Below, one piece after another: positions 1 to 64,000 of a stretch of 64,000 nucleotides of DNA. The translations under genes and the position numbers were made by a program. The stretch comes from Escherichia phage T4. The notes under the pieces were generated by a model, which was not told the DNA's origin, ran no database searches, and worked only from the letters and a program-made list of their open reading frames with translations. The stretch is taken from sequence record NC_000866.4. One strand, given 5' to 3'. Each line of letters starts with the position of its first letter. Position 1 is the stretch's first letter.

Positions 1-253
1 GCGTAATTAATCCTTTAAAAGGTCCATCAATAAATTCCATGGTAAAATATGGAATTTTATTCATTAGCCGTGCATTAGGAGCAGTGCACAAAACTCTGCA
101 TCCTTTGAATACGCCTTTTTGTAATTTGTATTGCTTGGGATAAAATTCGCTCAAAATGTTATTTTTTGCCAAAATTTCAAAATGATTCACCAATTTATTT
201 TTAATAGTTTTTGGCGAAAAATAAAGATATTCGAAAAGCTGAGTGTCTGTCAT
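1..253 (-). CDS. hypothetical protein, N-terminal part only (gene runs off the window start)
   Basis: ATG at 253..251 overlaps the stop of the upstream ORF (ATGA); minus-strand frame stays open to position 1; no recognisable motif. Confidence 0.4.
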   Translation of the reverse strand, partial: MTDTQLFEYLYFSPKTIKNKLVNHFEILAKNNILSEFYPKQYKLQKGVFKGCRVLCTAPNARLMNKIPYFTMEFIDGPFKGLIT

Positions 254-912
254 CATTGCATTCCGATTACGAAAAACTGTGGACGAGTAATACCACCAAT
301 GCAACATTTACTATTACAGCAGTAGTGTACGGTGTCAATATGGACACTATAAATCTTATCCATATCAGGAGATTTGACAGGCTCATCAATTATATACAAA
401 ATTCGCGAAAGCTTTAAACCTCTGAACTTGCTTCCTTTATTACCAATAAAACTGCGTACAGAATCAGTAAATAAACGAAAACGTATATCATCATTAGAAT
501 AACGCGAAAATTCCTTTTTGATGTTATTTGCAGAAATTTTAGCATAAGCTGAAGTATTAGAAAGAACAATAACTGTTCCGCCATCATACAACCAATTAGC
601 AGCAAAGTTAGTCACAGCAATTGATTTACCGGATTGACGTCCACCATCTAGTCGAAGTGTACAATACTGTTTAAGTAAGTCTTCAAATGGCGGGATATAT
701 TCGTTTTTACAAATTTCTTCTACTCTAGCATCAGAATGGTGTGTAAAAGCATTCATCAGGGATAGATAAGGACCAGTTAAAAATGTTCTCATTTCTTCTC
801 TATAAGCTCTATAAGTTTGGGCCATTCCGTGGCACATGAATTGTCCATTTCTGTATTTACCCATTACCGCGCTTGGGCTCGACCTTATTACAGGTTGGCG
901 GGAATCCCTCAT
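253..912 (-). CDS. P-loop NTPase-like hypothetical protein
   Basis: 219-aa ORF from the track; Walker-A-like GGRQSGKS; same orientation as and immediately downstream of denV. Confidence 0.55.
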   Translation of the reverse strand: MRDSRQPVIRSSPSAVMGKYRNGQFMCHGMAQTYRAYREEMRTFLTGPYLSLMNAFTHHSDARVEEICKNEYIPPFEDLLKQYCTLRLDGGRQSGKSIAVTNFAANWLYDGGTVIVLSNTSAYAKISANNIKKEFSRYSNDDIRFRLFTDSVRSFIGNKGSKFRGLKLSRILYIIDEPVKSPDMDKIYSVHIDTVHYCCNSKCCIGGITRPQFFVIGMQ

Positions 913-938
913 ATAATCATGAGGTCCAGGTTGTTCCC

Positions 939-1355
939 TTATGCATAAATCGCCTTACCGTAGTATTTGTACCAAGTAGGACGTTGTGCAATTTTTTCAT
1001 CTAAACGAGCTTGTGATATAGCAATAGAAGCTTCATGGGGAATATAATCACCACGGAATTCCTGAGGAATATCACTAATATCCTGGACTGTAGTATCCTT
1101 GATATTAAAACCACGTTTTAAACATTCAGCTATAAGCTCAATTTGACGTTTACGTAAGAACTCGAGCTTATCGTAAAAGAATGTAACATGACCTGCGCCA
1201 AGGATAAAAGTAGGACTGATTTTAAAATCACGAACACGTTTACCGTTAGCAACATGCTTACGAACTGCACCAAAAACACGCGGCAATTCACGATATTCAG
1301 CCATTAAGTGTTGGTCAGCCAATTCAGATACTAAAGTAAGGTTGATACGAGTCAT
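939..1355 (-). CDS. denV: endonuclease V, pyrimidine-dimer DNA glycosylase/AP lyase
   Basis: 138-aa ORF ([28 protein letters not shown]...) matches my recollection of T4 endonuclease V. Confidence 0.95.
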
Positions 1356-1384
1356 TTTAGTGTTCTCCTGTAGTTGATAGGTCT

Positions 1385-1413
1385 ATAGTATCATACCTAC
1401 AGGAGATGTAAAC
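1385..1413 (-). promoter_or_regulatory. early promoter (sigma70-like, -35 GTTTAC, 17-nt spacer, -10 TACTAT) for denV
   Basis: minus-strand GTTTAC at 1413..1408 and TACTAT at 1390..1385; followed by conserved leader CTATCAACTAC and SD AGGAG. Confidence 0.55.
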
Positions 1414-1415
1414 TG

Positions 1416-1718
1416 TTATTTATCTTTAATTGCTTTAGCTGCTTCGATAGCCGCTTGCTGAAGGTCATCCATAGACATGCCGAACTTAGAAGCAAAGTTA
1501 TCAATTTTCTTTTCGACGGCATTCAAAGGCTTGGCCTGTTTACCTTCATTAGCGCCAGGAAGAGCGAGAATACGCTCTCTGTCAATATAAAGGCTTACAA
1601 GTTTCTTACGGTCTTTATCGGGCAAATCATGAAATGAATGGGCCTTTTTATTTACAGCGGCTTCTAATTTACCTGCGCCCACTCGCGCTTCGGCAATAAA
1701 TTCTTGATATGTTTTCAT
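1416..1718 (-). CDS. ipII: internal protein II (packaged head protein)
   Basis: 100-aa ORF starting MKTYQEFIAEA (capsid targeting sequence shared with ipIII); position between denV and ipIII as in T4. Confidence 0.9.
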   Translation of the reverse strand: MKTYQEFIAEARVGAGKLEAAVNKKAHSFHDLPDKDRKKLVSLYIDRERILALPGANEGKQAKPLNAVEKKIDNFASKFGMSMDDLQQAAIEAAKAIKDK

Positions 1719-1769
1719 ATGTTTCCTTTAAATGTAAATATTTTTATTATTCTATCCTAGAATTGTGAT

Positions 1770-1799
1770 AATATATTCACAATTCTAGGAGTTGTAAAC
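1770..1799 (-). promoter_or_regulatory. early promoter upstream of ipII (-35 GTTTAC, -10 TATATT)
   Basis: minus-strand GTTTAC at 1799..1794; -10 overlaps the centre of a 14-bp perfect inverted repeat (1755..1768 / 1777..1790). Confidence 0.45.
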
Positions 1800-1833
1800 T
1801 GCTTTTATTTAAGCGTCCCAAGTATAAGCTTTA

Positions 1834-2415
1834 TTAAGAATTACCACGGGCTGCATTAGCAACGGCGTAAGCGTACTGAATATTAGCGTCTTTAAACTTA
1901 CCTTTAGAGGTATCTATTTCTGCCTTAAAGCCGCCTTTAGTCATAACATCGGCAAATTCTTTACGGAAAGCCATTGCATCAAGACCTTTCCATGATGATT
2001 TATGCTTGGCAAATTCAAGACCTGCGAAGTTGACAGCTTTAGCCAATTTATTATCAATGACCCATTTACCGGCTTTAGGCACAAACTTCGGGCCTTTCTG
2101 TTTAGAGAACAGTTTTAAATTCCAGCGGCGAAGGTCTGCATCAGCTTTAACAAATTCTGAGTCTAAGTTACTAGCAACAACATCTTCAATATGAGCAAAT
2201 TTAAGTCCGTCAACTTCAATATTTAAATCGGTACGCCAGCGAAGTCCTTCCCAAGCGAAGGCTTTAAAGTCGGAAGCCTTTGTAGCTAAGTACCGTTCAA
2301 TAGGAGCTGTTTTAGGGTCAAAGCCGTTTCCTGATCGGTAGGTCCACTCATCTTTGTTAATGCCTTTGGCCTTTACTACAGAAGCTTCGGCAATAAATTC
2401 TTGATATGTTTTCAT
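1834..2415 (-). CDS. ipIII: internal protein III (packaged head protein)
   Basis: 193-aa ORF starting MKTYQEFIAEA; 5' end and RBS lie in a 47-bp perfect repeat shared with ipII. Confidence 0.9.
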   Translation of the reverse strand: MKTYQEFIAEASVVKAKGINKDEWTYRSGNGFDPKTAPIERYLATKASDFKAFAWEGLRWRTDLNIEVDGLKFAHIEDVVASNLDSEFVKADADLRRWNLKLFSKQKGPKFVPKAGKWVIDNKLAKAVNFAGLEFAKHKSSWKGLDAMAFRKEFADVMTKGGFKAEIDTSKGKFKDANIQYAYAVANAARGNS

Positions 2416-2464
2416 ATGTTTCCTTTAAATATTTTAATTAGTAATTGTCTATTCAAGTAATTGT

Positions 2465-2498
2465 GAATATACTATCACAATTCCAAGAGAAAGTAAAC
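2465..2498 (-). promoter_or_regulatory. early promoter upstream of ipIII (-35 GTTTAC)
   Basis: minus-strand GTTTAC at 2498..2493; AT-rich -10 (ATAGTA/TATATT) 17-19 nt downstream; 8-bp inverted repeat AATTGTGA/TCACAATT around the -10. Confidence 0.45.
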
Positions 2499-2502
2499 AG
2501 CT

Positions 2503-3490
<988 letters not shown>

Positions 3491-3651
3491 TCAGTGATAA
3501 AGTTATTTAAATTTTGAGCATATTTCTTTTCATCAAAAATCTTTTGCTGTCTGCGTAACCGCCATGGCATTTCAATGAACATACGCCATATCCCTAGATA
3601 ATACCGCTGCTGTAAAAATATTAACAAGTATAGTTAAAAGAATCCAATCGC

Positions 3652-3960
3652 CTATTCTGTCCATTGGATTTTTATAAAAAAGTAAAATACGAATGATGAT
3701 ATAGGAAGACTAATGATATACCACAGAAGAACCTTCTTATCTGTGAACCAATCAGCATTCGTTAACTTAGCGCGACCATTTTGAATACACACGAATTTAT
3801 CATCTGTTACAGTAAATGGCTTAGCTGCTTGATATCCCATTCTAAACTCCCTAATTAATCGTTTCTTTGTATCTTCGGAACAACCATTCCAATCAACTCT
3901 ATCAACTGGAATGCCATCATCCCCATCATCTAAATCATACCAGCGAGTTTTTAAAATCAT
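3652..3960 (-). CDS. hypothetical early protein with C-terminal hydrophobic segment (T4 e.2 position)
   Basis: 102-aa ORF; C-terminal LLWYIISLPISSFVFYFFI looks like a transmembrane helix. Confidence 0.55.
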   Translation of the reverse strand: MILKTRWYDLDDGDDGIPVDRVDWNGCSEDTKKRLIREFRMGYQAAKPFTVTDDKFVCIQNGRAKLTNADWFTDKKVLLWYIISLPISSFVFYFFIKIQWTE

Positions 3961-4319
3961 TTAATTTTCCTGCAATCAATCACAAACTCTTTCATTGATT
4001 CATTTTCAATATAAGACATGTAGCTATTATATTCTTTTAATTGTATTTTGTAATCCTTTTTTCTTTGCCAATTTATTTTAAAATTATCATAATGAAAATA
4101 TAAAATGATACCAAAGAATGAAAACAATGAAATAATTTTAGTATAACAAAGCTCGCTCCAAACTTCTATTATATCTACTGTACCACTGATTTTTAAAATA
4201 AAACAGTCAATTAATAGTCCAATAAGACTACCTGTAAGAGCTGCAGCCAACGCCACAGCAAAAATTAAAAATGACTCAGAAAACGAATATTTGACTTTAT
4301 TTAGCTTTGGCTTTTGCAT
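3957..4319 (-). CDS. hypothetical small membrane protein (T4 e.3 position)
   Basis: 120-aa ORF with two hydrophobic helices; ATGA overlap with the upstream ORF. Confidence 0.55.
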   Translation of the reverse strand: MQKPKLNKVKYSFSESFLIFAVALAAALTGSLIGLLIDCFILKISGTVDIIEVWSELCYTKIISLFSFFGIILYFHYDNFKINWQRKKDYKIQLKEYNSYMSYIENESMKEFVIDCRKIK

Positions 4320-4714
4320 CGTGATTCCTTAACAAATTTCATAATTTCATTAAATTCATACTCAGCAAGTTTAAGCTGGTGTTCCTTTTTAATCTTTTTG
4401 CACTGGGCTTTCCAATCACGTACGCGTTTACGATAATGTCTTCCTTGATACCAGTATCCTATCCAATTTACGGGTACTAATAAAAATGGAACTACCAATG
4501 GAAGAGTTAGCATTAACATAATTATTACGCCAGAATCAATATCAGTCATAACATCTAAAACACCTCCAATAATCAATAGAATTACAAATGATATAGCTAT
4601 CACAGGACCTATTAATACATCAGTAGAAATTATCTGGCGCTTTAATTCATACTTCAAAGGTTTACTTGGAAGGTATAGTGATGGCTTTGACATATTCTCT
4701 ACATTCCTTAACAA
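4301..4714 (-). CDS. hypothetical small membrane protein (T4 e.4 position)
   Basis: 137-aa ORF with long hydrophobic stretches; start codon uncertain because the annotated start overlaps the upstream ORF by 53 nt. Confidence 0.5.
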   Translation of the reverse strand: MLRNVENMSKPSLYLPSKPLKYELKRQIISTDVLIGPVIAISFVILLIIGGVLDVMTDIDSGVIIMLMLTLPLVVPFLLVPVNWIGYWYQGRHYRKRVRDWKAQCKKIKKEHQLKLAEYEFNEIMKFVKESRCKSQS

Positions 4715-5270
4715 ATTTTTCTAGTAATAAATCACTTTCAAAATTAGGATTTTCCACTAATTTATCAAAAAGATCATCAACAATATTCAAGATATTTCTT
4801 TTACTAAGAATACGTTTATTTTCATGCTTCGTTTCAGAATCAACTATAAGAGTAAAGAAATATTTCTTTCCCTGAAATTTTACCGTAGTATCAATATAAA
4901 ATAAATTTGACTTTTGTAAATTACGTTTAAACCATGCGTCACTTAAACTATAAACACCGAGATAATCAAAATCGTCGTTTAAATAACAAACTGACCATTC
5001 AGGAGAAATGAAATCAGTAAATTCAACATCAAAATCACATGTCAATGAATGAATTGATTCAATACTGTTAATAAGTATTCCAGGACGTATTAAAGACTTT
5101 TTACCTCTGGAAAATCTTCCAGAAAGACTTTCATCAGTTTCATATGAAGAACCCCAATAATAATTACGTCCTTTTGCCATATGTTTAAGAGCATTTAGTA
5201 ATTGGTCTGGAACATCAACGTGTCTTTGGAACTCTTCAAACATTGAATTGAAATCACTTTGCATTTTCAT
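4662..5270 (-). CDS. hypothetical early protein (T4 e.5 position)
   Basis: 202-aa ORF; no motif recognised. Confidence 0.6.
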   Translation of the reverse strand: MKMQSDFNSMFEEFQRHVDVPDQLLNALKHMAKGRNYYWGSSYETDESLSGRFSRGKKSLIRPGILINSIESIHSLTCDFDVEFTDFISPEWSVCYLNDDFDYLGVYSLSDAWFKRNLQKSNLFYIDTTVKFQGKKYFFTLIVDSETKHENKRILSKRNILNIVDDLFDKLVENPNFESDLLLEKFVKECREYVKAITIPSK

Positions 5271-5290
5271 TCCTATTTACTCCAAGTAAT

Positions 5291-5306
5291 AGGGGCCGAA
5301 GCCCCT
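5291..5306 (-). other. GC-rich tetraloop RNA hairpin (AGGGGC-UUCG-GCCCCU on the transcript)
   Basis: perfect 6-bp GC stem with UUCG loop between e.6 and e.5; identical 19-mer recurs at 46166..46184. Confidence 0.5.
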
Positions 5307-5311
5307 TATCA

Positions 5312-5905
5312 TTATTTCAGAGAATTAATATATTCCTGAACATCGGCAGAGGTAGTTTCAACCCCAGAAATATTACCATTAAAGGTTTCAACTCGAGCAA
5401 GAGTATCTTCAATATCAACCTTAGTCAGTGCTGCAATTTCAACTACATCATCAGCAGTACTAATTCCAAGGGCATTTGCTGCACGAGTTTCACGGATATA
5501 TTCCAATTTAACTGCAAGTTCTTGGCGAGCATCATCTAACTCAACTACTTTCTTGGCGATTTCAATTCGCATTTCAGCATAACCATCAGCTTTAGTAGTC
5601 AGCTGTTCAGCTGTTCGACGATATAGCAAGCCGAGTTTAGCATGCATTGTTACATCTTGACCTTCGGAAAGAAGCTTGCGAATTTCACGCTCTTTTGATT
5701 CGGCCTGTTTATTCTTTTCAACAATAAGTTCACGAATACGTTTTTCTTCATTAATAGATTTAACAGAAGCAGTTTTTAGGTCTTTAATTTTATCAAGTAG
5801 TTTTGCTGCTGCAGCAGTATACTGTTCTTCAACAGATAGATTTTTAGCCATTGCAGAACCAAGTTTAGTGCGAATAAACTCAACAATTTTCTTCAGTGTG
5901 TTCAT
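5312..5905 (-). CDS. hypothetical coiled-coil protein (T4 e.6 position)
   Basis: 197-aa ORF rich in K/E/R/A with coiled-coil character; possible PspA/IM30-like fold (speculative). Confidence 0.6.
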
Positions 5906-5934
5906 AGTATTTCCTTAGGTTGGTATAATTAGAT

Positions 5935-5967
5935 AATATAATATCACGTTTCTAATAGATTGTAAAC
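5935..5967 (-). promoter_or_regulatory. early promoter (-35 GTTTAC) upstream of e.6
   Basis: minus-strand GTTTAC at 5967..5962; AT-rich -10 (ATATTA/TATTAT) after a 17-nt spacer. Confidence 0.4.
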
Positions 5968-6303
5968 TTATTCTTCGTCTAGCTCGTCGATAAAGGCGTT
6001 GATGGCCTCGATAATGGCATCATTGATAGCCAATAAAATAAAATCATCGTCAGTACCTTTAGAAGATTCTAAAGCATTGATATATGCTTGGTTGACGAGT
6101 TCCCAAGCCTTTTTAAAATAAGGAGCTTCATCATCAGGACAAATATCCCGCACGCCTTCAAAGATACGTTTGGCATAATCTAACACCCATTGTACAGGCA
6201 TGTTTTGAGAACGTTCGTTAAACTCTTTAAAGTCCTTAGATTCAAAAAGCTCTTCAGGATAATTATTTCTATTACAAAAAGCTTTACTAAAGTTACGTTT
6301 CAT
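5968..6303 (-). CDS. hypothetical acidic protein (T4 e.7 position)
   Basis: 111-aa ORF; no motif recognised. Confidence 0.6.
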   Translation of the reverse strand: MKRNFSKAFCNRNNYPEELFESKDFKEFNERSQNMPVQWVLDYAKRIFEGVRDICPDDEAPYFKKAWELVNQAYINALESSKGTDDDFILLAINDAIIEAINAFIDELDEE

Positions 6304-6324
6304 AATGTTTTCCTCATTTGTATA

Positions 6325-6359
6325 GGCTCATAATATCTCAATCATCAGCCTATGTAAAC
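6325..6359 (-). promoter_or_regulatory. early promoter (-35 GTTTAC) upstream of e.7
   Basis: minus-strand GTTTAC at 6359..6354; 7-bp inverted repeat ATAGGCT/AGCCTAT flanks the -10 region. Confidence 0.4.
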
Positions 6360-6623
6360 TTATTTCATATTATTGAAATATTCTTCTGCGATTTCGTCGT
6401 TATCATGGTAAACTTTAGAAGACAGTTTAACATAACTTTCAGCAGTGAACATGTTAATCACAACCTTTACAGTATACCACTGACCGTCTTCATTACCCAT
6501 TACTGCGTAAGTTTCAAACATCGGATGGTCAGGACCGATAACTTTAATATCATTCACCGTACGACCGAAATCTTCTGAAACACATTTCATAAAGAAGTTG
6601 AAAAGTTCACCGTAATTATCCAT
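6360..6623 (-). CDS. hypothetical protein (T4 e.8 position)
   Basis: start moved to the internal ATG at 6623 (SD GGAGAATAAA upstream) because the longer track ORF (to 6686) would begin upstream of its own promoter. Confidence 0.55.
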   Translation of the reverse strand: MDNYGELFNFFMKCVSEDFGRTVNDIKVIGPDHPMFETYAVMGNEDGQWYTVKVVINMFTAESYVKLSSKVYHDNDEIAEEYFNNMK

Positions 6624-6666
6624 TTTATTCTCCAAGTTATTTTCTGTATCAGTAGTTGATAGTTGT

Positions 6667-6696
6667 ATAGTACCATGGAAGAACAAGGATGTAAAC
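6667..6696 (-). promoter_or_regulatory. early promoter (-35 GTTTAC, -10 TACTAT) upstream of e.8
   Basis: minus-strand GTTTAC at 6696..6691, TACTAT at 6672..6667, conserved CTATCAACTAC leader downstream. Confidence 0.5.
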
Positions 6697-6828
6697 AGTT
6701 TTGTGAAAAAATTTTTAAAAAGTTTTAGGGAATTCTAGGGCGGAGAGGGGCAATTAAAAGATAGGATAATATATTATAAAGGGTATAAACTAAATGATGC
6801 CTAGAGAGGTCTGGAAAGGCTTAGATAC

Positions 6829-6857
6829 CAAAAAGCCCCAACCTTTCGGTCGGGGCT
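6829..6857 (-). terminator. rho-independent terminator ending the tRNA / stable-RNA transcription unit
   Basis: minus-strand transcript forms GCCCCGACC-GAAA-GGUUGGGGC (9-bp stem, GNRA loop) followed by UUUUU. Confidence 0.65.
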
Positions 6858-7172
6858 AACCGTTGCGGCAACCTTGTCGGGGTTCCACCTGCCAAGGCAA
6901 GTGTTTGTACGAAACGCCGGGATTCGAACCCGGTTATTAAGTAGTTGACGCTACTCAATATTTTTAAAAGGCCATATCTCAACCATATCCGAACGTTCCG
7001 TCAAAAACGCTACTCGGCTTACGGCAAAGATATTTCCTCGAATCGATAATTTGGTGCGCCGTTTCTGCTGTGATGTAAGAGGGCATCAATAAACGCAAAG
7101 ATTATTAACGCAATTCCTTACTCAGGGAACCATCAGTCCGACGACTTACCGGTAGCGACCCGGTTTCTCATT
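6858..7172 (-). ncRNA. two small stable tRNA-like RNAs (T4 species 1 / species 2 RNAs, rnaC and rnaD); internal boundary not resolved
   Basis: non-coding ~315-nt interval between tRNA-Arg and the terminator; contains a tRNA-like T-arm (CCGGG-UUCGAAU-CCCGG); matches the position of the T4 stable RNAs. Confidence 0.45.
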
Positions 7173-7247
7173 TGGTATCCCGCCCTGGGATCGAACCAGG
7201 ACCGCAAACTTAGAAGGATCGTATGCTATCCATTACACCAGCGGGAC
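7173..7247 (-). tRNA. tRNA-Arg (anticodon TCT), CCA encoded
   Basis: reverse complement reads GTCCCGC...CCTTCTAAG...GGTTCGATCC...GCGGGATACCA with a paired acceptor stem and canonical T-arm. Confidence 0.85.
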
Positions 7248-7252
7248 GTAAT

Positions 7253-7918
7253 TTAAAATTTCATTTTTCGACCTTTAAACCATCCTTCTGGAATTGGGTC
7301 AGTTTTCTTAATACGTTTAGAAACTTTTTCATCTAATGAATGAATCCACATCATACCGAATTGGGAATTCTTTTCACCTTTCTGGTGATTATTTTTGGCG
7401 TGAGATTCTTTCATTTTATTAATAGTTTCAGGAGTATGATGCTTATTTAGAAATCTGCTATTATTTAAAAATTTTTCCCTGTATTCAGGAGTTGACCACA
7501 AACGTTTAAATACATTTGAACCAATTTTACGATATTTTTCTTGAAGTAAAATATCATTTTCAAAACGTGACTTAAACGATTTAGCTCCTTTTAAGCTAGC
7601 ATCTTTCTTCTGGTTTAGCATTCCAGGAATATTTACATGATCCCATCCACCTTCACCGCCAAGTTTTAAATTATACACATCTGGTCTATTTAAAAACTCT
7701 TCTGTGACAATATTTTTCTCGGCTTCAAGCATAGATTCTTTATCGTCAAAATACTCTAATATTTCTTTAGAAAAATTTTCTATACCATATTTATCTTGGG
7801 CTCTTTTTAATAATTTACCAGAACCCATATATCCATCATCTAAATTTTCGGTAGAATGCACACCAATATAAATTTTATTATTAATTTTATTTGTTATTTT
7901 ATAAGTGTAATAGAACAT
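7253..7918 (-). CDS. segB: GIY-YIG homing endonuclease
   Basis: 221-aa ORF with GIY-YIG motif (KIYIGVHSTENLDDGYMGSG); inserted between tRNA-Ile and tRNA-Arg as in T4. Confidence 0.85.
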   Translation of the reverse strand: MFYYTYKITNKINNKIYIGVHSTENLDDGYMGSGKLLKRAQDKYGIENFSKEILEYFDDKESMLEAEKNIVTEEFLNRPDVYNLKLGGEGGWDHVNIPGMLNQKKDASLKGAKSFKSRFENDILLQEKYRKIGSNVFKRLWSTPEYREKFLNNSRFLNKHHTPETINKMKESHAKNNHQKGEKNSQFGMMWIHSLDEKVSKRIKKTDPIPEGWFKGRKMKF

Positions 7919-7959
7919 AAATATCTCCTATTTCTAAGAGTATTTATGTTCTCAAAATA

Positions 7960-8033
7960 TGACCCAGACCAGATTTGAACTGGTAACCTTTCCCTTATGA
8001 GGGGACTGCTGCTAACCATTGAGCTACAGGGCC
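7960..8033 (-). tRNA. tRNA-Ile (anticodon CAT; would score as Met by anticodon alone)
   Basis: reverse complement GGCCCTGTAGCTCAATGG...CTCATAA...GGTTACCAGTTCAAATCTGGT; last tRNA of the 7-gene subcluster, the position of T4 tRNA-Ile. Confidence 0.8.
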
Positions 8034-8034
8034 T

Positions 8035-8110
8035 TGGTGCTGATTGACGGAATCGAACCGCCGACATCCTCATTACAAGTGAGGTGCTCTACCTACTGAG
8101 CTAAATCAGC
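8035..8110 (-). tRNA. tRNA-Thr (anticodon TGT), CCA encoded
   Basis: reverse complement GCTGATTTAGCTCAGTAGGTAGAGCACCTCACTTGTAATGAGG...GGTTCGATTCC...AATCAGCACCA; fully paired acceptor stem. Confidence 0.9.
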
Positions 8111-8117
8111 AAAATTA

Positions 8118-8204
8118 CGGAGGCGATAGGATTTGAACCTATGAGTCGCCGGAGCGACTGCCGGTTTTCAAGACCGGTGCATTAAACCACTCTGCCACGC
8201 CTCC
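8118..8204 (-). tRNA. tRNA-Ser (anticodon TGA), long variable arm
   Basis: reverse complement GGAGGCGTGGCAGAGTGG...CTTGAAA...GGTTCAAATCC...CGCCTCCG; acceptor stem GGAGGCG/CGCCTCC. Confidence 0.9.
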
Positions 8205-8206
8205 AG

Positions 8207-8280
8207 TCTCCATACAAGGATTTGAACCTTGGACCTCCTGATCCCAAATCAGGCGCTCTACCAAACTGAGCTACACGGAG
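8207..8280 (-). tRNA. tRNA-Pro (anticodon TGG)
   Basis: reverse complement CTCCGTGTAGCTCAGTTTGGTAGAGCGCCTGATTTGGGATCAGG...GGTTCAAATCC; anticodon stem CCTGA/TCAGG. Confidence 0.85.
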
Positions 8281-8290
8281 TAAATTAAAT

Positions 8291-8364
<74 letters not shown>

Positions 8365-8369
8365 AAATT

Positions 8370-8456
8370 TGGTGCGAGAAGTGGGACTCGAACCCACAAG
8401 GAAATCATTCCGCAGCATTTTAAGTGCTGTGCCTTTACCAATTTGACCATTCTCGC
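8370..8456 (-). tRNA. tRNA-Leu (anticodon TAA), long variable arm, CCA encoded
   Basis: reverse complement GCGAGAATGGTCAAATTGGTAAAGGCACAGCACTTAAAATGCTG...GGGTTCGAGTCCC...TTCTCGCACCA. Confidence 0.9.
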
Positions 8457-8457
8457 G

Positions 8458-8530
8458 CTGGGAATAAAGGACTCGAACCTTTGCATCTAGCAGTCAAAGT
8501 GCTATGCCTTACCAACTTGGCTAATTCCCA
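8458..8530 (-). tRNA. tRNA-Gln (anticodon TTG)
   Basis: reverse complement TGGGAATTAGCCAAGTTGGTAAGGCATAGCACTTTGACTGCTA...AGGTTCGAGTCCT...ATTCCCAG. Confidence 0.9.
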
Positions 8531-8594
8531 ATTATTAACAAAGGCTCTCTAACAAGAACCCTTGATGATAGAGGGTATTAATCAGTGCGGTATG

Positions 8595-8625
8595 AGTTAA
8601 TAATAACAAATAATTCTTAAAGCAT
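8595..8625 (-). promoter_or_regulatory. candidate middle promoter (MotA box ATGCTTTA plus AT-rich -10) for the tRNA cluster
   Basis: minus-strand ATGCTTTA at 8625..8618 matches the MotA-box consensus (a/t)(a/t)TGCTT(t/c)A; -10 assignment uncertain. Confidence 0.3.
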
Positions 8626-8627
8626 AT

Positions 8628-8921
8628 TTACCATTTATGATGATACGTATTTACGATACATTCAAGACCCAAAGGATTCTTGAAAATATCATATTCAAGA
8701 GGACCTTTTTCTGTTTCAATAAAGAAATCAAAATTTACTGTATTAAATTTACGGTCTTCCTTTACTAATTTAACTTGAGAAGATGAACGATCAATGTAAA
8801 CCTTTTCAACTTCAAAACACGTTAAAATGCCATAATCATCAATCAAGGCTTTAGCTGCTTCTTGATCATATTTATATCCATTTTCAACGGATGATACTTT
8901 CGCATAAAGAATCATCATCAA
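8628..8921 (-). CDS. hypothetical protein (T4 tRNA.2 position)
   Basis: 97-aa ORF; ATGA overlap with the upstream ORF. Confidence 0.55.
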   Translation of the reverse strand: MMMILYAKVSSVENGYKYDQEAAKALIDDYGILTCFEVEKVYIDRSSSQVKLVKEDRKFNTVNFDFFIETEKGPLEYDIFKNPLGLECIVNTYHHKW

Positions 8922-9328
8922 CCTCTATCAACAATAGCATGAGTATGGGCATTTACGATTTGCCACCAGTCGAAACGATTGGAACCATAATCTGGTTTAT
9001 TTTCATTTTCTTTAATGATATCACGCAGTTTATCTTCTGTTTCAGCATACGCAATTAAATCATCATATCCACCACAAGGATAATAATTATCACCTGCGAA
9101 TAAAAGAAAATTTACCTTAGATGGATTTACGTAATAATGGTCTTTAGGATATTTAGTTCCTCTCCAATCAGTTACTTCAACATAACGGTAAGAAAATCCA
9201 TTTTTACTTTCAATCCAACTCCACGCTTCAAAAGGAGTATTAAAAACTTTATCAGGTATTAAATTACCTTCAAAATGAGAAGGATTTGCATAATCCCCGG
9301 CATAAACATAATATTCGTTAATACTCAT
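8918..9328 (-). CDS. hypothetical protein (T4 tRNA.3 position)
   Basis: 136-aa ORF rich in aromatic residues; no motif recognised. Confidence 0.55.
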   Translation of the reverse strand: MSINEYYVYAGDYANPSHFEGNLIPDKVFNTPFEAWSWIESKNGFSYRYVEVTDWRGTKYPKDHYYVNPSKVNFLLFAGDNYYPCGGYDDLIAYAETEDKLRDIIKENENKPDYGSNRFDWWQIVNAHTHAIVDRG

Positions 9329-9514
9329 TTATTCACCTTTAGAAATTTTATCCATAACGATAGCAATTAAACCAATTAAAAATGCTACTACAAGTGAAAA
9401 CACATTTTCTGCTGTAGTTAATAATCCGCATATAAATCCAACAAACATTGAAAAACTAAAAGCAGAAGCAGAAATTGCAATAGCAACATTTCGAATTAAT
9501 TCACAGCGTTTCAT
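9329..9514 (-). CDS. hypothetical small membrane protein (T4 tRNA.4 position)
   Basis: 61-aa ORF with two hydrophobic helices; SD GAGGAG upstream; directly downstream of an early promoter. Confidence 0.5.
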   Translation of the reverse strand: MKRCELIRNVAIAISASAFSFSMFVGFICGLLTTAENVFSLVVAFLIGLIAIVMDKISKGE

Positions 9515-9542
9515 TTTATTCTCCTCAGTAGTTGATAGGGTA

Positions 9543-9572
9543 ATAGTATCACAGCTAAAACCCTATGTAAAC
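9543..9572 (-). promoter_or_regulatory. early promoter (-35 GTTTAC, 18-nt spacer, -10 TACTAT)
   Basis: minus-strand GTTTAC at 9572..9567, TACTAT at 9548..9543, conserved CTATCAACTAC leader; upstream AACTTTGTGAAA shared with the ipI promoter. Confidence 0.55.
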
Positions 9573-9590
9573 AACTTTGTGAAATATTTA

Positions 9591-9878
9591 TTACAAAAGA
9601 TTTTTAGCAATAATCTTGAGATGTGCCGCAGAAATGTGTTTAGCTTTAAACAACGCAGTTTCTTCAGCAGGAGAGATAACGATTGTAGCACCATCCTTTT
9701 TAGCAGACCACCCATCACCTAGGTAAACAGTACCTTTGATTTCTTCGCCATCAACCAGACTAATCATTGGTTTACCTTCTCGTCCTTTATTTGCTTTAAT
9801 AACTTCAGAAGTAAGAGTAGCTTCGGTAATGGTAGAAACCGGGGTAGTTGTAGAAGTAAATTCTTTAAATGTTTTCAT
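9591..9878 (-). CDS. ipI: internal protein I (packaged anti-restriction protein)
   Basis: 95-aa ORF (MKTFKEFTSTTTPVSTITEATL...) matching T4 IPI as I recall it. Confidence 0.9.
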   Translation of the reverse strand: MKTFKEFTSTTTPVSTITEATLTSEVIKANKGREGKPMISLVDGEEIKGTVYLGDGWSAKKDGATIVISPAEETALFKAKHISAAHLKIIAKNLL

Positions 9879-9909
9879 TTTTATTTTCCTAATTAATTTT
9901 GATGAGGTA

Positions 9910-9939
9910 ATAGTATCACTACCTCATCAGTATGTAAAC
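9910..9939 (-). promoter_or_regulatory. early promoter for ipI (-35 GTTTAC, -10 TACTAT)
   Basis: minus-strand GTTTAC at 9939..9934, TACTAT at 9915..9910; 9-bp inverted repeat GATGAGGTA/TACCTCATC flanks the -10. Confidence 0.55.
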
Positions 9940-9951
9940 AACTTTGTGAAA

Positions 9952-10648
<697 letters not shown>

Positions 10649-10649
<1 letters not shown>

Positions 10650-11374
10650 TATAGTACCTTTAGTGTATTTTTAATTTTAGAAAAAAGTTCTTCAAGAGAA
10701 CCATCGTTTGTAATTACTAAATCGCCATCACGAATTGGCAATCCAGCTTCTGTAATATGTGTATCATTGGATTTTTGACCAGGACGAACTACATGAATTA
10801 CTGTAGCACCCATCGCCCTAGCCGCATCCATTTCATGATCTTGACGGGTATCAGGAACGATATAATAATCATAACCTGAGTTAAATTTATCAAGATAATC
10901 TAAAGCAAATAATTTTACCCAGTACATGCGGTCGAAGTTATTAACAATCAAATCCGTACCTAGGGCTTGCATCAGACGACGGACTGACCATTGATCTTCA
11001 ATATTATTTATAACGTCAGTAATCTTATTAAATGCTACGAAATTAACTGATTCTTTTCCTTCGTCATCAAAAACAAACACACCTTTAATTGGGCTTTTAC
11101 CATTAAGATAACAAAATGCTTGTTCCATAATCGTGATTACTTCTAATTTAGTCAGATTTAAATTAGTCTCACGATCATAGTCAATTCCTTCAAACTCTTT
11201 ACGAGTTAAGCAAGGATAGTCAGTGTTTGCTGCAAATACTCCCCATGCATAAGCCAATGCATCCTTAATAGGACCAGCAAGTTGGTATTTAACTGCAGAA
11301 TAATTGCTCATGATAAAATCAGCAGTAGTATCTTTTCCACTACGCTTTACACCGCTTAAAAAGATTAGTTTCAT
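10649..11374 (-). CDS. 1: deoxynucleoside monophosphate kinase
   Basis: 241 aa from the ATG at 11374 (SD GAGGAG); P-loop GVKRSGKDT; the track ORF extends 13 codons further upstream. Confidence 0.9.
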
Positions 11375-11423
11375 GTGTTTCTCCTCAAATTTAATTAAGA
11401 TTATAACACACAAAACTGAAGCA

Positions 11424-11954
11424 TTAAACTTCTGCTATAATTTTACCATCTTTTTCTACTTGAAAATAGGTGTAAGGAATTGTTGCAGTACATACTAAAG
11501 CCGGGTCTGAATCTTCCGTGTAGCTAAATTCTACTTCAGATAGGTCAGAAACCCAAGGCTTATAAAAATTTATTGACATCACGATTTCAGTTTTGCTATT
11601 ATCTAAGATGTAAAGCGTAATGTACTCAGGACCTGTTTTTTGGGCAGTATTTTCACCTGTAAGATAGTTGCTAGTTCCTAGCATCCATTCATACATTCCT
11701 ATCCACGACTTAAGTTCTTCATCAACTATAAATCTCACAATGAGTGGATCATACTCAAATGTAACACCTGGACGTTGTGCTCGGCCCAGTCCAAACGGCC
11801 CAGTCACGGTATCAGTAACAGGTATTCTAATTCCTGGAATAGGAACTGACTGAGCATTTAAAGTAAAAGCAGATGTAGTATTACTATGTGGTATTGATAC
11901 TACAAAGTTAGTTGTATTTGCTTGGTTAAAAATTTGTTGCAGAGCTTGCGACAT
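11424..11954 (-). CDS. 3: tail completion / tail tube terminator protein gp3
   Basis: 176 aa from the ATG at 11954 (SD GAGGAA); the track ORF extends 27 codons upstream. Confidence 0.8.
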   Translation of the reverse strand: MSQALQQIFNQANTTNFVVSIPHSNTTSAFTLNAQSVPIPGIRIPVTDTVTGPFGLGRAQRPGVTFEYDPLIVRFIVDEELKSWIGMYEWMLGTSNYLTGENTAQKTGPEYITLYILDNSKTEIVMSINFYKPWVSDLSEVEFSYTEDSDPALVCTATIPYTYFQVEKDGKIIAEV

Positions 11955-12060
11955 ATATTCCTCATAATGCTTTATAACTGTTGGTGGTATAATGGGTCTA
12001 AGTCCCTTCCATTCAATTCCATTTAGAACAAACAACAGAAAAGAATGGAAGATAATAGAA

Positions 12061-12885
12061 TTAGATATTTGACCAGACTTTGTTTGCAGAGAAACGTTTT
12101 CCTTTTGAAACGAACTGCTGAAGTGGCATCAACACAACGTTCGCCCAGTCTTTCGGGGCGATTTCAACAAGGCTACCCATAATATTACCAGGTATATATG
12201 CCTTAATCATTTGGTCTGCACCCCTAAATCCTTTCACTTGACTCCAATCAATTTTTAATTTCGTTTTATTAGTAATAGTAGGTGTATTTGCATATTGCTT
12301 TAAAAGCTCTTCTAGGAATTGCTGACGAGCTTTAGGTGGAATATAGTGCAAGTTTAATCCGTACATTAAATTATGCTTACCTAAACCAAGGTAAATTATC
12401 AAAGGAAATTTATCCCAGTAAGGAAGAGTTTCCTTGTGTTTAGCATCATAAGCAAAAGCATATATTCGTCCCGGCTGCGGGCGAACAACTTTATGTCCTT
12501 TTACTTGCTTAATAGTTTCAGCAAACCACTTTCTGGTTTTATTATTAATTGCTGCGCCTTCATTACGAATTTTATCACGCAATGTTTGTCTGAATGAATT
12601 TATCATAAGCAGTTGTCTTTCTTGCTTATTGAGTTTATTCATTGGTTTTGATTCAAGTTTTTGAATCTTTTCAGCCGTTTTAATTCCTGAAGCATATTTT
12701 GACATTGCTGAAGTAAACGTAGAGTATTTGATTCCTCTTTCTTCAGCAAATTGCTTTCCTGTCATTCCTTTTGCTTTGGCCTTTTTATATTCAAGACCTA
12801 TCTGAATCCATTTCTTTTCGTTTAATGATTGCTTAACCTTTGGAACTTGGGGAGTGCTTTCATTAATTATTTGAAAAATAGCCAT
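12061..12885 (-). CDS. 2: DNA end-protector protein gp2
   Basis: 274-aa basic ORF, length and position as T4 gp2. Confidence 0.85.
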
Positions 12886-13337
12886 TATGCCCCCTTAAAG
12901 CCAAGAGCTCGTAATCCATCTTCTGTTAGAATTCTAAATTTTATTCCACGCTTTTCAGCTAAAGATTGTGCTGCTTTCCATTTGTCAGTGTTCACAGACC
13001 AGGTATAAATTTCATTCATAAATCTTTTCTTCGCTGCGGTCGTTAGATGTGCTGGTTTAACTGGTGGTTGTGTTTCTTTTTTAGGTTTTATTTCAATAAA
13101 AAATTCTTGTCCAGAAGAATCTTTCATCCAAATATCCATGAAGTATCTACGTTTTTTCCCTTCTGCATTACAAAAATAAGGAATTACTGCTGTTTCACTA
13201 CCCCATGCAATAATTTCTGGATTTTTATCTAACCATTCAAAAAAGAATTTTTCCCAATTTGATCTATACGTAATTTTTTTAGGGTCACCTCTATACTTTG
13301 ATATATTTTTAGGAACCCATTTTCCAGAATATGCCAT
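12885..13337 (-). CDS. 4: head completion protein gp4
   Basis: 150-aa ORF directly downstream of a minus-strand late promoter. Confidence 0.85.
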
Positions 13338-13348
13338 TGGATTCTCCT

Positions 13349-13356
13349 TATAAATA
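13349..13356 (+). promoter_or_regulatory. late promoter TATAAATA for gene 53
   Basis: exact TATAAATA 29 nt upstream of the gene 53 start codon. Confidence 0.65.
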
Positions 13357-13363
13357 GATAATA

Positions 13364-13371
13364 TATTTATA
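13364..13371 (-). promoter_or_regulatory. late promoter TATAAATA for gene 4 (divergent from the gene 53 promoter)
   Basis: plus-strand TATTTATA = minus-strand TATAAATA, 27 nt upstream of the gene 4 ATG. Confidence 0.65.
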
Positions 13372-13384
13372 AACAGGAGGGCCC

Positions 13385-13975
13385 ATGCTCTTTACATTTT
13401 TTGATCCGATTGAATATGCGGCCAAAACGGTGAATAAAAACGCGCCGACTATTCCTATGACAGATATTTTTAGAAACTATAAAGACTATTTTAAACGCGC
13501 TCTTGCGGGATACCGCTTACGTACTTATTATATTAAAGGTTCACCACGCCCGGAAGAATTAGCAAATGCTATATATGGAAATCCACAGCTGTATTGGGTT
13601 TTATTGATGTGTAATGATAATTATGACCCGTATTATGGATGGATTACTTCGCAAGAAGCTGCTTATCAAGCATCTATACAAAAATACAAAAACGTAGGTG
13701 GAGACCAAATAGTATATCATGTGAATGAGAACGGTGAAAAATTTTATAATTTAATATCATACGATGATAATCCATATGTTTGGTATGATAAAGGCGATAA
13801 AGCTAGAAAATATCCTCAATATGAAGGAGCGCTTGCTGCGGTCGATACGTATGAAGCTGCTGTTCTTGAAAATGAAAAACTTCGTCAAATAAAAATAATA
13901 GCAAAATCAGACATCAATTCATTTATGAACGACCTTATACGTATAATGGAGAAATCTTATGGAAATGATAAGTAA
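13385..13975 (+). CDS. 53: baseplate wedge protein gp53
   Basis: 196-aa ORF at the start of the late baseplate block. Confidence 0.85.
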   Translation: MLFTFFDPIEYAAKTVNKNAPTIPMTDIFRNYKDYFKRALAGYRLRTYYIKGSPRPEELANAIYGNPQLYWVLLMCNDNYDPYYGWITSQEAAYQASIQKYKNVGGDQIVYHVNENGEKFYNLISYDDNPYVWYDKGDKARKYPQYEGALAAVDTYEAAVLENEKLRQIKIIAKSDINSFMNDLIRIMEKSYGNDK

Positions 13976-15686
13976 TAACCTTAATTGGTTTGTCGGTGTT
14001 GTTGAAGATAGAATGGACCCATTAAAATTAGGTCGTGTTCGTGTTCGTGTGGTTGGTCTGCATCCACCTCAAAGAGCACAAGGTGATGTAATGGGTATTC
14101 CAACTGAAAAATTACCATGGATGTCAGTTATTCAACCTATAACTTCTGCAGCAATGTCTGGAATTGGAGGTTCTGTTACTGGACCAGTAGAAGGAACTAG
14201 AGTTTATGGTCATTTTTTAGACAAATGGAAAACTAATGGAATTGTCCTTGGCACGTATGGTGGAATAGTTCGCGAAAAACCGAATAGACTTGAAGGATTT
14301 TCTGACCCAACTGGGCAGTATCCTAGACGTTTAGGAAATGATACTAACGTACTAAACCAAGGTGGAGAAGTAGGATATGATTCGTCTTCTAACGTTATCC
14401 AAGATAGTAACTTAGACACCGCAATAAATCCCGATGATAGACCGCTATCAGAGATTCCGACCGATGATAATCCAAATATGTCAATGGCTGAAATGCTTCG
14501 CCGTGATGAAGGATTAAGATTAAAAGTTTATTGGGATACCGAAGGATATCCGACAATTGGTATTGGTCATCTTATCATGAAGCAGCCAGTTCGTGATATG
14601 GCTCAAATTAATAAAGTTTTATCAAAACAAGTTGGTCGTGAAATTACAGGAAATCCAGGTTCTATTACAATGGAAGAGGCGACGACTTTATTTGAGCGTG
14701 ATTTGGCTGATATGCAACGGGACATTAAATCACATTCTAAAGTAGGACCAGTCTGGCAAGCTGTCAACCGTTCTCGTCAAATGGCGTTAGAAAATATGGC
14801 ATTTCAGATGGGTGTTGGTGGTGTAGCTAAATTTAACACAATGTTAACTGCTATGTTAGCAGGAGATTGGGAAAAAGCGTATAAAGCCGGTCGTGATTCA
14901 TTGTGGTATCAACAAACAAAAGGCCGTGCATCCCGTGTTACCATGATTATTCTTACGGGGAATTTGGAATCATATGGTGTTGAAGTGAAAACCCCAGCTA
15001 GGTCTCTATCAGCAATGGCTGCTACTGTAGCTAAATCTTCTGACCCTGCTGACCCTCCTATTCCAAATGACTCGAGAATTTTATTCAAAGAACCAGTTTC
15101 TTCATATAAAGGTGAATATCCTTATGTGCATACAATGGAAACTGAAAGCGGACATATTCAGGAATTTGATGATACCCCTGGGCAAGAACGATATAGATTA
15201 GTTCATCCAACTGGAACTTATGAAGAAGTATCACCATCAGGAAGAAGAACAAGAAAAACTGTTGATAATTTGTATGATATAACCAATGCTGATGGTAATT
15301 TTTTGGTAGCCGGTGATAAAAAGACTAACGTCGGTGGTTCAGAAATTTATTATAACATGGATAATCGTTTACATCAAATCGATGGAAGCAATACAATATT
15401 TGTACGTGGAGACGAAACGAAAACTGTTGAAGGTAATGGAACTATCCTAGTTAAAGGTAATGTTACTATTATAGTTGAAGGTAATGCTGACATTACAGTT
15501 AAAGGAGATGCTACCACTTTAGTTGAAGGAAATCAAACTAACACAGTAAATGGAAATCTTTCTTGGAAAGTTGCCGGGACAGTTGATTGGGATGTCGGTG
15601 GTGATTGGACAGAAAAAATGGCATCTATGAGTTCTATTTCATCTGGTCAATACACAATTGATGGATCGAGGATTGACATTGGCTAA
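13959..15686 (+). CDS. 5: baseplate central spike with lysozyme domain, gp5
   Basis: 575-aa ORF; internal lysozyme domain (EMLRRDEGLRLKVYWDTEGYPTIGIGHLI) paralogous to e; C-terminal VxGxxxxx beta-helix repeats. Confidence 0.95.
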   Translation: MEMISNNLNWFVGVVEDRMDPLKLGRVRVRVVGLHPPQRAQGDVMGIPTEKLPWMSVIQPITSAAMSGIGGSVTGPVEGTRVYGHFLDKWKTNGIVLGTYGGIVREKPNRLEGFSDPTGQYPRRLGNDTNVLNQGGEVGYDSSSNVIQDSNLDTAINPDDRPLSEIPTDDNPNMSMAEMLRRDEGLRLKVYWDTEGYPTIGIGHLIMKQPVRDMAQINKVLSKQVGREITGNPGSITMEEATTLFERDLADMQRDIKSHSKVGPVWQAVNRSRQMALENMAFQMGVGGVAKFNTMLTAMLAGDWEKAYKAGRDSLWYQQTKGRASRVTMIILTGNLESYGVEVKTPARSLSAMAATVAKSSDPADPPIPNDSRILFKEPVSSYKGEYPYVHTMETESGHIQEFDDTPGQERYRLVHPTGTYEEVSPSGRRTRKTVDNLYDITNADGNFLVAGDKKTNVGGSEIYYNMDNRLHQIDGSNTIFVRGDETKTVEGNGTILVKGNVTIIVEGNADITVKGDATTLVEGNQTNTVNGNLSWKVAGTVDWDVGGDWTEKMASMSSISSGQYTIDGSRIDIG

Positions 15687-15720
15687 TATACTTCCAATGA
15701 GCGCTGATTTAGGAGAATCC

Positions 15721-16215
15721 ATGGAAGGTTCTTCTATCGACGTCACCTTTACCGCTCAATTAGAAACAGGTGAAACGTTAGTATCTATAAATATAACTAG
15801 TTACGAAGAAACTCCTGGGGTTTTAGTAGAAGAAAATCGCTTATATGGAACATATGAATCTGTATTTGGTTTCGGAAATGACGCGTTGAAATATCGTTTA
15901 GGCGATGAATTTAAAACTGCTGCTTCATGGGAAGAACTTCCTACTGATTCTGATACTCAGTTGTATTTGTGGAAAGCTCCTCAAAACCTCCAGAAGACAT
16001 TCACTTACGAAGTAACATTAATATATGACTACCAAGAACAAAGTGAATCTGGGGGTTCTGGCAGTAATTCTAGGTCATCTTCTGATACTACTGAACCGAC
16101 AGATCCTCCTGCTCCAGTAAGAAAAACTCTAGTTAAAAATTATACTAAAACTATAGTTGGAAATTGGAGTCGTTGGGCTAATAAACTGAGAAAATATGCC
16201 TATGCAAGACCATAA
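15721..16215 (+). CDS. hypothetical protein (T4 5.1 position)
   Basis: start chosen at the ATG at 15721 preceded by SD AGGAG; the track ORF (15658, TTG) overlaps the gene 5 end. Confidence 0.55.
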   Translation: MEGSSIDVTFTAQLETGETLVSINITSYEETPGVLVEENRLYGTYESVFGFGNDALKYRLGDEFKTAASWEELPTDSDTQLYLWKAPQNLQKTFTYEVTLIYDYQEQSESGGSGSNSRSSSDTTEPTDPPAPVRKTLVKNYTKTIVGNWSRWANKLRKYAYARP

Positions 16216-16618
16216 ATATTTTTATTTGTATTCAATAACTAATAAAACAACAGAAAAAATTTATGTAGGCGTCCACAAAACTTCAAATTTGGATGATGGG
16301 TATATGGGTTCTGGCGTTGCCATTAAAAATGCCATTAAAAAATATGGCATAGATAATTTTTATAAGCATATTATAAAATTCTTTGAATCTGAAAAAGCTA
16401 TGTATGACGCAGAGGCAGAAATAGTCACAGAGGAATTTGTTAAATCTAAGAAAACTTATAATATGAAACTAGGCGGTATCGGTGGCTTCCCAAAACATAA
16501 CACAGCGGGTGCTAAAAATGGATTTTACGGTAAATCTCATTCGCGTGAAACTAGATTGAAAATTAGCATTAAATCGTCTAGAAAAAGAGGGCCTAGAGGG
16601 CTAGAGGTAAAACTCTGA
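16196..16618 (+). CDS. segC: GIY-YIG homing endonuclease, catalytic N-terminal part
   Basis: 140-aa ORF with GIY-YIG motif (KIYVGVHKTSNLDDGYMGSG) and linker GKSHSRETRLKIS; ends at a TGA after which the homologous sequence continues in another frame. Confidence 0.7.
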   Translation: MPMQDHKYFYLYSITNKTTEKIYVGVHKTSNLDDGYMGSGVAIKNAIKKYGIDNFYKHIIKFFESEKAMYDAEAEIVTEEFVKSKKTYNMKLGGIGGFPKHNTAGAKNGFYGKSHSRETRLKISIKSSRKRGPRGLEVKL

Positions 16619-16620
16619 AG

Positions 16621-16791
16621 ATGTGTGGCGCCAATAACCCAAGGTATGGCAAAATAGCCCCTAATGCTAAATCTGTTATTATCAACGGCGTTTTATATAA
16701 AAGTATTAAAATCGCAGCTAAAGCTCTTAATATAAATTATAGTACCTTAAAGGGGCGAGTTAAAGCGGGGTATTATAAATGTCAGGATTAA
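16621..16791 (+). CDS. small ORF resembling the C-terminal DNA-binding region of a GIY-YIG endonuclease (T4 5.3 position)
   Basis: 56-aa [59 protein letters not shown] in frame 1, starting 3 nt after the stop of the GIY-YIG ORF (frame 2). Confidence 0.4.
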
Positions 16792-17072
16792 GTTATGATA
16801 AGTGTGTTACTGCTGGCCATGAAGCGTGGCCTCCAACAGTTGTGAATGCTACACAAAGTAAAGTATTCACTGGAGGAATTGCTGTTCTCGTAGCAGGCGA
16901 TCCAATTACAGAACATACAGAAATTAAAAAGCCGTATGAAACACATGGCGGAGTGACACAACCTAGAACTTCTAAGGTATATGTCACTGGAAAGAAAGCT
17001 GTTCAAATGGCTGATCCAATATCATGCGGTGATACTGTGGCTCAGGCATCATCTAAAGTATTCATTAAATAG
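16779..17072 (+). CDS. 5.4: PAAR-repeat spike-tip protein gp5.4
   Basis: 97-aa ORF, length and position as T4 gp5.4. Confidence 0.85.
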
Positions 17073-17080
17073 GATTTAAA

Positions 17081-19063
17081 ATGGCAAATACCCCTGTAAA
17101 TTATCAATTAACAAGAACAGCAAATGCTATTCCCGAGATATTCGTCGGGGGTACATTTGCTGAAATAAAACAAAACCTCATTGAATGGCTTAATGGCCAA
17201 AATGAATTTTTGGATTATGATTTTGAAGGCTCAAGATTAAACGTTCTGTGTGACCTTTTAGCTTATAATACATTATACATTCAGCAGTTTGGTAATGCTG
17301 CTGTGTATGAAAGCTTTATGCGTACTGCTAACTTACGAAGTTCAGTTGTTCAAGCTGCACAAGATAACGGATATTTACCTACTTCAAAATCCGCTGCGCA
17401 GACCGAAATTATGTTAACATGCACTGACGCATTGAATAGGAATTACATTACTATTCCTCGCGGAACTCGCTTTTTAGCATATGCAAAAGATACTTCTGTT
17501 AATCCATATAACTTCGTTTCTAGGGAAGACGTTATTGCTATTCGTGATAAAAATAACCAATATTTTCCGCGTTTAAAATTGGCCCAGGGACGTATAGTAA
17601 GAACTGAAATCATTTATGATAAATTAACACCTATTATCATTTATGATAAAAATATTGATAGAAACCAGGTTAAATTATACGTTGATGGAGCGGAATGGAT
17701 TAACTGGACGAGAAAGTCAATGGTTCATGCTGGTTCAACATCAACGATTTACTATATGCGTGAAACTATTGATGGAAACACTGAATTCTATTTTGGTGAA
17801 GGTGAAATTTCTGTTAATGCTTCTGAAGGAGCTTTGACCGCTAATTATATCGGAGGTCTTAAACCTACTCAGAACTCTACGATTGTTATTGAGTACATTA
17901 GTACTAATGGTGCTGACGCGAACGGAGCAGTCGGATTTTCATACGCAGATACATTAACAAATATAACTGTCATCAATATTAATGAAAATCCAAACGATGA
18001 TCCAGATTTTGTTGGGGCAGATGGAGGCGGTGATCCAGAAGATATTGAGCGTATTCGCGAATTGGGTACTATTAAACGCGAAACCCAACAACGATGCGTA
18101 ACTGCGACTGACTATGATACATTCGTTTCAGAGAGATTTGGTTCTATTATTCAAGCTGTTCAGACTTTCACTGATTCTACTAAACCTGGGTATGCATTTA
18201 TTGCTGCTAAACCTAAATCAGGATTGTATTTAACTACCGTACAGCGTGAAGATATTAAAAATTATCTCAAAGACTATAATTTAGCTCCTATTACGCCATC
18301 AATTATTTCTCCTAATTATCTTTTTATTAAGACTAATTTAAAAGTCACATATGCTTTAAATAAACTGCAAGAATCCGAACAGTGGCTTGAAGGTCAAATA
18401 ATTGATAAAATAGATCGCTATTATACCGAAGATGTAGAAATTTTTAACTCGTCTTTCGCTAAATCTAAGATGTTGACATATGTAGATGATGCAGATCATT
18501 CTGTCATTGGTTCATCAGCGACTATTCAAATGGTTCGTGAAGTACAAAACTTCTATAAAACGCCTGAAGCGGGTATTAAATACAATAATCAAATAAAAGA
18601 TCGTTCTATGGAATCTAATACGTTTTCATTTAATTCTGGACGAAAGGTTGTAAATCCTGATACTGGTTTAGAAGAAGATGTATTATATGACGTTCGTATA
18701 GTATCAACAGACCGAGATTCTAAAGGAATTGGTAAAGTTATTATTGGTCCATTTGCTTCTGGCGATGTTACAGAAAATGAAAACATTCAGCCGTATACAG
18801 GCAACGATTTTAACAAATTAGCAAATTCTGATGGACGCGACAAATACTATGTTATCGGTGAAATAAATTATCCAGCTGATGTGATTTATTGGAATATCGC
18901 TAAAATTAATTTAACATCTGAAAAATTTGAAGTTCAGACCATTGAATTATATTCTGACCCAACCGATGATGTTATCTTTACTCGCGATGGTTCACTGATT
19001 GTATTTGAAAATGACTTACGTCCACAATACTTAACTATCGATTTGGAGCCTATATCACAATGA
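17081..19063 (+). CDS. 6: baseplate wedge protein gp6
   Basis: 660-aa ORF, length and order as T4. Confidence 0.9.
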   Translation: MANTPVNYQLTRTANAIPEIFVGGTFAEIKQNLIEWLNGQNEFLDYDFEGSRLNVLCDLLAYNTLYIQQFGNAAVYESFMRTANLRSSVVQAAQDNGYLPTSKSAAQTEIMLTCTDALNRNYITIPRGTRFLAYAKDTSVNPYNFVSREDVIAIRDKNNQYFPRLKLAQGRIVRTEIIYDKLTPIIIYDKNIDRNQVKLYVDGAEWINWTRKSMVHAGSTSTIYYMRETIDGNTEFYFGEGEISVNASEGALTANYIGGLKPTQNSTIVIEYISTNGADANGAVGFSYADTLTNITVININENPNDDPDFVGADGGGDPEDIERIRELGTIKRETQQRCVTATDYDTFVSERFGSIIQAVQTFTDSTKPGYAFIAAKPKSGLYLTTVQREDIKNYLKDYNLAPITPSIISPNYLFIKTNLKVTYALNKLQESEQWLEGQIIDKIDRYYTEDVEIFNSSFAKSKMLTYVDDADHSVIGSSATIQMVREVQNFYKTPEAGIKYNNQIKDRSMESNTFSFNSGRKVVNPDTGLEEDVLYDVRIVSTDRDSKGIGKVIIGPFASGDVTENENIQPYTGNDFNKLANSDGRDKYYVIGEINYPADVIYWNIAKINLTSEKFEVQTIELYSDPTDDVIFTRDGSLIVFENDLRPQYLTIDLEPISQ

Positions 19064-22000
19064 CAGTAAAAGCACCTTCAGTCACTAGTCTCAGAATTTC
19101 CAAGTTATCCGCAAATCAGGTGCAAGTACGCTGGGATGACGTTGGTGCTAATTTCTACTATTTTGTAGAAATCGCTGAGACAAAAACAAACTCGGGGGAA
19201 AATCTCCCGAGTAATCAATATCGTTGGATTAATTTAGGATATACAGCAAATAATAGTTTCTTTTTTGATGATGCTGATCCATTAACAACATACATTATTA
19301 GAGTAGCCACAGCTGCGCAAGATTTTGAGCAGTCTGATTGGATTTATACCGAAGAGTTTGAAACTTTTGCTACAAATGCTTATACATTTCAAAACATGAT
19401 TGAAATGCAATTAGCCAATAAATTCATTCAGGAAAAATTTACTCTTAATAATTCTGATTATGTTAATTTTAATAATGATACTATAATGGCTGCATTGATG
19501 AATGAATCATTCCAATTCAGCCCATCGTATGTTGATGTTTCATCAATAAGTAATTTTATTATTGGTGAAAATGAGTATCATGAAATACAAGGTTCTATTC
19601 AGCAAGTATGTAAGGATATTAACCGAGTTTATTTGATGGAATCAGAAGGAATTCTATATCTTTTTGAGCGCTATCAACCTGTAGTTAAAGTATCCAATGA
19701 TAAAGGACAAACCTGGAAAGCTGTAAAGCTCTTCAATGACCGTGTAGGATATCCTTTATCTAAGACAGTATATTACCAATCTGCGAACACAACATACGTT
19801 CTAGGATACGACAAGATTTTCTATGGCCGCAAATCTACTGATGTTAGATGGTCAGCCGATGATGTCAGATTTAGTTCTCAGGATATAACATTTGCTAAAC
19901 TTGGCGACCAATTACATCTAGGATTTGATGTAGAAATTTTTGCCACTTACGCGACTTTACCAGCGAATGTATACCGCATTGCAGAAGCTATTACTTGCAC
20001 CGATGATTACATTTACGTTGTCGCCAGAGACAAAGTTAGATACATAAAAACGAGTAATGCACTTATAGATTTTGATCCATTATCTCCAACATATTCGGAA
20101 AGACTTTTTGAACCTGATACCATGACTATAACCGGAAATCCTAAAGCAGTATGCTATAAAATGGATTCTATCTGTGATAAAGTTTTTGCTCTTATTATTG
20201 GTGAAGTTGAAACATTAAATGCTAATCCTAGAACATCAAAAATAATTGATTCCGCTGATAAAGGAATATATGTTTTAAATCATGACGAAAAAACATGGAA
20301 AAGAGTTTTTGGTAATACCGAAGAAGAAAGAAGACGTATTCAACCCGGATATGCGAATATGTCAACTGACGGTAAATTAGTTTCTCTGTCTTCGAGTAAT
20401 TTTAAATTTTTAAGTGATAATGTTGTTAATGACCCTGAAACTGCAGCAAAATATCAGTTAATTGGCGCTGTTAAATATGAATTTCCTCGTGAATGGTTAG
20501 CTGATAAGCATTATCATATGATGGCATTTATAGCGGATGAAACATCTGATTGGGAGACTTTTACTCCTCAACCAATGAAATACTACGCAGAACCATTCTT
20601 TAACTGGTCTAAAAAATCTAACACACGTTGTTGGATAAACAACTCTGATAGAGCTGTGGTAGTTTATGCTGATTTAAAATACACTAAAGTTATAGAAAAT
20701 ATTCCGGAAACATCACCAGATAGATTAGTTCATGAATACTGGGATGATGGTGATTGCACTATAGTAATGCCAAATGTCAAATTCACTGGATTTAAAAAAT
20801 ACGCATCAGGAATGCTTTTCTATAAAGCCTCCGGTGAAATAATTTCTTACTATGATTTTAACTATCGTGTGAGAGATACAGTAGAAATTATTTGGAAGCC
20901 AACTGAAGTATTTTTAAAAGCATTTTTACAAAACCAAGAGCATGAGACTCCTTGGTCACCAGAAGAAGAGCGTGGATTAGCTGACCCTGATTTAAGACCA
21001 TTAATTGGCACAATGATGCCTGATTCTTATTTGTTACAGGATTCGAATTTTGAGGCATTTTGCGAAGCATATATTCAGTATCTTTCTGATGGATATGGAA
21101 CTCAATACAATAATTTACGAAATTTAATTCGTAACCAATATCCACGAGAAGAGCACGCATGGGAATATTTGTGGTCAGAGATATATAAAAGAAACATTTA
21201 TTTAAATGCTGATAAACGCGATGCTGTTGCGAGATTCTTTGAATCACGTAGCTATGATTTTTATTCTACTAAAGGAATTGAAGCATCATACAAGTTTCTT
21301 TTTAAAGTTCTTTATAATGAAGAAGTTGAAATTGAAATTGAATCTGGGGCTGGTACTGAATATGATATAATCGTTCAATCTGATTCTTTGACTGAAGATT
21401 TAGTAGGACAAACGATTTATACGGCAACAGGAAGATGTAATGTTACTTATATAGAAAGAAGCTATTCTAATGGTAAATTGCAATGGACCGTAACTATTCA
21501 TAATCTTTTGGGACGATTAATTGCTGGTCAAGAAGTTAAAGCAGAAAGACTCCCTAGTTTTGAAGGCGAAATTATTCGTGGGGTTAAAGGAAAGGATTTG
21601 CTTCAAAACAATATAGACTATATTAATAGAAGTAGATCATACTATGTAATGAAAATTAAATCCAATTTACCTTCTTCCCGCTGGAAATCTGACGTTATTC
21701 GTTTTGTTCATCCAGTAGGATTTGGATTTATAGCAATTACCCTTTTAACAATGTTTATTAATGTTGGTTTAACTCTTAAACATACAGAGACTATAATTAA
21801 TAAATACAAAAACTATAAATGGGATTCTGGATTGCCTACTGAATATGCCGACAGAATAGCTAAATTAACTCCAACCGGTGAAATTGAGCATGATTCAGTA
21901 ACAGGCGAAGCAATTTATGAGCCTGGCCCAATGGCTGGTGTAAAATATCCTCTTCCTGATGACTATAATGCTGAAAATAATAATTCAATATTTCAAGGTC

Positions 22001-22158
22001 AATTGCCGTCTGAACGACGTAAATTAATGAGTCCTTTATTTGATGCATCTGGAACAACATTTGCGCAATTTAGAGATTTAGTTAATAAACGTCTAAAAGA
22101 TAATATAGGAAATCCAAGAGACCCTGAAAATCCAACACAGGTTAAAATAGATGAATGA
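19060..22158 (+). CDS. 7: baseplate wedge protein gp7
   Basis: 1032-aa ORF, ATGA-coupled to gene 6. Confidence 0.9.
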   Translation: MTVKAPSVTSLRISKLSANQVQVRWDDVGANFYYFVEIAETKTNSGENLPSNQYRWINLGYTANNSFFFDDADPLTTYIIRVATAAQDFEQSDWIYTEEFETFATNAYTFQNMIEMQLANKFIQEKFTLNNSDYVNFNNDTIMAALMNESFQFSPSYVDVSSISNFIIGENEYHEIQGSIQQVCKDINRVYLMESEGILYLFERYQPVVKVSNDKGQTWKAVKLFNDRVGYPLSKTVYYQSANTTYVLGYDKIFYGRKSTDVRWSADDVRFSSQDITFAKLGDQLHLGFDVEIFATYATLPANVYRIAEAITCTDDYIYVVARDKVRYIKTSNALIDFDPLSPTYSERLFEPDTMTITGNPKAVCYKMDSICDKVFALIIGEVETLNANPRTSKIIDSADKGIYVLNHDEKTWKRVFGNTEEERRRIQPGYANMSTDGKLVSLSSSNFKFLSDNVVNDPETAAKYQLIGAVKYEFPREWLADKHYHMMAFIADETSDWETFTPQPMKYYAEPFFNWSKKSNTRCWINNSDRAVVVYADLKYTKVIENIPETSPDRLVHEYWDDGDCTIVMPNVKFTGFKKYASGMLFYKASGEIISYYDFNYRVRDTVEIIWKPTEVFLKAFLQNQEHETPWSPEEERGLADPDLRPLIGTMMPDSYLLQDSNFEAFCEAYIQYLSDGYGTQYNNLRNLIRNQYPREEHAWEYLWSEIYKRNIYLNADKRDAVARFFESRSYDFYSTKGIEASYKFLFKVLYNEEVEIEIESGAGTEYDIIVQSDSLTEDLVGQTIYTATGRCNVTYIERSYSNGKLQWTVTIHNLLGRLIAGQEVKAERLPSFEGEIIRGVKGKDLLQNNIDYINRSRSYYVMKIKSNLPSSRWKSDVIRFVHPVGFGFIAITLLTMFINVGLTLKHTETIINKYKNYKWDSGLPTEYADRIAKLTPTGEIEHDSVTGEAIYEPGPMAGVKYPLPDDYNAENNNSIFQGQLPSERRKLMSPLFDASGTTFAQFRDLVNKRLKDNIGNPRDPENPTQVKIDE

Positions 22159-23155
22159 TTCAAGTGTTATCTATCGTGCGATAGTTACTTCAAAATTTAG
22201 AACAGAAAAAATGTTGAATTTTTATAATTCAATTGGAAGTGGTCCGGATAAAAACACTATCTTTATCACATTTGGAAGATCAGAACCGTGGTCATCAAAT
22301 GAAAATGAGGTGGGCTTTGCCCCACCTTATCCAACCGATTCTGTATTAGGCGTAACTGACATGTGGACGCATATGATGGGAACAGTAAAAGTTCTTCCAT
22401 CAATGCTTGATGCTGTTATTCCTCGCAGAGATTGGGGAGATACTAGATATCCGGATCCATACACATTTAGAATTAACGATATTGTAGTGTGTAACTCAGC
22501 TCCTTACAACGCTACTGAATCAGGCGCTGGTTGGTTAGTGTATCGTTGTTTAGATGTTCCTGATACCGGAATGTGTTCAATAGCATCTTTAACTGATAAA
22601 GATGAATGCCTTAAGTTAGGTGGAAAATGGACTCCTTCTGCTAGGTCAATGACTCCGCCTGAAGGTCGAGGAGATGCTGAAGGAACAATTGAACCCGGAG
22701 ACGGGTATGTGTGGGAATATCTATTTGAGATTCCGCCTGATGTATCTATAAATAGATGCACGAATGAATATATCGTGGTTCCTTGGCCTGAGGAATTAAA
22801 AGAAGACCCGACTAGATGGGGATATGAAGATAATCTCACTTGGCAACAAGATGATTTTGGATTAATTTACCGTGTTAAGGCAAATACTATCCGTTTTAAA
22901 GCATATTTAGATTCAGTTTATTTTCCTGAAGCTGCATTACCAGGAAATAAAGGATTTAGACAAATATCAATAATCACGAATCCTCTTGAAGCTAAAGCTC
23001 ATCCAAATGACCCAAACGTTAAAGCTGAAAAGGATTATTATGACCCAGAAGATTTAATGAGGCATTCGGGTGAAATGATTTATATGGAAAATAGGCCACC
23101 TATTATTATGGCAATGGATCAAACAGAAGAAATCAATATTCTGTTTACATTTTAA
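22151..23155 (+). CDS. 8: baseplate wedge protein gp8
   Basis: 334-aa ORF overlapping the gene 7 end. Confidence 0.9.
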   Translation: MNDSSVIYRAIVTSKFRTEKMLNFYNSIGSGPDKNTIFITFGRSEPWSSNENEVGFAPPYPTDSVLGVTDMWTHMMGTVKVLPSMLDAVIPRRDWGDTRYPDPYTFRINDIVVCNSAPYNATESGAGWLVYRCLDVPDTGMCSIASLTDKDECLKLGGKWTPSARSMTPPEGRGDAEGTIEPGDGYVWEYLFEIPPDVSINRCTNEYIVVPWPEELKEDPTRWGYEDNLTWQQDDFGLIYRVKANTIRFKAYLDSVYFPEAALPGNKGFRQISIITNPLEAKAHPNDPNVKAEKDYYDPEDLMRHSGEMIYMENRPPIIMAMDQTEEINILFTF

Positions 23156-23160
23156 ATTAA

Positions 23161-23185
23161 GGGAGCCCATGGGCTCCCTTTTTCT
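23161..23185 (+). terminator. rho-independent terminator after gene 8
   Basis: GGGAGCCCATGGGCTCCC perfect hairpin followed by TTTTT. Confidence 0.7.
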
Positions 23186-23186
23186 T

Positions 23187-23194
23187 TATAAATA
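23187..23194 (+). promoter_or_regulatory. late promoter TATAAATA for gene 9
   Basis: exact TATAAATA 25 nt upstream of the gene 9 start. Confidence 0.65.
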
Positions 23195-23218
23195 CTATAA
23201 ACTCATAAGGAAACCGCT

Positions 23219-24085
23219 ATGTTCATTCAAGAACCAAAGAAATTGATTGATACCGGCGAAATTGGTAACGCTTCTACTGGTGATATCTTATTCGACGGTG
23301 GTAATAAAATTAATAGTGATTTTAACGCAATTTATAATGCGTTTGGCGATCAGCGTAAAATGGCAGTAGCAAATGGCACTGGAGCAGATGGTCAAATTAT
23401 CCATGCTACTGGATATTATCAAAAACACTCTATTACAGAGTACGCAACTCCAGTGAAAGTTGGCACTAGACATGATATTGATACCTCTACTGTAGGTGTT
23501 AAAGTTATCATTGAAAGAGGCGAACTCGGCGATTGTGTTGAATTCATTAACTCTAATGGATCAATATCAGTTACTAATCCTTTGACAATTCAAGCTATTG
23601 ATTCAATTAAAGGTGTTTCAGGTAATTTAGTAGTAACTAGCCCATATAGTAAAGTTACTTTACGCTGTATTTCATCTGATAATTCTACGTCGGTTTGGAA
23701 TTATTCTATTGAAAGTATGTTTGGACAAAAGGAATCACCAGCTGAAGGTACATGGAATATTTCTACATCTGGATCAGTTGACATTCCATTATTTCATCGT
23801 ACTGAATACAATATGGCTAAATTGCTAGTTACGTGCCAATCGGTAGATGGAAGAAAAATTAAAACAGCAGAAATAAATATTCTTGTGGATACTGTTAATT
23901 CAGAGGTAATTTCTTCTGAATATGCTGTCATGCGAGTTGGGAATGAAACCGAAGAAGACGAAATCGCTAATATTGCATTTAGTATTAAAGAAAATTATGT
24001 AACGGCGACTATAAGTTCTTCAACTGTCGGTATGAGAGCAGCAGTTAAAGTTATCGCTACGCAGAAAATCGGGGTGGCTCAATAA
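23219..24085 (+). CDS. 9: baseplate protein gp9 (long tail fibre socket)
   Basis: 288-aa ORF. Confidence 0.9.
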   Translation: MFIQEPKKLIDTGEIGNASTGDILFDGGNKINSDFNAIYNAFGDQRKMAVANGTGADGQIIHATGYYQKHSITEYATPVKVGTRHDIDTSTVGVKVIIERGELGDCVEFINSNGSISVTNPLTIQAIDSIKGVSGNLVVTSPYSKVTLRCISSDNSTSVWNYSIESMFGQKESPAEGTWNISTSGSVDIPLFHRTEYNMAKLLVTCQSVDGRKIKTAEINILVDTVNSEVISSEYAVMRVGNETEEDEIANIAFSIKENYVTATISSSTVGMRAAVKVIATQKIGVAQ

Positions 24086-25893
24086 TGAAACAAAATATTA
24101 ATATCGGTAATGTTGTAGATGATGGTACCGGTGACTACCTGCGTAAAGGTGGTATAAAAATAAATGAAAACTTTGATGAGCTTTATTATGAACTCGGTGA
24201 TGGTGATGTTCCATATTCAGCCGGTGCCTGGAAAACTTATAATGCTTCATCAGGACAAACATTAACAGCAGAATGGGGAAAATCATACGCTATTAATACA
24301 TCTTCTGGAAGAGTGACTATAAATCTTCCAAAGGGTACAGTTAATGATTACAACAAGGTAATTAGAGCTAGAGACGTATTTGCTACATGGAACGTCAACC
24401 CAGTTACACTAGTAGCTGCTTCCGGCGATACGATTAAAGGGTCTGCAGTACCAGTTGAAATTAATGTTCGATTCAGCGATTTAGAACTAGTGTATTGTGC
24501 CCCAGGACGTTGGGAATATGTCAAAAATAAACAAATTGACAAAATTACCAGTTCAGACATTAGTAATGTAGCTCGCAAAGAATTTTTAGTTGAAGTTCAA
24601 GGACAAACAGACTTTTTAGATGTTTTCCGTGGAACTAGTTATAATGTAAATAACATCAGAGTAAAACATCGTGGTAACGAATTGTATTACGGCGATGTGT
24701 TTAGCGAAAACAGCGATTTTGGCTCTCCAGGCGAAAATGAAGGAGAACTGGTTCCTCTTGATGGATTTAACATTCGATTAAGACAGCCTTGTAATATTGG
24801 TGACACTGTTCAAATTGAAACATTTATGGATGGTGTATCACAGTGGAGAAGTTCATATACAAGACGTCAAATTAGATTGTTAGATTCAAAATTAACGTCA
24901 AAAACTTCTTTAGAAGGAAGCATTTACGTTACTGATTTATCAACAATGAAATCAATTCCATTTTCTGCTTTTGGATTAATTCCAGGAGAACCTATTAATC
25001 CTAACTCTCTTGAGGTTCGTTTTAACGGGATTTTACAGGAATTGGCTGGCACAGTTGGAATGCCATTATTTCATTGTGTTGGTGCCGATTCAGACGATGA
25101 AGTAGAATGCTCTGTTTTAGGTGGAACTTGGGAACAATCTCATACCGATTATTCAGTTGAAACTGATGAAAACGGCATACCAGAAATTTTACATTTCGAT
25201 AGCGTATTTGAGCATGGTGACATTATCAATATCACCTGGTTTAATAATGATTTGGGTACATTATTAACAAAAGATGAGATTATTGATGAAACTGATAATC
25301 TCTATGTATCGCAAGGACCTGGAGTAGATATTTCTGGTGATGTAAATTTAACAGACTTCGATAAAATTGGTTGGCCAAATGTAGAAGCAGTTCAATCTTA
25401 TCAACGCGCATTTAATGCTGTTTCAAATATCTTTGATACGATTTATCCTATTGGAACTATATATGAAAACGCTGTTAATCCAAATAACCCTGTTACATAT
25501 ATGGGATTCGGCTCATGGAAATTATTTGGGCAAGGAAAAGTTTTAGTTGGATGGAATGAAGATATTTCGGACCCTAACTTTGCTCTAAATAACAACGATT
25601 TAGATTCGGGTGGAAATCCTTCACATACCGCAGGTGGAACAGGTGGTTCTACTTCTGTTACATTGGAAAATGCTAATCTTCCTGCAACTGAAACAGATGA
25701 AGAAGTTCTAATAGTTGATGAAAATGGATCAGTCATTGTTGGTGGGTGTCAATACGATCCAGATGAATCCGGTCCAATTTACACTAAATACCGTGAAGCT
25801 AAAGCATCTACTAACTCTACTCACACTCCGCCAACATCAATAACTAACATTCAACCATATATTACAGTTTATCGTTGGATAAGGATTGCATAA
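24085..25893 (+). CDS. 10: baseplate wedge protein gp10
   Basis: 602-aa ORF, coupled to gene 9. Confidence 0.9.
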
Positions 25894-26552
25894 TGAGTTT
25901 ACTTAATAATAAAGCGGGAGTTATTTCCCGCTTAGCCGATTTTCTTGGTTTTAGACCTAAAACTGGCGACATTGATGTAATGAATCGTCAATCAGTCGGG
26001 TCAGTGACAATATCTCAATTAGCGAAAGGATTTTATGAACCAAACATAGAATCAGCTATTAATGACGTTCATAATTTTTCTATAAAAGACGTTGGCACAA
26101 TTATTACTAATAAAACTGGTGTTTCTCCTGAGGGTGTTTCTCAAACTGATTATTGGGCATTTTCTGGAACTGTAACAGACGATTCTCTTCCTCCGGGTTC
26201 TCCTATTACGGTATTAGTATTTGGTCTTCCAGTTTCAGCAACAACTGGAATGACGGCAATTGAGTTTGTTGCAAAAGTTCGCGTTGCACTACAAGAAGCT
26301 ATTGCGTCATTTACTGCTATCAATTCATATAAAGACCATCCAACTGATGGTAGTAAATTAGAAGTTACTTATTTAGATAATCAAAAACATGTATTAAGCA
26401 CATATTCTACATATGGAATAACTATTTCCCAAGAAATTATATCTGAGTCTAAGCCTGGCTATGGTACATGGAATTTATTGGGCGCACAAACTGTAACTTT
26501 AGATAATCAGCAGACTCCTACAGTATTTTATCATTTTGAGAGAACAGCATGA
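25893..26552 (+). CDS. 11: baseplate wedge protein gp11 (short tail fibre attachment)
   Basis: 219 aa from the ATG at 25893 (TAATG overlap with the gene 10 stop); the track ORF starts 6 codons upstream. Confidence 0.9.
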
Positions 26553-28132
26553 GTAATAATACATATCAACACGTTTCTAATGAATCTCGTTATGTAAAAT
26601 TTGATCCTACCGATACGAATTTTCCACCGGAGATTACTGATGTTCACGCTGCTATAGCAGCCATTTCTCCTGCTGGAGTAAATGGAGTTCCTGATGCATC
26701 GTCAACAACAAAGGGAATTCTATTTATTCCCACTGAACAGGAAGTTATAGATGGAACTAATAATACCAAAGCAGTTACACCAGCAACGTTGGCAACAAGA
26801 TTATCTTATCCAAATGCAACTGAAACTGTTTACGGATTAACAAGATATTCAACCAATGATGAAGCCATTGCCGGAGTTAATAATGAATCTTCTATAACTC
26901 CAGCTAAATTTACTGTCGCCCTTAATAATGCGTTTGAAACGCGAGTTTCAACTGAATCCTCAAATGGTGTTATTAAAATTTCATCTCTACCGCAAGCATT
27001 AGCTGGTGCAGATGATACTACTGCAATGACTCCATTAAAAACACAGCAGTTAGCTATTAAATTAATTGCGCAAATTGCTCCTTCTGAAACCACAGCTACC
27101 GAATCGGACCAAGGTGTTGTTCAATTAGCAACAGTAGCGCAGGTTCGTCAGGGAACTTTAAGAGAAGGCTATGCAATTTCTCCTTATACGTTTATGAATT
27201 CATCTTCTACTGAAGAATATAAAGGCGTAATTAAATTAGGAACACAATCAGAAGTTAACTCGAATAATGCTTCTGTTGCGGTTACTGGCGCAACTCTTAA
27301 TGGTCGTGGTTCTACGACGTCAATGAGAGGCGTAGTTAAATTAACTACAACCGCCGGTTCACAGAGTGGAGGCGATGCTTCATCAGCCTTAGCTTGGAAT
27401 GCTGACGTTATCCAGCAAAGAGGTGGTCAAATTATCTATGGAACACTCCGCATTGAAGACACATTTACAATAGCTAATGGTGGAGCAAATATTACGGGTA
27501 CCGTCAGAATGACTGGCGGTTATATTCAAGGTAACCGCATCGTAACACAAAATGAAATTGATAGAACTATTCCTGTCGGAGCTATTATGATGTGGGCCGC
27601 TGATAGTCTTCCTAGTGATGCTTGGCGCTTCTGCCATGGTGGAACTGTTTCAGCGTCAGATTGTCCATTATATGCTTCTAGAATTGGAACAAGATATGGC
27701 GGAAACCCATCAAATCCTGGATTGCCTGACATGCGTGGTCTTTTTGTTCGTGGTTCTGGTCGTGGTTCTCACTTAACAAATCCAAATGTTAATGGTAATG
27801 ACCAATTTGGTAAACCTAGATTAGGTGTAGGTTGTACCGGTGGATATGTTGGTGAAGTACAGATACAACAGATGTCTTATCATAAACATGCTGGTGGATT
27901 TGGTGAGCATGATGATCTGGGGGCATTCGGTAATACCCGTAGATCAAATTTTGTTGGTACACGTAAAGGACTTGACTGGGATAACCGTTCATACTTCACC
28001 AATGACGGATATGAAATTGACCCAGAATCACAACGAAATTCCAAATATACATTAAATCGTCCTGAATTAATTGGAAATGAAACACGTCCATGGAACATTT
28101 CTTTAAACTACATAATTAAGGTAAAAGAATGA
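26549..28132 (+). CDS. 12: short tail fibre gp12
   Basis: 527-aa ORF, coupled to gene 11. Confidence 0.9.
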
Positions 28133-29592
28133 CAGATATTGTACTGAATGACTTACCATTCGTTGACGGCCCTCCTGCAGAGGGCCAGAGCCGCATTTCC
28201 TGGATTAAAAACGGCGAAGAAATATTAGGAGCTGACACACAGTATGGAAGTGAAGGCTCAATGAATAGACCTACGGTTTCTGTACTAAGAAATGTTGAAG
28301 TTCTTGATAAAAACATTGGAATACTTAAAACATCTTTAGAAACCGCAAATAGTGATATTAAAACAATTCAGGGCATCTTAGATGTATCTGGTGATATTGA
28401 AGCTTTGGCCCAAATAGGTATCAATAAAAAGGATATTTCTGACCTCAAAACGCTAACCAGTGAACACACAGAAATATTAAATGGAACTAATAATACGGTT
28501 GACAGTATTCTTGCCGATATTGGTCCATTTAACGCCGAGGCCAACTCTGTATACAGAACGATCAGAAATGATTTACTGTGGATAAAGCGTGAACTTGGAC
28601 AATACACTGGTCAAGATATTAATGGTCTTCCTGTTGTAGGAAATCCTAGTAGTGGAATGAAGCATCGCATTATTAATAATACTGATGTCATCACTTCGCA
28701 GGGAATACGTTTAAGCGAATTAGAAACAAAATTTATTGAATCTGATGTAGGTTCTTTGACCATTGAAGTTGGTAATCTTCGTGAAGAGCTTGGACCGAAA
28801 CCACCATCATTTTCACAGAACGTTTATAGTCGTTTAAATGAAATTGACACTAAACAGACAACAGTTGAGTCTGACATTAGTGCTATTAAGACCTCAATAG
28901 GATATCCAGGAAATAATTCGATTATCACGAGTGTTAATACAAACACTGATAATATTGCATCTATTAATTTAGAGCTAAATCAAAGTGGAGGTATTAAACA
29001 GCGTTTAACCGTTATTGAAACTTCCATTGGTTCAGATGATATTCCTTCGAGTATTAAAGGTCAAATCAAAGATAATACAACTTCAATCGAATCTCTAAAT
29101 GGAATCGTCGGTGAAAACACTTCATCTGGCTTAAGAGCGAATGTTTCATGGTTAAACCAAATTGTTGGAACTGATTCTAGCGGTGGACAACCTTCTCCTC
29201 CTGGGTCTCTTTTAAACCGAGTTTCTACAATTGAAACTTCTGTTTCAGGCTTGAATAACGCTGTTCAAAACCTACAAGTAGAGATTGGTAATAACAGCGC
29301 AGGAATTAAAGGGCAAGTTGTAGCGTTAAATACTTTAGTAAATGGAACTAATCCAAACGGTTCAACTGTTGAAGAGCGCGGATTAACCAATTCAATAAAA
29401 GCTAACGAAACTAACATTGCATCAGTTACACAAGAAGTGAATACAGCTAAAGGCAATATATCTTCTTTACAAGGTGATGTTCAAGCTCTCCAAGAAGCCG
29501 GTTATATTCCTGAAGCTCCAAGAGATGGGCAAGCTTACGTTCGTAAAGATGGCGAATGGGTATTCCTTTCTACCTTTTTATCACCAGCATAA
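28129..29592 (+). CDS. wac: fibritin (whisker antigen control)
   Basis: 487-aa ORF with long segmented coiled-coil and C-terminal [27 protein letters not shown] foldon. Confidence 0.95.
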
Positions 29593-29595
29593 CAT

Positions 29596-29611
29596 GGGGC
29601 CGCAAGGCCCC
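29596..29611 (+). other. GC-rich GNRA-tetraloop hairpin after wac
   Basis: GGGGCC-GCAA-GGCCCC immediately after the wac stop; no U-tract, so more likely an RNA-stability or processing element than a strong terminator. Confidence 0.45.
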
Positions 29612-29623
29612 AAAGGATTTTAA

Positions 29624-31325
<1,702 letters not shown>

Positions 31326-31366
31326 TAAATATTATAAACTAATTAAAGCCCGGATTAGGAGAAGTC

Positions 31367-34507
<3,141 letters not shown>

Positions 34508-34535
34508 TATTAAAGCATATTAAAGAGGATTAAAA

Positions 34536-36515
34536 ATGACTTTATTATCTCCGGGCATTGAGCTCAAAGAAACTACGGTTCAAAGCACCGTAGTTAATAA
34601 CTCTACTGGTACAGCAGCTTTGGCCGGTAAATTCCAGTGGGGTCCTGCTTTTCAGATTAAACAGGTTACAAATGAAGTAGATTTAGTTAATACTTTTGGT
34701 CAACCAACCGCTGAAACTGCTGACTATTTTATGTCTGCGATGAATTTCTTGCAGTACGGAAATGACTTACGAGTAGTTCGTGCTGTTGATAGAGATACCG
34801 CTAAAAACTCATCGCCAATTGCTGGTAATATTGATTACACAATTTCTACCCCAGGTAGTAACTATGCGGTTGGAGATAAAATCACGGTCAAATATGTTTC
34901 AGATGATATTGAAACTGAAGGTAAAATTACTGAAGTAGACGCAGATGGAAAAATTAAGAAAATTAATATTCCTACTGGCAAAAATTACGCTAAAGCGAAA
35001 GAAGTCGGTGAATATCCAACACTAGGTTCTAACTGGACTGCGGAAATTTCTTCATCTTCCTCTGGTTTAGCTGCAGTAATAACTCTTGGAAAAATTATTA
35101 CTGATTCTGGTATTTTATTAGCTGAAATTGAAAATGCTGAAGCTGCTATGACAGCGGTTGACTTTCAAGCAAATCTTAAAAAATATGGAATTCCAGGAGT
35201 AGTAGCGCTTTATCCAGGCGAATTAGGCGATAAAATTGAAATTGAAATCGTATCTAAAGCTGACTATGCAAAAGGAGCTTCTGCATTACTCCCAATTTAT
35301 CCAGGTGGTGGTACTCGTGCATCTACTGCTAAAGCAGTGTTTGGATATGGACCGCAAACTGATTCACAGTACGCTATTATAGTTCGTCGTAATGATGCTA
35401 TTGTTCAAAGCGTTGTTCTTTCAACTAAGCGTGGTGAAAAAGATATTTACGATAGTAACATCTATATCGATGACTTTTTCGCAAAAGGTGGTTCAGAATA
35501 TATTTTTGCAACTGCACAAAACTGGCCAGAAGGCTTCTCTGGAATTTTAACTCTGTCTGGTGGATTATCATCAAATGCTGAAGTAACAGCAGGAGATTTG
35601 ATGGAAGCTTGGGACTTCTTTGCTGACCGTGAATCTGTTGACGTTCAACTGTTTATTGCAGGTTCTTGTGCCGGTGAATCTTTAGAAACAGCATCTACTG
35701 TCCAAAAACACGTCGTTTCAATTGGGGATGCTCGCCAAGATTGCTTAGTATTGTGCTCTCCTCCGCGTGAAACTGTAGTTGGAATTCCTGTAACCCGTGC
35801 TGTTGATAACCTAGTCAATTGGAGAACTGCGGCAGGTTCATACACTGATAATAACTTTAATATCAGTTCAACCTATGCAGCAATTGATGGTAACCATAAG
35901 TATCAGTATGACAAATATAATGATGTGAATCGTTGGGTTCCATTAGCAGCTGATATTGCTGGTTTATGCGCAAGAACTGATAACGTATCTCAGACTTGGA
36001 TGTCTCCAGCTGGTTATAATCGTGGTCAGATTCTTAACGTTATTAAACTTGCTATTGAAACTCGCCAGGCTCAGCGCGACCGTTTATACCAAGAAGCTAT
36101 CAACCCGGTAACCGGTACAGGTGGTGATGGTTACGTATTGTATGGTGATAAAACAGCTACTTCTGTTCCTTCTCCATTTGATCGTATTAACGTTCGTCGT
36201 CTGTTTAATATGTTGAAAACGAATATCGGACGTAGTTCAAAATATCGTTTGTTCGAATTAAACAACGCGTTTACTCGTTCATCATTCCGCACAGAAACTG
36301 CCCAGTACTTACAAGGGAATAAAGCTCTCGGTGGAATTTATGAATATCGTGTAGTTTGCGATACAACAAATAACACTCCGTCAGTAATTGATAGAAATGA
36401 GTTTGTTGCAACATTCTACATCCAACCGGCTAGAAGCATTAACTACATTACCTTAAACTTCGTAGCAACTGCTACTGGTGCAGATTTCGATGAGTTAACT
36501 GGTCTTGCTGGTTAA
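34536..36515 (+). CDS. 18: tail sheath protein gp18
   Basis: 659-aa ORF. Confidence 0.95.
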   Translation: MTLLSPGIELKETTVQSTVVNNSTGTAALAGKFQWGPAFQIKQVTNEVDLVNTFGQPTAETADYFMSAMNFLQYGNDLRVVRAVDRDTAKNSSPIAGNIDYTISTPGSNYAVGDKITVKYVSDDIETEGKITEVDADGKIKKINIPTGKNYAKAKEVGEYPTLGSNWTAEISSSSSGLAAVITLGKIITDSGILLAEIENAEAAMTAVDFQANLKKYGIPGVVALYPGELGDKIEIEIVSKADYAKGASALLPIYPGGGTRASTAKAVFGYGPQTDSQYAIIVRRNDAIVQSVVLSTKRGEKDIYDSNIYIDDFFAKGGSEYIFATAQNWPEGFSGILTLSGGLSSNAEVTAGDLMEAWDFFADRESVDVQLFIAGSCAGESLETASTVQKHVVSIGDARQDCLVLCSPPRETVVGIPVTRAVDNLVNWRTAAGSYTDNNFNISSTYAAIDGNHKYQYDKYNDVNRWVPLAADIAGLCARTDNVSQTWMSPAGYNRGQILNVIKLAIETRQAQRDRLYQEAINPVTGTGGDGYVLYGDKTATSVPSPFDRINVRRLFNMLKTNIGRSSKYRLFELNNAFTRSSFRTETAQYLQGNKALGGIYEYRVVCDTTNNTPSVIDRNEFVATFYIQPARSINYITLNFVATATGADFDELTGLAG

Positions 36516-36531
36516 TACGGTGCATTCTAAA

Positions 36532-36549
36532 GGCCTGTTTCGGCAGGCC
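36532..36549 (+). other. RNA hairpin after gene 18
   Basis: GGCCTG-TTTCGG-CAGGCC (6-bp GC stem) directly upstream of a late promoter. Confidence 0.4.
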
Positions 36550-36550
36550 A

Positions 36551-36558
36551 TATAAATA
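36551..36558 (+). promoter_or_regulatory. late promoter TATAAATA (distal, gene 19)
   Basis: exact TATAAATA. Confidence 0.55.
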
Positions 36559-36609
36559 CACTATATCCTTAATTCTTTAATTCTATATGCCCTAGGTTAA
36601 ACATAGGGA

Positions 36610-36617
36610 TATAAATA
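36610..36617 (+). promoter_or_regulatory. late promoter TATAAATA (proximal, gene 19)
   Basis: exact TATAAATA 15 nt upstream of the gene 19 ATG. Confidence 0.6.
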
Positions 36618-36631
36618 CTACAGAGGCTAAT

Positions 36632-37123
36632 ATGTTTGTAGATGATGTAACACGAGCGTTTGAATCTGGTGATTTTGCTCGACCTAACTTATTCCAAGTA
36701 GAAATTTCTTATCTTGGACAAAATTTTACGTTCCAATGTAAAGCTACTGCTCTACCAGCTGGTATTGTAGAAAAAATTCCAGTCGGATTTATGAACCGTA
36801 AAATTAACGTAGCAGGCGATCGTACATTCGATGACTGGACTGTTACAGTAATGAACGATGAAGCTCATGATGCTCGTCAGAAGTTCGTTGATTGGCAAAG
36901 CATTGCTGCGGGGCAAGGAAACGAAATTACTGGTGGAAAACCTGCAGAGTATAAAAAGAGCGCTATCGTTCGTCAATATGCTCGTGACGCTAAAACAGTA
37001 ACAAAAGAAATTGAAATTAAAGGTCTGTGGCCTACTAACGTGGGTGAACTTCAATTAGATTGGGATTCAAACAATGAAATCCAAACTTTTGAAGTAACTC
37101 TTGCTCTCGATTATTGGGAATAA
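36632..37123 (+). CDS. 19: tail tube protein gp19
   Basis: 163-aa ORF. Confidence 0.95.
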   Translation: MFVDDVTRAFESGDFARPNLFQVEISYLGQNFTFQCKATALPAGIVEKIPVGFMNRKINVAGDRTFDDWTVTVMNDEAHDARQKFVDWQSIAAGQGNEITGGKPAEYKKSAIVRQYARDAKTVTKEIEIKGLWPTNVGELQLDWDSNNEIQTFEVTLALDYWE

Positions 37124-37130
37124 AATGAAT

Positions 37131-37144
37131 GGGGAGAAATCCCC
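37131..37144 (+). other. GNRA-tetraloop hairpin after gene 19
   Basis: GGGGA-GAAA-TCCCC. Confidence 0.4.
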
Positions 37145-37155
37145 ATCCTGCTTAA

Positions 37156-38780
<1,625 letters not shown>

Positions 38781-38781
<1 letters not shown>

Positions 38782-39023
38782 TGGAAGGTTTAATTGAAGC
38801 TATTAAATCAAACGACCTCGTAGCCGCTCGTAAATTATTTGCTGAAGCCATGGCTGCAAGAACGATTGATTTAATTAAAGAAGAAAAAATCGCTATCGCT
38901 CGCAATTTCTTAATCGAAGGTGAAGAACCTGAAGACGAGGATGAAGATGAAGATGACGAAGATAGTGATGATAAAGACGACAAAAAAGACGAAGACTCTG
39001 ACGAAGACGAGGATGATGAATAA
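38781..39023 (+). CDS. 67: prohead core protein gp67
   Basis: 80-aa ORF with an extremely acidic C-terminal tail ([32 protein letters not shown]). Confidence 0.8.
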
Positions 39024-39448
39024 TGCTTCTGATCCCTGAAACTCATGAATTAGTTCTCGAGAATGTCGAAGCACTTATTCCTGAAGCACAGGGTCGCTTT
39101 GACGAATTGTCTTCTGCTTTAAATAAAGACGATATAAATACAATTGTCGAGAATATGCTTGATGATGAAACTGATTTAGCGGTTGCATTAGCTTCTATTA
39201 ATGAAAATATGCCGTTAAATGAATTCATCGTTAAACATGTTTCTGCCCGTGGTGAAATTACTCGCACTAAAGACCGCAAAACGCGTGAACGAAATGCATT
39301 TCAAACCACTGGGCTGTCTAAAGCAAAACGTAGACAAATTGCTCGTAAAGCTACCAAAACGAAGATTGCCAATCCAGCAGGTCAATCTCGTGCTCAGCGT
39401 AAGCGTAAAAAAGCTCTTAAACGCCGTAAAGCATTAGGATTAAGCTAA
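39023..39448 (+). CDS. 68: prohead core protein gp68
   Basis: 141-aa ORF with basic C-terminus, coupled to 67 and 21. Confidence 0.8.
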
Positions 39449-40086
39449 TGAATGAACCCCAATTACTAATTGAAACTTGGGGTCAACCTGGCGAAATTAT
39501 TGATGGCGTACCAATGCTTGAATCTCATGATGGAAAAGACTTAGGTTTAAAACCGGGTTTATACATCGAAGGAATATTCATGCAAGCGGAAGTCGTCAAT
39601 AGAAATAAACGTCTTTATCCAAAACGTATATTAGAAAAAGCGGTAAAAGACTATATTAATGAGCAAGTTTTAACTAAACAAGCTCTCGGAGAATTAAATC
39701 ATCCTCCACGCGCTAATGTTGACCCGATGCAAGCCGCTATCATTATAGAAGATATGTGGTGGAAAGGAAATGACGTATACGGACGAGCTCGTGTTATTGA
39801 AGGTGACCATGGTCCTGGAGATAAATTAGCAGCTAATATTCGTGCCGGATGGATTCCAGGAGTTTCTTCTCGTGGATTAGGTTCATTGACTGACACAAAT
39901 GAAGGTTATCGTATCGTAAACGAAGGATTCAAATTAACTGTAGGTGTTGATGCAGTATGGGGTCCAAGTGCTCCAGATGCATGGGTAACTCCTAAGGAAA
40001 TTACCGAATCACAGACGGCGGAAGCCGATACAAGTGCCGATGACGCCTATATGGCTCTCGCAGAGGCCATGAAAAAAGCGTTATAA
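39448..40086 (+). CDS. 21: prohead core protease gp21
   Basis: 212-aa ORF. Confidence 0.9.
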   Translation: MNEPQLLIETWGQPGEIIDGVPMLESHDGKDLGLKPGLYIEGIFMQAEVVNRNKRLYPKRILEKAVKDYINEQVLTKQALGELNHPPRANVDPMQAAIIIEDMWWKGNDVYGRARVIEGDHGPGDKLAANIRAGWIPGVSSRGLGSLTDTNEGYRIVNEGFKLTVGVDAVWGPSAPDAWVTPKEITESQTAEADTSADDAYMALAEAMKKAL

Positions 40087-40089
40087 ATA
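40082..40089 (+). promoter_or_regulatory. late promoter TATAAATA for gene 22
   Basis: exact TATAAATA overlapping the gene 21 stop, 28 nt upstream of the gene 22 ATG. Confidence 0.65.
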
Positions 40090-40116
40090 TTATTATCTAA
40101 ACAACAGGACTACAAA

Positions 40117-40926
40117 ATGCTTAAAGAACAACTGATTGCCGAAGCGCAGAAAATTGATGCTTCCGTTGCTCTTGATAGTATTTTCGAATCAGTTAATATT
40201 TCTCCGGAAGCAAAAGAAACTTTCGGCACTGTATTCGAAGCTACCGTCAAGCAGCACGCCGTTAAATTAGCTGAATCTCATATCGCTAAAATTGCTGAAA
40301 AAGCAGAAGAAGAAGTAGAAAAAAATAAAGAAGAAGCCGAAGAAAAAGCTGAGAAGAAAATCGCTGAGCAAGCTTCTAAATTCATTGACCATCTTGCAAA
40401 AGAATGGCTCGCTGAAAATAAATTAGCAGTTGATAAAGGCATCAAAGCCGAACTGTTTGAATCCATGCTTGGTGGATTAAAAGAGCTCTTTGTTGAACAC
40501 AACGTTGTTGTTCCAGAAGAATCAGTTGATGTTGTAGCTGAAATGGAAGAAGAGCTGCAAGAACATAAAGAAGAATCGCCTCGTCTGTTCGAAGAACTGA
40601 ATATGCGCGACGCATATATCAATTATGTGCAGCGTGAAGTGGCATTGAGCGAAAGTACTAAAGATCTGACTGAGTCTCAAAAAGAAAAAGTCTCTGCTCT
40701 GGTCGAAGGTATGGATTATTCAGATGCATTCTCAAGTAAATTGAGTGCAATCGTAGAAATGGTGAAGAAATCTAATAAAGATGAAAGCACTATTACTGAG
40801 AGTATAAATACTCCTGATACTGAAGCAGCCGGACTGAATTTCGTCACTGAAGCTGTAGAAGATAAAGCTGCACAGGGTGCAGAAGATATTGTAAGTGTAT
40901 ATGCGAAAGTCGCATCTCGTTTCTAA
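40117..40926 (+). CDS. 22: prohead core scaffold protein gp22
   Basis: 269-aa acidic coiled-coil ORF. Confidence 0.9.
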   Translation: MLKEQLIAEAQKIDASVALDSIFESVNISPEAKETFGTVFEATVKQHAVKLAESHIAKIAEKAEEEVEKNKEEAEEKAEKKIAEQASKFIDHLAKEWLAENKLAVDKGIKAELFESMLGGLKELFVEHNVVVPEESVDVVAEMEEELQEHKEESPRLFEELNMRDAYINYVQREVALSESTKDLTESQKEKVSALVEGMDYSDAFSSKLSAIVEMVKKSNKDESTITESINTPDTEAAGLNFVTEAVEDKAAQGAEDIVSVYAKVASRF

Positions 40927-40944
40927 TTTTAAAGGTTAACACAA

Positions 40945-42510
40945 ATGACTATCAAAACTAAAGCTGAACTTTTGAACAAATGGAAGCCATTACTGGAAGG
41001 TGAAGGTTTACCGGAAATTGCTAATAGCAAACAAGCGATTATCGCTAAAATCTTTGAAAACCAGGAAAAAGATTTCCAGACAGCTCCGGAATATAAAGAC
41101 GAAAAAATTGCTCAGGCATTCGGTTCTTTCTTAACAGAAGCTGAAATCGGTGGTGACCACGGTTACAATGCTACCAACATCGCTGCAGGTCAGACTTCTG
41201 GCGCAGTAACTCAGATTGGCCCAGCTGTTATGGGTATGGTACGTCGTGCTATTCCTAACCTGATTGCTTTCGATATTTGTGGTGTTCAGCCGATGAACAG
41301 CCCGACTGGCCAGGTATTCGCACTGCGCGCAGTATATGGTAAAGACCCAGTGGCTGCCGGTGCTAAAGAAGCATTCCACCCAATGTATGGTCCAGATGCA
41401 ATGTTCTCTGGTCAGGGTGCTGCTAAGAAATTCCCAGCTCTGGCTGCTAGCACACAAACCACAGTAGGTGATATCTATACTCACTTCTTCCAGGAAACTG
41501 GTACTGTATATCTGCAAGCTTCTGTTCAAGTAACAATCGATGCTGGTGCGACTGATGCTGCTAAATTAGATGCTGAAATTAAGAAACAAATGGAAGCTGG
41601 TGCACTGGTAGAAATCGCTGAAGGTATGGCTACTTCTATCGCTGAACTCCAGGAAGGTTTCAATGGTTCTACCGATAACCCATGGAATGAAATGGGCTTC
41701 CGTATCGATAAGCAAGTTATCGAAGCTAAATCTCGTCAGCTGAAAGCTGCTTACTCTATTGAATTAGCACAAGACCTCCGCGCTGTTCACGGTATGGATG
41801 CTGATGCTGAACTGTCTGGTATTCTGGCTACAGAAATTATGCTGGAAATCAACCGTGAAGTTGTTGATTGGATTAACTACTCAGCTCAGGTTGGTAAATC
41901 TGGTATGACCCTGACTCCGGGTTCTAAAGCTGGTGTATTTGACTTCCAGGACCCAATTGATATTCGTGGTGCTCGCTGGGCGGGTGAATCCTTTAAAGCT
42001 CTGTTGTTCCAGATTGACAAAGAAGCAGTTGAAATTGCTCGTCAGACCGGTCGTGGTGAAGGTAACTTCATTATCGCTTCCCGTAACGTAGTTAACGTTT
42101 TGGCTTCAGTTGATACCGGCATTTCTTATGCTGCACAGGGTCTGGCTACCGGCTTTAGCACTGATACTACCAAGTCAGTATTTGCTGGTGTTCTGGGTGG
42201 TAAATACCGCGTATATATCGACCAGTATGCTAAACAGGATTATTTCACTGTAGGTTATAAAGGTCCGAACGAAATGGATGCTGGTATTTACTATGCTCCA
42301 TATGTAGCTCTGACTCCGCTGCGTGGTTCCGATCCGAAGAACTTCCAACCGGTAATGGGATTCAAAACTCGTTACGGTATCGGTATCAACCCATTTGCAG
42401 AATCCGCTGCTCAGGCTCCGGCTTCTCGCATCCAGAGCGGTATGCCTTCTATTCTGAATAGCCTTGGTAAAAACGCTTACTTTAGACGTGTATATGTTAA
42501 AGGTATCTAA
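40945..42510 (+). CDS. 23: major capsid protein gp23
   Basis: 521-aa ORF; high GC and codon bias typical of a highly expressed gene. Confidence 0.97.
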   Translation: MTIKTKAELLNKWKPLLEGEGLPEIANSKQAIIAKIFENQEKDFQTAPEYKDEKIAQAFGSFLTEAEIGGDHGYNATNIAAGQTSGAVTQIGPAVMGMVRRAIPNLIAFDICGVQPMNSPTGQVFALRAVYGKDPVAAGAKEAFHPMYGPDAMFSGQGAAKKFPALAASTQTTVGDIYTHFFQETGTVYLQASVQVTIDAGATDAAKLDAEIKKQMEAGALVEIAEGMATSIAELQEGFNGSTDNPWNEMGFRIDKQVIEAKSRQLKAAYSIELAQDLRAVHGMDADAELSGILATEIMLEINREVVDWINYSAQVGKSGMTLTPGSKAGVFDFQDPIDIRGARWAGESFKALLFQIDKEAVEIARQTGRGEGNFIIASRNVVNVLASVDTGISYAAQGLATGFSTDTTKSVFAGVLGGKYRVYIDQYAKQDYFTVGYKGPNEMDAGIYYAPYVALTPLRGSDPKNFQPVMGFKTRYGIGINPFAESAAQAPASRIQSGMPSILNSLGKNAYFRRVYVKGI

Positions 42511-42536
42511 TCTCTAACGATAGAAACACAATTTTA

Positions 42537-42560
42537 GGGAACCTTCGGGTTCCCTTTTTT
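42537..42560 (+). terminator. rho-independent terminator after gene 23
   Basis: GGGAACCTTCGGGTTCCC perfect hairpin followed by TTTTTT. Confidence 0.75.
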
Positions 42561-43235
42561 CTATTTTATACGATAGCAATCAGGCATATCATCCGCATTT
42601 ATCCAATTGCGAATAGTTTTAGGACTAACTTTAAAATGCTCCGCTGCGTAATCAGGATTATCAAATTTAACGCCCTTTATACATATTGGAATAAATTTTT
42701 TAATACCACCAAGTTTTTCAGAAATAGCTTTACGATGTGAAATCGATATAGGTTTGTTTTTTCGTGGATGAACATGTGTTTTATAATATTCATTGCGCCC
42801 TTTAACTCGCTTCGCAATAGTTTCATCAGATTGCTTAACGCCTGTTTTTGCCTTTGATATTTTTCGTTTAGCTTCCACAGTCATTCCTTCTTTTGTTCGT
42901 ATTGATAACATATTACGATATGAAGGATCTTGCAAATGAACTATAACTGGATTTCCTCTGCCACCAATAGCAGCATTATAGGTATCAGTTCTCATAACGA
43001 ATTCCTCATTAACTAGTAAAGCTTCCATTTTATACATCTCCTCAGATGAGGAGAAAGAATAAAGAATTTCTTTTTTAAAGTTATGAATACCATATTTTTT
43101 GATGGATTTTTTGATGTTTACGCCAGAACCCATATAACCATCGTTTTCGTCAAGAGTAGCATGAGCTCCGATGTAAATTTTTCCATTGATGATATTAGTA
43201 ATTTGATATATTAAATATTTCATTTTAAACATCAC
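42561..43235 (-). CDS. segD: GIY-YIG homing endonuclease
   Basis: 224-aa ORF with GIY-YIG motif (KIYIGAHATLDENDGYMGSG) between genes 23 and 24. Confidence 0.8.
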   Translation of the reverse strand: MMFKMKYLIYQITNIINGKIYIGAHATLDENDGYMGSGVNIKKSIKKYGIHNFKKEILYSFSSSEEMYKMEALLVNEEFVMRTDTYNAAIGGRGNPVIVHLQDPSYRNMLSIRTKEGMTVEAKRKISKAKTGVKQSDETIAKRVKGRNEYYKTHVHPRKNKPISISHRKAISEKLGGIKKFIPICIKGVKFDNPDYAAEHFKVSPKTIRNWINADDMPDCYRIK

Positions 43236-43287
43236 TCCGTTTGTATATGATTATAATATCATATTACTTTGGTCTTGTAAATAACTT

Positions 43288-43295
43288 TATAAATA
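43288..43295 (+). promoter_or_regulatory. late promoter TATAAATA for gene 24
   Basis: exact TATAAATA 28 nt upstream of the gene 24 ATG. Confidence 0.65.
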
Positions 43296-43322
43296 GTATT
43301 ATATTTCAACAAGGAAAATACA

Positions 43323-44606
43323 ATGGCTAAAATCAACGAACTTCTGCGCGAATCAACCACAACGAATAGCAACTCAATCGGTCGCCCAAATCTCGTTGCT
43401 TTGACTCGCGCTACCACTAAATTAATATATTCTGACATTGTAGCAACGCAAAGAACTAATCAACCTGTTGCTGCTTTTTATGGTATCAAATACCTTAACC
43501 CAGACAACGAATTTACATTTAAAACTGGTGCTACTTACGCTGGCGAAGCTGGATATGTAGACCGAGAACAAATCACAGAATTAACAGAAGAGTCTAAATT
43601 AACTCTCAATAAAGGCGATTTATTCAAATATAATAATATCGTTTATAAAGTATTAGAAGATACTCCATTTGCTACTATCGAAGAAAGTGATTTAGAATTA
43701 GCTCTTCAGATTGCAATCGTTCTTTTAAAGGTTCGTCTATTTTCTGACGCAGCGTCAACAAGCAAATTTGAAAGCTCTGATAGTGAAATTGCGGATGCTA
43801 GATTCCAGATTAATAAATGGCAAACTGCAGTTAAATCTCGTAAACTTAAAACTGGCATCACAGTTGAATTAGCGCAAGATTTAGAAGCAAATGGATTCGA
43901 TGCTCCTAATTTCTTGGAAGATTTGCTTGCAACTGAAATGGCAGATGAAATCAATAAAGACATTCTGCAGTCTTTGATTACAGTGTCAAAACGCTATAAA
44001 GTTACAGGAATTACTGATAGTGGATTCATCGATTTGAGTTATGCATCTGCTCCTGAAGCTGGTCGTTCATTATACCGAATGGTATGTGAAATGGTTTCGC
44101 ATATCCAAAAAGAATCAACTTATACAGCAACGTTCTGTGTTGCTTCAGCTCGTGCCGCTGCGATTCTTGCTGCATCAGGCTGGTTAAAACATAAACCAGA
44201 AGATGACAAATATCTTTCACAAAATGCCTACGGGTTCTTAGCTAATGGTTTACCGCTTTATTGCGATACTAACAGCCCATTAGATTATGTAATCGTTGGC
44301 GTAGTAGAAAATATCGGTGAAAAAGAAATTGTTGGATCAATTTTCTATGCTCCGTATACAGAAGGTCTCGACTTAGATGACCCTGAACATGTAGGTGCAT
44401 TTAAAGTTGTTGTTGATCCAGAAAGCTTACAACCATCTATCGGTTTATTAGTTAGATATGCTTTATCAGCAAATCCTTATACTGTAGCAAAAGATGAAAA
44501 AGAAGCAAGAATAATTGACGGTGGAGACATGGATAAAATGGCAGGTCGTTCAGATTTGTCTGTTTTATTAGGTGTTAAGCTACCAAAAATTATCATTGAT
44601 GAATAA
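43323..44606 (+). CDS. 24: capsid vertex protein gp24
   Basis: 427-aa ORF, paralogous in architecture to gp23. Confidence 0.9.
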   Translation: MAKINELLRESTTTNSNSIGRPNLVALTRATTKLIYSDIVATQRTNQPVAAFYGIKYLNPDNEFTFKTGATYAGEAGYVDREQITELTEESKLTLNKGDLFKYNNIVYKVLEDTPFATIEESDLELALQIAIVLLKVRLFSDAASTSKFESSDSEIADARFQINKWQTAVKSRKLKTGITVELAQDLEANGFDAPNFLEDLLATEMADEINKDILQSLITVSKRYKVTGITDSGFIDLSYASAPEAGRSLYRMVCEMVSHIQKESTYTATFCVASARAAAILAASGWLKHKPEDDKYLSQNAYGFLANGLPLYCDTNSPLDYVIVGVVENIGEKEIVGSIFYAPYTEGLDLDDPEHVGAFKVVVDPESLQPSIGLLVRYALSANPYTVAKDEKEARIIDGGDMDKMAGRSDLSVLLGVKLPKIIIDE

Positions 44607-44613
44607 AACAAAG

Positions 44614-44634
44614 GGACCTTTCGGTCCCTTTTTA
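44614..44634. terminator. terminator hairpin between convergent genes 24 and rnlB
   Basis: GGGACCTTTCGGTCCC followed by TTTTT on the plus strand; the same hairpin lies just past the rnlB stop on the minus strand. Confidence 0.7.
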
Positions 44635-44635
44635 T

Positions 44636-45640
44636 TTAACTTACCAACTCAATCCAAGCTGGACGAAGTACATCTTGTACCATTTTAACTAATTCCTTTT
44701 TAATCAAAGAAGGATTATCTGCTTGAGTTAGAGTAATACCTTCACGAGAAGTTTCTTCCAAAATATCTTGAACAGTTAGCCCCATCACCTTTCCAAAATC
44801 CTTTGGACCAATTTCGCCAATTTTAGAAATAACGTTATTTACGCGGTTCAGTGTAACGTAACAAGCTAAAATTCCCACCAATTTGTTATCAGCTTCTGAT
44901 AGCTCAACTTTAGCTTTAATAGGCTTATCAGACTTTTTCTTTTCACTAAATTTAGAGTTCTTGCATTTAATCGCTACACGATTTCCATTACGAAGCCAAG
45001 AAGGATAACAAGGTTTCAATACATATCCTTCAGCAGTAAATACTTCGCCTTTTGCTTCGGCATTCCAAACGCATTTATTTGCATCAACTAATCCAGCATG
45101 GTCTACTGTAAAATTATAATCTTGGACGACAGAATCTAAATCATTTGGCAATTTAATAAGCTCTTCAAATTTACCGCGACCTAAAAGTGGAGCCATTTTA
45201 AATTTAAATGTATTACAGAATGATTCCATCATATAATCATCTACATAAGTCACATCACCGCTTTCTGTAGTAACAATAATGTCAAATACATAAAAATCTT
45301 TATCACAATAATCAACATTCTTCTGAATGCCAGGTCCAGCGAATTCGCCAAAGACTTGATAAGATACAACCGCTGAGGTTTCCATAATATCTTGTACAGC
45401 TTTAATGGAATCAGCATAATTCTTCAAAATAATTTCATACCCAAAGAAATCTTCAGCAGGAAGAATCGGTCCAGTGCGTTTAGCGCAAGTCACTTTATCA
45501 CGCTCAATAATCAATGAGAAATTTGTGCCGTGAATCTTTTCACGAGCTACCCACTCCCCACCAGTCAATCCCAAGCTATAAAGTTTTTCAATAAATTTAG
45601 AGTTGTAATGATTTTCAAGACTGCTATACTTTTTAAACAT
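44636..45640 (-). CDS. rnlB: RNA ligase 2
   Basis: 334-aa ORF with nucleotidyltransferase motif I KIHGTN. Confidence 0.85.
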
Positions 45641-45649
45641 AATTAATCC

Positions 45650-45928
45650 TCAAAATGTAATTTCTAACCAATCACCATCACGCTGATCACTATTGACTTT
45701 AAAGCTGAATCCTTCTTTTCTCAGCCAATCACCAATTTCTTCTGTAATCAATTTATCACGAGCAATACAATAATAATTAAAATGTGTTTTACCTTGTTCA
45801 GCTGCTTTATTAGCAAGTTCTGAAAAATCTTTAATAAAACACTCTAGCTTAAACTGTTTACTTTTTAATGCTTTTTCGCGTAATTGATTAGCAAAAGATT
45901 CATTTTCATAAAGATCATACTGTTCCAT
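45650..45928 (-). CDS. hypothetical protein (T4 24.2 position)
   Basis: 92-aa ORF. Confidence 0.55.
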   Translation of the reverse strand: MEQYDLYENESFANQLREKALKSKQFKLECFIKDFSELANKAAEQGKTHFNYYCIARDKLITEEIGDWLRKEGFSFKVNSDQRDGDWLEITF

Positions 45929-46097
45929 TTTTCACCTTTTTATTGATATGTCTTTTTCTATAGACAACTTTTTCTCGAGCCCATAATACAGCCACTTCTT
46001 TTGCCTGTAAGTTTAATTCACGAGCAATTTCAATGAATGACTTTCCAGACTCATGAAGAGTAAACACCACAACCTCAGTTCTCATAATCAATCTCAT
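45915..46097 (-). CDS. hypothetical small protein with helix-turn-helix-like segment (T4 24.3 position)
   Basis: 60-aa ORF; SGKSFIEIARELNLQAKEV resembles an HTH. Confidence 0.45.
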   Translation of the reverse strand: MRLIMRTEVVVFTLHESGKSFIEIARELNLQAKEVAVLWAREKVVYRKRHINKKVKNGTV

Positions 46098-46165
46098 GTT
46101 ATCGAGTTGGTGCCATTATATACATCATTTTCTGATTGTGTTTTGTGTGCTTTCAAAATGAAGAA

Positions 46166-46181
46166 AGGGGCCGAAGCCCCT
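46166..46181 (-). other. GC-rich UUCG-tetraloop hairpin after hoc
   Basis: AGGGGC-CGAA-GCCCCT (plus strand); identical to the element at 5291..5306. Confidence 0.5.
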
Positions 46182-46186
46182 TATGA

Positions 46187-47317
46187 TTATGGATAGGTAT
46201 AGATGATACCAGTTTCTAAAGCAGTTTTATGAATGATGTATCCATTACGCGATTCTTGGACATCAACTTCTGGATAGTCTTTCATCATCTTCTGGAGAGT
46301 GTAACGATGCAGGTAATATTTACTATCTGGGTCGTCAGTTTTCCAATCTTTACCTTCTTCGGTCATTTTTTGGATTTCATCCATAACCCACCAACCGCAC
46401 CAGATGTAAGCTGAGCTACGGTGTGGAAGAGGATGAACATAAGGTAATTCACCTTCTGGTTCTGGAGCAACTTTAGCCGTGACTGTTACATTACCAGTTT
46501 TGGTAACGGTTACAGGGTTATAATCTGCAGCAGTAACAGTTGCAGTAACTTCAATAGTTTGACTTCCAACAGATGAGGTATCGACAGTATATACGTTAGT
46601 TGACCCTTCTACAGGAGAAGAATCTTTCTTCCATGAGTAAGTAATTTGTGCTTCTTCTGGAGCACCCGTAACATTAGCCGTAAATGTAGCCGAAGCATCT
46701 TGCTGAACATTAATAGAAGGAGGAGTCAATGTAACCTGTGGATTCATTGTCTTCTTATTAACCGTTAATGATACTTCATTAGAAGTAACGCTTAGTGCAT
46801 CATAATCTGTCGCGGTTACTTGGGCTACGCATTTAATTCTTTTTACTCCACTTGTAGTTGGAGTATAGCTAAATGTAGAGTTAGTTTCTCCACCAACTTG
46901 TGAATCATCTACATACCACTGATACGTAGCAGATGCTCCATCAGGTTGAGAAGCTAAGGCAGCAGTAAATTGAACTGGGGTTCCAATCACTCCAGCCGCA
47001 GGACTAGCAGGAGTTACGGCTAAGGTAGTCGTCTGTGTCTTATTTTTAACTGTGATAGTTGTTGTCGCTTCAGCCGTTTCCGGGCCTCCTTCAGAAAGTG
47101 TATTTGTTGCAACTACTTTAATAGTCTTTTGACCGGCAGGTCCTTTTAGTACATAACTAAAAGTTGCTTCAGCTCCATCTTGTGGAACATTATCTACGCT
47201 CCAAGCATATGTAATAGTTCCGCCTCCAGTTTGACCACTGGGTGTAGCAGTAAACTGCTTAGTTTCATCAATAACCCCTGTAGGTGTTTTAGGAGTTATA
47301 TCAACTGTAAAAGTCAT
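46187..47317 (-). CDS. hoc: highly immunogenic outer capsid protein
   Basis: 376-aa ORF with three tandem ~90-aa Ig-like repeats (each containing FTA...TYxW...G) and a distinct C-terminal domain. Confidence 0.85.
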   Translation of the reverse strand: MTFTVDITPKTPTGVIDETKQFTATPSGQTGGGTITYAWSVDNVPQDGAEATFSYVLKGPAGQKTIKVVATNTLSEGGPETAEATTTITVKNKTQTTTLAVTPASPAAGVIGTPVQFTAALASQPDGASATYQWYVDDSQVGGETNSTFSYTPTTSGVKRIKCVAQVTATDYDALSVTSNEVSLTVNKKTMNPQVTLTPPSINVQQDASATFTANVTGAPEEAQITYSWKKDSSPVEGSTNVYTVDTSSVGSQTIEVTATVTAADYNPVTVTKTGNVTVTAKVAPEPEGELPYVHPLPHRSSAYIWCGWWVMDEIQKMTEEGKDWKTDDPDSKYYLHRYTLQKMMKDYPEVDVQESRNGYIIHKTALETGIIYTYP

Positions 47318-47326
47318 AAGTTATCC

Positions 47327-48007
47327 TTATTTTAATGTTACGAAAGAAGAGTTGCGTGTTTCACGAATTAAAACTGATCCATCGCGATTAATGTAATAAA
47401 TTAAGCTAAATAAAGTTTGGTGTGCTGACGCATGTTCAAAACTAGTTGGGTGAGATTTCCAATCAGGAGTTTCAGCAATCCATTGATAAATCCACCAAGG
47501 AACAGTACAGAATCCTAGATTTTTTCCAATCAGTTGAAGATTCGGACTAAAGTTTTCCGGAAGAGTAAATACAGACGGCTTTTCAGATTCAATAATCTCA
47601 GCTACAGCCTGTTCGAATTTTTCTTCAACAAAAGGAGTATCTTCAATCAAAACATCGGTATTTTCAGGAATTTTATCCGTTTCTACTACTTCAATTTTAA
47701 TGTCAGATTTAATCGGAGAATCAATCAGAAGTGCTGCTTCTGGATTGACTTCTTCATCGTCATATTTTAATCCCTCTGCGGCATCAGCAGCATCAATTAA
47801 GTCTTTAATAGATAACCCATCAGTCTCTGGCATAGGTTCACTAGCGAGCTTCTGGAGGGCTTCTTCAATATCAACAACGATATTATCAAAAGATTTATTC
47901 TTTTTGACCTTTATACCAAACTGTTCAGCATATTCAGCTAATTTAGCTTTAGCTTCTTTGTTATCATCAAGAGCCTTCAGCTCTGCAATATAATCTTTAT
48001 CTATCAT
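47327..48007 (-). CDS. inh: inhibitor of prohead protease
   Basis: 226-aa acidic ORF between hoc and segE; assignment by position and length. Confidence 0.7.
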   Translation of the reverse strand: MIDKDYIAELKALDDNKEAKAKLAEYAEQFGIKVKKNKSFDNIVVDIEEALQKLASEPMPETDGLSIKDLIDAADAAEGLKYDDEEVNPEAALLIDSPIKSDIKIEVVETDKIPENTDVLIEDTPFVEEKFEQAVAEIIESEKPSVFTLPENFSPNLQLIGKNLGFCTVPWWIYQWIAETPDWKSHPTSFEHASAHQTLFSLIYYINRDGSVLIRETRNSSFVTLK

Positions 48008-48020
48008 AATATTTCCTCAG

Positions 48021-48028
48021 TATAAATA
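48021..48028 (+). promoter_or_regulatory. late promoter TATAAATA upstream of segE
   Basis: exact TATAAATA 29 nt upstream of the segE ATG. Confidence 0.5.
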
Positions 48029-48056
48029 TAGATATATTTATTACTCGGAAAATAGT

Positions 48057-48674
48057 ATGTACCACTTTGTATATGAAACAACAAATCTAATAAATGGTAA
48101 AAAGTATATAGGAAAGCACTCTACTGATGACTTGAATGATGGTTACCTTGGTTCCGGTAAGGCAATTCAGCAGGCTATAAAGAAATATGGTGAAAACAAT
48201 TTCTCTAGAACAATACTAAAAGAGTTTAAAACTTCCGAAGAAGCGTACATGTATGAAGAAGAAATTATAACTCCTGAACTAATAAAAAGCAAAAATTATT
48301 ATAATATGAAACCTGGTGGAATTGGTGGAATTGTTATGACTACAGATGTTATAGCAAAGATGAAAGAATCTTCCGCTAAAAGATTTGAAAACTCACCGGG
48401 CACGGTATTAGGTAAAACTTGTTATACTAATGGAACTAAAAATATTTTTATTAAACCTGGAGAACTTGTTCCAGAAGGATTTGTAAAAGGGATGGTTCAT
48501 CCTAATAGAAAGTCCAGAAAAGGATGTAAAGTCAAACCGACTACCACAGGAACTTTTTGGGTCAATAATGGCGCAATAAATAAATTAATACAACCAGACG
48601 GTATTATTCCCGACGGATTTATTAAAGGTCGTCTCATGAAAAGAGATTCTAAAGGCAAATTTAGTAAGGCATAA
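48057..48674 (+). CDS. segE: GIY-YIG homing endonuclease
   Basis: 205-aa ORF with GIY-YIG motif (KKYIGKHSTDDLNDGYLGSG). Confidence 0.85.
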   Translation: MYHFVYETTNLINGKKYIGKHSTDDLNDGYLGSGKAIQQAIKKYGENNFSRTILKEFKTSEEAYMYEEEIITPELIKSKNYYNMKPGGIGGIVMTTDVIAKMKESSAKRFENSPGTVLGKTCYTNGTKNIFIKPGELVPEGFVKGMVHPNRKSRKGCKVKPTTTGTFWVNNGAINKLIQPDGIIPDGFIKGRLMKRDSKGKFSKA

Positions 48675-48676
48675 TT

Positions 48677-50440
48677 ATGGATATTAAAGTACATTTTCAC
48701 GACTTCAGTCATGTACGCATCGATTGTGAAGAGAGCACGTTCCACGAATTAAGAGATTTCTTTTCGTTTGAGGCCGATGGATATAGATTTAATCCTCGCT
48801 TCAGATATGGCAACTGGGATGGACGAATCCGTCTTTTAGATTATAATCGTCTTCTTCCATTCGGCTTAGTCGGGCAAATTAAAAAATTCTGTGATAATTT
48901 TGGCTATAAAGCCTGGATTGACCCACAAATTAACGAAAAAGAAGAATTATCAAGAAAAGATTTTGATGAATGGCTTTCTAAATTAGAAATCTATTCAGGA
49001 AATAAAAGAATTGAACCGCACTGGTATCAAAAAGATGCAGTGTTCGAAGGATTAGTTAATCGTCGTAGAATTCTTAATCTTCCAACATCTGCAGGTAAAT
49101 CTTTAATTCAAGCTTTGCTTGCGCGATATTATTTGGAAAATTATGAAGGTAAAATTCTTATCATTGTTCCAACAACTGCTCTGACAACTCAGATGGCTGA
49201 TGACTTCGTCGACTATCGTTTATTCAGCCATGCAATGATAAAGAAAATTGGTGGCGGAGCATCAAAAGATGATAAATATAAAAATGATGCACCAGTCGTT
49301 GTTGGTACATGGCAAACTGTAGTAAAACAACCGAAAGAATGGTTCTCACAGTTTGGAATGATGATGAATGATGAATGCCATCTTGCTACAGGAAAAAGTA
49401 TTTCATCTATCATATCAGGTTTAAATAACTGCATGTTCAAATTCGGTTTGTCTGGTTCATTACGTGATGGCAAAGCCAATATCATGCAGTATGTTGGAAT
49501 GTTTGGTGAAATATTTAAACCAGTAACGACTTCTAAATTAATGGAAGATGGACAAGTAACTGAGCTAAAAATTAATAGTATTTTTCTTCGCTATCCCGAT
49601 GAGTTCACTACTAAATTAAAGGGAAAAACTTACCAAGAAGAAATAAAAATTATTACTGGGCTTAGTAAAAGAAATAAATGGATCGCTAAATTAGCTATTA
49701 AGCTTGCGCAAAAAGATGAAAACGCTTTTGTCATGTTTAAACATGTATCGCATGGTAAAGCTATTTTCGATTTAATTAAAAATGAATACGATAAAGTTTA
49801 TTACGTATCAGGGGAAGTTGATACCGAAACCCGCAATATAATGAAAACCTTAGCTGAAAATGGTAAAGGAATAATTATAGTAGCTAGTTATGGTGTATTT
49901 TCTACTGGTATTTCAGTTAAAAATCTGCATCACGTTGTTTTAGCGCACGGTGTTAAATCAAAAATCATTGTATTACAAACAATCGGTCGTGTATTACGTA
50001 AGCATGGTTCTAAGACAATAGCAACAGTCTGGGACCTCATAGATAGCGCAGGCGTCAAGCCAAAATCTGCTAATACGAAAAAGAAATATGTTCATTTGAA
50101 CTATCTTTTAAAACACGGCATTGATCGTATTCAGCGCTACGCAGATGAAAAATTTAATTACGTAATGAAAACAGTTAATTTAATAAGCTTCGGCCCTTTG
50201 GAGAAAAAGATGTTACTAGAATTTAAACAATTTCTTTATGAAGCTTCTATTGATGAATTTATGGGTAAAATTGCCTCTTGTCAAACATTAGAAGGTTTAG
50301 AAGAACTTGAAGCTTATTATAAGAAAAGAGTCAAAGAAACTGAATTAAAAGATACTGATGACATCTCTGTGAGAGATGCTTTGGCAGGAAAAAGAGCTGA
50401 ATTAGAAGATTCAGACGATGAAGTAGAAGAAAGCTTTTAA
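48677..50440 (+). CDS. uvsW: SF2 DNA helicase (recombination and repair)
   Basis: 587-aa ORF; Walker A PTSAGKS, DExH box DECH; continuous through the region once annotated as a separate small downstream ORF. Confidence 0.9.
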   Translation: MDIKVHFHDFSHVRIDCEESTFHELRDFFSFEADGYRFNPRFRYGNWDGRIRLLDYNRLLPFGLVGQIKKFCDNFGYKAWIDPQINEKEELSRKDFDEWLSKLEIYSGNKRIEPHWYQKDAVFEGLVNRRRILNLPTSAGKSLIQALLARYYLENYEGKILIIVPTTALTTQMADDFVDYRLFSHAMIKKIGGGASKDDKYKNDAPVVVGTWQTVVKQPKEWFSQFGMMMNDECHLATGKSISSIISGLNNCMFKFGLSGSLRDGKANIMQYVGMFGEIFKPVTTSKLMEDGQVTELKINSIFLRYPDEFTTKLKGKTYQEEIKIITGLSKRNKWIAKLAIKLAQKDENAFVMFKHVSHGKAIFDLIKNEYDKVYYVSGEVDTETRNIMKTLAENGKGIIIVASYGVFSTGISVKNLHHVVLAHGVKSKIIVLQTIGRVLRKHGSKTIATVWDLIDSAGVKPKSANTKKKYVHLNYLLKHGIDRIQRYADEKFNYVMKTVNLISFGPLEKKMLLEFKQFLYEASIDEFMGKIASCQTLEGLEELEAYYKKRVKETELKDTDDISVRDALAGKRAELEDSDDEVEESF

Positions 50441-50495
50441 ATTAAAAAAGGCCCAACCAAAAAGGAAGGGCCAAAACTATAGACTAAAGGTCACA

Positions 50496-50663
50496 CTATA
50501 GCAAAAGTTGTGTTTCATTTAATTGTTCTTCCGAACTTTCTGAAACTGGTAGTTCTTTAATGTAATTATAGCAAGGCCCAGGATGTACAGGACCTTTGTC
50601 TGTTTCAACAACCAATGCAGAATCGATTGGAGTTTTACAGACAACACAAATCTTATCTGACAT
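50496..50663 (-). CDS. small Cys-containing protein, possible zinc ribbon (T4 uvsY.-2 position)
   Basis: 55-aa ORF MSDKICVVCKTPIDSALVVETDKGPVHPGPCYNY... below the track length cut-off; CxxC plus a third Cys. Confidence 0.4.
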   Translation of the reverse strand: MSDKICVVCKTPIDSALVVETDKGPVHPGPCYNYIKELPVSESSEEQLNETQLLL

Positions 50664-50689
50664 GATTGTCTCCTCTGAATTATATCTAT

Positions 50690-50914
50690 TTATACAACTC
50701 TCATATGCATATCAATGCCCATATCTTTAGAATAAAAATATTCATCAAGATATCCGGCAAATTTTCCTTTAATATAAAGGACATCTTCACCACACGGGTG
50801 GTCGGCCAGGATACGAATATCCTGACGCTTAAGATTATGCTTTTTCATTAAGAATTGAATTTCCGTTTCAAATTCTTCTTCATAATTAAAAGCATCATCA
50901 ATGCTATATCTCAT
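50690..50914 (-). CDS. hypothetical protein (T4 uvsY.-1 position)
   Basis: 74-aa ORF, ATGA-coupled to uvsY. Confidence 0.55.
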   Translation of the reverse strand: MRYSIDDAFNYEEEFETEIQFLMKKHNLKRQDIRILADHPCGEDVLYIKGKFAGYLDEYFYSKDMGIDMHMRVV

Positions 50915-51327
50915 TATTTTCCAGCCTCAAATGCTCGCATGTCTTGAATATGCTTAATAGCAAATCCACGTGATTTAATAGCATCAAGAGCTCCGCTACA
51001 GAAATCTAATAAAATCCCCCAATACTGCAACGAGGTATCAACCTTTAAAACATCCTTATCCGCTGATAGAACTGTCTTCATTTCTGATTTCTCGTAACGA
51101 TCCATACTAAATTCATCACCATCTCCTCGTCCCGAGTAGTAGTCTAATCTAGCTTTAAGAGCAACTTTTTTCTGTGCTTCAATTCTAAGCATTTCCTTTT
51201 TAATACTTGAATGCTTATTAAGCCATTTACTATATAACATCACATTATTAGCTGCTTCATACTGTAATTTAGTCGAATCTATAAACACATCTTTCTTCAA
51301 TTCTTCTTGAAGATCTTCTAATCTCAT
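50914..51327 (-). CDS. uvsY: recombination mediator protein UvsY
   Basis: 137-aa ORF. Confidence 0.85.
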   Translation of the reverse strand: MRLEDLQEELKKDVFIDSTKLQYEAANNVMLYSKWLNKHSSIKKEMLRIEAQKKVALKARLDYYSGRGDGDEFSMDRYEKSEMKTVLSADKDVLKVDTSLQYWGILLDFCSGALDAIKSRGFAIKHIQDMRAFEAGK

Positions 51328-51377
51328 ATTGTTCTCTATTCAATTGTTATTGGTTGTTATTGGATGGACTTAGATTC

Positions 51378-51404
51378 ATTATACCACGTTTTAACGTGAA
51401 GCAT
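51378..51404 (-). promoter_or_regulatory. middle promoter for uvsY (MotA box ATGCTTCA, 13-nt spacer, -10 TATAAT)
   Basis: minus strand reads AATGCTTCACGTTAAAACGTGGTATAAT; MotA box overlaps the gene 25 stop. Confidence 0.5.
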
Positions 51405-51802
51405 TATACTCTATTACTGGAAGCCAGCTGCAGTTTTATCTGCTCAATATCATCAGGATTATCGATGACCGAAAAGCGTATTTCTACTATCAGAGTATAA
51501 TCGTCATAAACGGGTATCACATTAACTGCTAATTTATCAATACGTGGCTCATAGTTTCTTACTGCGCTTTCGATATTGCGTTCAACCGTGTCAGCAGTAA
51601 GAGGAGTCATATTTTCAAAAAGCTGGTCTGATAAATCACATCCAAATTCAGGGTCAAACGGTCTTGAACCTTTTCTTGTTGTAATAATTCCCAAAAGACT
51701 GTTTTTAATTGACCTTAATCCAAGCGATCTGGAAACGTCTTTGTTCCAATCCATTTTCATTTCCGGGTCAATATCAGAATAAAGCTTATTAATATTTGCC
51801 AT
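51404..51802 (-). CDS. 25: baseplate wedge protein gp25
   Basis: 132-aa ORF. Confidence 0.9.
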   Translation of the reverse strand: MANINKLYSDIDPEMKMDWNKDVSRSLGLRSIKNSLLGIITTRKGSRPFDPEFGCDLSDQLFENMTPLTADTVERNIESAVRNYEPRIDKLAVNVIPVYDDYTLIVEIRFSVIDNPDDIEQIKLQLASSNRV

Positions 51803-52428
51803 TATAGTAACTCAAAGAACTCTTTGAGGCCTCTTATTACGTGAGCATGGGTTTTTCCACACTCTGGACACTTAATTGGAACAGCCAAATAAACGGTAGG
51901 CTTTAAAAGCATATCTTTTATAGCTACAATATCTGACTCTGTGATGATAGAATATAAATCTTCTAGTTCCTTTTCATTTAAGTCTTCAACTGGAATGCTT
52001 TCCCCGTTAGCATGAATCGTTTCTATACATGATACTATCATGTGGGCTATATTTTTATCATCAAAAATTTTAGGGTATCGGAATTTAATTTTAATGTCAC
52101 CTAGTGTATACCAGAGGTCTTCTGGTGCATCTATTTGTGTATGTAATAGATTTATATGGGTTGGTATTTCAGTTCCACAGGTGCACTTCCAGGAGTTTTC
52201 GTGATTAACTTCACCGAGAGAATGTGCCCATAAATGAATCAACAATAGTTCTGATTCTTGGCGGTTTAAATCTTTTGCATTTGTGCAGTCTTTGATTAGC
52301 TTTTTAACAATTACTTCTACGGAACCATTATTTTTGGCAGTAATAAGTTCTAGATATTCTTTAAGCGTGAATGCGCGACAATTGATTATTTTAGAACCAA
52401 CTCTCACATCAAATTTGTATTCATACAT
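51802..52428 (-). CDS. 26: baseplate hub protein gp26
   Basis: 208-aa ORF, ATGA-coupled to gene 25. Confidence 0.85.
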
Positions 52429-52449
52429 ATTTAGCTCCTTTATTTATCA

Positions 52450-52457
52450 TATTTATA
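52450..52457 (-). promoter_or_regulatory. late promoter TATAAATA for gene 26
   Basis: plus-strand TATTTATA = minus-strand TATAAATA; overlaps the divergent gene 51 promoter by 4 bp. Confidence 0.6.
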
Positions 52458-52461
52458 AATA
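52454..52461 (+). promoter_or_regulatory. late promoter TATAAATA for gene 51
   Basis: exact TATAAATA 18 nt upstream of the gene 51 ATG. Confidence 0.6.
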
Positions 52462-52478
52462 GAATAAAAGGAGCATCT

Positions 52479-53228
52479 ATGGCAAACATTATTCGTTGTA
52501 AATTACCAGATGGTGTTCATCGTTTTAAACCATTTACGGTAGAAGATTATCGAGATTTTTTGTTAGTTCGAAACGATATAGAACATCGGTCACCACAAGA
52601 ACAAAAGCAAATAATTACTGATTTAATTGATGATTATTTTGGAGACTATCCGAAGACTTGGCAACCATTTATATTTTTGCAGGTATTTGTAGGGTCAATA
52701 GGTAAAACTAAAAGTACGGTCACATTTATATGTCCAAAATGTAAAAAAGAAAAGACAGTTCCATTTGAAATATATCAAAAAGAATTAAAGGACCTTGTTT
52801 TTGATGTAGCTAATGTTAAAATTAAATTAAAGTTTCCTTCTGAGTTTTATGAAAATAAAGCAAAGATGATTACTGAAAATATTCATTCTGTTCAAGTAGA
52901 TGAAATATGGTATGATTGGAAGGAAATTAGCGAGTCCAGTCAAATAGAACTAGTTGACGCCATCGAGATAGAAACATTAGAAAAAATTCTCGATGCAATG
53001 AATCCTATTAATTTAACTCTACACATGTCATGCTGTAATAAGTACATTAAAAAATACACTGATATAGTAGACGTGTTTAAGCTATTAGTTAACCCAGATG
53101 AGATATTTACTTTTTATCAAATTAATCACACACTCGTAAAAAGTAATTATAGCTTAAATTCAATAAGTAAAATGATTCCTGCCGAGCGCGGATTCGTATT
53201 AAAACTGATTGAGAAGGATAAACAATAA
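52479..53228 (+). CDS. 51: baseplate hub assembly protein gp51
   Basis: 249-aa ORF. Confidence 0.85.
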
Positions 53229-54403
53229 TGAGTATGTTGCAACGCCCCGGATATCCAAATCTCAGCGTTAAATTATTTGATAGCTACGACGCTTGGAGTA
53301 ATAATAGATTTGTTGAATTAGCTGCTACTATTACCACATTAACTATGCGGGATTCTCTTTATGGCCGAAATGAAGGAATGCTGCAGTTTTATGATTCTAA
53401 AAACATCCATACAAAAATGGATGGAAATGAAATAATTCAGATTTCTGTAGCTAATGCAAATGATATTAATAATGTTAAAACACGAATTTATGGATGTAAG
53501 CATTTTTCCGTGTCAGTAGATTCAAAAGGTGATAACATCATTGCTATTGAATTGGGAACTATTCATTCTATAGAAAATCTTAAATTTGGTAGACCATTTT
53601 TCCCTGATGCAGGTGAATCTATAAAAGAAATGCTTGGTGTCATTTATCAGGATCGCACATTATTAACTCCAGCAATAAATGCTATAAATGCTTATGTTCC
53701 TGATATTCCATGGACTAGCACATTTGAAAACTATTTGTCATATGTAAGAGAAGTTGCTCTAGCTGTAGGAAGCGACAAATTTGTATTTGTATGGCAAGAC
53801 ATCATGGGCGTTAACATGATGGACTATGATATGATGATAAATCAAGAACCATATCCAATGATTGTCGGTGAGCCATCTTTAATAGGTCAATTCATCCAAG
53901 AATTAAAATATCCATTAGCATATGATTTCGTTTGGTTGACTAAATCGAATCCTCACAAACGTGACCCAATGAAAAACGCTACTATCTATGCGCATTCATT
54001 TTTAGATTCTTCAATACCAATGATTACTACAGGAAAGGGTGAAAACTCTATTGTGGTGTCAAGGTCAGGTGCTTATTCTGAAATGACTTATAGGAATGGA
54101 TATGAAGAAGCTATTCGTCTTCAAACTATGGCACAATATGACGGCTATGCTAAATGTTCTACTATCGGTAATTTTAACTTGACTCCTGGTGTTAAAATTA
54201 TTTTTAATGATAGTAAAAACCAATTTAAAACAGAATTTTACGTTGATGAAGTTATCCATGAATTATCCAATAATAATTCAGTAACTCATCTATATATGTT
54301 CACTAATGCAACGAAACTGGAAACAATAGACCCAGTTAAGGTTAAAAATGAATTTAAATCTGATACTACCACTGAAGAAAGTAGTTCTTCCAATAAGCAA
54401 TAA
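53228..54403 (+). CDS. 27: baseplate hub protein gp27
   Basis: 391-aa ORF. Confidence 0.9.
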
Positions 54404-54881
54404 AGAAGTTTCTATTCCTAAAATGGGTCTTAAACATTATAACATTTTAAAAGATGTTAAAGGTCCTGATGAAAATTTAAAACTTCTCATTGATTCTATT
54501 TGTCCGAATTTATCACCGGCAGAAGTTGATTTCGTTTCTATTCATTTATTGGAATTTAATGGAAAGATTAAATCTCGTAAAGAAATAGATGGTTATACTT
54601 ATGACATTAATGATGTTTATGTATGCCAAAGATTGGAATTTCAATACCAAGGAAATACATTTTATTTTAGACCTCCTGGAAAATTTGAACAATTTTTAAC
54701 GGTGAGCGATATGTTATCTAAATGCTTACTTAGGGTCAACGATGAAGTTAAAGAAATTAATTTTCTTGAGATGCCAGCATTCGTTTTAAAATGGGCAAAT
54801 GATATTTTTACAACTTTAGCAATTCCTGGCCCTAATGGTCCAATAACTGGAATTGGCAATATTATTGGATTATTTGAATGA
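54348..54881 (+). CDS. 28: baseplate hub distal protein gp28
   Basis: 177-aa ORF overlapping the gene 27 end by 56 nt; SD AAGG. Confidence 0.8.
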
Positions 54882-56650
54882 AAAAGCCACAAGAAATGCA
54901 AACGATGCGTAGAAAAGTTATTTCAGATAATAAACCAACACAGGAAGCGGCTAAATCCGCTTCTAATACTTTATCTGGGCTTAATGACATATCTACGAAA
55001 TTGGATGATGCTCAAGCTGCTTCTGAATTAATAGCTCAAACTGTCGAAGAAAAATCGAATGAAATAATTGGAGCAATTGACAATGTAGAAAGCGCAGTGA
55101 GTGATACATCTGCCGGTTCTGAGTTAATTGCTGAAACTGTCGAAATTGGCAACAATATTAATAAAGAAATCGGTGAATCGCTCGGAAGCAAATTAGATAA
55201 ATTAACAAGTTTACTAGAGCAAAAAATCCAGACAGCTGGAATTCAACAGACTGGAACTAGTTTAGCTACGGTTGAAAGCGCTATTCCTGTTAAAGTCGTT
55301 GAGGATGATACTGCTGAATCTGTGGGTCCTTTATTACCAGCTCCTGAAGCAGTTAATAATGATCCTGACGCTGATTTTTTCCCTACCCCTCAGCCAGTTG
55401 AGCCAAAGCAAGAATCACCAGAAGAAAAACAGAAAAAAGAAGCATTTAACTTAAAATTATCTCAAGCTTTAGATAAATTAACGAAGACTGTTGATTTTGG
55501 ATTTAAAAAATCCATTTCAATTACTGATAAAATATCAAGCATGCTATTTAAGTACACCGTCAGTGCTGCTATTGAAGCTGCTAAAATGACTGCAATGATA
55601 TTGGCTGTTGTTGTTGGAATAGACCTTTTGATGATTCACTTTAAATACTGGTCAGATAAATTTTCAAAAGCCTGGGATTTGTTTAGTACAGACTTTACCA
55701 AATTCTCTAGCGAAACCGGAACTTGGGGTCCTTTATTACAGAGCATCTTTGATTCTATTGATAAAATTAAACAACTTTGGGAAGCGGGAGATTGGGGTGG
55801 ATTGACAGTAGCTATTGTTGAAGGGCTTGGAAAGGTTCTTTTTAATTTAGGTGAACTTATTCAATTAGGTATGGCTAAATTATCTGCAGCAATTCTTCGA
55901 GTCATTCCTGGTATGAAGGATACTGCTGATGAAGTAGAAGGAAGAGCATTAGAAAATTTCCAAAATTCTACTGGAGCATCTCTCAATAAAGAAGACCAAG
56001 AAAAAGTAGCAAATTATCAAGATAAACGAATGAATGGAGACCTTGGCCCAATAGCAGAAGGACTAGACAAAATCTCTAACTGGAAAACTCGTGCATCTAA
56101 CTGGATTCGTGGTGTAGATAATAAAGAAGCGCTGACTACCGACGAAGAGCGTGCGGCAGAAGAAGAAAAATTAAAGCAACTTTCACCGGAAGAAAGAAAA
56201 AATGCTTTAATGAAGGCTAATGAAGCTCGTGCTGCGATGATTCGTTTTGAAAAATATGCCGATTCAGCTGATATGAGTAAAGACTCAACGGTTAAATCAG
56301 TTGAAGCTGCCTATGAAGACCTTAAAAAACGGATGGATGACCCGGATTTAAATAATTCACCGGCAGTTAAAAAAGAACTTGCTGCTAGATTTTCTAAAAT
56401 TGATGCTACTTATCAAGAGCTCAAGAAAAATCAGCCTAATGCCAAACCTGAAACTTCTGCTAAATCACCAGAAGCGAAACAAGTCCAGGTGATTGAAAAG
56501 AACAAAGCACAGCAAGCTCCTGTTCAACAAGCATCTCCTTCGATCAATAATACTAATAATGTTATTAAGAAAAATACTGTCGTTCATAATATGACACCTG
56601 TAACGAGCACGACTGCTCCTGGTGTATTTGATGCGACTGGAGTTAATTAA
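54878..56650 (+). CDS. 29: tail tape measure / baseplate hub protein gp29
   Basis: 590-aa ORF. Confidence 0.9.
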   Translation: MKKPQEMQTMRRKVISDNKPTQEAAKSASNTLSGLNDISTKLDDAQAASELIAQTVEEKSNEIIGAIDNVESAVSDTSAGSELIAETVEIGNNINKEIGESLGSKLDKLTSLLEQKIQTAGIQQTGTSLATVESAIPVKVVEDDTAESVGPLLPAPEAVNNDPDADFFPTPQPVEPKQESPEEKQKKEAFNLKLSQALDKLTKTVDFGFKKSISITDKISSMLFKYTVSAAIEAAKMTAMILAVVVGIDLLMIHFKYWSDKFSKAWDLFSTDFTKFSSETGTWGPLLQSIFDSIDKIKQLWEAGDWGGLTVAIVEGLGKVLFNLGELIQLGMAKLSAAILRVIPGMKDTADEVEGRALENFQNSTGASLNKEDQEKVANYQDKRMNGDLGPIAEGLDKISNWKTRASNWIRGVDNKEALTTDEERAAEEEKLKQLSPEERKNALMKANEARAAMIRFEKYADSADMSKDSTVKSVEAAYEDLKKRMDDPDLNNSPAVKKELAARFSKIDATYQELKKNQPNAKPETSAKSPEAKQVQVIEKNKAQQAPVQQASPSINNTNNVIKKNTVVHNMTPVTSTTAPGVFDATGVN

Positions 56651-56658
56651 GGAATAAT

Positions 56659-57753
56659 ATGGCAATTGTTAAAGAAATAACTGCTGATTTAATTAAAAAG
56701 TCCGGTGAGAAAATTTCAGCCGGACAGAGTACTAAATCAGAAGTAGGAACTAAAACATACACAGCCCAGTTTCCAACTGGGCGTGCTAGTGGTAATGACA
56801 CTACAGAGGACTTCCAGGTAACAGATCTATATAAGAATGGATTATTATTTACTGCATACAATATGTCATCTAGGGATTCTGGAAGTCTTAGATCGATGAG
56901 ATCTAACTACTCTTCTTCATCTTCGAGTATTTTACGTACAGCTAGAAACACTATTAGTAGTACAGTATCAAAACTATCAAATGGATTAATATCAAATAAT
57001 AATTCAGGAACAATAAGTAAATCTCCTATCGCAAACATTCTTTTACCGAGATCTAAATCTGATGTTGATACATCATCACATAGATTTAATGATGTTCAAG
57101 AAAGCCTTATCAGTAGAGGCGGAGGTACTGCTACTGGTGTGCTAAGTAATATTGCTTCAACCGCAGTATTTGGGGCACTGGAAAGTATAACACAAGGTAT
57201 AATGGCTGATAATAATGAACAGATTTATACGACAGCCAGAAGTATGTATGGTGGTGCTGAAAATAGAACTAAAGTGTTTACATGGGATTTGACTCCACGT
57301 TCAACAGAAGATTTAATGGCTATTATTAATATCTATCAATATTTTAACTATTTTTCTTATGGTGAAACGGGTAAATCTCAATATGCTGCTGAAATAAAGG
57401 GGTATTTAGATGATTGGTATCGTTCTACGTTAATTGAACCTTTATCTCCGGAAGACGCAGCTAAAAATAAAACACTATTTGAGAAAATGACATCGAGTTT
57501 AACTAACGTTCTAGTAGTTTCAAACCCGACAGTTTGGATGGTGAAAAACTTTGGCGCAACATCTAAGTTTGATGGAAAAACGGAAATATTTGGTCCATGT
57601 CAAATACAGAGCATTAGATTTGATAAAACACCTAATGGTAACTTTAACGGATTAGCTATTGCTCCAAACCTCCCTAGTACATTTACTCTCGAGATTACTA
57701 TGAGAGAAATTATCACGTTAAACCGTGCTTCTTTATATGCGGGGACTTTTTAA
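56659..57753 (+). CDS. 48: baseplate-tail tube junction protein gp48
   Basis: 364-aa ORF. Confidence 0.9.
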   Translation: MAIVKEITADLIKKSGEKISAGQSTKSEVGTKTYTAQFPTGRASGNDTTEDFQVTDLYKNGLLFTAYNMSSRDSGSLRSMRSNYSSSSSSILRTARNTISSTVSKLSNGLISNNNSGTISKSPIANILLPRSKSDVDTSSHRFNDVQESLISRGGGTATGVLSNIASTAVFGALESITQGIMADNNEQIYTTARSMYGGAENRTKVFTWDLTPRSTEDLMAIINIYQYFNYFSYGETGKSQYAAEIKGYLDDWYRSTLIEPLSPEDAAKNKTLFEKMTSSLTNVLVVSNPTVWMVKNFGATSKFDGKTEIFGPCQIQSIRFDKTPNGNFNGLAIAPNLPSTFTLEITMREIITLNRASLYAGTF

Positions 57754-58715
57754 TGTATTCTTTAGAGGAATTTAATAATCAAGCAATAAACGCAGATTTC
57801 CAACGTAATAATATGTTTAGCTGCGTTTTTGCGACAACTCCATCAACTAAAAGCTCTTCGTTGATAAGTTCAATTAGCAACTTTTCTTATAATAACTTGG
57901 GCCTAAATTCAGATTGGTTAGGATTAACTCAAGGTGATATTAATCAGGGAATTACCACGCTAATTACAGCTGGCACACAAAAACTGATAAGAAAATCAGG
58001 AGTCAGTAAATATCTTATTGGTGCCATGAGTCAACGTACAGTTCAAAGTTTATTAGGCTCATTTACAGTTGGTACATATTTAATTGACTTCTTTAACATG
58101 GCATATAACTCATCTGGATTGATGATATACTCTGTAAAAATGCCAGAGAATAGATTATCCTATGAAACTGACTGGAACTATAATTCTCCTAATATTCGTA
58201 TAACCGGAAGAGAATTAGACCCTTTGGTTATTTCATTTAGAATGGATTCAGAAGCTTGTAACTATCGTGCAATGCAAGACTGGGTTAACTCCGTTCAAGA
58301 CCCAGTAACTGGACTGCGTGCTTTGCCACAAGATGTCGAGGCAGATATTCAGGTTAATCTTCATTCTCGCAATGGATTACCTCATACTGCGGTGATGTTC
58401 ACGATGCATTCAATATCAGTGAGCGCTCCTGAGTTATCATATGATGGAGATAACCAAATAACTACATTTGATGTTACTTTTGCGTACAGAGTGATGCAGG
58501 CTGGAGCAGTTGATAGGCAACGTGCGCTTGAATGGCTTGAATCTGCTGCTATAAATGGTATTCAAAGCGTTCTCGGAAATAGTGGAGGTGTTACTGGACT
58601 ATCTAATTCGCTTTCACGACTTAGTAGATTAGGGGGAACTGCAGGAAGCATTTCAAACATTAATACTATGACAGGAATTGTCAATTCGCAGAGTAAAATA
58701 TTAGGAGCAATATAA
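57753..58715 (+). CDS. 54: baseplate-tail tube initiator gp54
   Basis: 320-aa ORF, coupled to gene 48. Confidence 0.9.
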   Translation: MYSLEEFNNQAINADFQRNNMFSCVFATTPSTKSSSLISSISNFSYNNLGLNSDWLGLTQGDINQGITTLITAGTQKLIRKSGVSKYLIGAMSQRTVQSLLGSFTVGTYLIDFFNMAYNSSGLMIYSVKMPENRLSYETDWNYNSPNIRITGRELDPLVISFRMDSEACNYRAMQDWVNSVQDPVTGLRALPQDVEADIQVNLHSRNGLPHTAVMFTMHSISVSAPELSYDGDNQITTFDVTFAYRVMQAGAVDRQRALEWLESAAINGIQSVLGNSGGVTGLSNSLSRLSRLGGTAGSISNINTMTGIVNSQSKILGAI

Positions 58716-58721
58716 CAATGG

Positions 58722-58740
58722 GGACCGAAAGGTCCATATT
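58722..58740. terminator. terminator-like hairpin between convergent genes 54 and alt.-3
   Basis: GGACC-GAAA-GGTCC followed by ATATTTTTATTT. Confidence 0.45.
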
Positions 58741-58741
58741 T

Positions 58742-59032
58742 TTATTTACGGAATGAAATGAAAGCAGCAACTGAAGCAACTAAACTGTCTTCAATATAAA
58801 CTTCAATTTTTACAGGAGCTTCTGACTCAAATTTACCTGTTACTACACCCTGAAAAATACTTTCAGTCTGTTCTGGCTTTGAAAAATTTTCAGAAGGAAA
58901 AATTCCGAACTTTTTATCTGTTCCAAAAATTTTGATAAATTCATCGTAAACCGCTTCGTTAAAAGCATTATCAGCAGGAATAACGCCTTCAACTACAAGT
59001 TCTTGACCTAAAAAGCGTAAAGAAGATTTCAT
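58742..59032 (-). CDS. hypothetical protein (T4 alt.-3 position)
   Basis: 96-aa ORF downstream of an early promoter. Confidence 0.55.
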   Translation of the reverse strand: MKSSLRFLGQELVVEGVIPADNAFNEAVYDEFIKIFGTDKKFGIFPSENFSKPEQTESIFQGVVTGKFESEAPVKIEVYIEDSLVASVAAFISFRK

Positions 59033-59057
59033 TTTGTGTTCCTCATGTTATGTTAGT

Positions 59058-59093
59058 AAGACTACTATAACACAACACGAGGGACTTGTAAAC
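59058..59093 (-). promoter_or_regulatory. early promoter (-35 GTTTAC, -10 TATAGT) upstream of alt.-3
   Basis: minus-strand GTTTAC at 59093..59088 with TATAGT after an 18-nt spacer. Confidence 0.45.
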
Positions 59094-59450
59094 TACATTT
59101 TGAACTTTTTAGTACGCGTAATAGGCATGCGTCGATTTTATACTGTTTCATTGTTTGAAGAGCAGTATCAAAAACAGCATTAATGACACCAATTGGATTT
59201 CCACCCAAGTTTTTAAGCTTAACTAATGATAGTTTCTCATTAACACCTATCATTACGATATGCATCATTTTATCGCCTGGTTTAACGTTTTATTTGTATC
59301 ACCGCCAGAGGTGTATGTACAAAATCTAAATCCAGGAAGTACACTTTCTTCACCGGCTTGAATAGCAAAAATTTGTGGTATTTTATGCTTAGGATTTAAT
59401 GTAACAACCGGCGCCGAAGCGCCGTCAAATAATTCTGTAATAAGTTCCAT
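59065..59450 (-). pseudogene. frameshifted partial duplicate of the alt 5' region (two ORFs of 61 and 67 aa; T4 alt.-1 and alt.-2 positions)
   Basis: ORF 59265..59450 aligns to Alt residues 1-55 and ORF 59065..59268 to Alt residues ~64-130; one nucleotide missing relative to alt between 59268 and 59300 shifts the frame; 28-bp identity with the alt 5' end. Confidence 0.6.
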
Positions 59451-59453
59451 GAT

Positions 59454-61502
59454 TTATCCTTGAACGAACTTGTAAGGCATGTTTGCAATATCTATGCAAG
59501 ACGCAATAATTCCAAGAGATGATTCTACTTTCTGTTTAACATTTGATGAAACAAATGATGCAAAGTCAACTCTATCTTCTATATCACCTGTCATTGTAAC
59601 CAATTCACCAGTTTCCATTAAATGGTCTCCGTCATAGATTACCGATTCGGTGAGTTCTTCTGTGGTCATAACTTCAGCTTGAATAAGCTTGTTGTTAGTT
59701 TTAACTGTTCCATCATTGTAAGATGCATCGGTTATTTTATTAACTTTGACCATTAATCCACGTGGCAAAATGACTTCCATTTCATTTGAAGGCGCTAAAC
59801 TTCCACCGGGTAAAACAACATTGACCTTATCAGCCCCAGTAATAACCCATCCAATTCCAACTAAATTATCGCTAGAATTTACAAGTCCTTCATCAGTTTT
59901 ATCAATAGAAACGCTTAAACGCTTTTCGTCTGGTAAAACACCTATAGATGAATCAGTCATCCAAGTACCAAAAATATTTGGATATAATGATGTTGACACA
60001 AAGTTTCTAAAATAAAAAACTCGATTTTTTACCATTGCTTCGTATATTGAAGGTAACATTCGTTGTGAACGATACAAAGTAATACCTTTTGGTAATCGTT
60101 CACCATTTTTAAAGGCTGAATCTAAATTATCAATAGCTTTTTCTATGTCAGATGCTGTCAAAATACTTGTACGCTCATCTGGATTATATAATCCCAAAAG
60201 AGCATTATTTATGTCTACATATCCTGAACCTACGTATTCACGAATTCCGCGTTTTTGCGCTGGTGTGTATTTAGATGAATCTTTATTTTCGACTATAGGA
60301 TGTAATGACCATCCAGCGGTAAGAGCATATCCACGTAATTCTCTTCGAATAATCTTTGTTTTTATTGCATTCCAAGAATTTTGTACTAACTCATTTGCAG
60401 CATCTTGGTTTAAATGCGAATGTTTGTTAATATTTCTTTCAAACCAAGCACCCTTATATTTTTCTAAAGTATCATCGACGATAGAAGCAATAGTTTCTAA
60501 GGTTTTTATTGAAGTAATAGATTCTTTTCGTAATCTTTCTAAAGCTTTATTTTTTATTTCTGCGTTAATAATGGATTCTTTATCTTCAGGAATTATAGAA
60601 GCTTCTCTGAATGCCATCCCAGCTGTAACACTGCTAAGAGCATTCTCTAGTGCAAATCCTGAAGTAGAAATTACCGTTAATTCATTAGAATCAGAAATTA
60701 AAGGCGCGTCCGCTGGTTTATTTAATTCGGCCGCTGAAGCCTCAAATTTTTGAAACATTGGTGTTTCAAATCTAGAAGATTCCAATGACTGACTTTGCGC
60801 AATTGCTCTACGGGAAATTTTAACTTTAACGATTACAGCTTGGTCAGAACGTTTATCATTTTCTTGCGCAATAGATGCTGCAATTGCCTCATTTTTAGTT
60901 ACTTGAGCCCCAGTATCTTTATTGATATAAACATCACCGACCTTCGATTCAACTTTAGTAAAGAGCTCGGTACTAATTTCCGGAACTCCTGGAATGTCTT
61001 CTAGTGATACATTTTTGCGATGTATAAGAATATATGCATACTTTTTATCGTAATCCCAGAGTTCCTTAAGAAGGACGTATCTACCACCTGAACGACTACG
61101 GATAAGTCTATCAGCAATAACTTGAATTTGTCGAGCTTGGCCAGCAGTTTTAGACTTAAGAATACGGAGCATACAGGCATCAATTTTATACTGGCGCATT
61201 GTTTGCATTGCAACAGTAAAAACTGAATTGATATAATTAATTGGGCTTGGACCAAGACCTTTTAATTTAGCAATTGAACCTTTAGCAGTTAATGTAAAAG
61301 GAACAATATGCATCATTTTATCGCCCATCTTTAAATCACGATTAGTATCACCTCCAGATGTATAGGTACATAAACGAAAGCCTGGTTGTTCAATTGCATC
61401 ATCAACATGAACTGAAAAAATTTGCGGTATTTTCTTCTTTGGATATAAGTTTGTAATTGGAAGAGTAGTATCTTCGTCAAATAATTCTGTAATAAGTTCC
61501 AT
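59454..61502 (-). CDS. alt: ADP-ribosyltransferase Alt (packaged, modifies host RNA polymerase)
   Basis: large ORF (683 codons from the first of two adjacent ATGs at 61505; 682 aa from the second); ADP-ribosyltransferase-like R / STS / ExE elements (YRSQR, FVSTSL, EMEV); N-terminus MELITELF resembles a capsid targeting sequence. Confidence 0.9.
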   Translation of the reverse strand: MELITELFDEDTTLPITNLYPKKKIPQIFSVHVDDAIEQPGFRLCTYTSGGDTNRDLKMGDKMMHIVPFTLTAKGSIAKLKGLGPSPINYINSVFTVAMQTMRQYKIDACMLRILKSKTAGQARQIQVIADRLIRSRSGGRYVLLKELWDYDKKYAYILIHRKNVSLEDIPGVPEISTELFTKVESKVGDVYINKDTGAQVTKNEAIAASIAQENDKRSDQAVIVKVKISRRAIAQSQSLESSRFETPMFQKFEASAAELNKPADAPLISDSNELTVISTSGFALENALSSVTAGMAFREASIIPEDKESIINAEIKNKALERLRKESITSIKTLETIASIVDDTLEKYKGAWFERNINKHSHLNQDAANELVQNSWNAIKTKIIRRELRGYALTAGWSLHPIVENKDSSKYTPAQKRGIREYVGSGYVDINNALLGLYNPDERTSILTASDIEKAIDNLDSAFKNGERLPKGITLYRSQRMLPSIYEAMVKNRVFYFRNFVSTSLYPNIFGTWMTDSSIGVLPDEKRLSVSIDKTDEGLVNSSDNLVGIGWVITGADKVNVVLPGGSLAPSNEMEVILPRGLMVKVNKITDASYNDGTVKTNNKLIQAEVMTTEELTESVIYDGDHLMETGELVTMTGDIEDRVDFASFVSSNVKQKVESSLGIIASCIDIANMPYKFVQG

Positions 61503-61530
61503 CATATCCTCTCTAGTGTTTATTCTATTC

Positions 61531-61538
61531 TATTTATA
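61531..61538 (-). promoter_or_regulatory. late promoter TATAAATA for alt
   Basis: plus-strand TATTTATA = minus-strand TATAAATA 29 nt upstream of the alt start. Confidence 0.6.
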
Positions 61539-61543
61539 AAATT

Positions 61544-61561
61544 AAAGGCCCGAAGGCCTTT
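61544..61561 (-). other. UUCG-tetraloop hairpin upstream of the alt late promoter
   Basis: AAAGGCC-CGAA-GGCCTTT (7-bp stem) immediately after the stop of the upstream small ORF. Confidence 0.45.
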
Positions 61562-61748
61562 AATAATCTATTGGTAAGAGAGTACGATATATTTCAAACT
61601 TTGGACCTTTTTCATAAGCATCAAATGTTTCTGTGAATTTATTATAAGCATATGCATCTATAAATTCAATCATGATTTGTGATACAGAAGTAGAAACATC
61701 TCCACCTTCTTTTTGAGCCACGACAATTGTTTCTAAGTAAGCTTTCAT
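61560..61748 (-). CDS. hypothetical small protein between gene 30 and alt
   Basis: 62-aa ORF, ATGA-coupled to gene 30. Confidence 0.5.
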   Translation of the reverse strand: MKAYLETIVVAQKEGGDVSTSVSQIMIEFIDAYAYNKFTETFDAYEKGPKFEIYRTLLPIDY

Positions 61749-63208
61749 AGACCAGTTACCTCATGAAAATCACCAAATACATCTTCGAATGTATTAGCTT
61801 TAGTTTTATCTTCACGTAAACGAATCGCAATCGGAAGAAATAATTTAACGTAATCAGTGCGGCCATCAGATTTTAACCAACCGTTGCATTCGCACTCTAG
61901 AATTTTTCCAATATAATAATTTTGGTTTTCCATAATGCGAGTACGGTCAAGTTCATGCGATTTTACACCGGCTTTATCTTTTAAGCCTGAACCAGCATTT
62001 ACCTTAATTTTTCCACACTCTGACTCAAGAATAAATCCACCCGCTTTAGTAGGGTCTTTACGGTGAGGATAAATTCCTACAATTTTTAAATCAACATCAA
62101 TTACTTCTTTAAATTTATAAAGATTTTTTGAACGAGCATTTTCCCATAATCCATCGATATTTTTGAGAATAATACCTTCAAGACCTTGGTCAATATACTT
62201 TTTATAAATTACCTTAGCTTCATCTAGGTTATTTACTACCTGGTTTTCAATTAAAATTACTTTATCATATCCAGATGTCATTTGTTCTAGTTTAGAAAAA
62301 CGTACATCATATTTCAAACGAAATGCAGGAAGACTGTATATTTCTACCAACGGGACATAATCCCAGACCTGAAACTTCATGCATTGTGCTTCTTTTTCAG
62401 AAATGGTTCCCTTTAAAGATTTATTGGCGATTCCATTAGAAGCAGTACGTGATTCAGCTACTTCGGCGAATTCTTTAGCTTTACTGTTTTCAGGATAAGC
62501 ATCAAAAAGAAAATCTAGGCCTTCTGGCTCCTTTTTAACTTGCTCATGGTATACCAATTCGCCATCAATCAACACACCTTCTGGATGAATCTGGCGGGCT
62601 TCAGCGGTCATTTTAATTAACTCTTCCTTAAGAAGATCTAATCCTAGATATTCATTACCAGCTCGTGATAAAAGACGAACATCATCTAATTCATCACCTC
62701 TAACTTCAGCAAAACACCGAGCTCCATCAGCTTTTAACTGAGCAAAGGCTGGAAATTTGATATTCTTATTAATGCCTTTTTCATCATAAGAACTTGCGAG
62801 CATTTGAGGTTGTTCAGGAATTAAACCTGGCCAAACTTTGTTTGCAATAGATACTGAAGCACCACATTCAAGGTCTCGCATCATCACTCGACGCAAAACT
62901 TCAACATCATCTTTTTTACCATCGGTGATATATCCAGTTAATTCCTCAATTGCTGCATTTCCAGTCAATTTCCGAGTAGCTAATGTGAATTCAATGAAGT
63001 CAAGCATATCGGTAAGAGTCAACATTCCAAAACTCTGGGTAGCAATACCAGGTTTAGGCCATTTCTTGATATAATACTGTAACCCACGAGAATAAGTCAG
63101 ACGATATACTCGTTTAAGCAATTCATTATCTTTATTCTTTTCAAGAATTGCTTGCTTCTGTTTAGTTGAACCAATAGATGCTATTTCGTTCAGAATTTTA
63201 AGAATCAT
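61745..63208 (-). CDS. 30: ATP-dependent DNA ligase
   Basis: 487-aa ORF with adenylation motif KADGARC (KxDG). Confidence 0.95.
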   Translation of the reverse strand: MILKILNEIASIGSTKQKQAILEKNKDNELLKRVYRLTYSRGLQYYIKKWPKPGIATQSFGMLTLTDMLDFIEFTLATRKLTGNAAIEELTGYITDGKKDDVEVLRRVMMRDLECGASVSIANKVWPGLIPEQPQMLASSYDEKGINKNIKFPAFAQLKADGARCFAEVRGDELDDVRLLSRAGNEYLGLDLLKEELIKMTAEARQIHPEGVLIDGELVYHEQVKKEPEGLDFLFDAYPENSKAKEFAEVAESRTASNGIANKSLKGTISEKEAQCMKFQVWDYVPLVEIYSLPAFRLKYDVRFSKLEQMTSGYDKVILIENQVVNNLDEAKVIYKKYIDQGLEGIILKNIDGLWENARSKNLYKFKEVIDVDLKIVGIYPHRKDPTKAGGFILESECGKIKVNAGSGLKDKAGVKSHELDRTRIMENQNYYIGKILECECNGWLKSDGRTDYVKLFLPIAIRLREDKTKANTFEDVFGDFHEVTGL

Positions 63209-63474
63209 TGTTCATCCTTTAGAGTTTGGTTTACAGCTCTATTATAAATCAATTCATCATTAAGCTCAGTCAAAGACCTGTGGTACGTGGTTCTAACTTT
63301 ATTTCCTTGCATCCAGTGCTTGATATAAATGAAACCTTGCTCTACACATTTTTTAAAAATTCGTTCGTCTTTTTGAGCTCGGAATTCTGGATTGCATCTA
63401 AAAAATTGATTTACGTGACCGTAATCACGTGTAGTATTACCTTCATTTTCATAAATAGTGTGAACAACAAACAT
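63205..63474 (-). CDS. hypothetical protein (T4 30.1 position)
   Basis: 89-aa ORF coupled to gene 30. Confidence 0.55.
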   Translation of the reverse strand: MFVVHTIYENEGNTTRDYGHVNQFFRCNPEFRAQKDERIFKKCVEQGFIYIKHWMQGNKVRTTYHRSLTELNDELIYNRAVNQTLKDEQ

Positions 63475-63977
63475 TAGAATGCTCCTTGGAAAATATTATC
63501 ACCACAAGTAGGTCTATTATACAAATACTCTATACCGCCGGGCTTAATATAGTTCCATGTCTGAAACGGATGCGTCTGATATGGATGATATGGATTATAA
63601 GGATTAAATCCAGGAGTTCTCCAGGTAGTGTTCCAAGGAAAAGAATCGTTTTTAATCATCTTTTCAATTACATCTTTTATAGCTTTTTCACTATCAAAAC
63701 TTTCTTTATTTTCCTTTGGTGAAAAAAGCTTATTCTCTACATCGTTCCATGTATAAACTCGCTGAGCAGTTTTTGGAATATTGTCACGCTCTCCTCGAGC
63801 CATCCAATACACAGGAACACGTAATATTTCACTCGCGTGATCGCAGTGGTGAGCGAGATCGTCAATATAACAAATTACGTTATATTTCTCTTTTGCTTTT
63901 TTGAACAACTCTTCTTTTGAAGAATCATGACTACACATCAGTACTTCTGAGAAAGCACCAGGAAAAAGAGCATTCAA
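63474..63977 (-). CDS. hypothetical protein (T4 30.2 position)
   Basis: 167-aa ORF. Confidence 0.55.
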   Translation of the reverse strand: MNALFPGAFSEVLMCSHDSSKEELFKKAKEKYNVICYIDDLAHHCDHASEILRVPVYWMARGERDNIPKTAQRVYTWNDVENKLFSPKENKESFDSEKAIKDVIEKMIKNDSFPWNTTWRTPGFNPYNPYHPYQTHPFQTWNYIKPGGIEYLYNRPTCGDNIFQGAF

Positions 63978-64000
63978 ATTAAATTGACGATTTAATAGAG

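Follow-up and report, generated by a model that had tools for sequence, protein, structure and literature searches.

Identity and genomic context of the open reading frame

The question raised by this locus is what is encoded by the open reading frame (ORF) of 219 aa that lies on the minus strand just downstream of denV in bacteriophage T4, and whether its role is tied to that repair gene. From its sequence and position, the ORF can be identified as T4 gene vs.8, formerly 'ORF 64.0'. The window analysed, a stretch of 64,000 nucleotides of the T4 genome (NC_000866.4), starts at T4 reference position 64001, as calculated from the coordinates of vs.8 (Table 1). Over positions 1-1400 the sequence matches the 1980s T4 record X04567 at 100% identity, and modern T4 genomes, in which the gene is named vs.8, at 99.3%. 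The order of transcription on the minus strand is e, ipIII, ipII, denV, vs.8, vs.7, vs.6 to vs.3 and regB; hence what had been described from the sequence alone as a partial ORF upstream of the gene (1..253) is actually the downstream gene vs.7, also on the minus strand, which begins at 256 and leaves the window at its edge.

The adjacency to denV, which had been noted from the sequence alone, is present in T4 but is not conserved, even within Tequatrovirus. In phages PST, PhAPEC2 and STP4-a an internal-protein gene, not denV, lies upstream of vs.8; in WG01 two ORFs separate denV from vs.8; and denV is not annotated in the corresponding stretch of Roth51. The link is positional only, which is useful to know for any follow-up of vs.8. 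Scans of the sequence from denV to Met41, the probable start codon discussed below, found neither a sigma-70 promoter-like site nor a terminator-like site. Co-transcription of vs.8 with denV in T4 is plausible, because the genes share a strand, no terminator-like site separates them and both, like vs.7, belong to the early class at the level of RNA and protein alike (PMC9697503). The gene is part of an accessory vs.8-vs.3 block that also includes vs.3, which encodes TadIV-1, a sponge against type IV Thoeris; when Vs.3 to Vs.8 were expressed singly from 'the promoter of vs.8', immunity was impaired by vs.3 (PMC13243611).

The conserved association is instead with vs.7, a translationally coupled partner. 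The two homologues overlap by 4 nt (ATGA) in T4, PST, PhAPEC2, PSD2002 and WG01, and also in the Klebsiella phages Roth51 and K65_evo10 and the Serratia phage CHI14; neither STP4-a nor the distant T4-like phage PP397179 has it. Overall, vs.7 is found in 928 phage records, compared to 1,008 for vs.8. That the neighbouring partial ORF might be conserved together with vs.8 had been put forward as a check in the sequence-only reading, and vs.7 does follow vs.8 with this overlap in the phages listed above. The two proteins probably form a complex, and the partnership makes it advisable to co-express and co-delete Vs.7 with Vs.8.

Table 1. Features of the vs.8 locus, with positions numbered from the first nucleotide of the window
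Feature	Position	Strand	Details
vs.7, truncated by the window edge	1..256	-	Conserved partner gene; 4-nt overlap (ATGA) between its start codon and the vs.8 stop
vs.8 ORF as annotated, 219 aa	253..912	-	T4 reference coordinates 64253-64912
Probable extent of vs.8 if read from Met41, 179 aa	253..792	-	Homologue starts; span of the PHROG 1488 match
Conserved C-terminal strand F213-F-V-I-G217, followed by M-Q-stop	262..276	-	Alignment and model
Cys-rich HYCCNSKCC, aa 196-204	301..327	-	Not conserved; block of lowest pLDDT in the second model
Walker B and putative catalytic carboxylate, I171-L-Y-I-I-D176-E177 (then P178)	382..402	-	Strand E171-176; aligned to gp17 M251-IYIDE256
Invariant Arg164-Gly165 ahead of the Walker B strand	418..423	-	Aligned to gp17 R245-G246
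TVIVLSN, aa 113-119, sheet strand after the P-loop helix	556..576	-	Strand E113-118 / E73-78 in the models
Walker A/P-loop G90-G-R-Q-S-G-K96-S97, with terminase-style Arg-Gln	622..645	-	Invariant; motif scan; hhalign to gp17 160-167
Tandem 9-bp duplication, CTTATAGAG x2	798..815	-	Present here and in X04567; single copy in re-sequenced T4 strains
Conserved structured RNA element	819..938	-	Covers the spacer between denV and vs.8 together with 'codons' 1-31 of the ORF as annotated
3' hairpin GCCA-CGGAA-UGGC	821..833	-	Common to T4-like versions of the RNA element
RNA core, covariance-model match	856..903	-	P1, 899-895 with 863-859; P2, 894-892 with 885-883
RNA core P3	878-877 with 870-869	-	Within 856..903
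5' stem-loop	900..938	-	Outer GGGAA (938-934):UUCCC (904-900); inner CCUCAU (924-919):AUGAGG (912-907)
denV (endonuclease V)	939..1355	-	Upstream neighbour of vs.8 in T4 only

Sequence motifs and predicted fold

[quoted passage not shown] Among 19 aligned homologues there is no variation at T85, L86, D89 or the GGRQSGK of residues 90-96, and position 97 is either S or T; the invariant residues remain at least 90% conserved among 41 homologues. As the motif is both invariant and placed between a strand (E85-88) and a helix (H93-109) in a confident model, it is not a fortuitous match within a non-NTPase fold.

The assignment of TVIVLSN as Walker B does not hold: it is a strand of the sheet, the motif is not conserved, and only G111/G112 next to it are conserved among the 19 homologues. 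The invariant hhhhDE pattern is found instead at I171-E177. Both this Walker B/Glu motif and the preceding R164-G165 are invariant in the 19 sequences and largely conserved in the 41; residue by residue, L172, I174, I175, E177 and P178 are invariant among the 19, while D176 is at least 90% conserved. The Cys-rich stretch near the C-terminus is real, but it is limited to close relatives of T4, variable even there, lost in other genera, and located in the least confident part of the model. A metal site at this Cys cluster was considered and rejected, as the residues are not conserved in either the 19- or the 41-sequence alignment.

A first model, of the full 219 aa, gave no Foldseek match in the PDB at an E value of 0.001 or better. 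This search was hampered by the disordered N-terminus and a long helix, and the protein was therefore re-modelled from Met41 using 41 sequences. The second model (pLDDT 87.9, pTM 0.87) has five parallel strands with flanking helices, and the chain stops two residues past the fifth strand of the sheet. From strand order, this C-terminal strand, F213-G217, would be the equivalent of the strand carrying the coupling (C) motif in gp17, the T4 large terminase. The nearest matches of Vs.8 among viral protein models are many small uncharacterised proteins of large phages, followed by a phi29-type encapsidation ATPase, PhoH-like proteins and terminases. With the Walker A motif placed as expected, a Walker B motif followed by Glu, and a parallel sheet of RecA/ASCE type, the predicted ASCE fold can be regarded as secure.

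Family membership and relationship to the large terminase

It had been concluded from the sequence alone that the protein could not be placed in a family. Vs.8 is in fact a full-length member of PHROG 1488 (E = 1e-78), a family without functional annotation, and is remotely related to the ATPase domain of large terminases; homology to that of the T4 terminase, conserved Walker A and B motifs and a PSI-BLAST link to T4-like terminases have been reported (PMC13601566). A second family without functional annotation, PHROG 2586, is matched by 37 of 41 relatives. T4 Vs.8 itself matches PHROG 2, 'terminase large subunit', with an E value of 1.7e-5, and this match is made independently by 25 of the 41 family members (best 3.9e-8). 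General resources give less: the matches in Pfam, to AAA and Terminase_6N, are below threshold (12.2 bits for the latter, against a cut-off of 22 bits), a search of NCBIfam returned zero matches, PADLOC gave only weak, generic AAA matches, and a sequence-profile search of the PDB found only marginal P-loop matches (E about 0.05).

Alignment with gp17 by hhalign places GGRQSGKS on L160-SRQLGKT167 and FRG...ILYIIDE on V244-RG...MIYIDE256, a sensible register at a probability of only 11.7%, gp17 having been entered as a single sequence. BLASTP of Vs.8 against gp17 was discarded, being not significant and in the wrong register; the sensible register is recovered by profile comparison only. The pairs GRQSGKS and SRQLGKT, and YIIDE and IYIDE, show the terminase-type P-loop and the Glu that follows Walker B. 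Since Vs.8 has neither the lid subdomain of the ATPase nor the RNase H-like nuclease/translocation domain of TerL, it is homologous to the ATPase core of TerL but is not a terminase. The ancestry itself, which is remote, is supported by sequence profiles and the literature.

Among 1.84 billion proteins the Vs.8 family is discrete and amounts to about 50 representatives at 50% identity, with lengths of about 140-260 aa and none as long as a terminase. It is confined to some T4-like phages of enterobacteria, and is found at one copy per genome in the 1,008 T4-like phage records. In the most distant of the 41 sequences, the Walker A Lys is replaced by His and the DE is lost; for this reason, parts of the superfamily may be able to do without catalysis. 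Some members carry the names 'endoribonuclease' or 'RegB domain', which appear to have spilled over from the neighbouring regB.

Probable function of Vs.8

The identity and fold class of Vs.8 are already published. The protein emerged when T4 proteins were screened by co-folding with EcAvs2 in AlphaFold 3, and it was put forward as a possible trigger of Avs2 other than the terminase (PMC13601566; Nat Commun, 3 August 2026). [quoted passage not shown] Activation of EcAvs2 is harmful to the phage, and this activity is therefore uninformative on the role for which Vs.8 has been selected.

The reading considered fairly probable is that Vs.8 is a stand-alone ASCE ATPase core that descends from the N-terminal ATPase subdomain in a large terminase of the T4 type, is made early and acts with Vs.7 in a conflict-related process. 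The protein keeps the terminase P-loop (G-R-Q-x-G-K-S/T) and the Arg-Gly element, as well as both the Asp of Walker B and the Glu expected to be catalytic. Judging from homology, the phosphates of ATP-Mg would be held by K96 and S97, R92 would be the terminase-style arginine of the P-loop and E177 would activate water, making ATP hydrolysis by Vs.8 probable. DNA translocation or cutting by Vs.8 itself would be impossible; with neither lid nor nuclease/translocation domain, Vs.8 alone would be no packaging motor. It is made early, together with Vs.7 and long before the late terminase; it would be an ATP-binding and ATP-hydrolysing module, and most likely has a role in phage-host conflict rather than in packaging or UV repair. 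Sensors of terminase of the Avs2 type would recognise it through the mimicked face of an ATP-loaded terminase ATPase, as suggested by the published co-expression toxicity and AlphaFold 3 model.

The main rival is that Vs.8 is purely a terminase decoy, an early and abundant mimic occupying sensors of the Avs or Upx type non-productively, for which ATP binding would serve mimicry alone and hydrolysis would be irrelevant. Several observations fit such a protein: exactly the part of TerL that is recognised by Avs2 is retained while every part needed for packaging is lost, and an anti-defence origin is raised as a possibility by the authors of the Avs2 study (PMC13601566); expression precedes that of the late terminase; the gene is in the same accessory block as a proven anti-defence gene, vs.3; and the distant relatives lacking the catalytic Lys and Glu would suit a role that involves only binding. 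Against it, the sole experiment records activation of EcAvs2, seen as toxicity, and not inhibition; the core clade strictly conserves both the RG element and the catalytic Glu, which a decoy that only binds would not require; and the conserved Vs.7 partner is left unexplained. A pure decoy is considered unlikely.

A role in DNA metabolism, whether in modulating the gp16/gp17 motor (for instance through a mixed gp17 ring) or as a repair partner of DenV, would fit with the homology to the gp17 ATPase core and with the position of vs.8 in T4, where the gene adjoins denV, shares its strand and is not separated from it by any terminator-like site. It is very unlikely given that this adjacency is not maintained even within Tequatrovirus, that Vs.8 is early while packaging is late, that the regions of gp17 beyond the ATPase core are absent, and that the family occurs in only some of the T4-like phages that infect enterobacteria, packaging and DenV-type repair proceeding independently of it elsewhere. 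That Vs.8 is instead a degenerate single RecA1 domain of an SF1/SF2 helicase is scarcely credible, as it has a single domain of 179 aa rather than two tandem RecA-like domains with motifs I-VI, and no helicase family is matched in Pfam, NCBIfam or PHROGs.

The preferred reading, an early ATPase core acting with Vs.7, corrects the record for this protein and opens no new field. The most interesting thing at these coordinates is an RNA element, which overlaps the annotated 5' end of the gene.

Start codon of vs.8

Comparison between relatives suggests that the annotated ORF is 40 codons too long, and that the true start is probably Met41. Homologues are mostly 173-181 aa in length, with most beginning at the equivalent of Met41, and the match to PHROG 1488 spans residues 43-219. 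A conserved, purine-rich stretch resembling a Shine-Dalgarno (SD) sequence is found 4-12 nt 5' of Met41. Compared with re-sequenced T4, the sequence analysed here shows just two differences, a tandem 9-bp duplication and one C/T change, both located in the 40 'extra' codons. A start at Met41 alters which Vs.8 construct should be expressed.

Alternatively, the full 219-aa ORF might be translated in T4, with the N-terminal 40 residues representing a T4-specific extension; the nucleotide conservation upstream of Met41 would then be the product of, for example, recombination or a signal at the level of DNA, and not of a functional RNA. In T4 the frame does stay open over all 40 codons, in many close relatives (P0001, phage PST) over 16-17, and the length of Vs.8 is given as 216-219 aa in GenBank and UniProt. 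Yet residues 1-31 are predicted to be disordered, with a pLDDT below 50 in the 219-aa model, and relatives from other genera have in-frame stops 0-4 codons 5' of the Met41 equivalent. Furthermore, Met1 is not preceded by an SD sequence, and its AUG (912-910) falls within a conserved, covarying RNA stem. Substitutions in this 5' stretch keep the base pairing and not the reading frame, and most annotators of related genomes treat it as non-coding. Translation of the full-length ORF is judged to be quite improbable.

A conserved, probably structured RNA upstream of vs.8

The stretch between the denV stop and the SD sequence of Met41 is occupied by a 120 nt element (938-819 on the minus strand) that is conserved and probably acts as a structured RNA. 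Its nucleotide identity is about 90% where the Vs.8 proteins are only 38% identical, whichever gene lies upstream. By blastn the element is detected in about 1,050-1,080 phage records, where it is mostly annotated as non-coding; 18 records of Campylobacter phages also match the RNA. A core of about 45 nt recurs at around 93% identity in Vequintavirus, and is also found in Ivi, a phage of 44.9 kb in which it follows the endolysin gene, as well as in viral contigs of 46-70 kb and others. The core is common to enterobacterial phage groups that are unrelated to one another: the T4-like phages, Vequintavirus, Ivi and the 46-70-kb viral contigs.

About 31 of the 41 nt of the core are nearly invariant, and the junction UCGAGCCCAAG.GCGGUAA is nearly so as well. 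Both helices of the preceding 5' stem-loop are preserved by compensatory changes, being GGGAG:CUCCC and CCUCACA:UGUGAGG in Dhakavirus and GGGG:CCCC and CACAU:AUGUG in Vequintavirus. Covariation in P1 was assessed in a gap-free alignment of 34 distinct 48-mers, with positions -i and +i on either side of the core taken as partners. For one pair, 27 sequences have C-G and 7 have G-C; for the next, 20 have C-G, 6 G-C, 4 U-A, 3 A-U and 1 G-U, and neither is unpaired in any sequence. The covariation score for P1 is 0.236, compared to 0.069 in shuffles, of which none in 500 reaches 0.236, and all slid registers are worse. P1 is also upheld when 44 distinct copies are aligned with a covariance model, and two changes from C-G to U-A then appear in the 2-bp P3, although an alignment fitted to the model in this way leans towards the structure. 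As the independent lineages number only about 8-10, the support from covariation for the proposed RNA structure is good but not overwhelming. Folding of single sequences was no better than that of shuffles for five of six representatives, and hence only comparative evidence counts. A further helix predicted in the core by RNAalifold, GCCC:GGGU, was rejected because it fails in the CHI14, L058 and L059 types, in which P1 holds.

The covariance model finds a single copy of the RNA in the 64-kb window (65.8 bits, E about 4e-19). A search of positions 700-1000 on both strands against Rfam with cmscan, at E values up to 10, returned only a chance snoRNA match elsewhere in that stretch. The element was rejected as a tRNA or tmRNA, none being found by ARAGORN, and a host origin for the core was likewise rejected, because blastn against 5,426 E. 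coli genomes gave no match. The pattern was matched 14 times in bacterial genomes, where about 35 matches would be expected by chance, and the GCGGUAA extension is present in none; the covariance model gives them only partial matches of 22 bits or less, and they were discarded as chance. No earlier description of the element was found in a literature search that was far from exhaustive.

The setting of the element differs between phage groups. All T4-like copies checked are followed by a vs.8 homologue at a distance of about 35-590 nt; in some cases there are two copies in tandem, or an internal-protein-like gene intervenes. In most other phages checked, tRNA genes in the same orientation lie within about 175-1,400 nt of the RNA. 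In L051 and L058 an intrinsic terminator lies downstream of the element, and in Vequintavirus a strong promoter-like sequence, TTGACA-17-GATAAAAT, lies downstream of it.

It may be, though the proposal is a tentative one, that the denV-vs.8 spacer and codons 1-31 encode a class of phage structured RNA that has not been described, perhaps a trans-acting small RNA or the leader of the vs.8-vs.3 operon. A riboswitch or leader would fit with the conserved core and its covarying closing helix, the position ahead of vs.8 in T4-like phages and the terminators in L051 and L058; the element may act as a sensor or leader for the early accessory operon of T4-like phages, whose products include the terminase mimic as well as a sponge for an immune signal. 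The context is at least as compatible with a small RNA that is processed or stands alone, because of the promoter-like site downstream in Vequintavirus and the tRNA-gene setting in other phages, and such an RNA may act in trans by binding a conserved factor of the host or phage. If upheld, this would be a new class of phage RNA hidden under a mis-annotated start codon of the most studied phage, and it would outweigh the protein finding, with T4 genetics and a defined downstream operon providing the experimental handle.

Comparison with known systems

Of the activators of Avs2, Ksap1 and Ksap2 resemble Vs.8 in being non-terminase proteins that are small and restricted to particular lineages, with a central beta-sheet and flanking helices, and in having no assigned function in the phage. 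For Vs.8, terminase homology, Walker A and B motifs and a retained bridging ATP are reported in the same study, from which these descriptions are taken (PMC13601566).

The nearest known relative is the ATPase domain of gp17 (N-subdomain I, PDB 2o0h), which is encoded in the same window at 32672-34504 on the plus strand. Vs.8 is 179 aa in length, compared to 610 aa for gp17, and has no counterpart of the N-terminal region (about 135 aa), the lid subdomain or the nuclease/translocation domain. Where gp17 has a strand with the TTT coupling motif, the putative counterpart in Vs.8 ends G-M-Q-stop, and the position of Vs.8 that aligns with gp17 Q143 is not conserved. The two also differ in timing, with Vs.8 being early and the terminase late.

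Small stable or ornate RNAs occur in the tRNA clusters of phages, examples being rnaC and rnaD of T4, GOLLD and ROOL. The element described here shares with them its phage origin, its conserved structure and its co-orientation with tRNA genes, and in phages other than the T4-like group it likewise lies within or beside tRNA clusters. With a core of about 41 nt it is much smaller, and Rfam contains no match to it at E values up to 10. In the T4-like phages it is located outside the tRNA cluster, immediately 5' of vs.8.

A conserved structured RNA at the 5' end of vs.8

Approximately 1,050 phage records, spread over unrelated groups, contain the structured RNA lying 5' of vs.8. No match to it was detected in Rfam. 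The sequence of its core is nearly invariant, and covariation is observed in both the closing helix and the 5' stem-loop.

In some phages the core is present twice, the second copy being more degenerate (covariance-model scores of 35-48 bits, vs 56-68). Outside the T4-like phages the element is usually positioned inside or beside clusters of tRNA genes, on the same strand; at one such locus, L049, a tRNA-like T-arm sequence (GCGGTTCGATTCCGC) starts about 80 nt past it. A blastn search of the phage collection also returned 18 Campylobacter phage records as candidate matches which, if real, would extend the range of the element beyond enterobacterial phages.

The leader of vs.8 differs between the reference-type T4 sequence and re-sequenced strains, including T4T, RB55 and RB59, by a 9-bp duplication and a single base. 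As a consequence, the annotated Vs.8 is 219 aa long in the former vs 216 aa, with the substitution C27R, in the latter. Both differences probably fall within non-coding sequence.

Features of the vs.8 region of T4 and of RNA-element loci in other phages. L-numbers are loci from phages or viral contigs; L001 is a T4 locus reaching beyond the window edge.
Feature	Position	Strand	Details
Structured RNA	window 819-938; core 856-903	-	spans denV-vs.8 spacer and annotated vs.8 codons 1-31
9-bp tandem duplication	window 798-815	-	CTTATAGAG x2 in reference-type sequence; single copy in re-sequenced T4
Single-base difference	window 834	-	T in reference-type sequence; C in re-sequenced T4
Paired RNA cores	L054 829-961; L056 9020-9179; L031 5093-5251		copy spacing 40-70 nt
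Paired RNA cores	L016 1004-1051 and 1526-1573		copy spacing ~475 nt
RNA element with tRNA clusters	L014 2105-2916; also L021, L025, L033, L038, L049, L029, L051		
vs.7	window 1-256; L001 2927-3256	- (in window)	109 aa; PHROG 2049
T4 vs.6	L001 2557-2919		just outside window; two genes downstream of vs.8

Relatives and fold matches of Vs.8

In the family alignment, A3, the three most distant members (P0056, P0058 and P0066) carry SGH[ST] where Walker A otherwise reads SGK[ST], and lack the Asp-Glu of Walker B. These changes suggest that the three, of which P0056 comes solely from contigs shorter than 600 bp, form a catalytically dead branch of this mini-ATPase family. Searching BFVD with the predicted Vs.8 structure (m139a3d2ebe28) matched many uncharacterised proteins of 120-185 aa with a mini-ASCE fold from large or jumbo phages (Proteus phiP4-3, Vibrio JSF10, Aeromonas Aes012, Dickeya JA29, PhiPA3 and Erwinia Desertfox), a hint that stand-alone, single-domain ATPase-like proteins form a wider class in big phages.

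Several records (MK962755, LN881733, MN850590, KF925357 and others) name homologues of vs.8 or vs.7 'endoribonuclease' or 'RegB domain-containing'; these names seem to have spilled over from the annotation of regB, which lies nearby. In two records, Sfk20 and Roth51, the vs.8 homologue is named 'terminase large subunit'.

Genes downstream of vs.8

A Pfam search of vs.7 gave no match. In T4-like phages belonging to at least four named genera (Tequatrovirus, Mosigvirus, Dhakavirus and Winklervirus), as well as in unclassified Klebsiella phages, the gene shares a 4-nt overlap with the vs.8 stop, and it is likely to encode a functional partner of Vs.8. The homologue of vs.6 in PhAPEC2 is annotated 'autonomous glycyl radical cofactor'. 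T4 vs.6 itself contains a glycine-radical domain (Pfam Gly_radical, E = 3e-18), as does the 'spare part' protein GrcA.

Follow-up and report, generated by a model that had tools for sequence, protein, structure and literature searches.

The perfect inverted repeat directly upstream of the bacteriophage T4 denV gene, which encodes endonuclease V, is probably an RNA-level translational insulator built into the gene's own early promoter. In the model put forward here, RNA polymerase that enters from upstream would produce a read-through transcript carrying both arms of the repeat, in which the denV Shine-Dalgarno (SD) sequence would be sequestered by a hairpin with a predicted free energy near -18 kcal/mol, so that 30S subunits could not start denV. 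Transcripts begun at the embedded promoter would start at about A1378, within the loop, and would lack the 5' arm, so that their leader stays open and denV is translated. Synthesis of endonuclease V would then be limited to the time when the gene's own sigma-70 early promoter is active, and would be independent of the heavy transcription at middle and late times that serves the internal head proteins and the lysozyme encoded upstream. The insulator reading rests on sequence, predicted thermodynamics and conservation with covariation. As a model, the interpretation given in an initial annotation of this DNA, in which the promoter that made the message determines whether the ribosome-binding site is hidden, has support in silico and is backed by strong comparative evidence.

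Promoter and hairpin in the ipII-denV spacer

The analysis covered a 64,000-nucleotide stretch of the T4 genome (hereafter the window), of which positions 900-1900 match a T4 genome record with 100% identity. Published T4 coordinates of denV, 64939-65355 (PMC9697503 supplement), were used as the anchor for converting positions, such that T4 position equals window position plus 64000 and the window corresponds to T4 64001-128000. The T4 record used for annotation, OZ209023, carries a pipeline annotation without promoters. The strain behind this record is a mutant that differs from the window by small indels; beyond window position ~7900 the gene starts in its annotation are displaced by 1-38 nt, and exact matching left four starts, including that of e, unmapped. 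The table of gene starts was remapped onto the window to offset these indels. The genes and elements of the locus, in window positions, are as follows.

939..1355, minus strand: denV coding sequence (endonuclease V, 138 aa), start codon at 1355-1353
1416..1718, minus strand: ipII coding sequence, with its UAA stop codon (1418-1416) just 5' of the denV promoter and hairpin
2415..1834, minus strand: ipIII coding sequence
2997..2503, minus strand: e (lysozyme) coding sequence
1407..1413, minus strand: -35 region GTTTACA, in the form typical of T4 early promoters, with an A-rich stretch upstream
1397..1406, minus strand: 5' arm of the hairpin and anti-Shine-Dalgarno, UCUCCUGUAG, in the promoter spacer directly 3' of the -35 and 9 nt past the ipII stop
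1374..1396, minus strand: hairpin loop of 23 nt, containing the TG-extended -10 and the predicted start
1385..1393, minus strand: extended -10, consisting of TG (1393-1392), one base, and TACTAT (1390-1385)
1378, minus strand: A at the predicted start of denV's own transcript, the seventh nucleotide after the -10, placed by the sigma-70 spacing rule
1364..1373, minus strand: 3' arm of the hairpin, CUACAGGAGA, which holds the SD AGGAG

Read in mRNA sense, the first half of the spacer is AAA UAA(1418-1416) CA GUUUAC(1413-1408) A UCUCCUGUAG(1406-1397) GUA UG A UACUAU(1390-1385), and what follows UACUAU is AGACCUAUCAA CUACAGGAGA(1373-1364) ACACUAAA AUG(1355). The 10-bp repeat reported in the initial annotation is exact, with plus-strand TCTCCTGTAG (1364-1373) and CTACAGGAGA (1397-1406) separated by 23 nt. 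Since the genes lie on the minus strand, these become a 5' arm UCUCCUGUAG at 1406-1397 and a 3' arm CUACAGGAGA at 1373-1364 in the mRNA; because the element is a dyad, the arm sequences given earlier are identical on either strand. A sigma-70 scan likewise placed TACTAT (1390-1385), the -10 that the arms had been said to bracket, in the loop, and the SD assigned to the downstream arm was found there (AGGAG, 1369-1365, within 1373-1364). The distance from SD to start codon required correction, from 11 nt to 9 nt between the last G of AGGAG (1365) and the A of AUG (1355). A weak inner helix of 5 bp is predicted within the loop (1393-1389 with 1379-1375).

The scan identified a consensus match on the minus strand at 1412..1385, composed of TTTACA (1412-1407), a 16-nt spacer and TACTAT preceded by TG. 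T4 early promoters have the form UP/-35/TGn/-10 (PMC2988021), and the consensus of the promoter-early stem-loops (PeSLs) of phages T4 and PST is TTTACW-N17-TAYWAT (PMC4122927). No MotA box was seen by eye at the denV promoter. Transcripts initiated at the predicted start would carry a leader of 23 nt, AUCAACUACAGGAGAACACUAAA-AUG. A published primer-extension figure for denV displays stops at the promoter, with an ambiguous figure legend (PMC1702504); a literature search found no genome-wide T4 start-site map and no published denV transcript 5' ends or read-through translation rates. A further sequence, (C)TATCAACTAC, recurs just 3' of the -10 at the predicted starts of many T4 early cassettes (window 1374-1382, 9514-9540 and 6640-6660, and other T4 loci) and may, judging from this recurrence, be a conserved initial transcribed sequence. 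In the denV copy its CTAC belongs to the 3' arm.

The window contains nine perfect dyads with arms of 10 bp or more and a loop of 3-40 nt, compared with 4.07 +/- 1.82 expected from dinucleotide shuffles. The dyad by itself is therefore weak evidence, as such elements are only about twice as frequent as expected by chance; what goes beyond chance at denV is the position of the dyad and its conservation. The length of the loop, 23 nt, likewise counts against the insulator reading. A search of window 900-3100 against the curated RNA families of Rfam 15 returned no match at E <= 1. Valerie et al. 1986 (NAR 14:8637) are said to have remarked that stable stem-loops are possible before ipIII, ipII, denV and orf61.9, so the existence of the denV stem-loop is probably old knowledge. 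What appears to be new is the function proposed for it, together with its conservation.

Predicted masking of the SD and its conservation

Folding of the read-through RNA (1430..1330) bore out the stable pairing of the arms, as the hairpin is present in both the minimum-free-energy and the centroid structures. Alone, the hairpin has a predicted free energy of -18.0 kcal/mol (z = -4.4), and none of 200 shuffled sequences was as stable; by the same method the proven hairpin of e has -14.9 kcal/mol and that of segB -19.4 kcal/mol. RNA beginning at the predicted A1378, without the upstream arm, is predicted to be unstructured (0 kcal/mol), which would leave the SD free in the message from denV's own promoter, also as first proposed. 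Masking was measured as the free-energy cost of opening the ribosome-binding site from -18 to +5. The probability that the SD is paired was set aside for the short own transcripts, in which values of 0.3-0.8 arise from very weak alternative pairings. For denV, opening requires 12.5 kcal/mol in read-through RNA versus 3.2 kcal/mol in its own RNA, and when the upstream part was shuffled, 0 of 200 sequences matched the read-through value. The cost has a median of 6.1 kcal/mol (standard deviation 3.8) among 74 genes of the window, with e at 16.6 and segB at 18.7 kcal/mol.

The dependence of translation on the promoter of origin, to which the denV arrangement was originally likened, has been established experimentally for e, located 1.6 kb away, and for soc, 49, I-TevI and segB (PMC3014915, PMC2988022). 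Hairpins that mask the translation initiation region (TIR) and have an internal promoter are described for e, soc, 49 and I-TevI (PMC3014915), and TIR-masking hairpins also for I-TevII/III, segB and Aeh1 mobE (PMC2988022). As in the e, soc, 49 and I-TevI type, the SD of denV lies in a helix predicted to be stable on long transcripts, and a shorter, open RNA is predicted from its putative internal promoter; the masking hairpin of e lies in the same window (3000-3033) and is of comparable stability. In the known cases, however, the internal promoter is late (or middle) and masking delays a late function, whereas the internal promoter of denV is of the early sigma-70 type, which is predicted to restrict an early protein to the early period and to shield it from middle and late transcription coming from upstream. 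Since this promoter is early-type with a -35, and not late or middle, denV represents a variant in the temporal logic of masking hairpins. It is not in the lists of such hairpins given by two reviews from 2010 (PMC3014915, PMC2988022). If the reading is correct, the T4 device by which the promoter decides translation would extend to early promoters, with the opposite temporal logic.

Viral contigs were scanned with the denV protein, yielding 79 loci and ~30 distinct T4-like upstream regions, including those of Serratia phage CHI14, Pectobacterium phage PM2, Citrobacter phage CF1 and Erwinia phage Cronus. For T4-like denV genes with a recognisable promoter, opening the ribosome-binding site costs 10-25 kcal/mol in read-through RNA versus 1.6-4.6 kcal/mol in the own RNA, taken to start 6-9 nt past each gene's own -10. 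The upstream part was shuffled for 26 sequences; the observed cost was reached by 0-5 of 200 shuffles in 25 of them and by 14 of 200 in the remaining one (L035). All four SD bases, GGAG, have their pairing partner upstream in 29-30 of the 30 T4-like sequences. A MAFFT alignment of the sequences with the T4 arrangement (layout A, below) lost the register of the arms, and RNAalifold and pair counts were therefore not used; instead, arm partners were read from the minimum-free-energy fold of each sequence, with GGAG as the anchor. Read in this way, the arms form 20 distinct pairs, with 2-4 Watson-Crick pair types per flanking position (covariation).

The helix that masks the SD occurs in two alternative layouts, A and B, and in both the 5' arm lies upstream of the predicted own start. 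In layout B (L004, L011, CHI14, PM2 and Cronus) the 5' arm is formed by the last bases of the -10 together with the discriminator, and the 3' arm extends from the SD to the AUG. Nothing else is common to the two layouts than a paired SD and a 5' arm that ends at or before the predicted own start; loop length ranges from 8 to 33 nt across the relatives, and arm sequence and position also vary. The gene 5' of denV differs as well (ipII in T4, an e-like 3' end in L016, L017 and L021, and other ip genes elsewhere), as expected for shuffled cassettes, and the predicted masking travels with denV. The compensatory changes that retain the SD helix across several T4-like groups, as read from these sequences, provide the strongest support for the proposed masking.

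The denV homologues of jumbo phages (L027, L031, L032 and L037), which served as a negative control, show no masking, with costs of 3.8-6.1 kcal/mol that were reached by 23-184 of 200 shuffles. On these contigs of 345-378 kb, a G+C-rich hairpin followed by a U-run and containing the -35 (GGGTTGACTTCGGTCAGCCCTTTTTGCTATAAT) lies upstream of denV. This element looks like a combined terminator and promoter, which is another design.

Upstream transcription, protein timing and alternative explanations

Read-through into denV had been attributed to ipII. This is too narrow, as the early and middle promoters of ipIII and the two late promoters of e are also possible sources; any transcript entering from the ipIII or ipII early promoters, from the middle promoter inside e or from the two e late promoters would carry both arms of the dyad. 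The start site, the existence and amount of such RNA and the block to translation are inferred. A terminator scan of the minus strand found no terminator-like site between e and denV. The only late-promoter motifs upstream of denV are the two before e, at 3011-3031, with no further match to TATAAATA between these and denV. The MotA-dependent middle promoter PipIII starts at T4 66724 (PMC2988021), that is, at window 2724, inside e.

In a time-resolved classification of transcriptome and proteome data denV is assigned to early RNA and early protein, and ipII, ipIII and e to early RNA and late protein (PMC9697503 supplement). Since the ipII protein is late but the gene lacks a late promoter, late transcripts begun at the e promoters must extend to at least 1416, a position ten bases short of the hairpin. 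That denV does not behave as a late protein despite its late neighbours fits masking, and termination before denV would fit too. Masking could explain how a strictly early protein is encoded 60 nt past genes for late proteins with no predicted terminator between them. Additional information comes from the RegB endoribonuclease, which is inhibited by secondary structure (PMC1702504). In the denV[AU] mutant, RegB cuts the GGAG efficiently in vivo, in RNA from 3 min after infection (PMC1702504). As RegB is blocked by structure, this cleavage implies that the bulk of early denV RNA has an exposed SD, which is expected of transcripts from denV's own promoter.

The denV spacer also has the properties of a PeSL cassette: a stop codon lies upstream, an A/T-rich stretch precedes TTTACW-N16/17-TAYWAT with TG, a stem-loop overlaps this promoter, and an SD and an ATG follow. 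Here, as in PeSLs, the stem-loop overlaps the -10, with the 5' arm in the spacer and the -10 in the loop, and such cassettes are repeated around the variable internal-protein locus. The roles proposed for PeSLs are termination or attenuation of transcription from upstream and a part in the shuffling of cassettes (PMC2839356; PMC4122927). The papers on PeSLs treat the SD as a separate 3' module, whereas at denV the 3' arm of the stem is the SD and terminator features are absent; denV is not mentioned in one of these papers (PMC2839356). The denV case suggests a function for PeSL stem-loops, so far discussed as terminators and recombination sites.

One alternative is that the PeSL stem-loop attenuates or terminates polymerase coming from ipII and that its overlap with the SD is incidental, which we regard as unlikely. 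One stem-loop of phage RB49 cut lacZ read-through like a strong terminator (PMC2839356; PMC4122927), the ipI, ipII and ipIII cassettes have strong hairpins at the -10 without SD pairing, and the split between early denV and late ipII protein would fit termination too. The denV stem-loop resembles an intrinsic terminator in that it comes right after a stop codon, but it differs in having no U-tract 3' of the stem (T4 has ACACUAAAAUG there, relatives have UUAAAAAUG) and a loop of 23 nt. G-C pairs make up only 5 of the 10, and a consensus scan of the strand did not detect it; an intrinsic terminator at this hairpin was rejected for want of a U-run. In layout B, moreover, the helix reaches from the -10 as far as the AUG, with coding sequence beyond it, and what is conserved across lineages is the pairing of GGAG rather than a hairpin at a constant distance from the stop codon.

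Translational coupling has only a small probability. Under this explanation a ribosome finishing ipII would melt the base of the stem, and denV output would be proportional to ipII translation. The SD:anti-SD segment forms the stem's base, and the 5' arm follows the preceding stop codon by 9 nt in T4, where it is that of ipII, and by 6-9 nt in the other layout-A phages; as some of these arms begin 6-7 nt past the stop, a terminating ribosome could open the stem base, giving coupling and not a block. Established footprint values put the leading edge of the ribosome roughly at +12 to +15 relative to the P site. For a ribosome on the T4 message whose A site holds UAA, this edge would just touch U1406 and at most one pair would be opened. 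The masking is as strong or stronger in layout B, where the 5' arm is ~30 nt past the stop, and in L040 the nearest upstream stop is ~35 nt from the arm (by eye). The early timing of denV protein and the late timing of IPII also argue against proportional output.

A role in RNA stability or processing, in which the hairpin protects the 3' end of processed ipII mRNA or shields the GGAG of read-through RNA from RegB, is given a very small probability. RegB cuts GGAG in early mRNAs, structure blocks it, and the denV GGAG is resistant to RegB in vivo (PMC1702504). This resistance, however, is ascribed to the bases that lie 3' of the GGAG, and an A-rich graft at that place makes denV RNA sensitive in vivo (PMC1702504), from which it follows that the bulk of denV RNA is not protected by structure. 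Moreover, a protector of 3' ends need not include the SD in every lineage.

That the dyad is due to chance or is a functionless relic of cassette shuffling, or in a variant of this explanation a DNA-level protein-binding palindrome, is highly improbable: although ~4 perfect 10-bp dyads are expected per 64 kb and the internal-protein locus is prone to recombination (PMC4122927), 20 distinct arm pairs stay complementary across several T4-like groups, shuffles almost never match the observed masking, and the variable arm sequence, loop length and position argue against a protein-binding site. A protein operator at the denV dyad was rejected because the arms vary freely in sequence and spacing.

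Promoter hairpins of sibling and other early cassettes

The genes for the internal proteins have promoter hairpins of their own in the window:

1755-1790, minus strand: ipII hairpin in the ipIII-ipII spacer, a 14-bp perfect dyad TCCTAGAATTGTGA / TCACAATTCTAGGA with an 8-nt loop (-24.6 kcal/mol, z = -6)
2455-2485, minus strand: ipIII hairpin, a weaker AATTGTGA / TCACAATT pair
9900-9929, minus strand: ipI hairpin, a 10-bp perfect dyad UGAUGAGGUA / UACCUCAUCA around the -10 TACTAT (-18.4 kcal/mol; 13 pairs in the fold)

These three hairpins enclose the -10 and do not reach the SD, and the ribosome-binding sites of the genes cost 1.8-3.7 kcal/mol to open. Since the ipI, ipII and ipIII hairpins miss their SD, the SD pairing at denV is a specific addition to the family scaffold and not a by-product of it. 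Part of the denV dyad could be PeSL family heritage, as the hairpins that enclose the -10 in several T4 cassettes do not touch the SD. The ipII dyad surrounds the -10 of an early-type promoter, TTTACA-17-TATATT, with the SD ~35 nt past the dyad and unmasked (opening cost 3.7), and the ipI start, at 9878, is downstream of its hairpin. In L017, a hairpin with core arms AATTGTGA / TCACAATT, as at the ipII dyad, lies directly before denV and is extended to pair the SD.

When the entire T4 genome (loci L081-L085) was scanned for early-type promoters followed by a gene, 36 cassettes were returned. In 11 of the 36 the ribosome-binding site is predicted to be masked, with an opening cost of at least 10 kcal/mol in read-through RNA and at most 5.2 kcal/mol in the cassette's own RNA, and ten of these cost at least 12 kcal/mol; when the sequence upstream of the start was shuffled, 8.7% reached 10 and 3.3% reached 12 kcal/mol. 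The masked cassettes are located in OZ209023 at:

8147, 13116, 52808, 56854, 61663 (regB), 64270, 69538, 121985, 129206, 135230 (alc) and 165700

The masked set includes regB, alc, e.8 and a gene next to alt, and most of its members have an anti-SD of the CCUC or CUCC type right after the -35. It is conceivable, although on balance we doubt it, that this reflects a general rule of T4-like phages, under which many early cassettes would hold an anti-SD within their own promoter (in the spacer or in the -10/discriminator) and be translated only from their own transcript. We found no description of such a general rule. If the pattern were general (~30% of T4 early cassettes), it would help to explain the published discrepancies between the timing of T4 mRNAs and proteins, and early genes would be self-contained, insulated modules that are correctly regulated beside any neighbour after shuffling.

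Among individual members of the set, the gene next to alt (window 59032, minus strand) has an opening cost of 20.2 kcal/mol in read-through RNA versus 3.9 in its own, and e.8 (window 6623) has 12.0 versus 2.6 kcal/mol. The alc cassette (135230) and the cassette at 121985 have near-identical promoter-hairpin sequences. In another part of the window, two divergent late genes annotated as baseplate hub proteins (52428 on the minus strand and 52479 on the plus strand) have a common spacer, GCTCCTTTATTTATCATATTTATAAATAGAATAAAAGGAGC, which is palindromic and carries late-promoter motifs that overlap, one or more on each strand. The SD of each gene is the exact complement of that of the other, and opening would cost ~14 kcal/mol if an RNA spans both.

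Follow-up and report, generated by a model that had tools for sequence, protein, structure and literature searches.

The perfect 47-nucleotide repeat over the translation starts and capsid targeting codons of phage T4 ipII and ipIII: probably a product of recombination

Two neighbouring genes of bacteriophage T4, ipII and ipIII, begin with the same 47 nucleotides and then continue into proteins without similarity to each other. The question raised by this locus is whether such identity is held by selection on the DNA sequence itself, was brought about by recombination, or is simply what a duplication or chance has left behind. The window analysed here is the whole stretch of 64,000 nt, which matched phage T4 with 100% identity. 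The 47-mer, GCTTCGGCAATAAATTCTTGATATGTTTTCATATGTTTCCTTTAAAT, is present in exactly two copies, at 1687-1733 and 2384-2430, with 0 mismatches between them, so the perfect direct repeat reported in the initial annotation is real. The copies lie 697 bp apart as direct repeats. No further match with up to 3 mismatches was found in the 64 kb, and the number of 47-mer matches expected by chance was 0 (100 shuffles). The genes and elements concerned are the following.

1416..1718, minus strand: ipII, internal protein II precursor, 100 aa, mature from after Glu10 (ORF, 100% identical to T4 records; phrog_7857, E = 6e-54; sig_peptide and mat_peptide in X04567)
1834..2415, minus strand: ipIII, internal protein III precursor, 193 aa, mature from after Glu10 (ORF, 100% identical to T4 records; phrog_5341, E = 3e-117; features in X04567)
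1687..1733, minus strand: perfect 47-nt repeat, copy 1, with the ipII initiation region, codons 1-10 of the capsid targeting sequence (CTS) and 2 nt of codon 11 (exact match, translation checked)
2384..2430, minus strand: perfect 47-nt repeat, copy 2, with the ipIII initiation region, CTS codons 1-10 and 2 nt of codon 11 (exact match, translation checked)
1724..1728, minus strand: Shine-Dalgarno AAGGA of ipII (sequence; 'pot. rRNA binding site' in X04567)
2421-2425, minus strand: Shine-Dalgarno AAGGA of ipIII (sequence; RBSs annotated in X04567)
939..1355, minus strand: denV (endonuclease V), downstream neighbour of ipII (ORF; annotated in X04567 and in relatives)
2503..2997, minus strand: gene e (T4 lysozyme), upstream neighbour, the last codons of which open repeat copy A (ORF; PDB T4 lysozyme, E = 1.7e-106)

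Both the ipII and ipIII ORFs match PHROG families of internal virion proteins. Their reading as an RBS, start codon and about eleven codons in common, followed by diverging cargo, proved right and agrees with the annotation of X04567, with the literature and with the protein comparison given below. On the minus strand both copies read ATTTAAAGGAAACAT, then ATG AAA ACA TAT CAA GAA TTT ATT GCC GAA, then GC, i.e. 15 nt of 5' UTR, ten codons (MKTYQEFIAE) and two bases of codon 11. The Shine-Dalgarno AAGGA is placed inside the 15-nt 5' UTR, and in both copies the ATG follows it after 6 nt. The first mismatch between ipII and ipIII past the 47-mer is the third base of Ala11 (GCG vs GCT), which is synonymous, and the two peptides are the same to residue 11. 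Beyond it, the best BLASTP alignment of mature IpII with mature IpIII had E = 9.5, thus no similarity.

Cargo carried by this leader stays in the head and is then injected with the DNA, and an IPIII construct devoid of it (delta-CTS) exists in the literature. The CTS has been defined as the first 10 residues, MKTYQEFIAE, of IPIII, portable to foreign cargo (Mullaney & Black 1996; Hong & Black 1993, both as relayed in PMC9026906); IPIII truncations and fusions stand behind the claim that the leader is sufficient for packaging and for delivery on infection. It brings the protein to the scaffolding core of the prohead, and the gp21 prohead protease cleaves after Glu10 (PMC9026906). Packaging of cargo fused to the CTS is routine; a CTS-NP fusion, for example, was packaged at about 70 copies per head (PMC8442874). 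The idea of a protease-cleaved targeting peptide agrees with this work, as well as with X04567, in which signal peptides from -10 to -1, mat_peptide from residue 11, RBSs and stem-loops A, B and C are annotated. Both ORFs match the leader pattern M-K-T-[Y/F]-x-E-F-[I/L]-x-E with MKTYQEFIAE, and both carry I-A-E followed by A at the gp21 site, defined as [L/I]-x-E plus a small residue. In relatives the leaders were detected by the regular expression MKT[YFH].[EDQ][FLY], by which divergent leaders would be missed; at positions 8 and 10, counted because this expression leaves them free, 47 of 50 unique leader-bearing proteins had I or L and 47 of 50 had E, respectively. The residue after Glu10 was A, S, T, N or Q, and 14 cargo families were represented among the sampled relatives.

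The 47-mer is the RBS together with the known capsid-targeting leader of T4 ipII and ipIII, already documented. The repeat is confirmed but ordinary, its features having been annotated since 1986. Compared with the T4 CTS of the literature, the leader within the 47-mer is that element itself, with no difference at the peptide level, and the only addition is DNA identity over 47 nt including the RBS. This identity is visible in any T4 sequence and is rarely remarked on. As for the function, the CTS serves as a handle for loading foreign proteins into T4 heads (vaccines, delivery vectors), for reasons already understood, and the products of the ip genes are injected to counter restriction, in an arms race with GmrSD enzymes: Ip2 and Ip3 inhibit GmrSD variants, each a distinct type IV restriction enzyme (PMC12373910).

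The initial annotation considered selection at the nucleotide level, with the expectation that related phages would then not diverge synonymously in this segment as they do in the rest of the genes. They do diverge. Synonymous divergence among ipII orthologues was 0.21 in leader codons 2-11 vs 0.04 in the gene body, and among ipIII orthologues 0.22 vs 0.14, respectively. The same leader peptide is encoded in other phages with synonymous variants, the codons for Thr3, Ile8, Ala9 and Ala11 varying freely, and RBS spacers vary widely among functional orthologues. Both genes occur together in 11 further genomes, with leaders that are mismatched to each other at 4-15 of the 47 positions. A search of viral contigs with the degenerate back-translation of MKTYQEFIAEA gave 6 loci, which show synonymous variation and are too few for statistics; the comparative counts were drawn from an annotated phage collection instead.

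Purifying selection on the initiation region, on codon choice or on an RNA or DNA signal in the 47-mer could in principle hold the copies identical, and some codons are indeed invariant in all relatives (AAA2, GAA6, TTT7, and CAA5 whenever residue 5 is Gln), but these are merely the preferred AT-rich codons of a genome with 35% GC. As would suit an efficient start, the initiation region is rich in A and has less structure than shuffled sequences (z = +0.9 for ipII and +1.4 for ipIII), while within the 47-mer no stable RNA structure and no known RNA element was found. We consider this explanation very improbable; by the expectation stated above it is already largely refuted, and what selection appears to keep is the peptide and a start region free of structure, rather than one particular nucleotide sequence.

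A different picture comes from the surroundings of the 47-mer. They form with it a longer repeat of about 137/146 nt, which is perfect in the 47-mer core and imperfect elsewhere. Its order is: gene e tail, GTTTAC box (putative early promoter) overlapping a stem-loop, spacer, RBS, CTS. The parts are listed below.

1734..1823, minus strand: imperfect upstream part, copy B (ipIII-ipII spacer), with e fossil, GTTTAC box, stem-loop B and AT-rich spacer (alignments)
2431..2529, minus strand: imperfect upstream part, copy A (e-ipIII spacer and last e codons) (alignments; inverted repeat A and terminator in X04567)
1794-1799, minus strand: GTTTAC box, copy B (sequence)
2493-2498, minus strand: GTTTAC box, copy A (sequence)
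1755-1790, minus strand: stem-loop B, 14 bp (-25 kcal/mol, z = -5.7)
2459-2482, minus strand: stem-loop A, 8-bp stem (inverted repeat A in X04567)
1805..1824, minus strand: fossil of the gene e 3' end (TACTTGGGACGCTTAAATAA), downstream of ipIII (match to the JEP6-type e stop region)

The fossil differs from the JEP6-type stop region (ACT TGG GAC GCT TAT AAA TAA) only by a deletion of 2 nt. At this site the spacer is unrelated in those relatives that share the gene order, and the T4 spacer arrangement is T4-specific. Copy B resembles the JEP6 type (77%) and copy A the F26 type (93%); the equivalent of copy A in phage SA21RB is annotated as a terminator plus T4 early promoter. Regulatory signals were less clear. 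A sigma-70-like TTTACA-N17-TATATT lies at 1798-1770 upstream of ipII, the corresponding ipIII-upstream site being below threshold, and with 5 promoter-like sites vs 4.0 +/- 1.9 in shuffles there is no enrichment, hence the promoter calls are weak. A search upstream of ipII and ipIII for the perfect late promoter TATAAATA gave one-mismatch sites only. Little could be learned from generic scans for promoters and terminators, which do not cover the T4 consensus sequences of early and late promoters; the stem-loops have neither a U-tract nor GC-rich stems.

The border of identity is sharp: 47/47 positions in the core vs 73/106 (69%, with indels) in the aligned upstream flank of the same duplicated unit (1734-1823 vs 2431-2529), and no similarity downstream. 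The repeat is clearly a duplication, since it includes the e 3'-end fossil and a second stem-loop with putative promoter, in an arrangement with the T4 spacer that is T4-specific, and a plain recent tandem duplication of the 5' module might explain the identity without any later conversion. The rest of the duplicated unit is, however, down to the 69% given above with several indels, and a duplication of such age should have marked the approximately 15 unconstrained sites of the 47-mer as well. Alternatively, the units could have come from already diverged haplotypes, JEP6-like and F26-like, but in that case one would expect unlike leaders, such as other phages have. Duplication alone is in our opinion unlikely.

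Position of the genes seems to matter as well. Exact runs of at least 30 nt were shared by 7 of 29 adjacent ip pairs (24%), by none of 42 non-adjacent pairs of the same genome and by 29 of 1574 between-genome pairs (1.8%); for 7/29 vs 29/1574 the Fisher test gave p = 2e-6, with genome pairs that are phylogenetically non-independent. The same phenomenon is seen in other genomes with other gene pairs, with a 70-nt exact run between ip genes in ESCO47 and 42 nt in AnYang. Such an adjacency effect is not predicted by chance, according to which few sites are free under the constraints of peptide, RBS and codon bias, and T4 would carry the same common variants twice. The nearest known leaders (JE01 ipII, SA21RB ipIII) are indeed only 3-4 changes away from the T4 47-mer, at sites polymorphic among orthologues, 47/47 identity between different-cargo leaders of different genomes has a frequency of about 0.4%, and T4 was selected post hoc for having the repeat, which is an ascertainment bias. 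Nevertheless, with long exact runs concentrated in adjacent genes, a coincidence of this kind seems quite improbable.

We infer that the perfect identity probably comes from recent recombination in the T4 lineage and not from selection on the DNA sequence, as one part of a joint scenario with tandem-cassette origin, ipIII excision and cargo exchange; the T4 DNA identity would then be a side effect of recombination and would not represent a conserved signal. Two cassettes, each once placed directly downstream of e, would have been joined in tandem, and the leader core would later have been made or kept identical in the T4 lineage by exchange between the neighbours, through gene conversion or unequal exchange. 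The T4 47-mer is of the ipII type, with 1-2 mismatches to 10 of 15 ipII orthologues; overall it has 1-12 mismatches to ipII orthologues, 3-13 to ipIII orthologues and 0 within T4. Recombinational homogenisation, or gene conversion as put forward in the initial annotation, is moderately supported by this T4-lineage-specific identity, by the 69% flanks and by the adjacency enrichment, although no conversion event was seen directly.

Two stronger versions were given up. Pervasive concerted evolution was dropped in favour of local, adjacency-dependent events: in the 47-nt frame the mean identity of different ip genes is 73% within a genome and 70% between genomes (0.73 vs 0.70), and that of orthologues across genomes is 81%. 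Family-wide, leaders mainly travel with their own cargo, which argues that, as judged from these alignments, homogenisation occurs locally and in episodes rather than throughout the family. To read the T4 leader changes as conversion in both directions (GCC from ipIII to ipII, CAT-ATG-AAA-ACA from ipII to ipIII) was judged over-interpretation, because ipII of JE01 and Marfa already has Ala9 and several ipIII alleles have ACA.

The repeat was also proposed to be a ready substrate for deletion of ipIII, and this was borne out by the mutant phage T4_583L (MZ375356.1), whose sequence has a deletion of exactly 697 bp. A single 47-mer is left at its junction; the 60 nt to the left are ipII body and the 60 nt to the right are T4 2431-2490, identical to the window. 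Such a structure is unlike what a designed whole-gene deletion leaves, and according to the authors of T4_583L the ipIII loss did not belong to their design. Being direct repeats 697 bp apart, the copies let recombination remove ipIII exactly. Srikant et al. 2022 (PMC9391042) found ipIII missing from 3 of 5 evolved T4 populations, and their smallest deletion was 0.7 kb, presumably the same 697-bp deletion. Cas12a escape deletions of 696 bp had their junctions in the hairpin part of the extended repeat and not in the 47-mer (Wu et al. 2021, PMC8262927), for which the protospacer position may perhaps be responsible. The UvsX-dependent 'minihomology' deletions of T4 have junctions at 3-10-nt microhomologies (PMC8262927; PMC9391042). 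The event considered here is like them in being flanked by direct repeats, in keeping one copy and in having ipIII as a recurrent casualty; it differs in the perfect homology, far longer in the 47-mer than in those cases, and in the T4_583L junction, which is inside the 47-mer. For engineering, ipIII or any cargo in its slot is genetically unstable because of the 47-bp identity and the longer surrounding repeat, one recombination event being enough to remove 697 bp, and any guide or homology arm designed on the leader will address ipII and ipIII alike.

Swapping of cargo, likewise suggested at the outset, is confirmed by exact 5' modules of 45-57 nt that recur, from phage to phage, in front of ipII, Ip4, ipIII and other cargo. 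The slot proximal to e is occupied by ipIII in T4 and SA21RB, by ipII in F26, Killian and JEP6, and by Ip4 in T2. When T4 is compared with its relatives, homology stops at the leader and stem-loop region, and the gene order around denV varies. Exchanges bounded by the leader, like the excision of ipIII, place varying cargo after a common 5' module among related phages.

A further comparison is with promoter-early stem-loops, PeSLs (Arbiol et al. 2010; Comeau et al. 2014, PMC4122927), composed of a stem-loop, a sigma-70-like early promoter, a Shine-Dalgarno and a start codon, with the promoter TTTACW-N17-TAYWAT in the T4/PST pair. They are located at indel or replacement boundaries of hyperplastic regions, and their tandem copies delete the interposed DNA, with formation of a mini-circle (PMC4122927); in the case of ipIII it is the deletion product that is seen, in T4_583L. 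Like a PeSL, the T4 repeat has a Shine-Dalgarno and a start codon and lies at replacement boundaries between close phages; the -10 boxes of ipII and ipIII are each one base off the published TAYWAT. Unlike in PeSLs, the best-kept part here is the RBS with the first 10 codons, the promoter/stem-loop being at 69%, and while PeSLs end at the start codon, the T4 ip repeat runs 32 nt into the coding sequence.

A kept delivery module with exchangeable cargo and repeat-flanked neighbours also resembles integron gene cassettes and the C-terminal swapping of polymorphic toxins, as an analogy only and not as membership. Unlike integron cassettes, ip genes have no dedicated recombinase or attachment site, and their exchange appears to rely on the general homologous recombination of the phage at the shared leader and promoter/stem-loop. 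As a tentative generalisation, which we regard as possible though somewhat doubtful, neighbouring ip cassettes of T4-like phages may homogenise locally and recurrently at the RBS-plus-CTS module, making the array an integrase-free cassette system for anti-restriction cargo. Should this be true, adjacent cassettes would stay primed with perfect homologies of 40-70 nt, the phage's own recombination would precisely gain, lose and exchange anti-restriction cargo, and perfect leader identity would be the mark of the most recently active junctions.

The polymorphic IP loci of T-even phages, in which diverse small ORFs, unrelated to one another, have nothing but the conserved leader in common and take up the same slots in different phages, were described by Repoila et al. 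1994, who proposed shuffling of the IP palette as a mechanism of host range (as relayed in PMC3012670, PMC4122927 and PMC12373910). That work, as far as these accounts convey it, was centred on the ipI locus, whereas ours concerns the denV-e locus and contributes counts made on modern genomes, together with the sequence of a deletion product. The comparative counts lend modest quantitative support to the older idea of leader-bounded cassettes shuffled by homologous recombination. The third internal-protein gene is also found in the window.

9591..9878, minus strand: ipI, with a related but diverged and longer leader (MKTFKEFTSTTTPVSTITE, then A) (ORF; phrog_4363; partial 47-mer match by blastn-short)

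It is flanked by a 54-nt direct repeat of its own, at 9532-9585 and 9899-9952, with 81% identity.

The window is bacteriophage T4: across the 1,141 bases around the two copies of the 47-bp direct repeat (47-mer), many T4 records match it at 100% identity, among them T4T, RB55 and RB59. The genes of the locus, in order of transcription, are:

2503-2997, minus strand: e (lysozyme), first
1834-2415, minus strand: ipIII, second, after e
1416-1718, minus strand: ipII, third, after ipIII
939-1355, minus strand: denV, last, after ipII

Relative to the wild-type lysozyme of T4 crystal structures (2LZM and related entries), the e ORF has two substitutions, Gly12->Arg and Arg137->Ile, and is otherwise identical. 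We take this mismatch of the T4 genome with the protein sequence to be long-standing.

Exact copies of the 47-mer occupy 1687-1733 and 2384-2430, and no further match with up to 3 mismatches was found in the whole 64 kb, chance expectation also being none. On the coding strand it reads ATTTAAAGGAAACAT-ATGAAAACATATCAAGAATTTATTGCCGAA-GC and includes AAGGA as Shine-Dalgarno sequence, 6 nt of spacer, the ATG, nine further codons (MKTYQEFIAE in all) and two codon 11 bases; the copies first differ, synonymously, at the third base of Ala11. Past this leader IpII and IpIII show no relatedness (BLASTP E = 9.5), and the initial annotation of a perfect repeat over the RBS and leader codons, followed by divergent cargo, was correct in every detail.

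MKTYQEFIAE is the capsid targeting sequence (CTS) of T4 internal proteins, and in all features testable from sequence the ipII/ipIII module agrees with the T4 CTS family. GenBank entry X04567 (1986) already annotated a signal peptide (AA -10 to -1), mature peptide and RBS for ipII and ipIII. Packaging needs no more than IPIII residues 1-10, of which 4 and 7 serve targeting and 8 and 10 processing by the gp21 protease, and IPII has the same propeptide as IPIII (PMC9026906). Fusion of foreign cargo to this module, suggested earlier as a check, has repeatedly been done in the literature (beta-galactosidase, GFP, staphylococcal nuclease, SARS-CoV-2 NP). What the cargo does is established by now: Ip2 and Ip3 are inhibitors of different GmrSD type IV restriction enzymes (PMC12373910). 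PMC8442874 reports toxicity to E. coli, 'for unknown reasons', of a donor plasmid with the wild-type CTS, which had to be given an amber codon at Phe7; this is a trait of the leader or of the signals for its expression.

Homology continues upstream of the 47-mer, where 1734-1823 (copy B, ipIII-ipII spacer) and 2431-2529 (copy A, e-ipIII spacer and last e codons) are identical at 73/106 positions, with several indels. This extended repeat comprises:

ACTTGGGACGC, in both copies
1794-1799 and 2493-2498: GTTTAC box
1755-1790: stem-loop B, 14-bp stem, -25 kcal/mol, z = -5.7
2459-2482: stem-loop A, 8-bp stem
AT-rich spacer
1805-1824, minus strand: the ACTTGGGACGC block of copy B, a fossil of the e 3' end (TACTTGGGACGCTTAAATAA) downstream of ipIII; JEP6-type e terminus minus 2 nt

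Stem-loop B, upstream of ipII, has a perfect 14-bp stem by an extension (TCCTAGAATTGTGA/TCACAATTCTAGGA) that is T4-specific among the aligned phages, while stem-loop A has 8 bp only. Stem-loops A, B and C are annotated in X04567 as putative terminators overlapped by -10 boxes; since no U-tract follows A or B, such a role is not apparent in the sequence of these two.

The final e codons (T W D A Y K N L stop) make up the ACTTGGGACGC block of copy A. The block of copy B, downstream of ipIII, reads ACT TGG GAC GCT TAA ATA A and is a fossil of e, since but for 2 deleted nt it corresponds to the end of e (TGG GAC GCT TAT AAA TAA) in JEP6-type phages, in which ipII directly follows e. The T4 tandem would thus represent two joined cassettes, each formerly immediately downstream of e. 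In JE01, VIPECOOM01, W143 and TB004, which have the T4 gene order, the ipIII-ipII spacer is unrelated to that of T4 and bears a different hairpin. The 2-nt deletion also abolishes the late-promoter motif TATAAATA, perfect in JEP6; its copy at the true e terminus (2510-2517) reads TATAAAAA.

Selection at the nucleotide level had been offered as one reason for the 47-mer identity. The leader set drew on T4 and 21 other phage loci, which gave 61 leader-bearing ORFs in 14 cargo families; five genomes were added later. One leader peptide is written with many synonymous codons (ACA/ACC/ACT/ACG, CAA/CAG, ATT/ATC/ATA, GCC/GCT/GCA) and behind quite different RBS spacers. Among orthologues, codon pairs for the same amino acid were scored for difference: the differing fraction was, for ipII (10 unique alleles), 0.206 in leader codons 2-11 and 0.044 in the body, and for ipIII (15 alleles) 0.224 and 0.139. 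Leader synonymous sites vary more than the gene body, which runs counter to the prediction of nucleotide-level purifying selection and is the outcome that inter-gene leader exchange would give. Within the 47-nt frame, ipII and ipIII leaders differ at 4-15 positions in 11 other genomes with both genes, and at none in T4 alone. No RNA element was found in the initiation region, which is unstructured (z = +0.9, +1.4). The proposal of such selection therefore fails by the refutation test that the initial annotation set for it, and we consider it very improbable.

Recombinational homogenisation is the best-supported reading and, with caveats, probably explains the T4 leader identity. The core is identical at 47/47 positions, compared with 69% for the remainder of the duplicated unit; plain recent duplication is an unlikely source of this identity. 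The T4 47-mer has 1-2 mismatches to 10/15 ipII orthologues and 3-13 to those of ipIII; by this comparison it is essentially an ipII-type module, and T4 ipIII appears to have taken its 5' end from that type. In the ipI-type locus of ESCO47 (L009, minus-strand starts 23789 and 23446), two unrelated ip genes next to each other share an exact run of 70 nt over their start codons (47 upstream, 23 coding), longer than that of T4; runs of 42 and 35 nt occur in AnYang (L012, 1489/1121) and T2, respectively. Sharing of an exact run of 30 nt or more was seen in 7/29 adjacent pairs, 0/42 same-genome non-adjacent pairs and 29/1,574 between-genome pairs (Fisher p = 1.7e-6), counts in which genomes are non-independent and T4 was chosen for having the repeat. 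Averaged over all pairs, leaders stay with their cargo (mean identity 81% for orthologues, 73% for within-genome paralogues), which makes homogenisation local and episodic; the gene conversion initially proposed as ongoing is moderately supported in this restricted form. The nearest known alleles are only 3-4 changes from the T4 47-mer, at sites polymorphic among orthologues, which favours chance, although we rate chance slightly below duplication. Leaders travelling with cargo, genome non-independence, the way T4 was chosen and these 3-4 changes set the weights given to all four readings.

Swapping of cargo, also anticipated, is visible as exact 45-57-nt 5' modules on different cargo, common to ipII (AV114, JEP6, ESCO47, Killian) and Ip4 (SA21RB, ime09), to T4 ipIII and Killian ipII, and to T2 Ip4 and a different Sf25 cargo; identity stops at codons 8-11 every time. 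The slot directly downstream of e has 89-93% conserved upstream sequence and holds ipIII, ipII or Ip4, depending on the phage. Gene order in the denV region is highly variable in relatives (loci L010-L015, L013, L019): e-ipII-denV in Killian, e-ip-denV-orf-ipIII-ipII in JoYop and AV114, e-orf-ipII-denV-ipIII-ip in Klebsiella phages kv_tblp8 and Marfa, and e-ipIII-Ip4 with no denV nearby in SA21RB. In several phages the ip gene start overlaps the e end (ATG inside ...GGAAAGCGTATATATG).

The predicted product of a crossover between the 47-mers was constructed and sought in the phage collection. MZ375356.1 (Mutant Escherichia phage T4 clone T4_583L, 151,790 bp) contains this junction in one piece at 99.7% identity: a single 47-mer with the ipII body on one side and T4 2431-2490 on the other, identical base by base over +/-60 nt. 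The predicted 697-bp deletion is exact, taking out ipIII together with stem-loop B and the e fossil, and demonstrates that the repeat is a substrate for the ipIII loss foreseen in the initial annotation; it is not what a designed whole-gene deletion leaves, and in its authors' account the ipIII loss was outside the design. Independent experiments point in the same direction: in PMC9391042, 3 of 5 evolved T4 populations lost ipIII, the smallest deletion being 0.7 kb. PMC8262927 (Wu et al. 2021) reports that Cas12a cutting in ipIII gave mostly 696-bp deletions at TATATT, as well as 689-bp ones (CACAATT); the TATATT ends were placed at 1770 and 2466, within the stem-loops of the extended repeat. 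These TATATT copies are 696 bp apart and both CACAATT pairs (1761/2459, 1778/2476) 698 bp apart, and the '689' may have two digits swapped. Natural phages with ipII directly after e match the predicted junction at 95% (F26, Manna), 92% (JEP6) and 89% (Killian), an arrangement that may be either a deletion product or the ancestral state.

The finding is not new in kind, as the leader, its identity in IPII and IPIII, its portability, IP locus polymorphism and recurrent ipIII loss are already published. Our additions are incremental: T4-specific identity at the DNA level, the leader as a hotspot of synonymous variation, the association of cassette adjacency with long exact leader repeats, the e fossil in the ipIII-ipII spacer, and the exact predicted deletion in a database record.

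The order GTTTAC-N-stem-loop-SD-ATG in promoter-early stem-loop (PeSL) elements, which Krisch and colleagues implicated in modular shuffling and explicitly tied to earlier IP locus observations (PMC4122927), matches the extended repeat. The T4 repeat agrees with PeSL/IP-cassette shuffling in architecture and genomic behaviour, its promoter being putative: a generic promoter scan was no more than weakly supportive, and in SA21RB the equivalent element bears the annotation of a terminator that overlaps with a T4 early promoter. Unlike in PeSLs, conservation peaks in the RBS and leader and is lower in the putative promoter and stem-loop. The leader of ipI (9591-9878) is related to that of the 47-mer, longer and diverged (MKTFKEFTSTTTPVSTITE|A). 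A 54-nt direct repeat, 81% identical, flanks ipI at 9532-9585 and 9899-9952, 367 bp apart, each copy with ATTTCACAAAGTTGTTTACATA and a stem-loop; on this layout ipI would be a cassette between promoter/stem-loop repeats. The upstream copy exactly fits the published T4/PST PeSL promoter consensus (TTTACA-N17-TACTAT).

Follow-up and report, generated by a model that had tools for sequence, protein, structure and literature searches.

What is a perfect 14-bp inverted repeat for, when it is laid over the early promoter of one gene and directly behind the end of another? The question is raised by the region between genes e and denV of Escherichia phage T4, which we analysed within a window of 64,000 nucleotides (the whole stretch of DNA under study, from record NC_000866.4). 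On the minus strand of this window the genes e, ipIII, ipII and denV follow one another in that order, and the 115-nt spacer from the ipIII stop codon to the ipII start codon is the home of the repeat. The two flanking genes encode IPII and IPIII, which are injected and inhibit GmrSD-type restriction (PMC12373910); their nature as injected anti-restriction proteins is also described in PMC9391042. For the repeat itself, the initial annotation had offered two explanations, namely an operator for a dimeric DNA-binding protein or a hairpin formed when RNA reads through from the upstream gene. That interpretation is partly supported by the present analysis, which upholds the hairpin in RNA and lends no support to the operator.

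The repeat proved to be exactly as it had been described. Its arms, TCCTAGAATTGTGA (1755-1768) and TCACAATTCTAGGA (1777-1790), are 100% complementary over 14 bp with 8 nt between them, and among perfect hairpins with a loop of 3-12 nt it is the longest in the 64 kb. When 100 first-order Markov sequences of 64 kb each were taken as the null, stems of 14 bp or more turned up in 2 of these 100 simulated windows, and the expected count was 0.03. Read on the minus strand, the element runs GTTTAC-AAC-[UCCUAGAAUUGUGA]-AUAUAUUA-[UCACAAUUCUAGGA], and its stem is AT-rich, with G-C pairs at 5 of the 14 positions. A consensus scan predicted for ipII a sigma-70-type promoter with TTTACA at 1798..1793, a 17-bp spacer and TATATT at 1775..1770 (10/12 match), and this places the -10 hexamer in the loop, in agreement with the proposal that the AT centre of the repeat coincides with the ipII -10 region. 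The smaller version of the dyad that had been noticed in front of ipIII is likewise there, with 8-bp arms, AATTGTGA (2475-2482) and TCACAATT (2459-2466), around TAGTATAT at the equivalent place and with TAGTAT in the loop. The features of the locus, together with the comparable promoters of the window, are collected in Table 1.

Table 1. Positions in the 64,000-nt window of the ipII promoter/hairpin element, its neighbours and the promoters found in the census
Feature	Position	Strand	Remark
5' arm (sense strand) UCCUAGAAUUGUGA	1777..1790	-	doubles as ipII promoter spacer, immediately 5' of the -10 box
Loop AUAUAUUA, 8 nt	1769..1776	-	holds the -10 hexamer
3' arm UCACAAUUCUAGGA	1755..1768	-	predicted start (about 1763) inside
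-35 element G-TTTACA (T4 early-type GTTTAC)	1793..1799	-	preceded by A-rich AAATAAAAGC (1800-1811)
Gene e 3'-end relic ACTTGGGACGC	1813..1823	-	carried along with cassette B
ipII leader, A/U-rich	1719..1754	-	Shine-Dalgarno AGGA 1727..1724; outside the hairpin
ipII AUG	1718..1716	-	
Cassette A (e to ipIII)	2459..2498	-	GTTTAC 2498..2493; -10 box TAGTAT 2474..2469 in the loop
Cassette C (ipII to denV)	1364..1413	-	GTTTAC 1413..1408; arms 1397-1406 / 1364-1373
e (lysozyme) CDS	2997..2503	-	
ipIII CDS, 193 aa	1834..2415	-	upstream gene; its read-through RNA would form the hairpin
ipII CDS, 100 aa	1416..1718	-	with MKTYQEFIAEA capsid-targeting leader
denV CDS	1355..939	-	
Census promoters	1413 (denV), 1799 (ipII), 2498 (ipIII), 5967, 6359	-	
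Census promoters, continued	6696, 9572 (after ipI), 9939 (before ipI), 59093	-	

The palindrome is an element known since the T4 record of 1986, and it sits in a described class of promoter/stem-loop cassettes. That record, X04567.1, is entitled "Bacteriophage T4 DNA for 58.3 to 65.5 kb early region", and positions 1300-3100 of the window match it at 100% identity. At this place it annotates "inverted repeat B/B'", a putative stem-loop and potential transcription terminator (IpIII), and it puts the "pot. -10 region (IpII)" between the arms B and B'. Two further inverted repeats are listed there, A/A', which joins the gene e terminator to the ipIII -10 box, and C/C', which joins the IpII terminator to the denV -10 box and the denV ribosome-binding site; we keep these letters and speak of cassettes A, B and C in front of ipIII, ipII and denV, respectively. 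Furthermore, an independent annotation of phage SA79RD describes an overlapping T4-type early promoter and rho-independent terminator, that is, a cassette of the same type. As a separate observation on this region, the lysozyme encoded by e (2503-2997, minus strand) and wild-type T4 lysozyme in the PDB (e.g., 2lzm) differ at 2 residues, G12R and R137I.

Which RNAs contain the hairpin depends on where transcription of ipII begins. With sigma-70 geometry, the start is expected about 7 nt past the -10 box, and that of ipII probably lies at about 1763, within the 3' arm. With the predicted +1 inside the 3' arm, only RNA that reads through from ipIII would contain both arms. Folding agrees with this picture, for read-through RNA (a 56-mer) reached -20.4 kcal/mol (z -6.2) and kept the 14-bp hairpin as an independent element, and RNA from the ipII promoter, 1763 to 1690, reached -3.5 kcal/mol (z +0.6) and is unstructured. 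The proposal of a hairpin in read-through RNA thus fits the anatomy, the predicted fold, the 1986 annotation and the literature on PeSLs (promoter-early stem-loops) that is discussed below.

Several roles for such a hairpin were considered. In the read-through fold, neither the Shine-Dalgarno sequence of ipII (1727..1724) nor the AUG (1718..1716) pairs with the hairpin; the Shine-Dalgarno sequence lies about 30 nt outside the stem, and this fold ruled out its sequestration. Because that sequence is not in the stem, the role in translational discrimination that cassette C and the e-denV cassettes of relatives may have is inapplicable here. A canonical intrinsic terminator was also rejected, since the cassette B stem is followed by UAGAAUAAUAAAAAUAUUU and a U-tract is absent; a terminator scan called no terminator-like site at 1755-1790, and the two results together make efficient intrinsic termination doubtful. 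Like intrinsic terminators, the element is a stable hairpin directly after a gene, and it was a potential terminator in the 1986 annotation, but it departs from them in its missing U-tract, its 8-nt loop and its 5/14 G-C pairs. At 23159, 44610 and 61541 the window does contain hairpins of the typical terminator kind, GC-rich and with tetraloops. Rfam covariance models run against positions 1300-2600 gave no match up to E = 1.

We favor, with a probability of roughly 0.6, the explanation that the ipIII/ipII element is a promoter/stem-loop cassette, a T-even analogue of the PeSLs, in which a read-through hairpin acts as transcript boundary, an embedded promoter restarts transcription, and the whole forms a linker for recombination. 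In this view, the ipII early promoter, of sigma-70 type, would be built into the inverted repeat in such a way that the 5' arm is the spacer, the loop is the -10 box and the 3' arm lies over the start. Transcripts from the ipII promoter, starting in the 3' arm, would form no hairpin, and transcripts that read through from ipIII would carry both arms and fold into the 14-bp hairpin. This hairpin may mark the 3' boundary of the ipIII message, through attenuated read-through and/or a block to 3'-exonucleases, and the embedded promoter would then restart transcription for ipII. With a hairpin boundary and an embedded restart promoter, each internal-protein (IP) gene would become a self-contained unit; beyond this, the repeated cassette, about 140 bp in length, could offer a homology patch for the recombinational gain and loss of IP genes. 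In all of this, the analysis establishes the anatomy of the sequence, its fold, the recurrence of the design, the paralogy, the variability of the locus and the prior annotation, and we infer promoter activity, start site and terminating or stabilizing activity from the DNA; our literature search found no T4 5'- or 3'-end mapping for the ipII promoter or for a 3' end at the hairpin.

On the operator explanation, a dimeric host or phage protein would bind AATTGTGA-N8-TCACAATT and repress the ipII and ipIII early promoters. Its appeal lies in the dyad being centered on the -10 box, the classic repressor position, in the presence of the dyad at both IP promoters, and in the TGTGA/TCACA and AATTGTGA half-sites, which we take to resemble those of CRP (TGTGA) and of the lac operator (AATTGTGA). 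However, the spacing in cassette B is N8 rather than N6 (CRP) or N4 (symmetric lac operator), and a regulon-like set of sites is missing. The search for other TGTGA-N-TCACA dyads that had been suggested as a check returned TGTGA-N8-TCACA at exactly 2 sites in the 64 kb, both of them paralogous cassettes, with none exact beyond these; with one mismatch allowed there were 4 matches against 2.4 expected, and with the CRP spacing of N6 there were 0 in the window. A CRP-type site was rejected on spacing and site count. The 'GTGA' of the left half-site, moreover, falls in the promoter spacer beside the -10 box, and the right half-site is simply the complement of the left. When compared with the T4 early consensus that the SA79RD record quotes, GTTTAC(N14)gtggTAttaT, 'GTGA' matches 'gtgg' in cassette A and in the ipI cassettes and is one base out of register in cassette B. 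The ipI, denV, 6359 and 59093 promoters have different stem sequences at the equivalent positions, and right-arm variants in relatives are of the G.U type, which keeps the RNA pairing and changes the DNA half-site. With only two paralogous exact sites and unrelated stems at other promoters, the operator explanation is unsupported, and we consider it scarcely credible.

The kinship of the two exact dyads follows from their surroundings. A direct repeat of about 140 bp (1687-1823 vs. 2384-2529, 697-698 bp apart) flanks ipIII, and cassettes A and B lie inside it, so that they are paralogues and not independent occurrences. The repeat spans the relic of the gene e 3' end (ACTTGGGACGC), the promoter/hairpin, the leader and the shared codons MKTYQEFIAEA; since cassette B carries the gene e relic, it must have been copied from the one behind gene e. 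In evolved T4 lines, ipIII was lost in 3 of 5, by deletions "from 0.7 to 6 kb" (PMC9391042). Cassettes A and B lie 698 bp apart, and recombination of the two would delete ipIII cleanly, in keeping with its repeated loss, and would give the smallest of these deletions, to judge by its 0.7-kb length rather than by endpoints.

Cassette C adds a further element to the design. Its stem encloses the -10 box TACTAT (1390..1385) and folds at -18 kcal/mol (z -3.6). The Shine-Dalgarno sequence of denV lies in its 3' arm, as CAGGAGAA, within which there is a GGAG RegB-type motif as well. Read-through RNA would here hide the denV ribosome-binding site, and the promoter's own RNA would not. The logic is that of control of the gene e type, but it is built on an early promoter. 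In that type, known from T4 e, soc, 49 and I-TevI, a hairpin has a promoter inside its 5' arm, and translation is possible only from the transcript that this promoter starts (PMC3014915). Cassette B shares with these four that the hairpin would form in read-through RNA only and that the internal transcript would be without the 5' arm; it differs from them in that their promoters are late and their Shine-Dalgarno sequence or AUG is in the 3' arm, whereas its own promoter is of the early type and its Shine-Dalgarno sequence lies outside. Cassette C and the cassette at 59093 do fit the e/soc/49/I-TevI pattern, with the downstream Shine-Dalgarno sequence in the 3' arm.

The PeSLs of phages RB49 and phi1 are strong sigma-70-like promoters combined with stem-loops (Arbiol et al. 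2010, PMC2839356). According to the same authors, the stem-loops mostly lie between -35 and -10 or overlap the -10 box, the one stem-loop put to experiment, from RB49, matched rrnB T1 in terminator strength, and recombination of one PeSL with another excises circles and shuffles genes (PMC2839356). The PeSLs were later extended to the PST/T4 pair, with the promoter consensus TTTACW-N17-TAYWAT (Comeau et al. 2014, PMC4122927). Cassette B resembles them in being intergenic and A/T-rich upstream, in its sigma-70-type -35 and -10 elements with a 17-bp spacer, in a stem-loop over the -10 box (one of the two commonest subclasses), in the Shine-Dalgarno sequence and start codon downstream, and in its repeated copies in a hyperplastic locus whose relatives differ by gene insertion, deletion and exchange. 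It differs in its AT-rich stem without polyG/polyC tracts and in its promoter of the T4 early type (GTTTAC); in addition, the authors draw the PST/T4 stem-loops just upstream of the promoter, whereas the cassette B stem brackets the -10 box. As to membership in the class, a predicted early-type promoter, a stable stem-loop over this promoter and repeated cassettes at a plastic locus are all found here, and the marks of homology to the RB49/phi1 PeSLs, namely G-run/C-run stems and near-consensus TTGACA/TATAAT, are lacking. Where Arbiol et al. turn to the T-even IP locus, they call the elements of Repoila et al. 1994 'analogs, not homologs' of PeSLs and characterize them as based on T4 early promoters, with stem-loops that are weaker and AT-rich (PMC2839356). 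As cited in PMC2839356 and PMC4122927, Repoila et al. 1994 (EMBO J 13:4181) deals with the loci considered here, both ipI and the IP locus between e and denV, and shares the idea that conserved 5'/3' boundary sequences permit IP gene shuffling.

The design is by no means confined to the locus under study. A census of the whole window with the pattern GTTTAC-N17-19-TAnnnT returned 9 minus-strand promoters directly after stop codons. At 7 of these 9 a stem encloses the -10 box (z -3.6, -6.2, -2.7, -4.7, -2.6, -3.5 and -5.5), and the promoters at 5967 and 6696 have no stem around it; random 50-mers of the window fold at a mean of -6.1 +/- 3.3 kcal/mol. The stem sequences of the census promoters are unrelated (UCUCCUGUAG, CUGAUGAGGUA, AUAGGGU, AUAGGCU, CCUCGUGUUGUGUUA), and it is an architecture that recurs, not a binding motif.

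Two of these places merit description in their own right. At 59037-59096 (minus strand), downstream of alt-related ORFs and before an ORF of 96 aa (59032..58742), lies the strongest promoter-embedded hairpin of the window, at -23 kcal/mol (z -5.5), with the -10 box TATAGT at the 5' end of the loop region and a Shine-Dalgarno sequence, GAGGA, in the 3' arm. The ipI gene (9878..9591, minus strand) has promoter/hairpin cassettes on both sides (9520-9945), which share TTTCACAAAGTTGTTTACATA...GTGATACTATTACC; the two stems differ, CUGAUGAGGUA/UACCUCAUCA vs. AUAGGGU/ACCCUAU, and show G.U variants in relatives.

Conservation in related phages had been named as the test by which the proposals might fall, should the dyad be lost where the promoter persists, and its outcome is divided: relatives conserve the inner dyad of 8 bp, but all 14 bp pair perfectly in T4 records alone, and the cassette is missing from three phages in which ipIII and ipII are likewise adjacent. 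The exact cassette B occurs only in 13 T4 records, and other matches are 60-90% identical, mainly over the palindrome. Among 19 distinct homologous cassettes (from T2, RB5, RB68, PYps32T, JS98-like phages, Mosigvirus and others) the 5' arm CTCCTAGAATTGTGA is common, and the 3' arm is imperfect, reading TCACA[A/G]TT-A-CT-T-GGAGGG or a variant of it. Across these 19 cassettes 89.7% of the stem cells are paired, against 44-50% with the partner columns slid; the alignment has no compensatory double substitutions and does not exceed a column-shuffle control, and within such a homologous family stem conservation is inseparable from overall sequence conservation. One-sided changes, on the sense strand, produce G.U at 9 stem positions vs. 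A.C at 4, a bias that leans to structure at the RNA level and is not significant, only suggestive. Further variants were sought in viral-contig scans (24, 4, 13 and 3 loci) and a single metagenome scan (5 loci), and two disruptive singletons were among them.

The state of the outer stem goes along with the gene downstream of the cassette. With denV or vs.8 downstream, the outer stem is well formed, and the Shine-Dalgarno sequence makes up its 3' arm; with an IP gene downstream, whose own Shine-Dalgarno sequence is distant, the outer stem is degenerate. The T4 cassette B is the exception, as the 3' arm bulge is lost and, with further changes, 14 uninterrupted pairs result. One may therefore ask whether the T4 repeat is a functionless relic of an ancestral hairpin that hid the Shine-Dalgarno sequence of the downstream gene, its perfection owed to quasi-palindrome templated correction and not to selection. 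Correction of this kind is known in T4 (Ripley and colleagues). Consistent with such an origin, the CTCCTAGAATTGTGA arm of relatives pairs imperfectly with the 3' arm quoted above, the outer part of which is the denV or vs.8 Shine-Dalgarno sequence, and the cassette B 3' arm has lost the bulged A, with every change raising complementarity; its Shine-Dalgarno sequence is far outside the stem, and the perfect form is restricted to T4 records. The absence of the cassette from three phages with the same gene pair points the same way: in W143, PTE-Eco05 and phage 132, ipIII and ipII are adjacent, with some 40 nt of spacer or another hairpin between them, and the cassette is therefore dispensable. 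Nevertheless, selection for a stronger hairpin could explain several unidirectional changes just as well, and the unrelated stems that enclose the -10 box at 7/9 promoters in the window argue for selection on the architecture, so that we regard a functionless relic as unlikely.

Read as a promoter/stem-loop cassette, the element takes its place in the variable anatomy of the locus. Gene orders of e-denV-Ip4, e-Ip4 and e-ipIII-ipII-denV occur, with cassettes of this type joining the genes in each case, and the order differs in PYps32T, RB68, RB5, T2, W143 and phage 132.

A perfect palindrome may also act as DNA. In supercoiled T4 DNA it could extrude as a cruciform, and thereby make the ipII promoter, whose -10 box would then lie in the cruciform loop, sensitive to supercoiling or present endonuclease VII with a target that stimulates recombination. 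Either strand folds as single-stranded DNA at -13.0 kcal/mol (z -6.4 and -6.9), the arm length and the AT-rich center are within the range known to extrude, and the cassette is at a recombination-prone locus. However, relatives have only 8-bp inner stems with G.T positions, which would not extrude, so that any role at the DNA level would be specific to T4. The authors of the PeSL work, moreover, credit the shuffling to homologous or site-specific recombination between cassettes (PMC2839356), and we judge a cruciform decidedly unlikely. More speculative still, and in our estimation very unlikely indeed, is that the T4-specific 14/14 perfection reflects such a role, with the cruciform switching the ipII promoter and/or, as an endonuclease VII target, seeding IP shuffling; if this were true, the cassette would go beyond a homology patch and be an active site of recombination.

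As a discovery, the ipII repeat carries little weight, given that the element has been annotated since 1986 and that its class, cassettes by which accessory genes of T4-like phages are flanked, insulated and shuffled, has been described. Its value is one of context: repeated promoter/stem-loop cassettes would explain the gain, loss and independent expression of anti-restriction IP genes, and AT-rich hairpins without a U-tract have termination, 3'-end protection and translational discrimination as candidate roles.

Two further observations concern the surroundings of denV. At about 817-935 (minus strand), downstream of denV and inside the 5' part of the 219-aa ORF 64.0/vs.8, there is a conserved block that is richer in GC (…GGACCTCATGATTATATGAGGGATTCCCGCCAACCTGTAATAAGGTCGAGCCCAAG.GCGGTAATGGGTAAATACAGAAATGGACAATTCATG.GCCA.GGAATGGCCC…); this block of about 817-935 has no Rfam match, and its overall fold is not unusual (z 0.37). 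It recurs past the last IP-locus gene in many T-even phages (L043-L046, L030, L037-L042 and L062), and is partly present between ipIII and ipII in W143. Finally, upstream of denV in JS98/RB69-like contigs (L026-L029), the -10 box is followed by a hairpin that takes in the denV Shine-Dalgarno sequence (AGUGUUCUC…GAGAACACU); such a hairpin would also form in the promoter's own transcript, and represents a different subclass of the cassette idea.

Follow-up and report, generated by a model that had tools for sequence, protein, structure and literature searches.

What do the seven small genes of the e.8–e.2 region do for Escherichia phage T4, and do they act as one unit? Within the window (the whole stretch of DNA analysed, 64,000 nucleotides of record NC_000866.4), the original prediction had singled out seven minus-strand open reading frames, and all of them are present where it placed them (Table 1). 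The window shares 99.8% identity with T4 records. The reading frames do not qualify as new genes, as they are T4 e.2–e.8, which have been annotated since the 1990s (first as msp1–msp7, with e.2 to e.8 named msp7 to msp1 in GenBank L13089) and are still labelled "hypothetical". The points that are new here are the adjacency of e.5 and e.6, the probable paralogy of e.3 and e.4, a shared C-terminal motif, and the frameshifted state of e.2 in T4.

The seven genes and their early expression

Each of the seven proteins matched a PHROG family at E <= 1e-55; these families are all categorized as 'unknown function', except for phrog_2203, a generic 'membrane protein', and the PHROG search matched no family of described defence or anti-defence function. 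None of the T4 proteins directly matched a Pfam, NCBIfam or PADLOC family, and the PADLOC search, which gave no match at E <= 0.1, likewise retrieved no described defence or anti-defence family. Two translation starts deserve comment. The start of e.4, initially placed at TTG 4714, is most likely the ATG at 4693, preceded at a distance of 8 nt by an AAGGAA Shine-Dalgarno sequence, and e.8 cannot start at the longer TTG 6686 because its promoter sits within that extension.

Table 1. Genes, gene remnants and transcript signals of the e.8–e.2 region (positions in the window)
Feature	Position	Strand	Description	Basis
Early promoter of e.8	6667..6695	(-)	T4 early promoter; GTTTACA -35, 17 nt, TACTAT -10 with TG	Consensus scan and sequence reading
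e.8 (msp1)	6360..6623	(-)	87 aa, acidic, soluble	ORF call
Early promoter of e.7	6330..6358	(-)	T4 early promoter; GTTTACA, 17 nt, TATTAT; immediately 3' of e.8 stop codon	Consensus scan
e.7 (msp2)	5968..6303	(-)	111 aa, strongly acidic, 24 D/E vs 13 K/R	ORF call
Early promoter of e.6	5938..5966	(-)	T4 early promoter; GTTTACA, 17 nt, TATTAT with TG; immediately 3' of e.7 stop codon	Consensus scan; in L13089
e.6 (msp3)	5312..5905	(-)	197 aa, divergent PspA/IM30 (Vipp1, ESCRT-III-like), by predicted structure and profile	AF2, Foldseek, family profile
RNA hairpin	5291..5306	(-)	AGGGGC-UUCG-GCCCCU, UUCG tetraloop, stable; e.6/e.5 spacer	Putative stem_loop in L13089
e.5 (msp4)	4662..5270	(-)	202 aa, soluble; FVKECR on C-terminal helix	
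e.4 (msp5)	4301..4693	(-)	130 aa, two-TM hairpin; basic cytoplasmic C-terminal helix, end FVKESRC	
e.3 (msp6)	3957..4319	(-)	120 aa, two-TM hairpin; end FVIDCRKIK	
e.2 (msp7; 'e.2a')	3652..3960	(-)	102 aa, soluble domain and TM1 of truncated protein	
e.2 3' half remnants, out of frame	3472..3664	(-)	TM2 ORF 3572-3664 and 'e.2b' 3472-3582	

Transcription of e.8 to e.2 appears to start early from three tandem T4 early promoters, ahead of e.8, e.7 and e.6; L13089 annotates -35 and -10 signals ahead of msp1 (e.8) and gives the e.7 promoter as putative. The early expression originally proposed is borne out by a published T4 time course, in which early RNA and detected protein are recorded for all seven genes (PMC9697503 supplement); together with the PHROG matches, this marks them as more than chance reading frames. 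In the same data, RNA and protein are both early for e.8 and for e.7, the RNA of e.3 is early and its protein late, and the e.2 protein, of the middle class, is still detected despite its truncation (PMC9697503 supplement). No U-run follows the hairpin in the e.6/e.5 spacer, so that, judged from its sequence, a role in RNA stability or processing is more likely than one in termination. CRISPRi knock-down of each of the seven genes had no laboratory fitness effect, a result that is not decisive because lysozyme e, too, is given as 'Not Fit' in the same table.

Relationship of e.6 to PspA and Vipp1

The 197-residue product of e.6 had been described as a long coiled coil with a PspA-like look, and this impression was right: by profile and fold comparison, the protein belongs, as a divergent member, to the PspA/IM30 (Vipp1, bacterial ESCRT-III) superfamily and is more than a look-alike. 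The e.6–PspA link was already published in a 2021 genome announcement, where an e.6 homologue, Metamorpho gp163, gave an HHpred match of 99.9% to PspA 4WHE (PMC7862958), and the homologue from Klebsiella phage vB_KpnM-VAC36 (64% identical to T4 e.6) is labelled 'shock protein A transcription regulator' in record MZ571829. Both are direct homologues of e.6 whose PspA similarity was thus noted before, each time for a single protein and with nothing on e.5, the two-TM family, the shared motif or function (PMC7862958; MZ571829).

The AF2 model of e.6 has helices at residues 2–22, 25–80 and 86–145, with a block-mean pLDDT of about 82–95 across residues 31–130, and the long helical hairpin of the ESCRT-III core fold (alpha-1 / alpha-2+3) is present in this predicted structure. 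The helix at 2–22 is predicted at low pLDDT; its hydrophobic moment of 0.45 lies between those of E. coli PspA (0.42) and Synechocystis Vipp1 (0.57), and e.6 appears to keep the amphipathic N-terminal helix alpha-0, the predicted membrane-binding element. The order of elements is that of PspA, Vipp1 and LiaH (PF04012), an N-terminal amphipathic helix followed by a hairpin of ~55 + 60 residues, and the size is similar to that of PspA (197 vs 222 aa). When the model was compared with the PDB by Foldseek, the best eight matches were all Vipp1 (E 8.6e-4 to 9e-3, probability 1.0), and PspA 7abk was matched at probability 0.95. In contrast to those proteins, e.6 is the product of a lytic phage, expressed from a T4 early promoter. 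Its C-terminal third is family-specific and appears to lack a clear helix alpha-5, which in the PspA family mediates the domain-swapped polymer together with alpha-4. This third (146–197) was modelled poorly, as short helices of low confidence, and lies outside the coverage of the PspA profile; within the e.6 family it contains an invariant G147 and T174-F175.

The family profiles point the same way. The e.6 family is small and compact, with 45 representatives among 1.84 billion proteins, and a deeper family alignment built from them (A3) was compared with 177,635 PDB sequences. The best seven matches were all Vipp1 or PspA (E 1.1e-4 to 9.4e-4), colinear from residue 1 of both partners (1-146 to 1-147), and the term for composition bias was large, at 16.5 of about 24 bits. 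Pfam PF04012 (PspA_IM30) was matched by 5 of 39 family members, two of which exceeded its gathering score of 33.9 (P0066, 35.1 bits; P0068, 39.0 bits). T4 e.6 itself had no Pfam match at E <= 1, but it aligns over its full length with gp064 of the Ackermannviridae phage May (E 8e-14), which matches PF04012 with 32.1 bits (E 1.1e-7); membership of the T4 protein therefore rests on transitive homology. Pfam and PDB alignments of the family end at about residue 146, and colinearity with PspA, Vipp1 and LiaH extends from residue 1 to that point, or to about residue 180 by BLASTP, in which e.6 and E. coli PspA aligned colinearly (38-183 to 38-179, RVETF vs RFESF, E 0.032). When A3 was aligned to the single E. 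coli PspA sequence by hhalign, the first 45 columns only were matched, with a probability of 24%.

Could the resemblance be convergent, reflecting a long coiled coil, possibly BAR-like or a scaffold, with neither ancestry nor mechanism in common? The missing Pfam match of T4 e.6 alone and the high composition bias of the hmmsearch matches would fit such an origin, which we nevertheless regard as highly improbable: the PDB set is rich in coiled coils, yet its best seven matches were all Vipp1 or PspA and began at residue 1; two bona fide family members score above the curated PspA_IM30 cut-off; the eight best Foldseek matches are uniformly Vipp1; and the published HHpred result agrees (PMC7862958). 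A BAR-like fold would, moreover, also imply membrane binding.

Common ancestry leaves room for a regulatory role. In E. coli, PspA doubles as effector and as anti-activator of PspF, and e.6 might accordingly be, in place of a membrane effector, a mimic that binds host PspF, PspB/C or PspA polymers and blocks or hijacks the phage-shock response. The hairpin region, which is the site of PspF contact in PspA, is kept in e.6, and one GenBank homologue record carries the 'transcription regulator' label. T4, however, shuts off host transcription within minutes, so repression of a sigma-54 operon would add little, and the family occurs in Aeromonas, Klebsiella and other phages, with an identity to host PspA of at most about 25%, whereas a mimic would be expected to track the host protein more closely. 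Since the predicted membrane-binding helix is also kept, a mimic of this kind seems unlikely.

The companions of e.6 and their shared motif

The seven proteins had been treated as one block without recognizable motifs; the absence of direct family matches stands, but the single unit does not. Among 45 related loci, e.5 lies directly 3' of e.6 in 42 (Aeromonas phages included), the two-TM family occurs in the flank of e.6 (within 5 kb) in 37, and a two-TM gene lies immediately 3' of e.5 in 28, these loci being related phages rather than independent ones, with conserved order in T4-like genomes partly due to shared ancestry. In the Aeromonas phages, the flank of e.6 and e.5 contains no two-TM genes, and the Ackermannviridae possess e.6 but no e.5. 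By comparison, e.8 was found in only 14 and e.7 in only 10 of the 45 loci. The conserved core is e.6-e.5-(e.4/e.3/e.2), and e.7 and e.8 are outside it. These two are unrelated, sporadically distributed acidic early accessory proteins: e.8 (phrog_2678, E 1.2e-55) had no PDB, Pfam, NCBIfam or PADLOC match, and e.7 (phrog_7266, E 2.8e-63) had no informative match in family and database searches. Absence from most related phages without a phenotype, one of the findings that would have refuted the original prediction, is not what was found for e.6 and e.5, both of which are widely conserved.

The original prediction also reported clear TM segments in three adjacent reading frames with overlapping start and stop codons, and both observations are real. 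With a Kyte-Doolittle window of 19 residues, TM segments were called at 31–49 and 55–73 in e.4, at 19–37 and 57–75 in e.3, and once, at 78–96, in T4 e.2; the positive-inside rule gives e.4 an N-in/C-in orientation. The membrane ORFs are translationally linked, by a 19-nt overlap between e.4 and e.3 and an ATGA common to e.3 and e.2, and the start of e.4 itself sits within the 3' end of e.5 (32-nt overlap). Profile comparison makes e.4 and e.3, both two-TM hairpin proteins, probable paralogues: e.4 matches phrog_2604, e.3 matches phrog_2330 with a cross-match to phrog_2604 (E 0.007), hhalign of e.4 against the e.3 family gave E 8.6e-5 over 57 columns, and the iterated HMMs of the two have 53 matches in common. 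The apparent tie of e.2 to this pair runs solely through iterated searches and the shared motif.

In T4, e.2 is, by comparison with its relatives, a frameshift-truncated N-terminal remnant of an ancestral two-TM protein of 162 aa. The A-run at 3669-3673 is one base shorter than in Shigella phage Shfl2, a difference that leads to a stop at 3652-3654, and the non-T4 relatives all match T4 e.2 over residues 1–95 or 1–97 only, whereas intact e.2 in those relatives has 162 residues and two TM segments. The out-of-frame remnant e.2b (3472-3582) holds the C-terminal helix with an 11-residue stretch (letters not shown), an extra T at 3596 restores the original frame, and the T4T record annotates e.2 as 'probably split'. 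Two-TM genes number from none to three per phage. The complex of e.2, e.3 and e.4 suggested earlier is plausible, but given this variable copy number and the loss of intact e.2 in T4, an obligate assembly of all three is no better a fit than redundant or alternative partners.

A cytoplasmic C-terminal motif, F-[IV]-x-x-C-[RK], is common to e.5 and the two-TM proteins. It is the sole invariant feature in the alignment of e.5 homologues, occurs in 42 of 46 of them, and is present in 40/51, 46/55 and 31/36 members of three overlapping two-TM hit sets; among the 108 ORFs of the window it was found in this cluster only. Its coding sequence lies -7 to 149 nt from the next start, and the arginine codons vary synonymously (CGN 39, AGR 30), so the motif is conserved at the protein level. 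The positive-inside rule places all copies in the cytoplasm. That a soluble protein and a family of membrane proteins carry the same motif argues for a common partner or process.

PspA homologues are usually accompanied by small TM partners (PMC11237479), and e.6 likewise adjoins genes for small membrane proteins, as do PspA and LiaH with PspB/C and LiaI. PspB, PspC and LiaI serve to recruit PspA-type proteins or to regulate them. Like these three, e.4, e.3 and intact e.2 are of small size, sit in the inner membrane with a helical tail in the cytoplasm, and are encoded beside a PspA-like gene; they differ in having two TM segments, where PspB and PspC have a single one and the LiaI-LiaF-TM domain has four, and in their own motif, which they have in common with the soluble e.5. 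The T4 cluster also lacks a PspF-type regulator. No significant homology was found by hhalign between the families of e.2, e.3, e.4 and e.5 and E. coli PspB, PspC or PspD. The sole weak match was that of e.4 to PspB (E 5.8e-4, probability 29%, 38 TM-dominated columns), which covers TM2 and the juxtamembrane stretch and whose score was reached by 0 of 100 block shuffles. The Pfam search detected no homology of e.5 or the two-TM proteins to LiaI either.

The T4 envelope proteins Imm (superinfection immunity) and Sp (spackle) are small, made early, associated with the membrane and dispensable under laboratory conditions, and the small two-TM early protein is the known format of Imm. Descriptively, e.2–e.4 resemble Imm and Sp, whose genes lie beyond the loci covered here, in all four respects. 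These genes, perhaps together with e.5, might therefore act independently of e.6 in superinfection exclusion, injection blocking or anti-defence, with a gene order that is merely inherited. Such independence would suit their early expression, their location in a genome segment that is variable and accessory, a copy number of none to three between phages, the decay of e.2 in T4 without obvious cost, and knock-downs without a laboratory fitness phenotype. Unlike Imm and Sp, however, e.2–e.4 have conserved cytoplasmic tails, and their genes are tied to a PspA-like gene instead of being isolated: their translation is chained to that of e.5 upstream, they come immediately after it in 28/45 loci, and their products share its protein-level C-terminal motif. 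This motif would face the cytoplasm, whereas a factor that achieves exclusion by acting on incoming DNA or on periplasmic lysozyme should be oriented toward the periplasm, and the proteins match no PADLOC or PHROG family of known function. We consider their independence from e.6 rather doubtful.

A proposed membrane-stabilizing module

PspA and Vipp1 attach to the inner membrane on its cytoplasmic side by their N-terminal amphipathic helix and polymerize by the long helical hairpin, thereby sealing or stabilizing a stressed membrane and preserving the proton-motive force. We consider it somewhat more probable than its opposite that the core genes constitute a phage Psp-like membrane-stabilizing module, in which a PspA-type e.6 works with e.5 and the two-TM proteins in keeping the inner membrane energized. 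In the infected cell, e.6 would act like PspA and Vipp1, binding the membrane, forming a polymer and sealing it, and e.5 and the small two-TM hairpin proteins would be its partners, adaptors or anchors, with the motif helix as a shared docking element; these partners would be analogous to PspB/PspC or LiaI, homology to which is not demonstrable. The purpose would be an inner membrane kept energized during infection, and the membrane might be stressed by the puncture made at injection, by the prolonged holin-loaded state of lysis inhibition, or by membrane-depolarizing abortive-infection effectors. A role in membrane maintenance would explain both the wide conservation of the genes and their dispensability on laboratory strains. 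The original prediction had named superinfection exclusion, envelope-stress control and anti-defence as candidate functions; these were guesses, among which envelope or membrane stabilization alone gains support, indirectly, through the PspA homology of e.6.

In its fullest form, which we put forward tentatively, the module would be a self-contained phage version of Psp-like repair, consisting of an ESCRT-III-type e.6 polymer whose recruitment or regulation would fall to the soluble adaptor e.5 and to interchangeable two-TM anchors (e.4, e.3, e.2), with all these partners docking by the C-terminal helix. If this is true, the F-[IV]-x-x-C-[RK] helix would be a previously undescribed docking element, and T4 and its relatives would possess a phage-specific repair system that keeps the inner membrane of the infected cell sealed and energized. 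Such a system would stabilize lysis inhibition, neutralize membrane-depolarizing abortive-infection effectors, or both, and would thus represent anti-defence by mending damage rather than by inhibiting a defence protein.

The e.6 product as a PspA/Vipp1 relative

The 197-residue product of T4 gene e.6 very probably represents a divergent, phage-specific branch of the PspA/IM30 superfamily. A search of 5.8 billion proteins with e.6 retrieved phage relatives only, at 48% identity or above, none of which carried a precomputed PspA_IM30 annotation (two truncated matches bear unrelated Pfam accessions), and T4 e.6 scanned on its own against Pfam fails to match. A profile of 30 close homologues (A1) reached Vipp1 in the PDB at an E-value of only about 1, with an alignment already colinear from the N-terminus. 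Searched against 1.84 billion cluster representatives at E ≤ 1e-3, A1 recovered 45 proteins, all family members and with no PspA-sized outgroup among them; the full-length ones all measure about 195–209 residues, and several short fragments were found besides. The sequence link to Vipp1 became significant only with a deeper alignment (A3), in which A1 was extended by members down to 18–30% identity with T4 e.6: its top seven matches among PDB sequences are all Vipp1 or PspA (E = 1.1e-4 to 9.4e-4), with residues 1–146 aligned to 1–147.

Several other comparisons point the same way. When the A3 members were individually scanned against Pfam, five matched PF04012 (PspA_IM30), and two of these exceeded its curated cut-off of 33.9 (P0066, 35.1 bits; P0068, 39.0 bits). 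Proteins like P0068 come from Ackermannviridae, among them Klebsiella phage May, whose protein shows a full-length alignment with T4 e.6 (E = 8e-14) and scores 32.1 bits against PF04012 (E = 1.1e-7). By BLASTP, T4 e.6 and E. coli PspA are colinear from 38–183 to 38–179 (E = 0.032), an alignment that takes in RVETF versus RFESF in the helix alpha-4 region, and the hydrophobic moment of the e.6 N-terminal helix resembles those of PspA and Vipp1. AlphaFold2, run on A1, predicts helices at residues 2–22, 25–80 and 86–145 followed by short low-confidence helices, with a block-mean pLDDT of about 82–95 for the hairpin (residues 31–130). In a Foldseek search of the PDB with this model, the first eight matches are Vipp1 (E = 8.6e-4 to 9e-3, probability 1.0), and the archaeal ESCRT-III protein CdvB2 and PspA 7abk appear lower in the list. 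A 2021 genome announcement (PMC7862958) states that HHpred aligns the e.6 homologue from Klebsiella phage Metamorpho with PspA (4WHE) at 99.9%, and one GenBank record calls its e.6 homologue "shock protein A". The PspA-like look that the original prediction had noted in this coiled-coil protein is borne out by the A3/PDB comparison, the two Pfam passes, Foldseek, and the published HHpred result. As caveats, a large correction for bias enters the A3 hmmsearch scores, only 45 columns align when hhalign compares A3 with the E. coli PspA sequence alone, and the final 50 residues of e.6 are family-specific.

Organization and conservation of the e.2–e.8 locus

The genes e.2 to e.8 are long-known open reading frames that are still annotated as "hypothetical". 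Bases 3000–7300 are 99.8% identical, over their full length, to T4 genome records in a nucleotide search, and several hundred T-even relatives match them at 80–96%. In the T4 records, the genes are flanked by nudE (e.1) and by the stable RNAs rnaC/rnaD, tRNA-Arg, and segB; the older entry GenBank L13089 names e.2–e.8 msp7 to msp1 and already marks -35/-10 signals before e.8, e.7, and e.6, together with a stem-loop after e.6. Elsewhere in the window, ARAGORN reads 7960–8033 (minus strand) as tRNA-Met (CAT anticodon) versus tRNA-Ile in the T4 records, a difference presumably due to how a modified CAU anticodon is known to be read, not to a sequence error.

All seven minus-strand frames were recovered at their predicted positions, with revisions to two starts: for e.4, ATG at 4693 with an AAGGAA Shine-Dalgarno is preferred over TTG at 4714, and a longer TTG version of e.8 was discarded, as it would contain the gene's own promoter. 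Every one of the seven matches a PHROG family at E ≤ 1e-55, each family being of unknown function; direct scans of the T4 proteins against Pfam, NCBIfam, and PADLOC gave noise-level matches only, and single-sequence PDB searches with e.5, e.6, e.7, and e.8 gave no match. Early expression, as predicted, is confirmed by early RNA for all seven in the supplement of a time-resolved T4 transcriptome and proteome (PMC9697503), where protein was also detected for each (early for e.4, e.5, e.7, and e.8; middle for e.2 and e.6; late for e.3).

Positions of the genes and sequence features of the e.2–e.8 locus
Feature	Position	Strand	Detail or basis
e.8	6360-6623	-	
e.7	5968-6303	-	
e.6	5312-5905	-	
e.5	4662-5270	-	
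e.4	4301-4693	-	
e.3	3957-4319	-	
e.2	3652-3960	-	
Early-type promoter of e.8	6667-6695	-	GTTTACA -35
Early-type promoter of e.7	6330-6358	-	GTTTACA -35; begins right after upstream gene's TAA stop
Early-type promoter of e.6	5938-5966	-	GTTTACA -35; begins right after upstream gene's TAA stop
G+C-rich hairpin with UUCG tetraloop, perfect 6-bp	5291-5306	-	AGGGGC UUCG GCCCCU; sequence
Motif, e.5 C-terminus	about 4695-4712	-	sequence
Motif, e.4 C-terminus	about 4313-4333	-	sequence
Motif, e.3 C-terminus	about 3969-3986	-	sequence
Motif, e.2b (stranded e.2 tail)	about 3484-3501	-	sequence

The three promoters stand in tandem, and since those of e.7 and e.6 abut the preceding stop codons, e.8, e.7, and e.6 each have a promoter of their own. 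Downstream, the genes overlap (32 nt for e.5/e.4, 19 nt for e.4/e.3, and ATGA for e.3/e.2), as the original prediction had noted for the three membrane-protein genes. The UUCG hairpin lies in the 41-nt e.6/e.5 spacer with no U-run after it; it probably serves RNA stability or processing and parts e.6 from the block e.5-e.4-e.3-e.2-nudE, whose genes are chained in translation.

Homologues of e.6 occur in 1,105 phage records (Tequatrovirus, Mosigvirus, and Klebsiella, Enterobacter, Citrobacter, Yersinia, Aeromonas, and RB43-like phages) and, more remotely, in Ackermannviridae. For 45 e.6-bearing loci, which are related genomes and whose counts are not independent events, downstream frames were sorted by iterated HMMs. 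An e.5 homologue lies directly 3' of e.6 in 42 of the 45. The flank holds one to three proteins of the two-TM family (the e.2/e.3/e.4 membrane proteins) in 37 loci, and in 28 they follow e.5 immediately; e.7 and e.8 are sporadic (10/45 and 14/45, respectively). These counts define e.6-e.5-(two-TM proteins) as the conserved core and do not uphold the grouping of all seven frames as one unit. Both e.7 and e.8 encode small acidic proteins without an informative match in Pfam or the PDB, and their combination of an own early promoter with patchy distribution is typical of accessory host-interaction genes. Relatives of e.5 (database proteins P0091–P0104) are assigned to PF26876 by precomputed annotation.

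The e.6-e.5 pair persists amid different surrounding genes. Aeromonas phages keep the adjacency, with e.5 sometimes duplicated, and in RB43 e.6 is placed between nrdD and nrdG, away from tRNA genes (L009:3855-4447). The RB43 e.6 gene is apparently split, with HMM matches in two frames of 54 and 87 aa; a 205-aa frame downstream ends in LEKFIHSCKK and is probably a very divergent e.5, to judge by its sequence. At the May locus (L006:5651-6381), the gene for the e.6-like protein precedes those for a 185-aa protein, which has a TM segment near its N-terminus, and for a TM protein of 60 aa, and neither e.5 nor the FIxxCR motif described below was found there; Ackermannviridae could have a different set of membrane neighbors for the same kind of protein.

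Two-TM proteins and a shared C-terminal motif

The TM segments predicted for the three consecutive membrane proteins were confirmed by hydropathy analysis (one in T4 e.2, two each in e.3 and e.4). Basic residues cluster in an N-terminal stretch and in the long tail at the C-terminus, and few lie in the short loop between the TM segments, from which the positive-inside rule predicts N-in/C-in hairpins with cytoplasmic tails. Sequence comparison suggests that e.3 and e.4, and probably e.2, form one paralogous family: e.3 cross-matches the e.4 PHROG family (E = 0.007), hhalign matches strict e.3 and e.4 ortholog alignments across 57 columns that span TM2 and the tail (E = 8.6e-5), and iterated profiles of e.3, e.4, and full-length e.2 reach largely one protein set, to which TM composition may contribute. 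There is also a hint of similarity between e.4 residues 60–97 (TM2 and a W/Y/R-rich juxtamembrane stretch) and residues 4–41 of E. coli PspB (L050:2802-3026), in a TM-dominated hhalign alignment (E = 5.8e-4, probability 29%) whose score was reached by none of 100 block-shuffled PspB sequences. Beyond this alignment, no significant similarity to PspB, PspC, or PspD was seen; the two-TM proteins may work like Psp partners, yet they fall outside those families.

The e.2 gene of Shigella phage Shfl2 (L003:3501-3989) and other relatives encodes 162 residues, with a soluble domain at the N-terminus followed by two TM helices and a basic tail, and overlaps nudE by ATGA. The T4 gene lacks one A in the run 3669–3673 and has an extra T at 3596, 78 nt downstream on the minus strand, so that the intact coding region is spread over three frames (3472–3960), with a 102-residue product, a stranded TM2, and a stranded tail, the latter being "e.2b". 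All non-T4 relatives match T4 e.2 residues 1–95 or 1–97 only, and the frameshift pair is confined to the T4 lineage; the 102-aa stump is yet detected by proteomics. Programmed frameshifting was considered and rejected, given two compensating single-base changes with a stop between them in the T4 lineage only. For the same reasons, T4 e.2 looks like a decayed, pseudogene-like remnant.

Four consecutive proteins, e.5, e.4, e.3, and intact e.2, have similar C-termini, with e.5 ending in ...EKFVKECREYVK, e.4 in ...MKFVKESRCKSQS, and e.3 in ...KEFVIDCRKIK (motif F-[IV]-x-x-C-[RK]). The Phe and Cys of this motif are the sole invariant columns among 16 very divergent e.5 homologues (12–47% identity). 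Counted within the last 40 residues as F[IVL]xx[CS][RKI] or as its shifted variant seen in e.4, the motif is present in 42/46 e.5 homologues and in 40/51, 46/55, and 31/36 proteins of three overlapping two-TM match sets, and it is seen across many T4-like genera (loci L003–L049). The strict pattern occurs in 2 of the 108 frames of at least 60 aa in the 64-kb window, both in the e cluster. In T4, the motif codons double as the Shine-Dalgarno of the next gene (AAGGAA or AGGAAA), and a 16-nt DNA repeat, AAATTTGTTAAGGAAT, recurs at the e.5/e.4 and e.4/e.3 junctions. The idea that the motif is a mere by-product of the Shine-Dalgarno of the downstream gene was considered and rejected. Across 83 distinct motif contexts, Arg is encoded by CGN in 39 and AGR in 30, both codons are used for Cys and for Phe, and the distance to the start of the following gene varies from -7 to 149 nt; such synonymous variation and variable spacing cannot be explained by Shine-Dalgarno overlap. 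Judged from these codon patterns, the motif is a real protein-level feature, predicted to face the cytoplasm, that is common to the soluble e.5 and the two-TM e.2/e.3/e.4 families. No description of it was found in the searchable literature.

Proposed function and implications

PspA-type proteins bind the stressed inner membrane through helix alpha-0, polymerize, and limit proton leakage, usually with small TM proteins as partners, for example PspB/C, LiaI, and PspM (PMC11237479). A plausible model is that e.6 would act likewise in the infected cell, binding the membrane, polymerizing, and reducing proton leakage, with e.5 and the two-TM proteins serving as its adaptors or anchors via the C-terminal motif. 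The selective benefit of the module would be conditional, and by our own reasoning the candidate stresses are puncture during high-multiplicity injection, a long lysis-inhibited state while holin sits in the membrane, and membrane-depolarizing abortive-infection effectors. All seven genes scored "Not Fit" in a CRISPRi knock-down screen in a laboratory host (PMC11879866 supplement), which is consistent with a conditional benefit, but weakly so, as the same table scores lysozyme e as not fit.

The core observation is not new, since the reading frames were known and the link between e.6 and PspA had been noted once in a genome announcement. A gene-name literature search returned only the Metamorpho note, omics tables, and CRISPRi-ART tables; the literature searched holds no account of the e.6-e.5-two-TM module, the membrane-protein paralogy, or the decay of e.2 in T4, and a recent survey of Psp systems (PMC11237479) does not mention phage members. 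What emerges is a Psp-like module carried by phages, with proposed partners of its own, for which the homology is solid and the functional model plausible. Were the functional model wrong, the annotation would remain, with e.6 as PspA-like, e.3 and e.4 (probably also e.2) as one family, and T4 e.2 as pseudogene-like.

PspA owes the name "phage shock protein" to its induction in the host by a protein of a filamentous phage. This picture would be reversed by a lytic phage that brings its own PspA/ESCRT-III-type protein, the virus then stabilizing its host's membrane to its own advantage. If the module works in this way, five conserved orphan genes of the most thoroughly studied phage would gain a function, and the PspA/Vipp1/ESCRT-III superfamily would gain a viral branch along with new partner proteins, with the C-terminal motif offering a simple mutational handle on the module. 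It would also provide a candidate for how T-even phages preserve, over hours of lysis inhibition, a membrane that is loaded with holin, or how they survive pore-forming abortive-infection systems.
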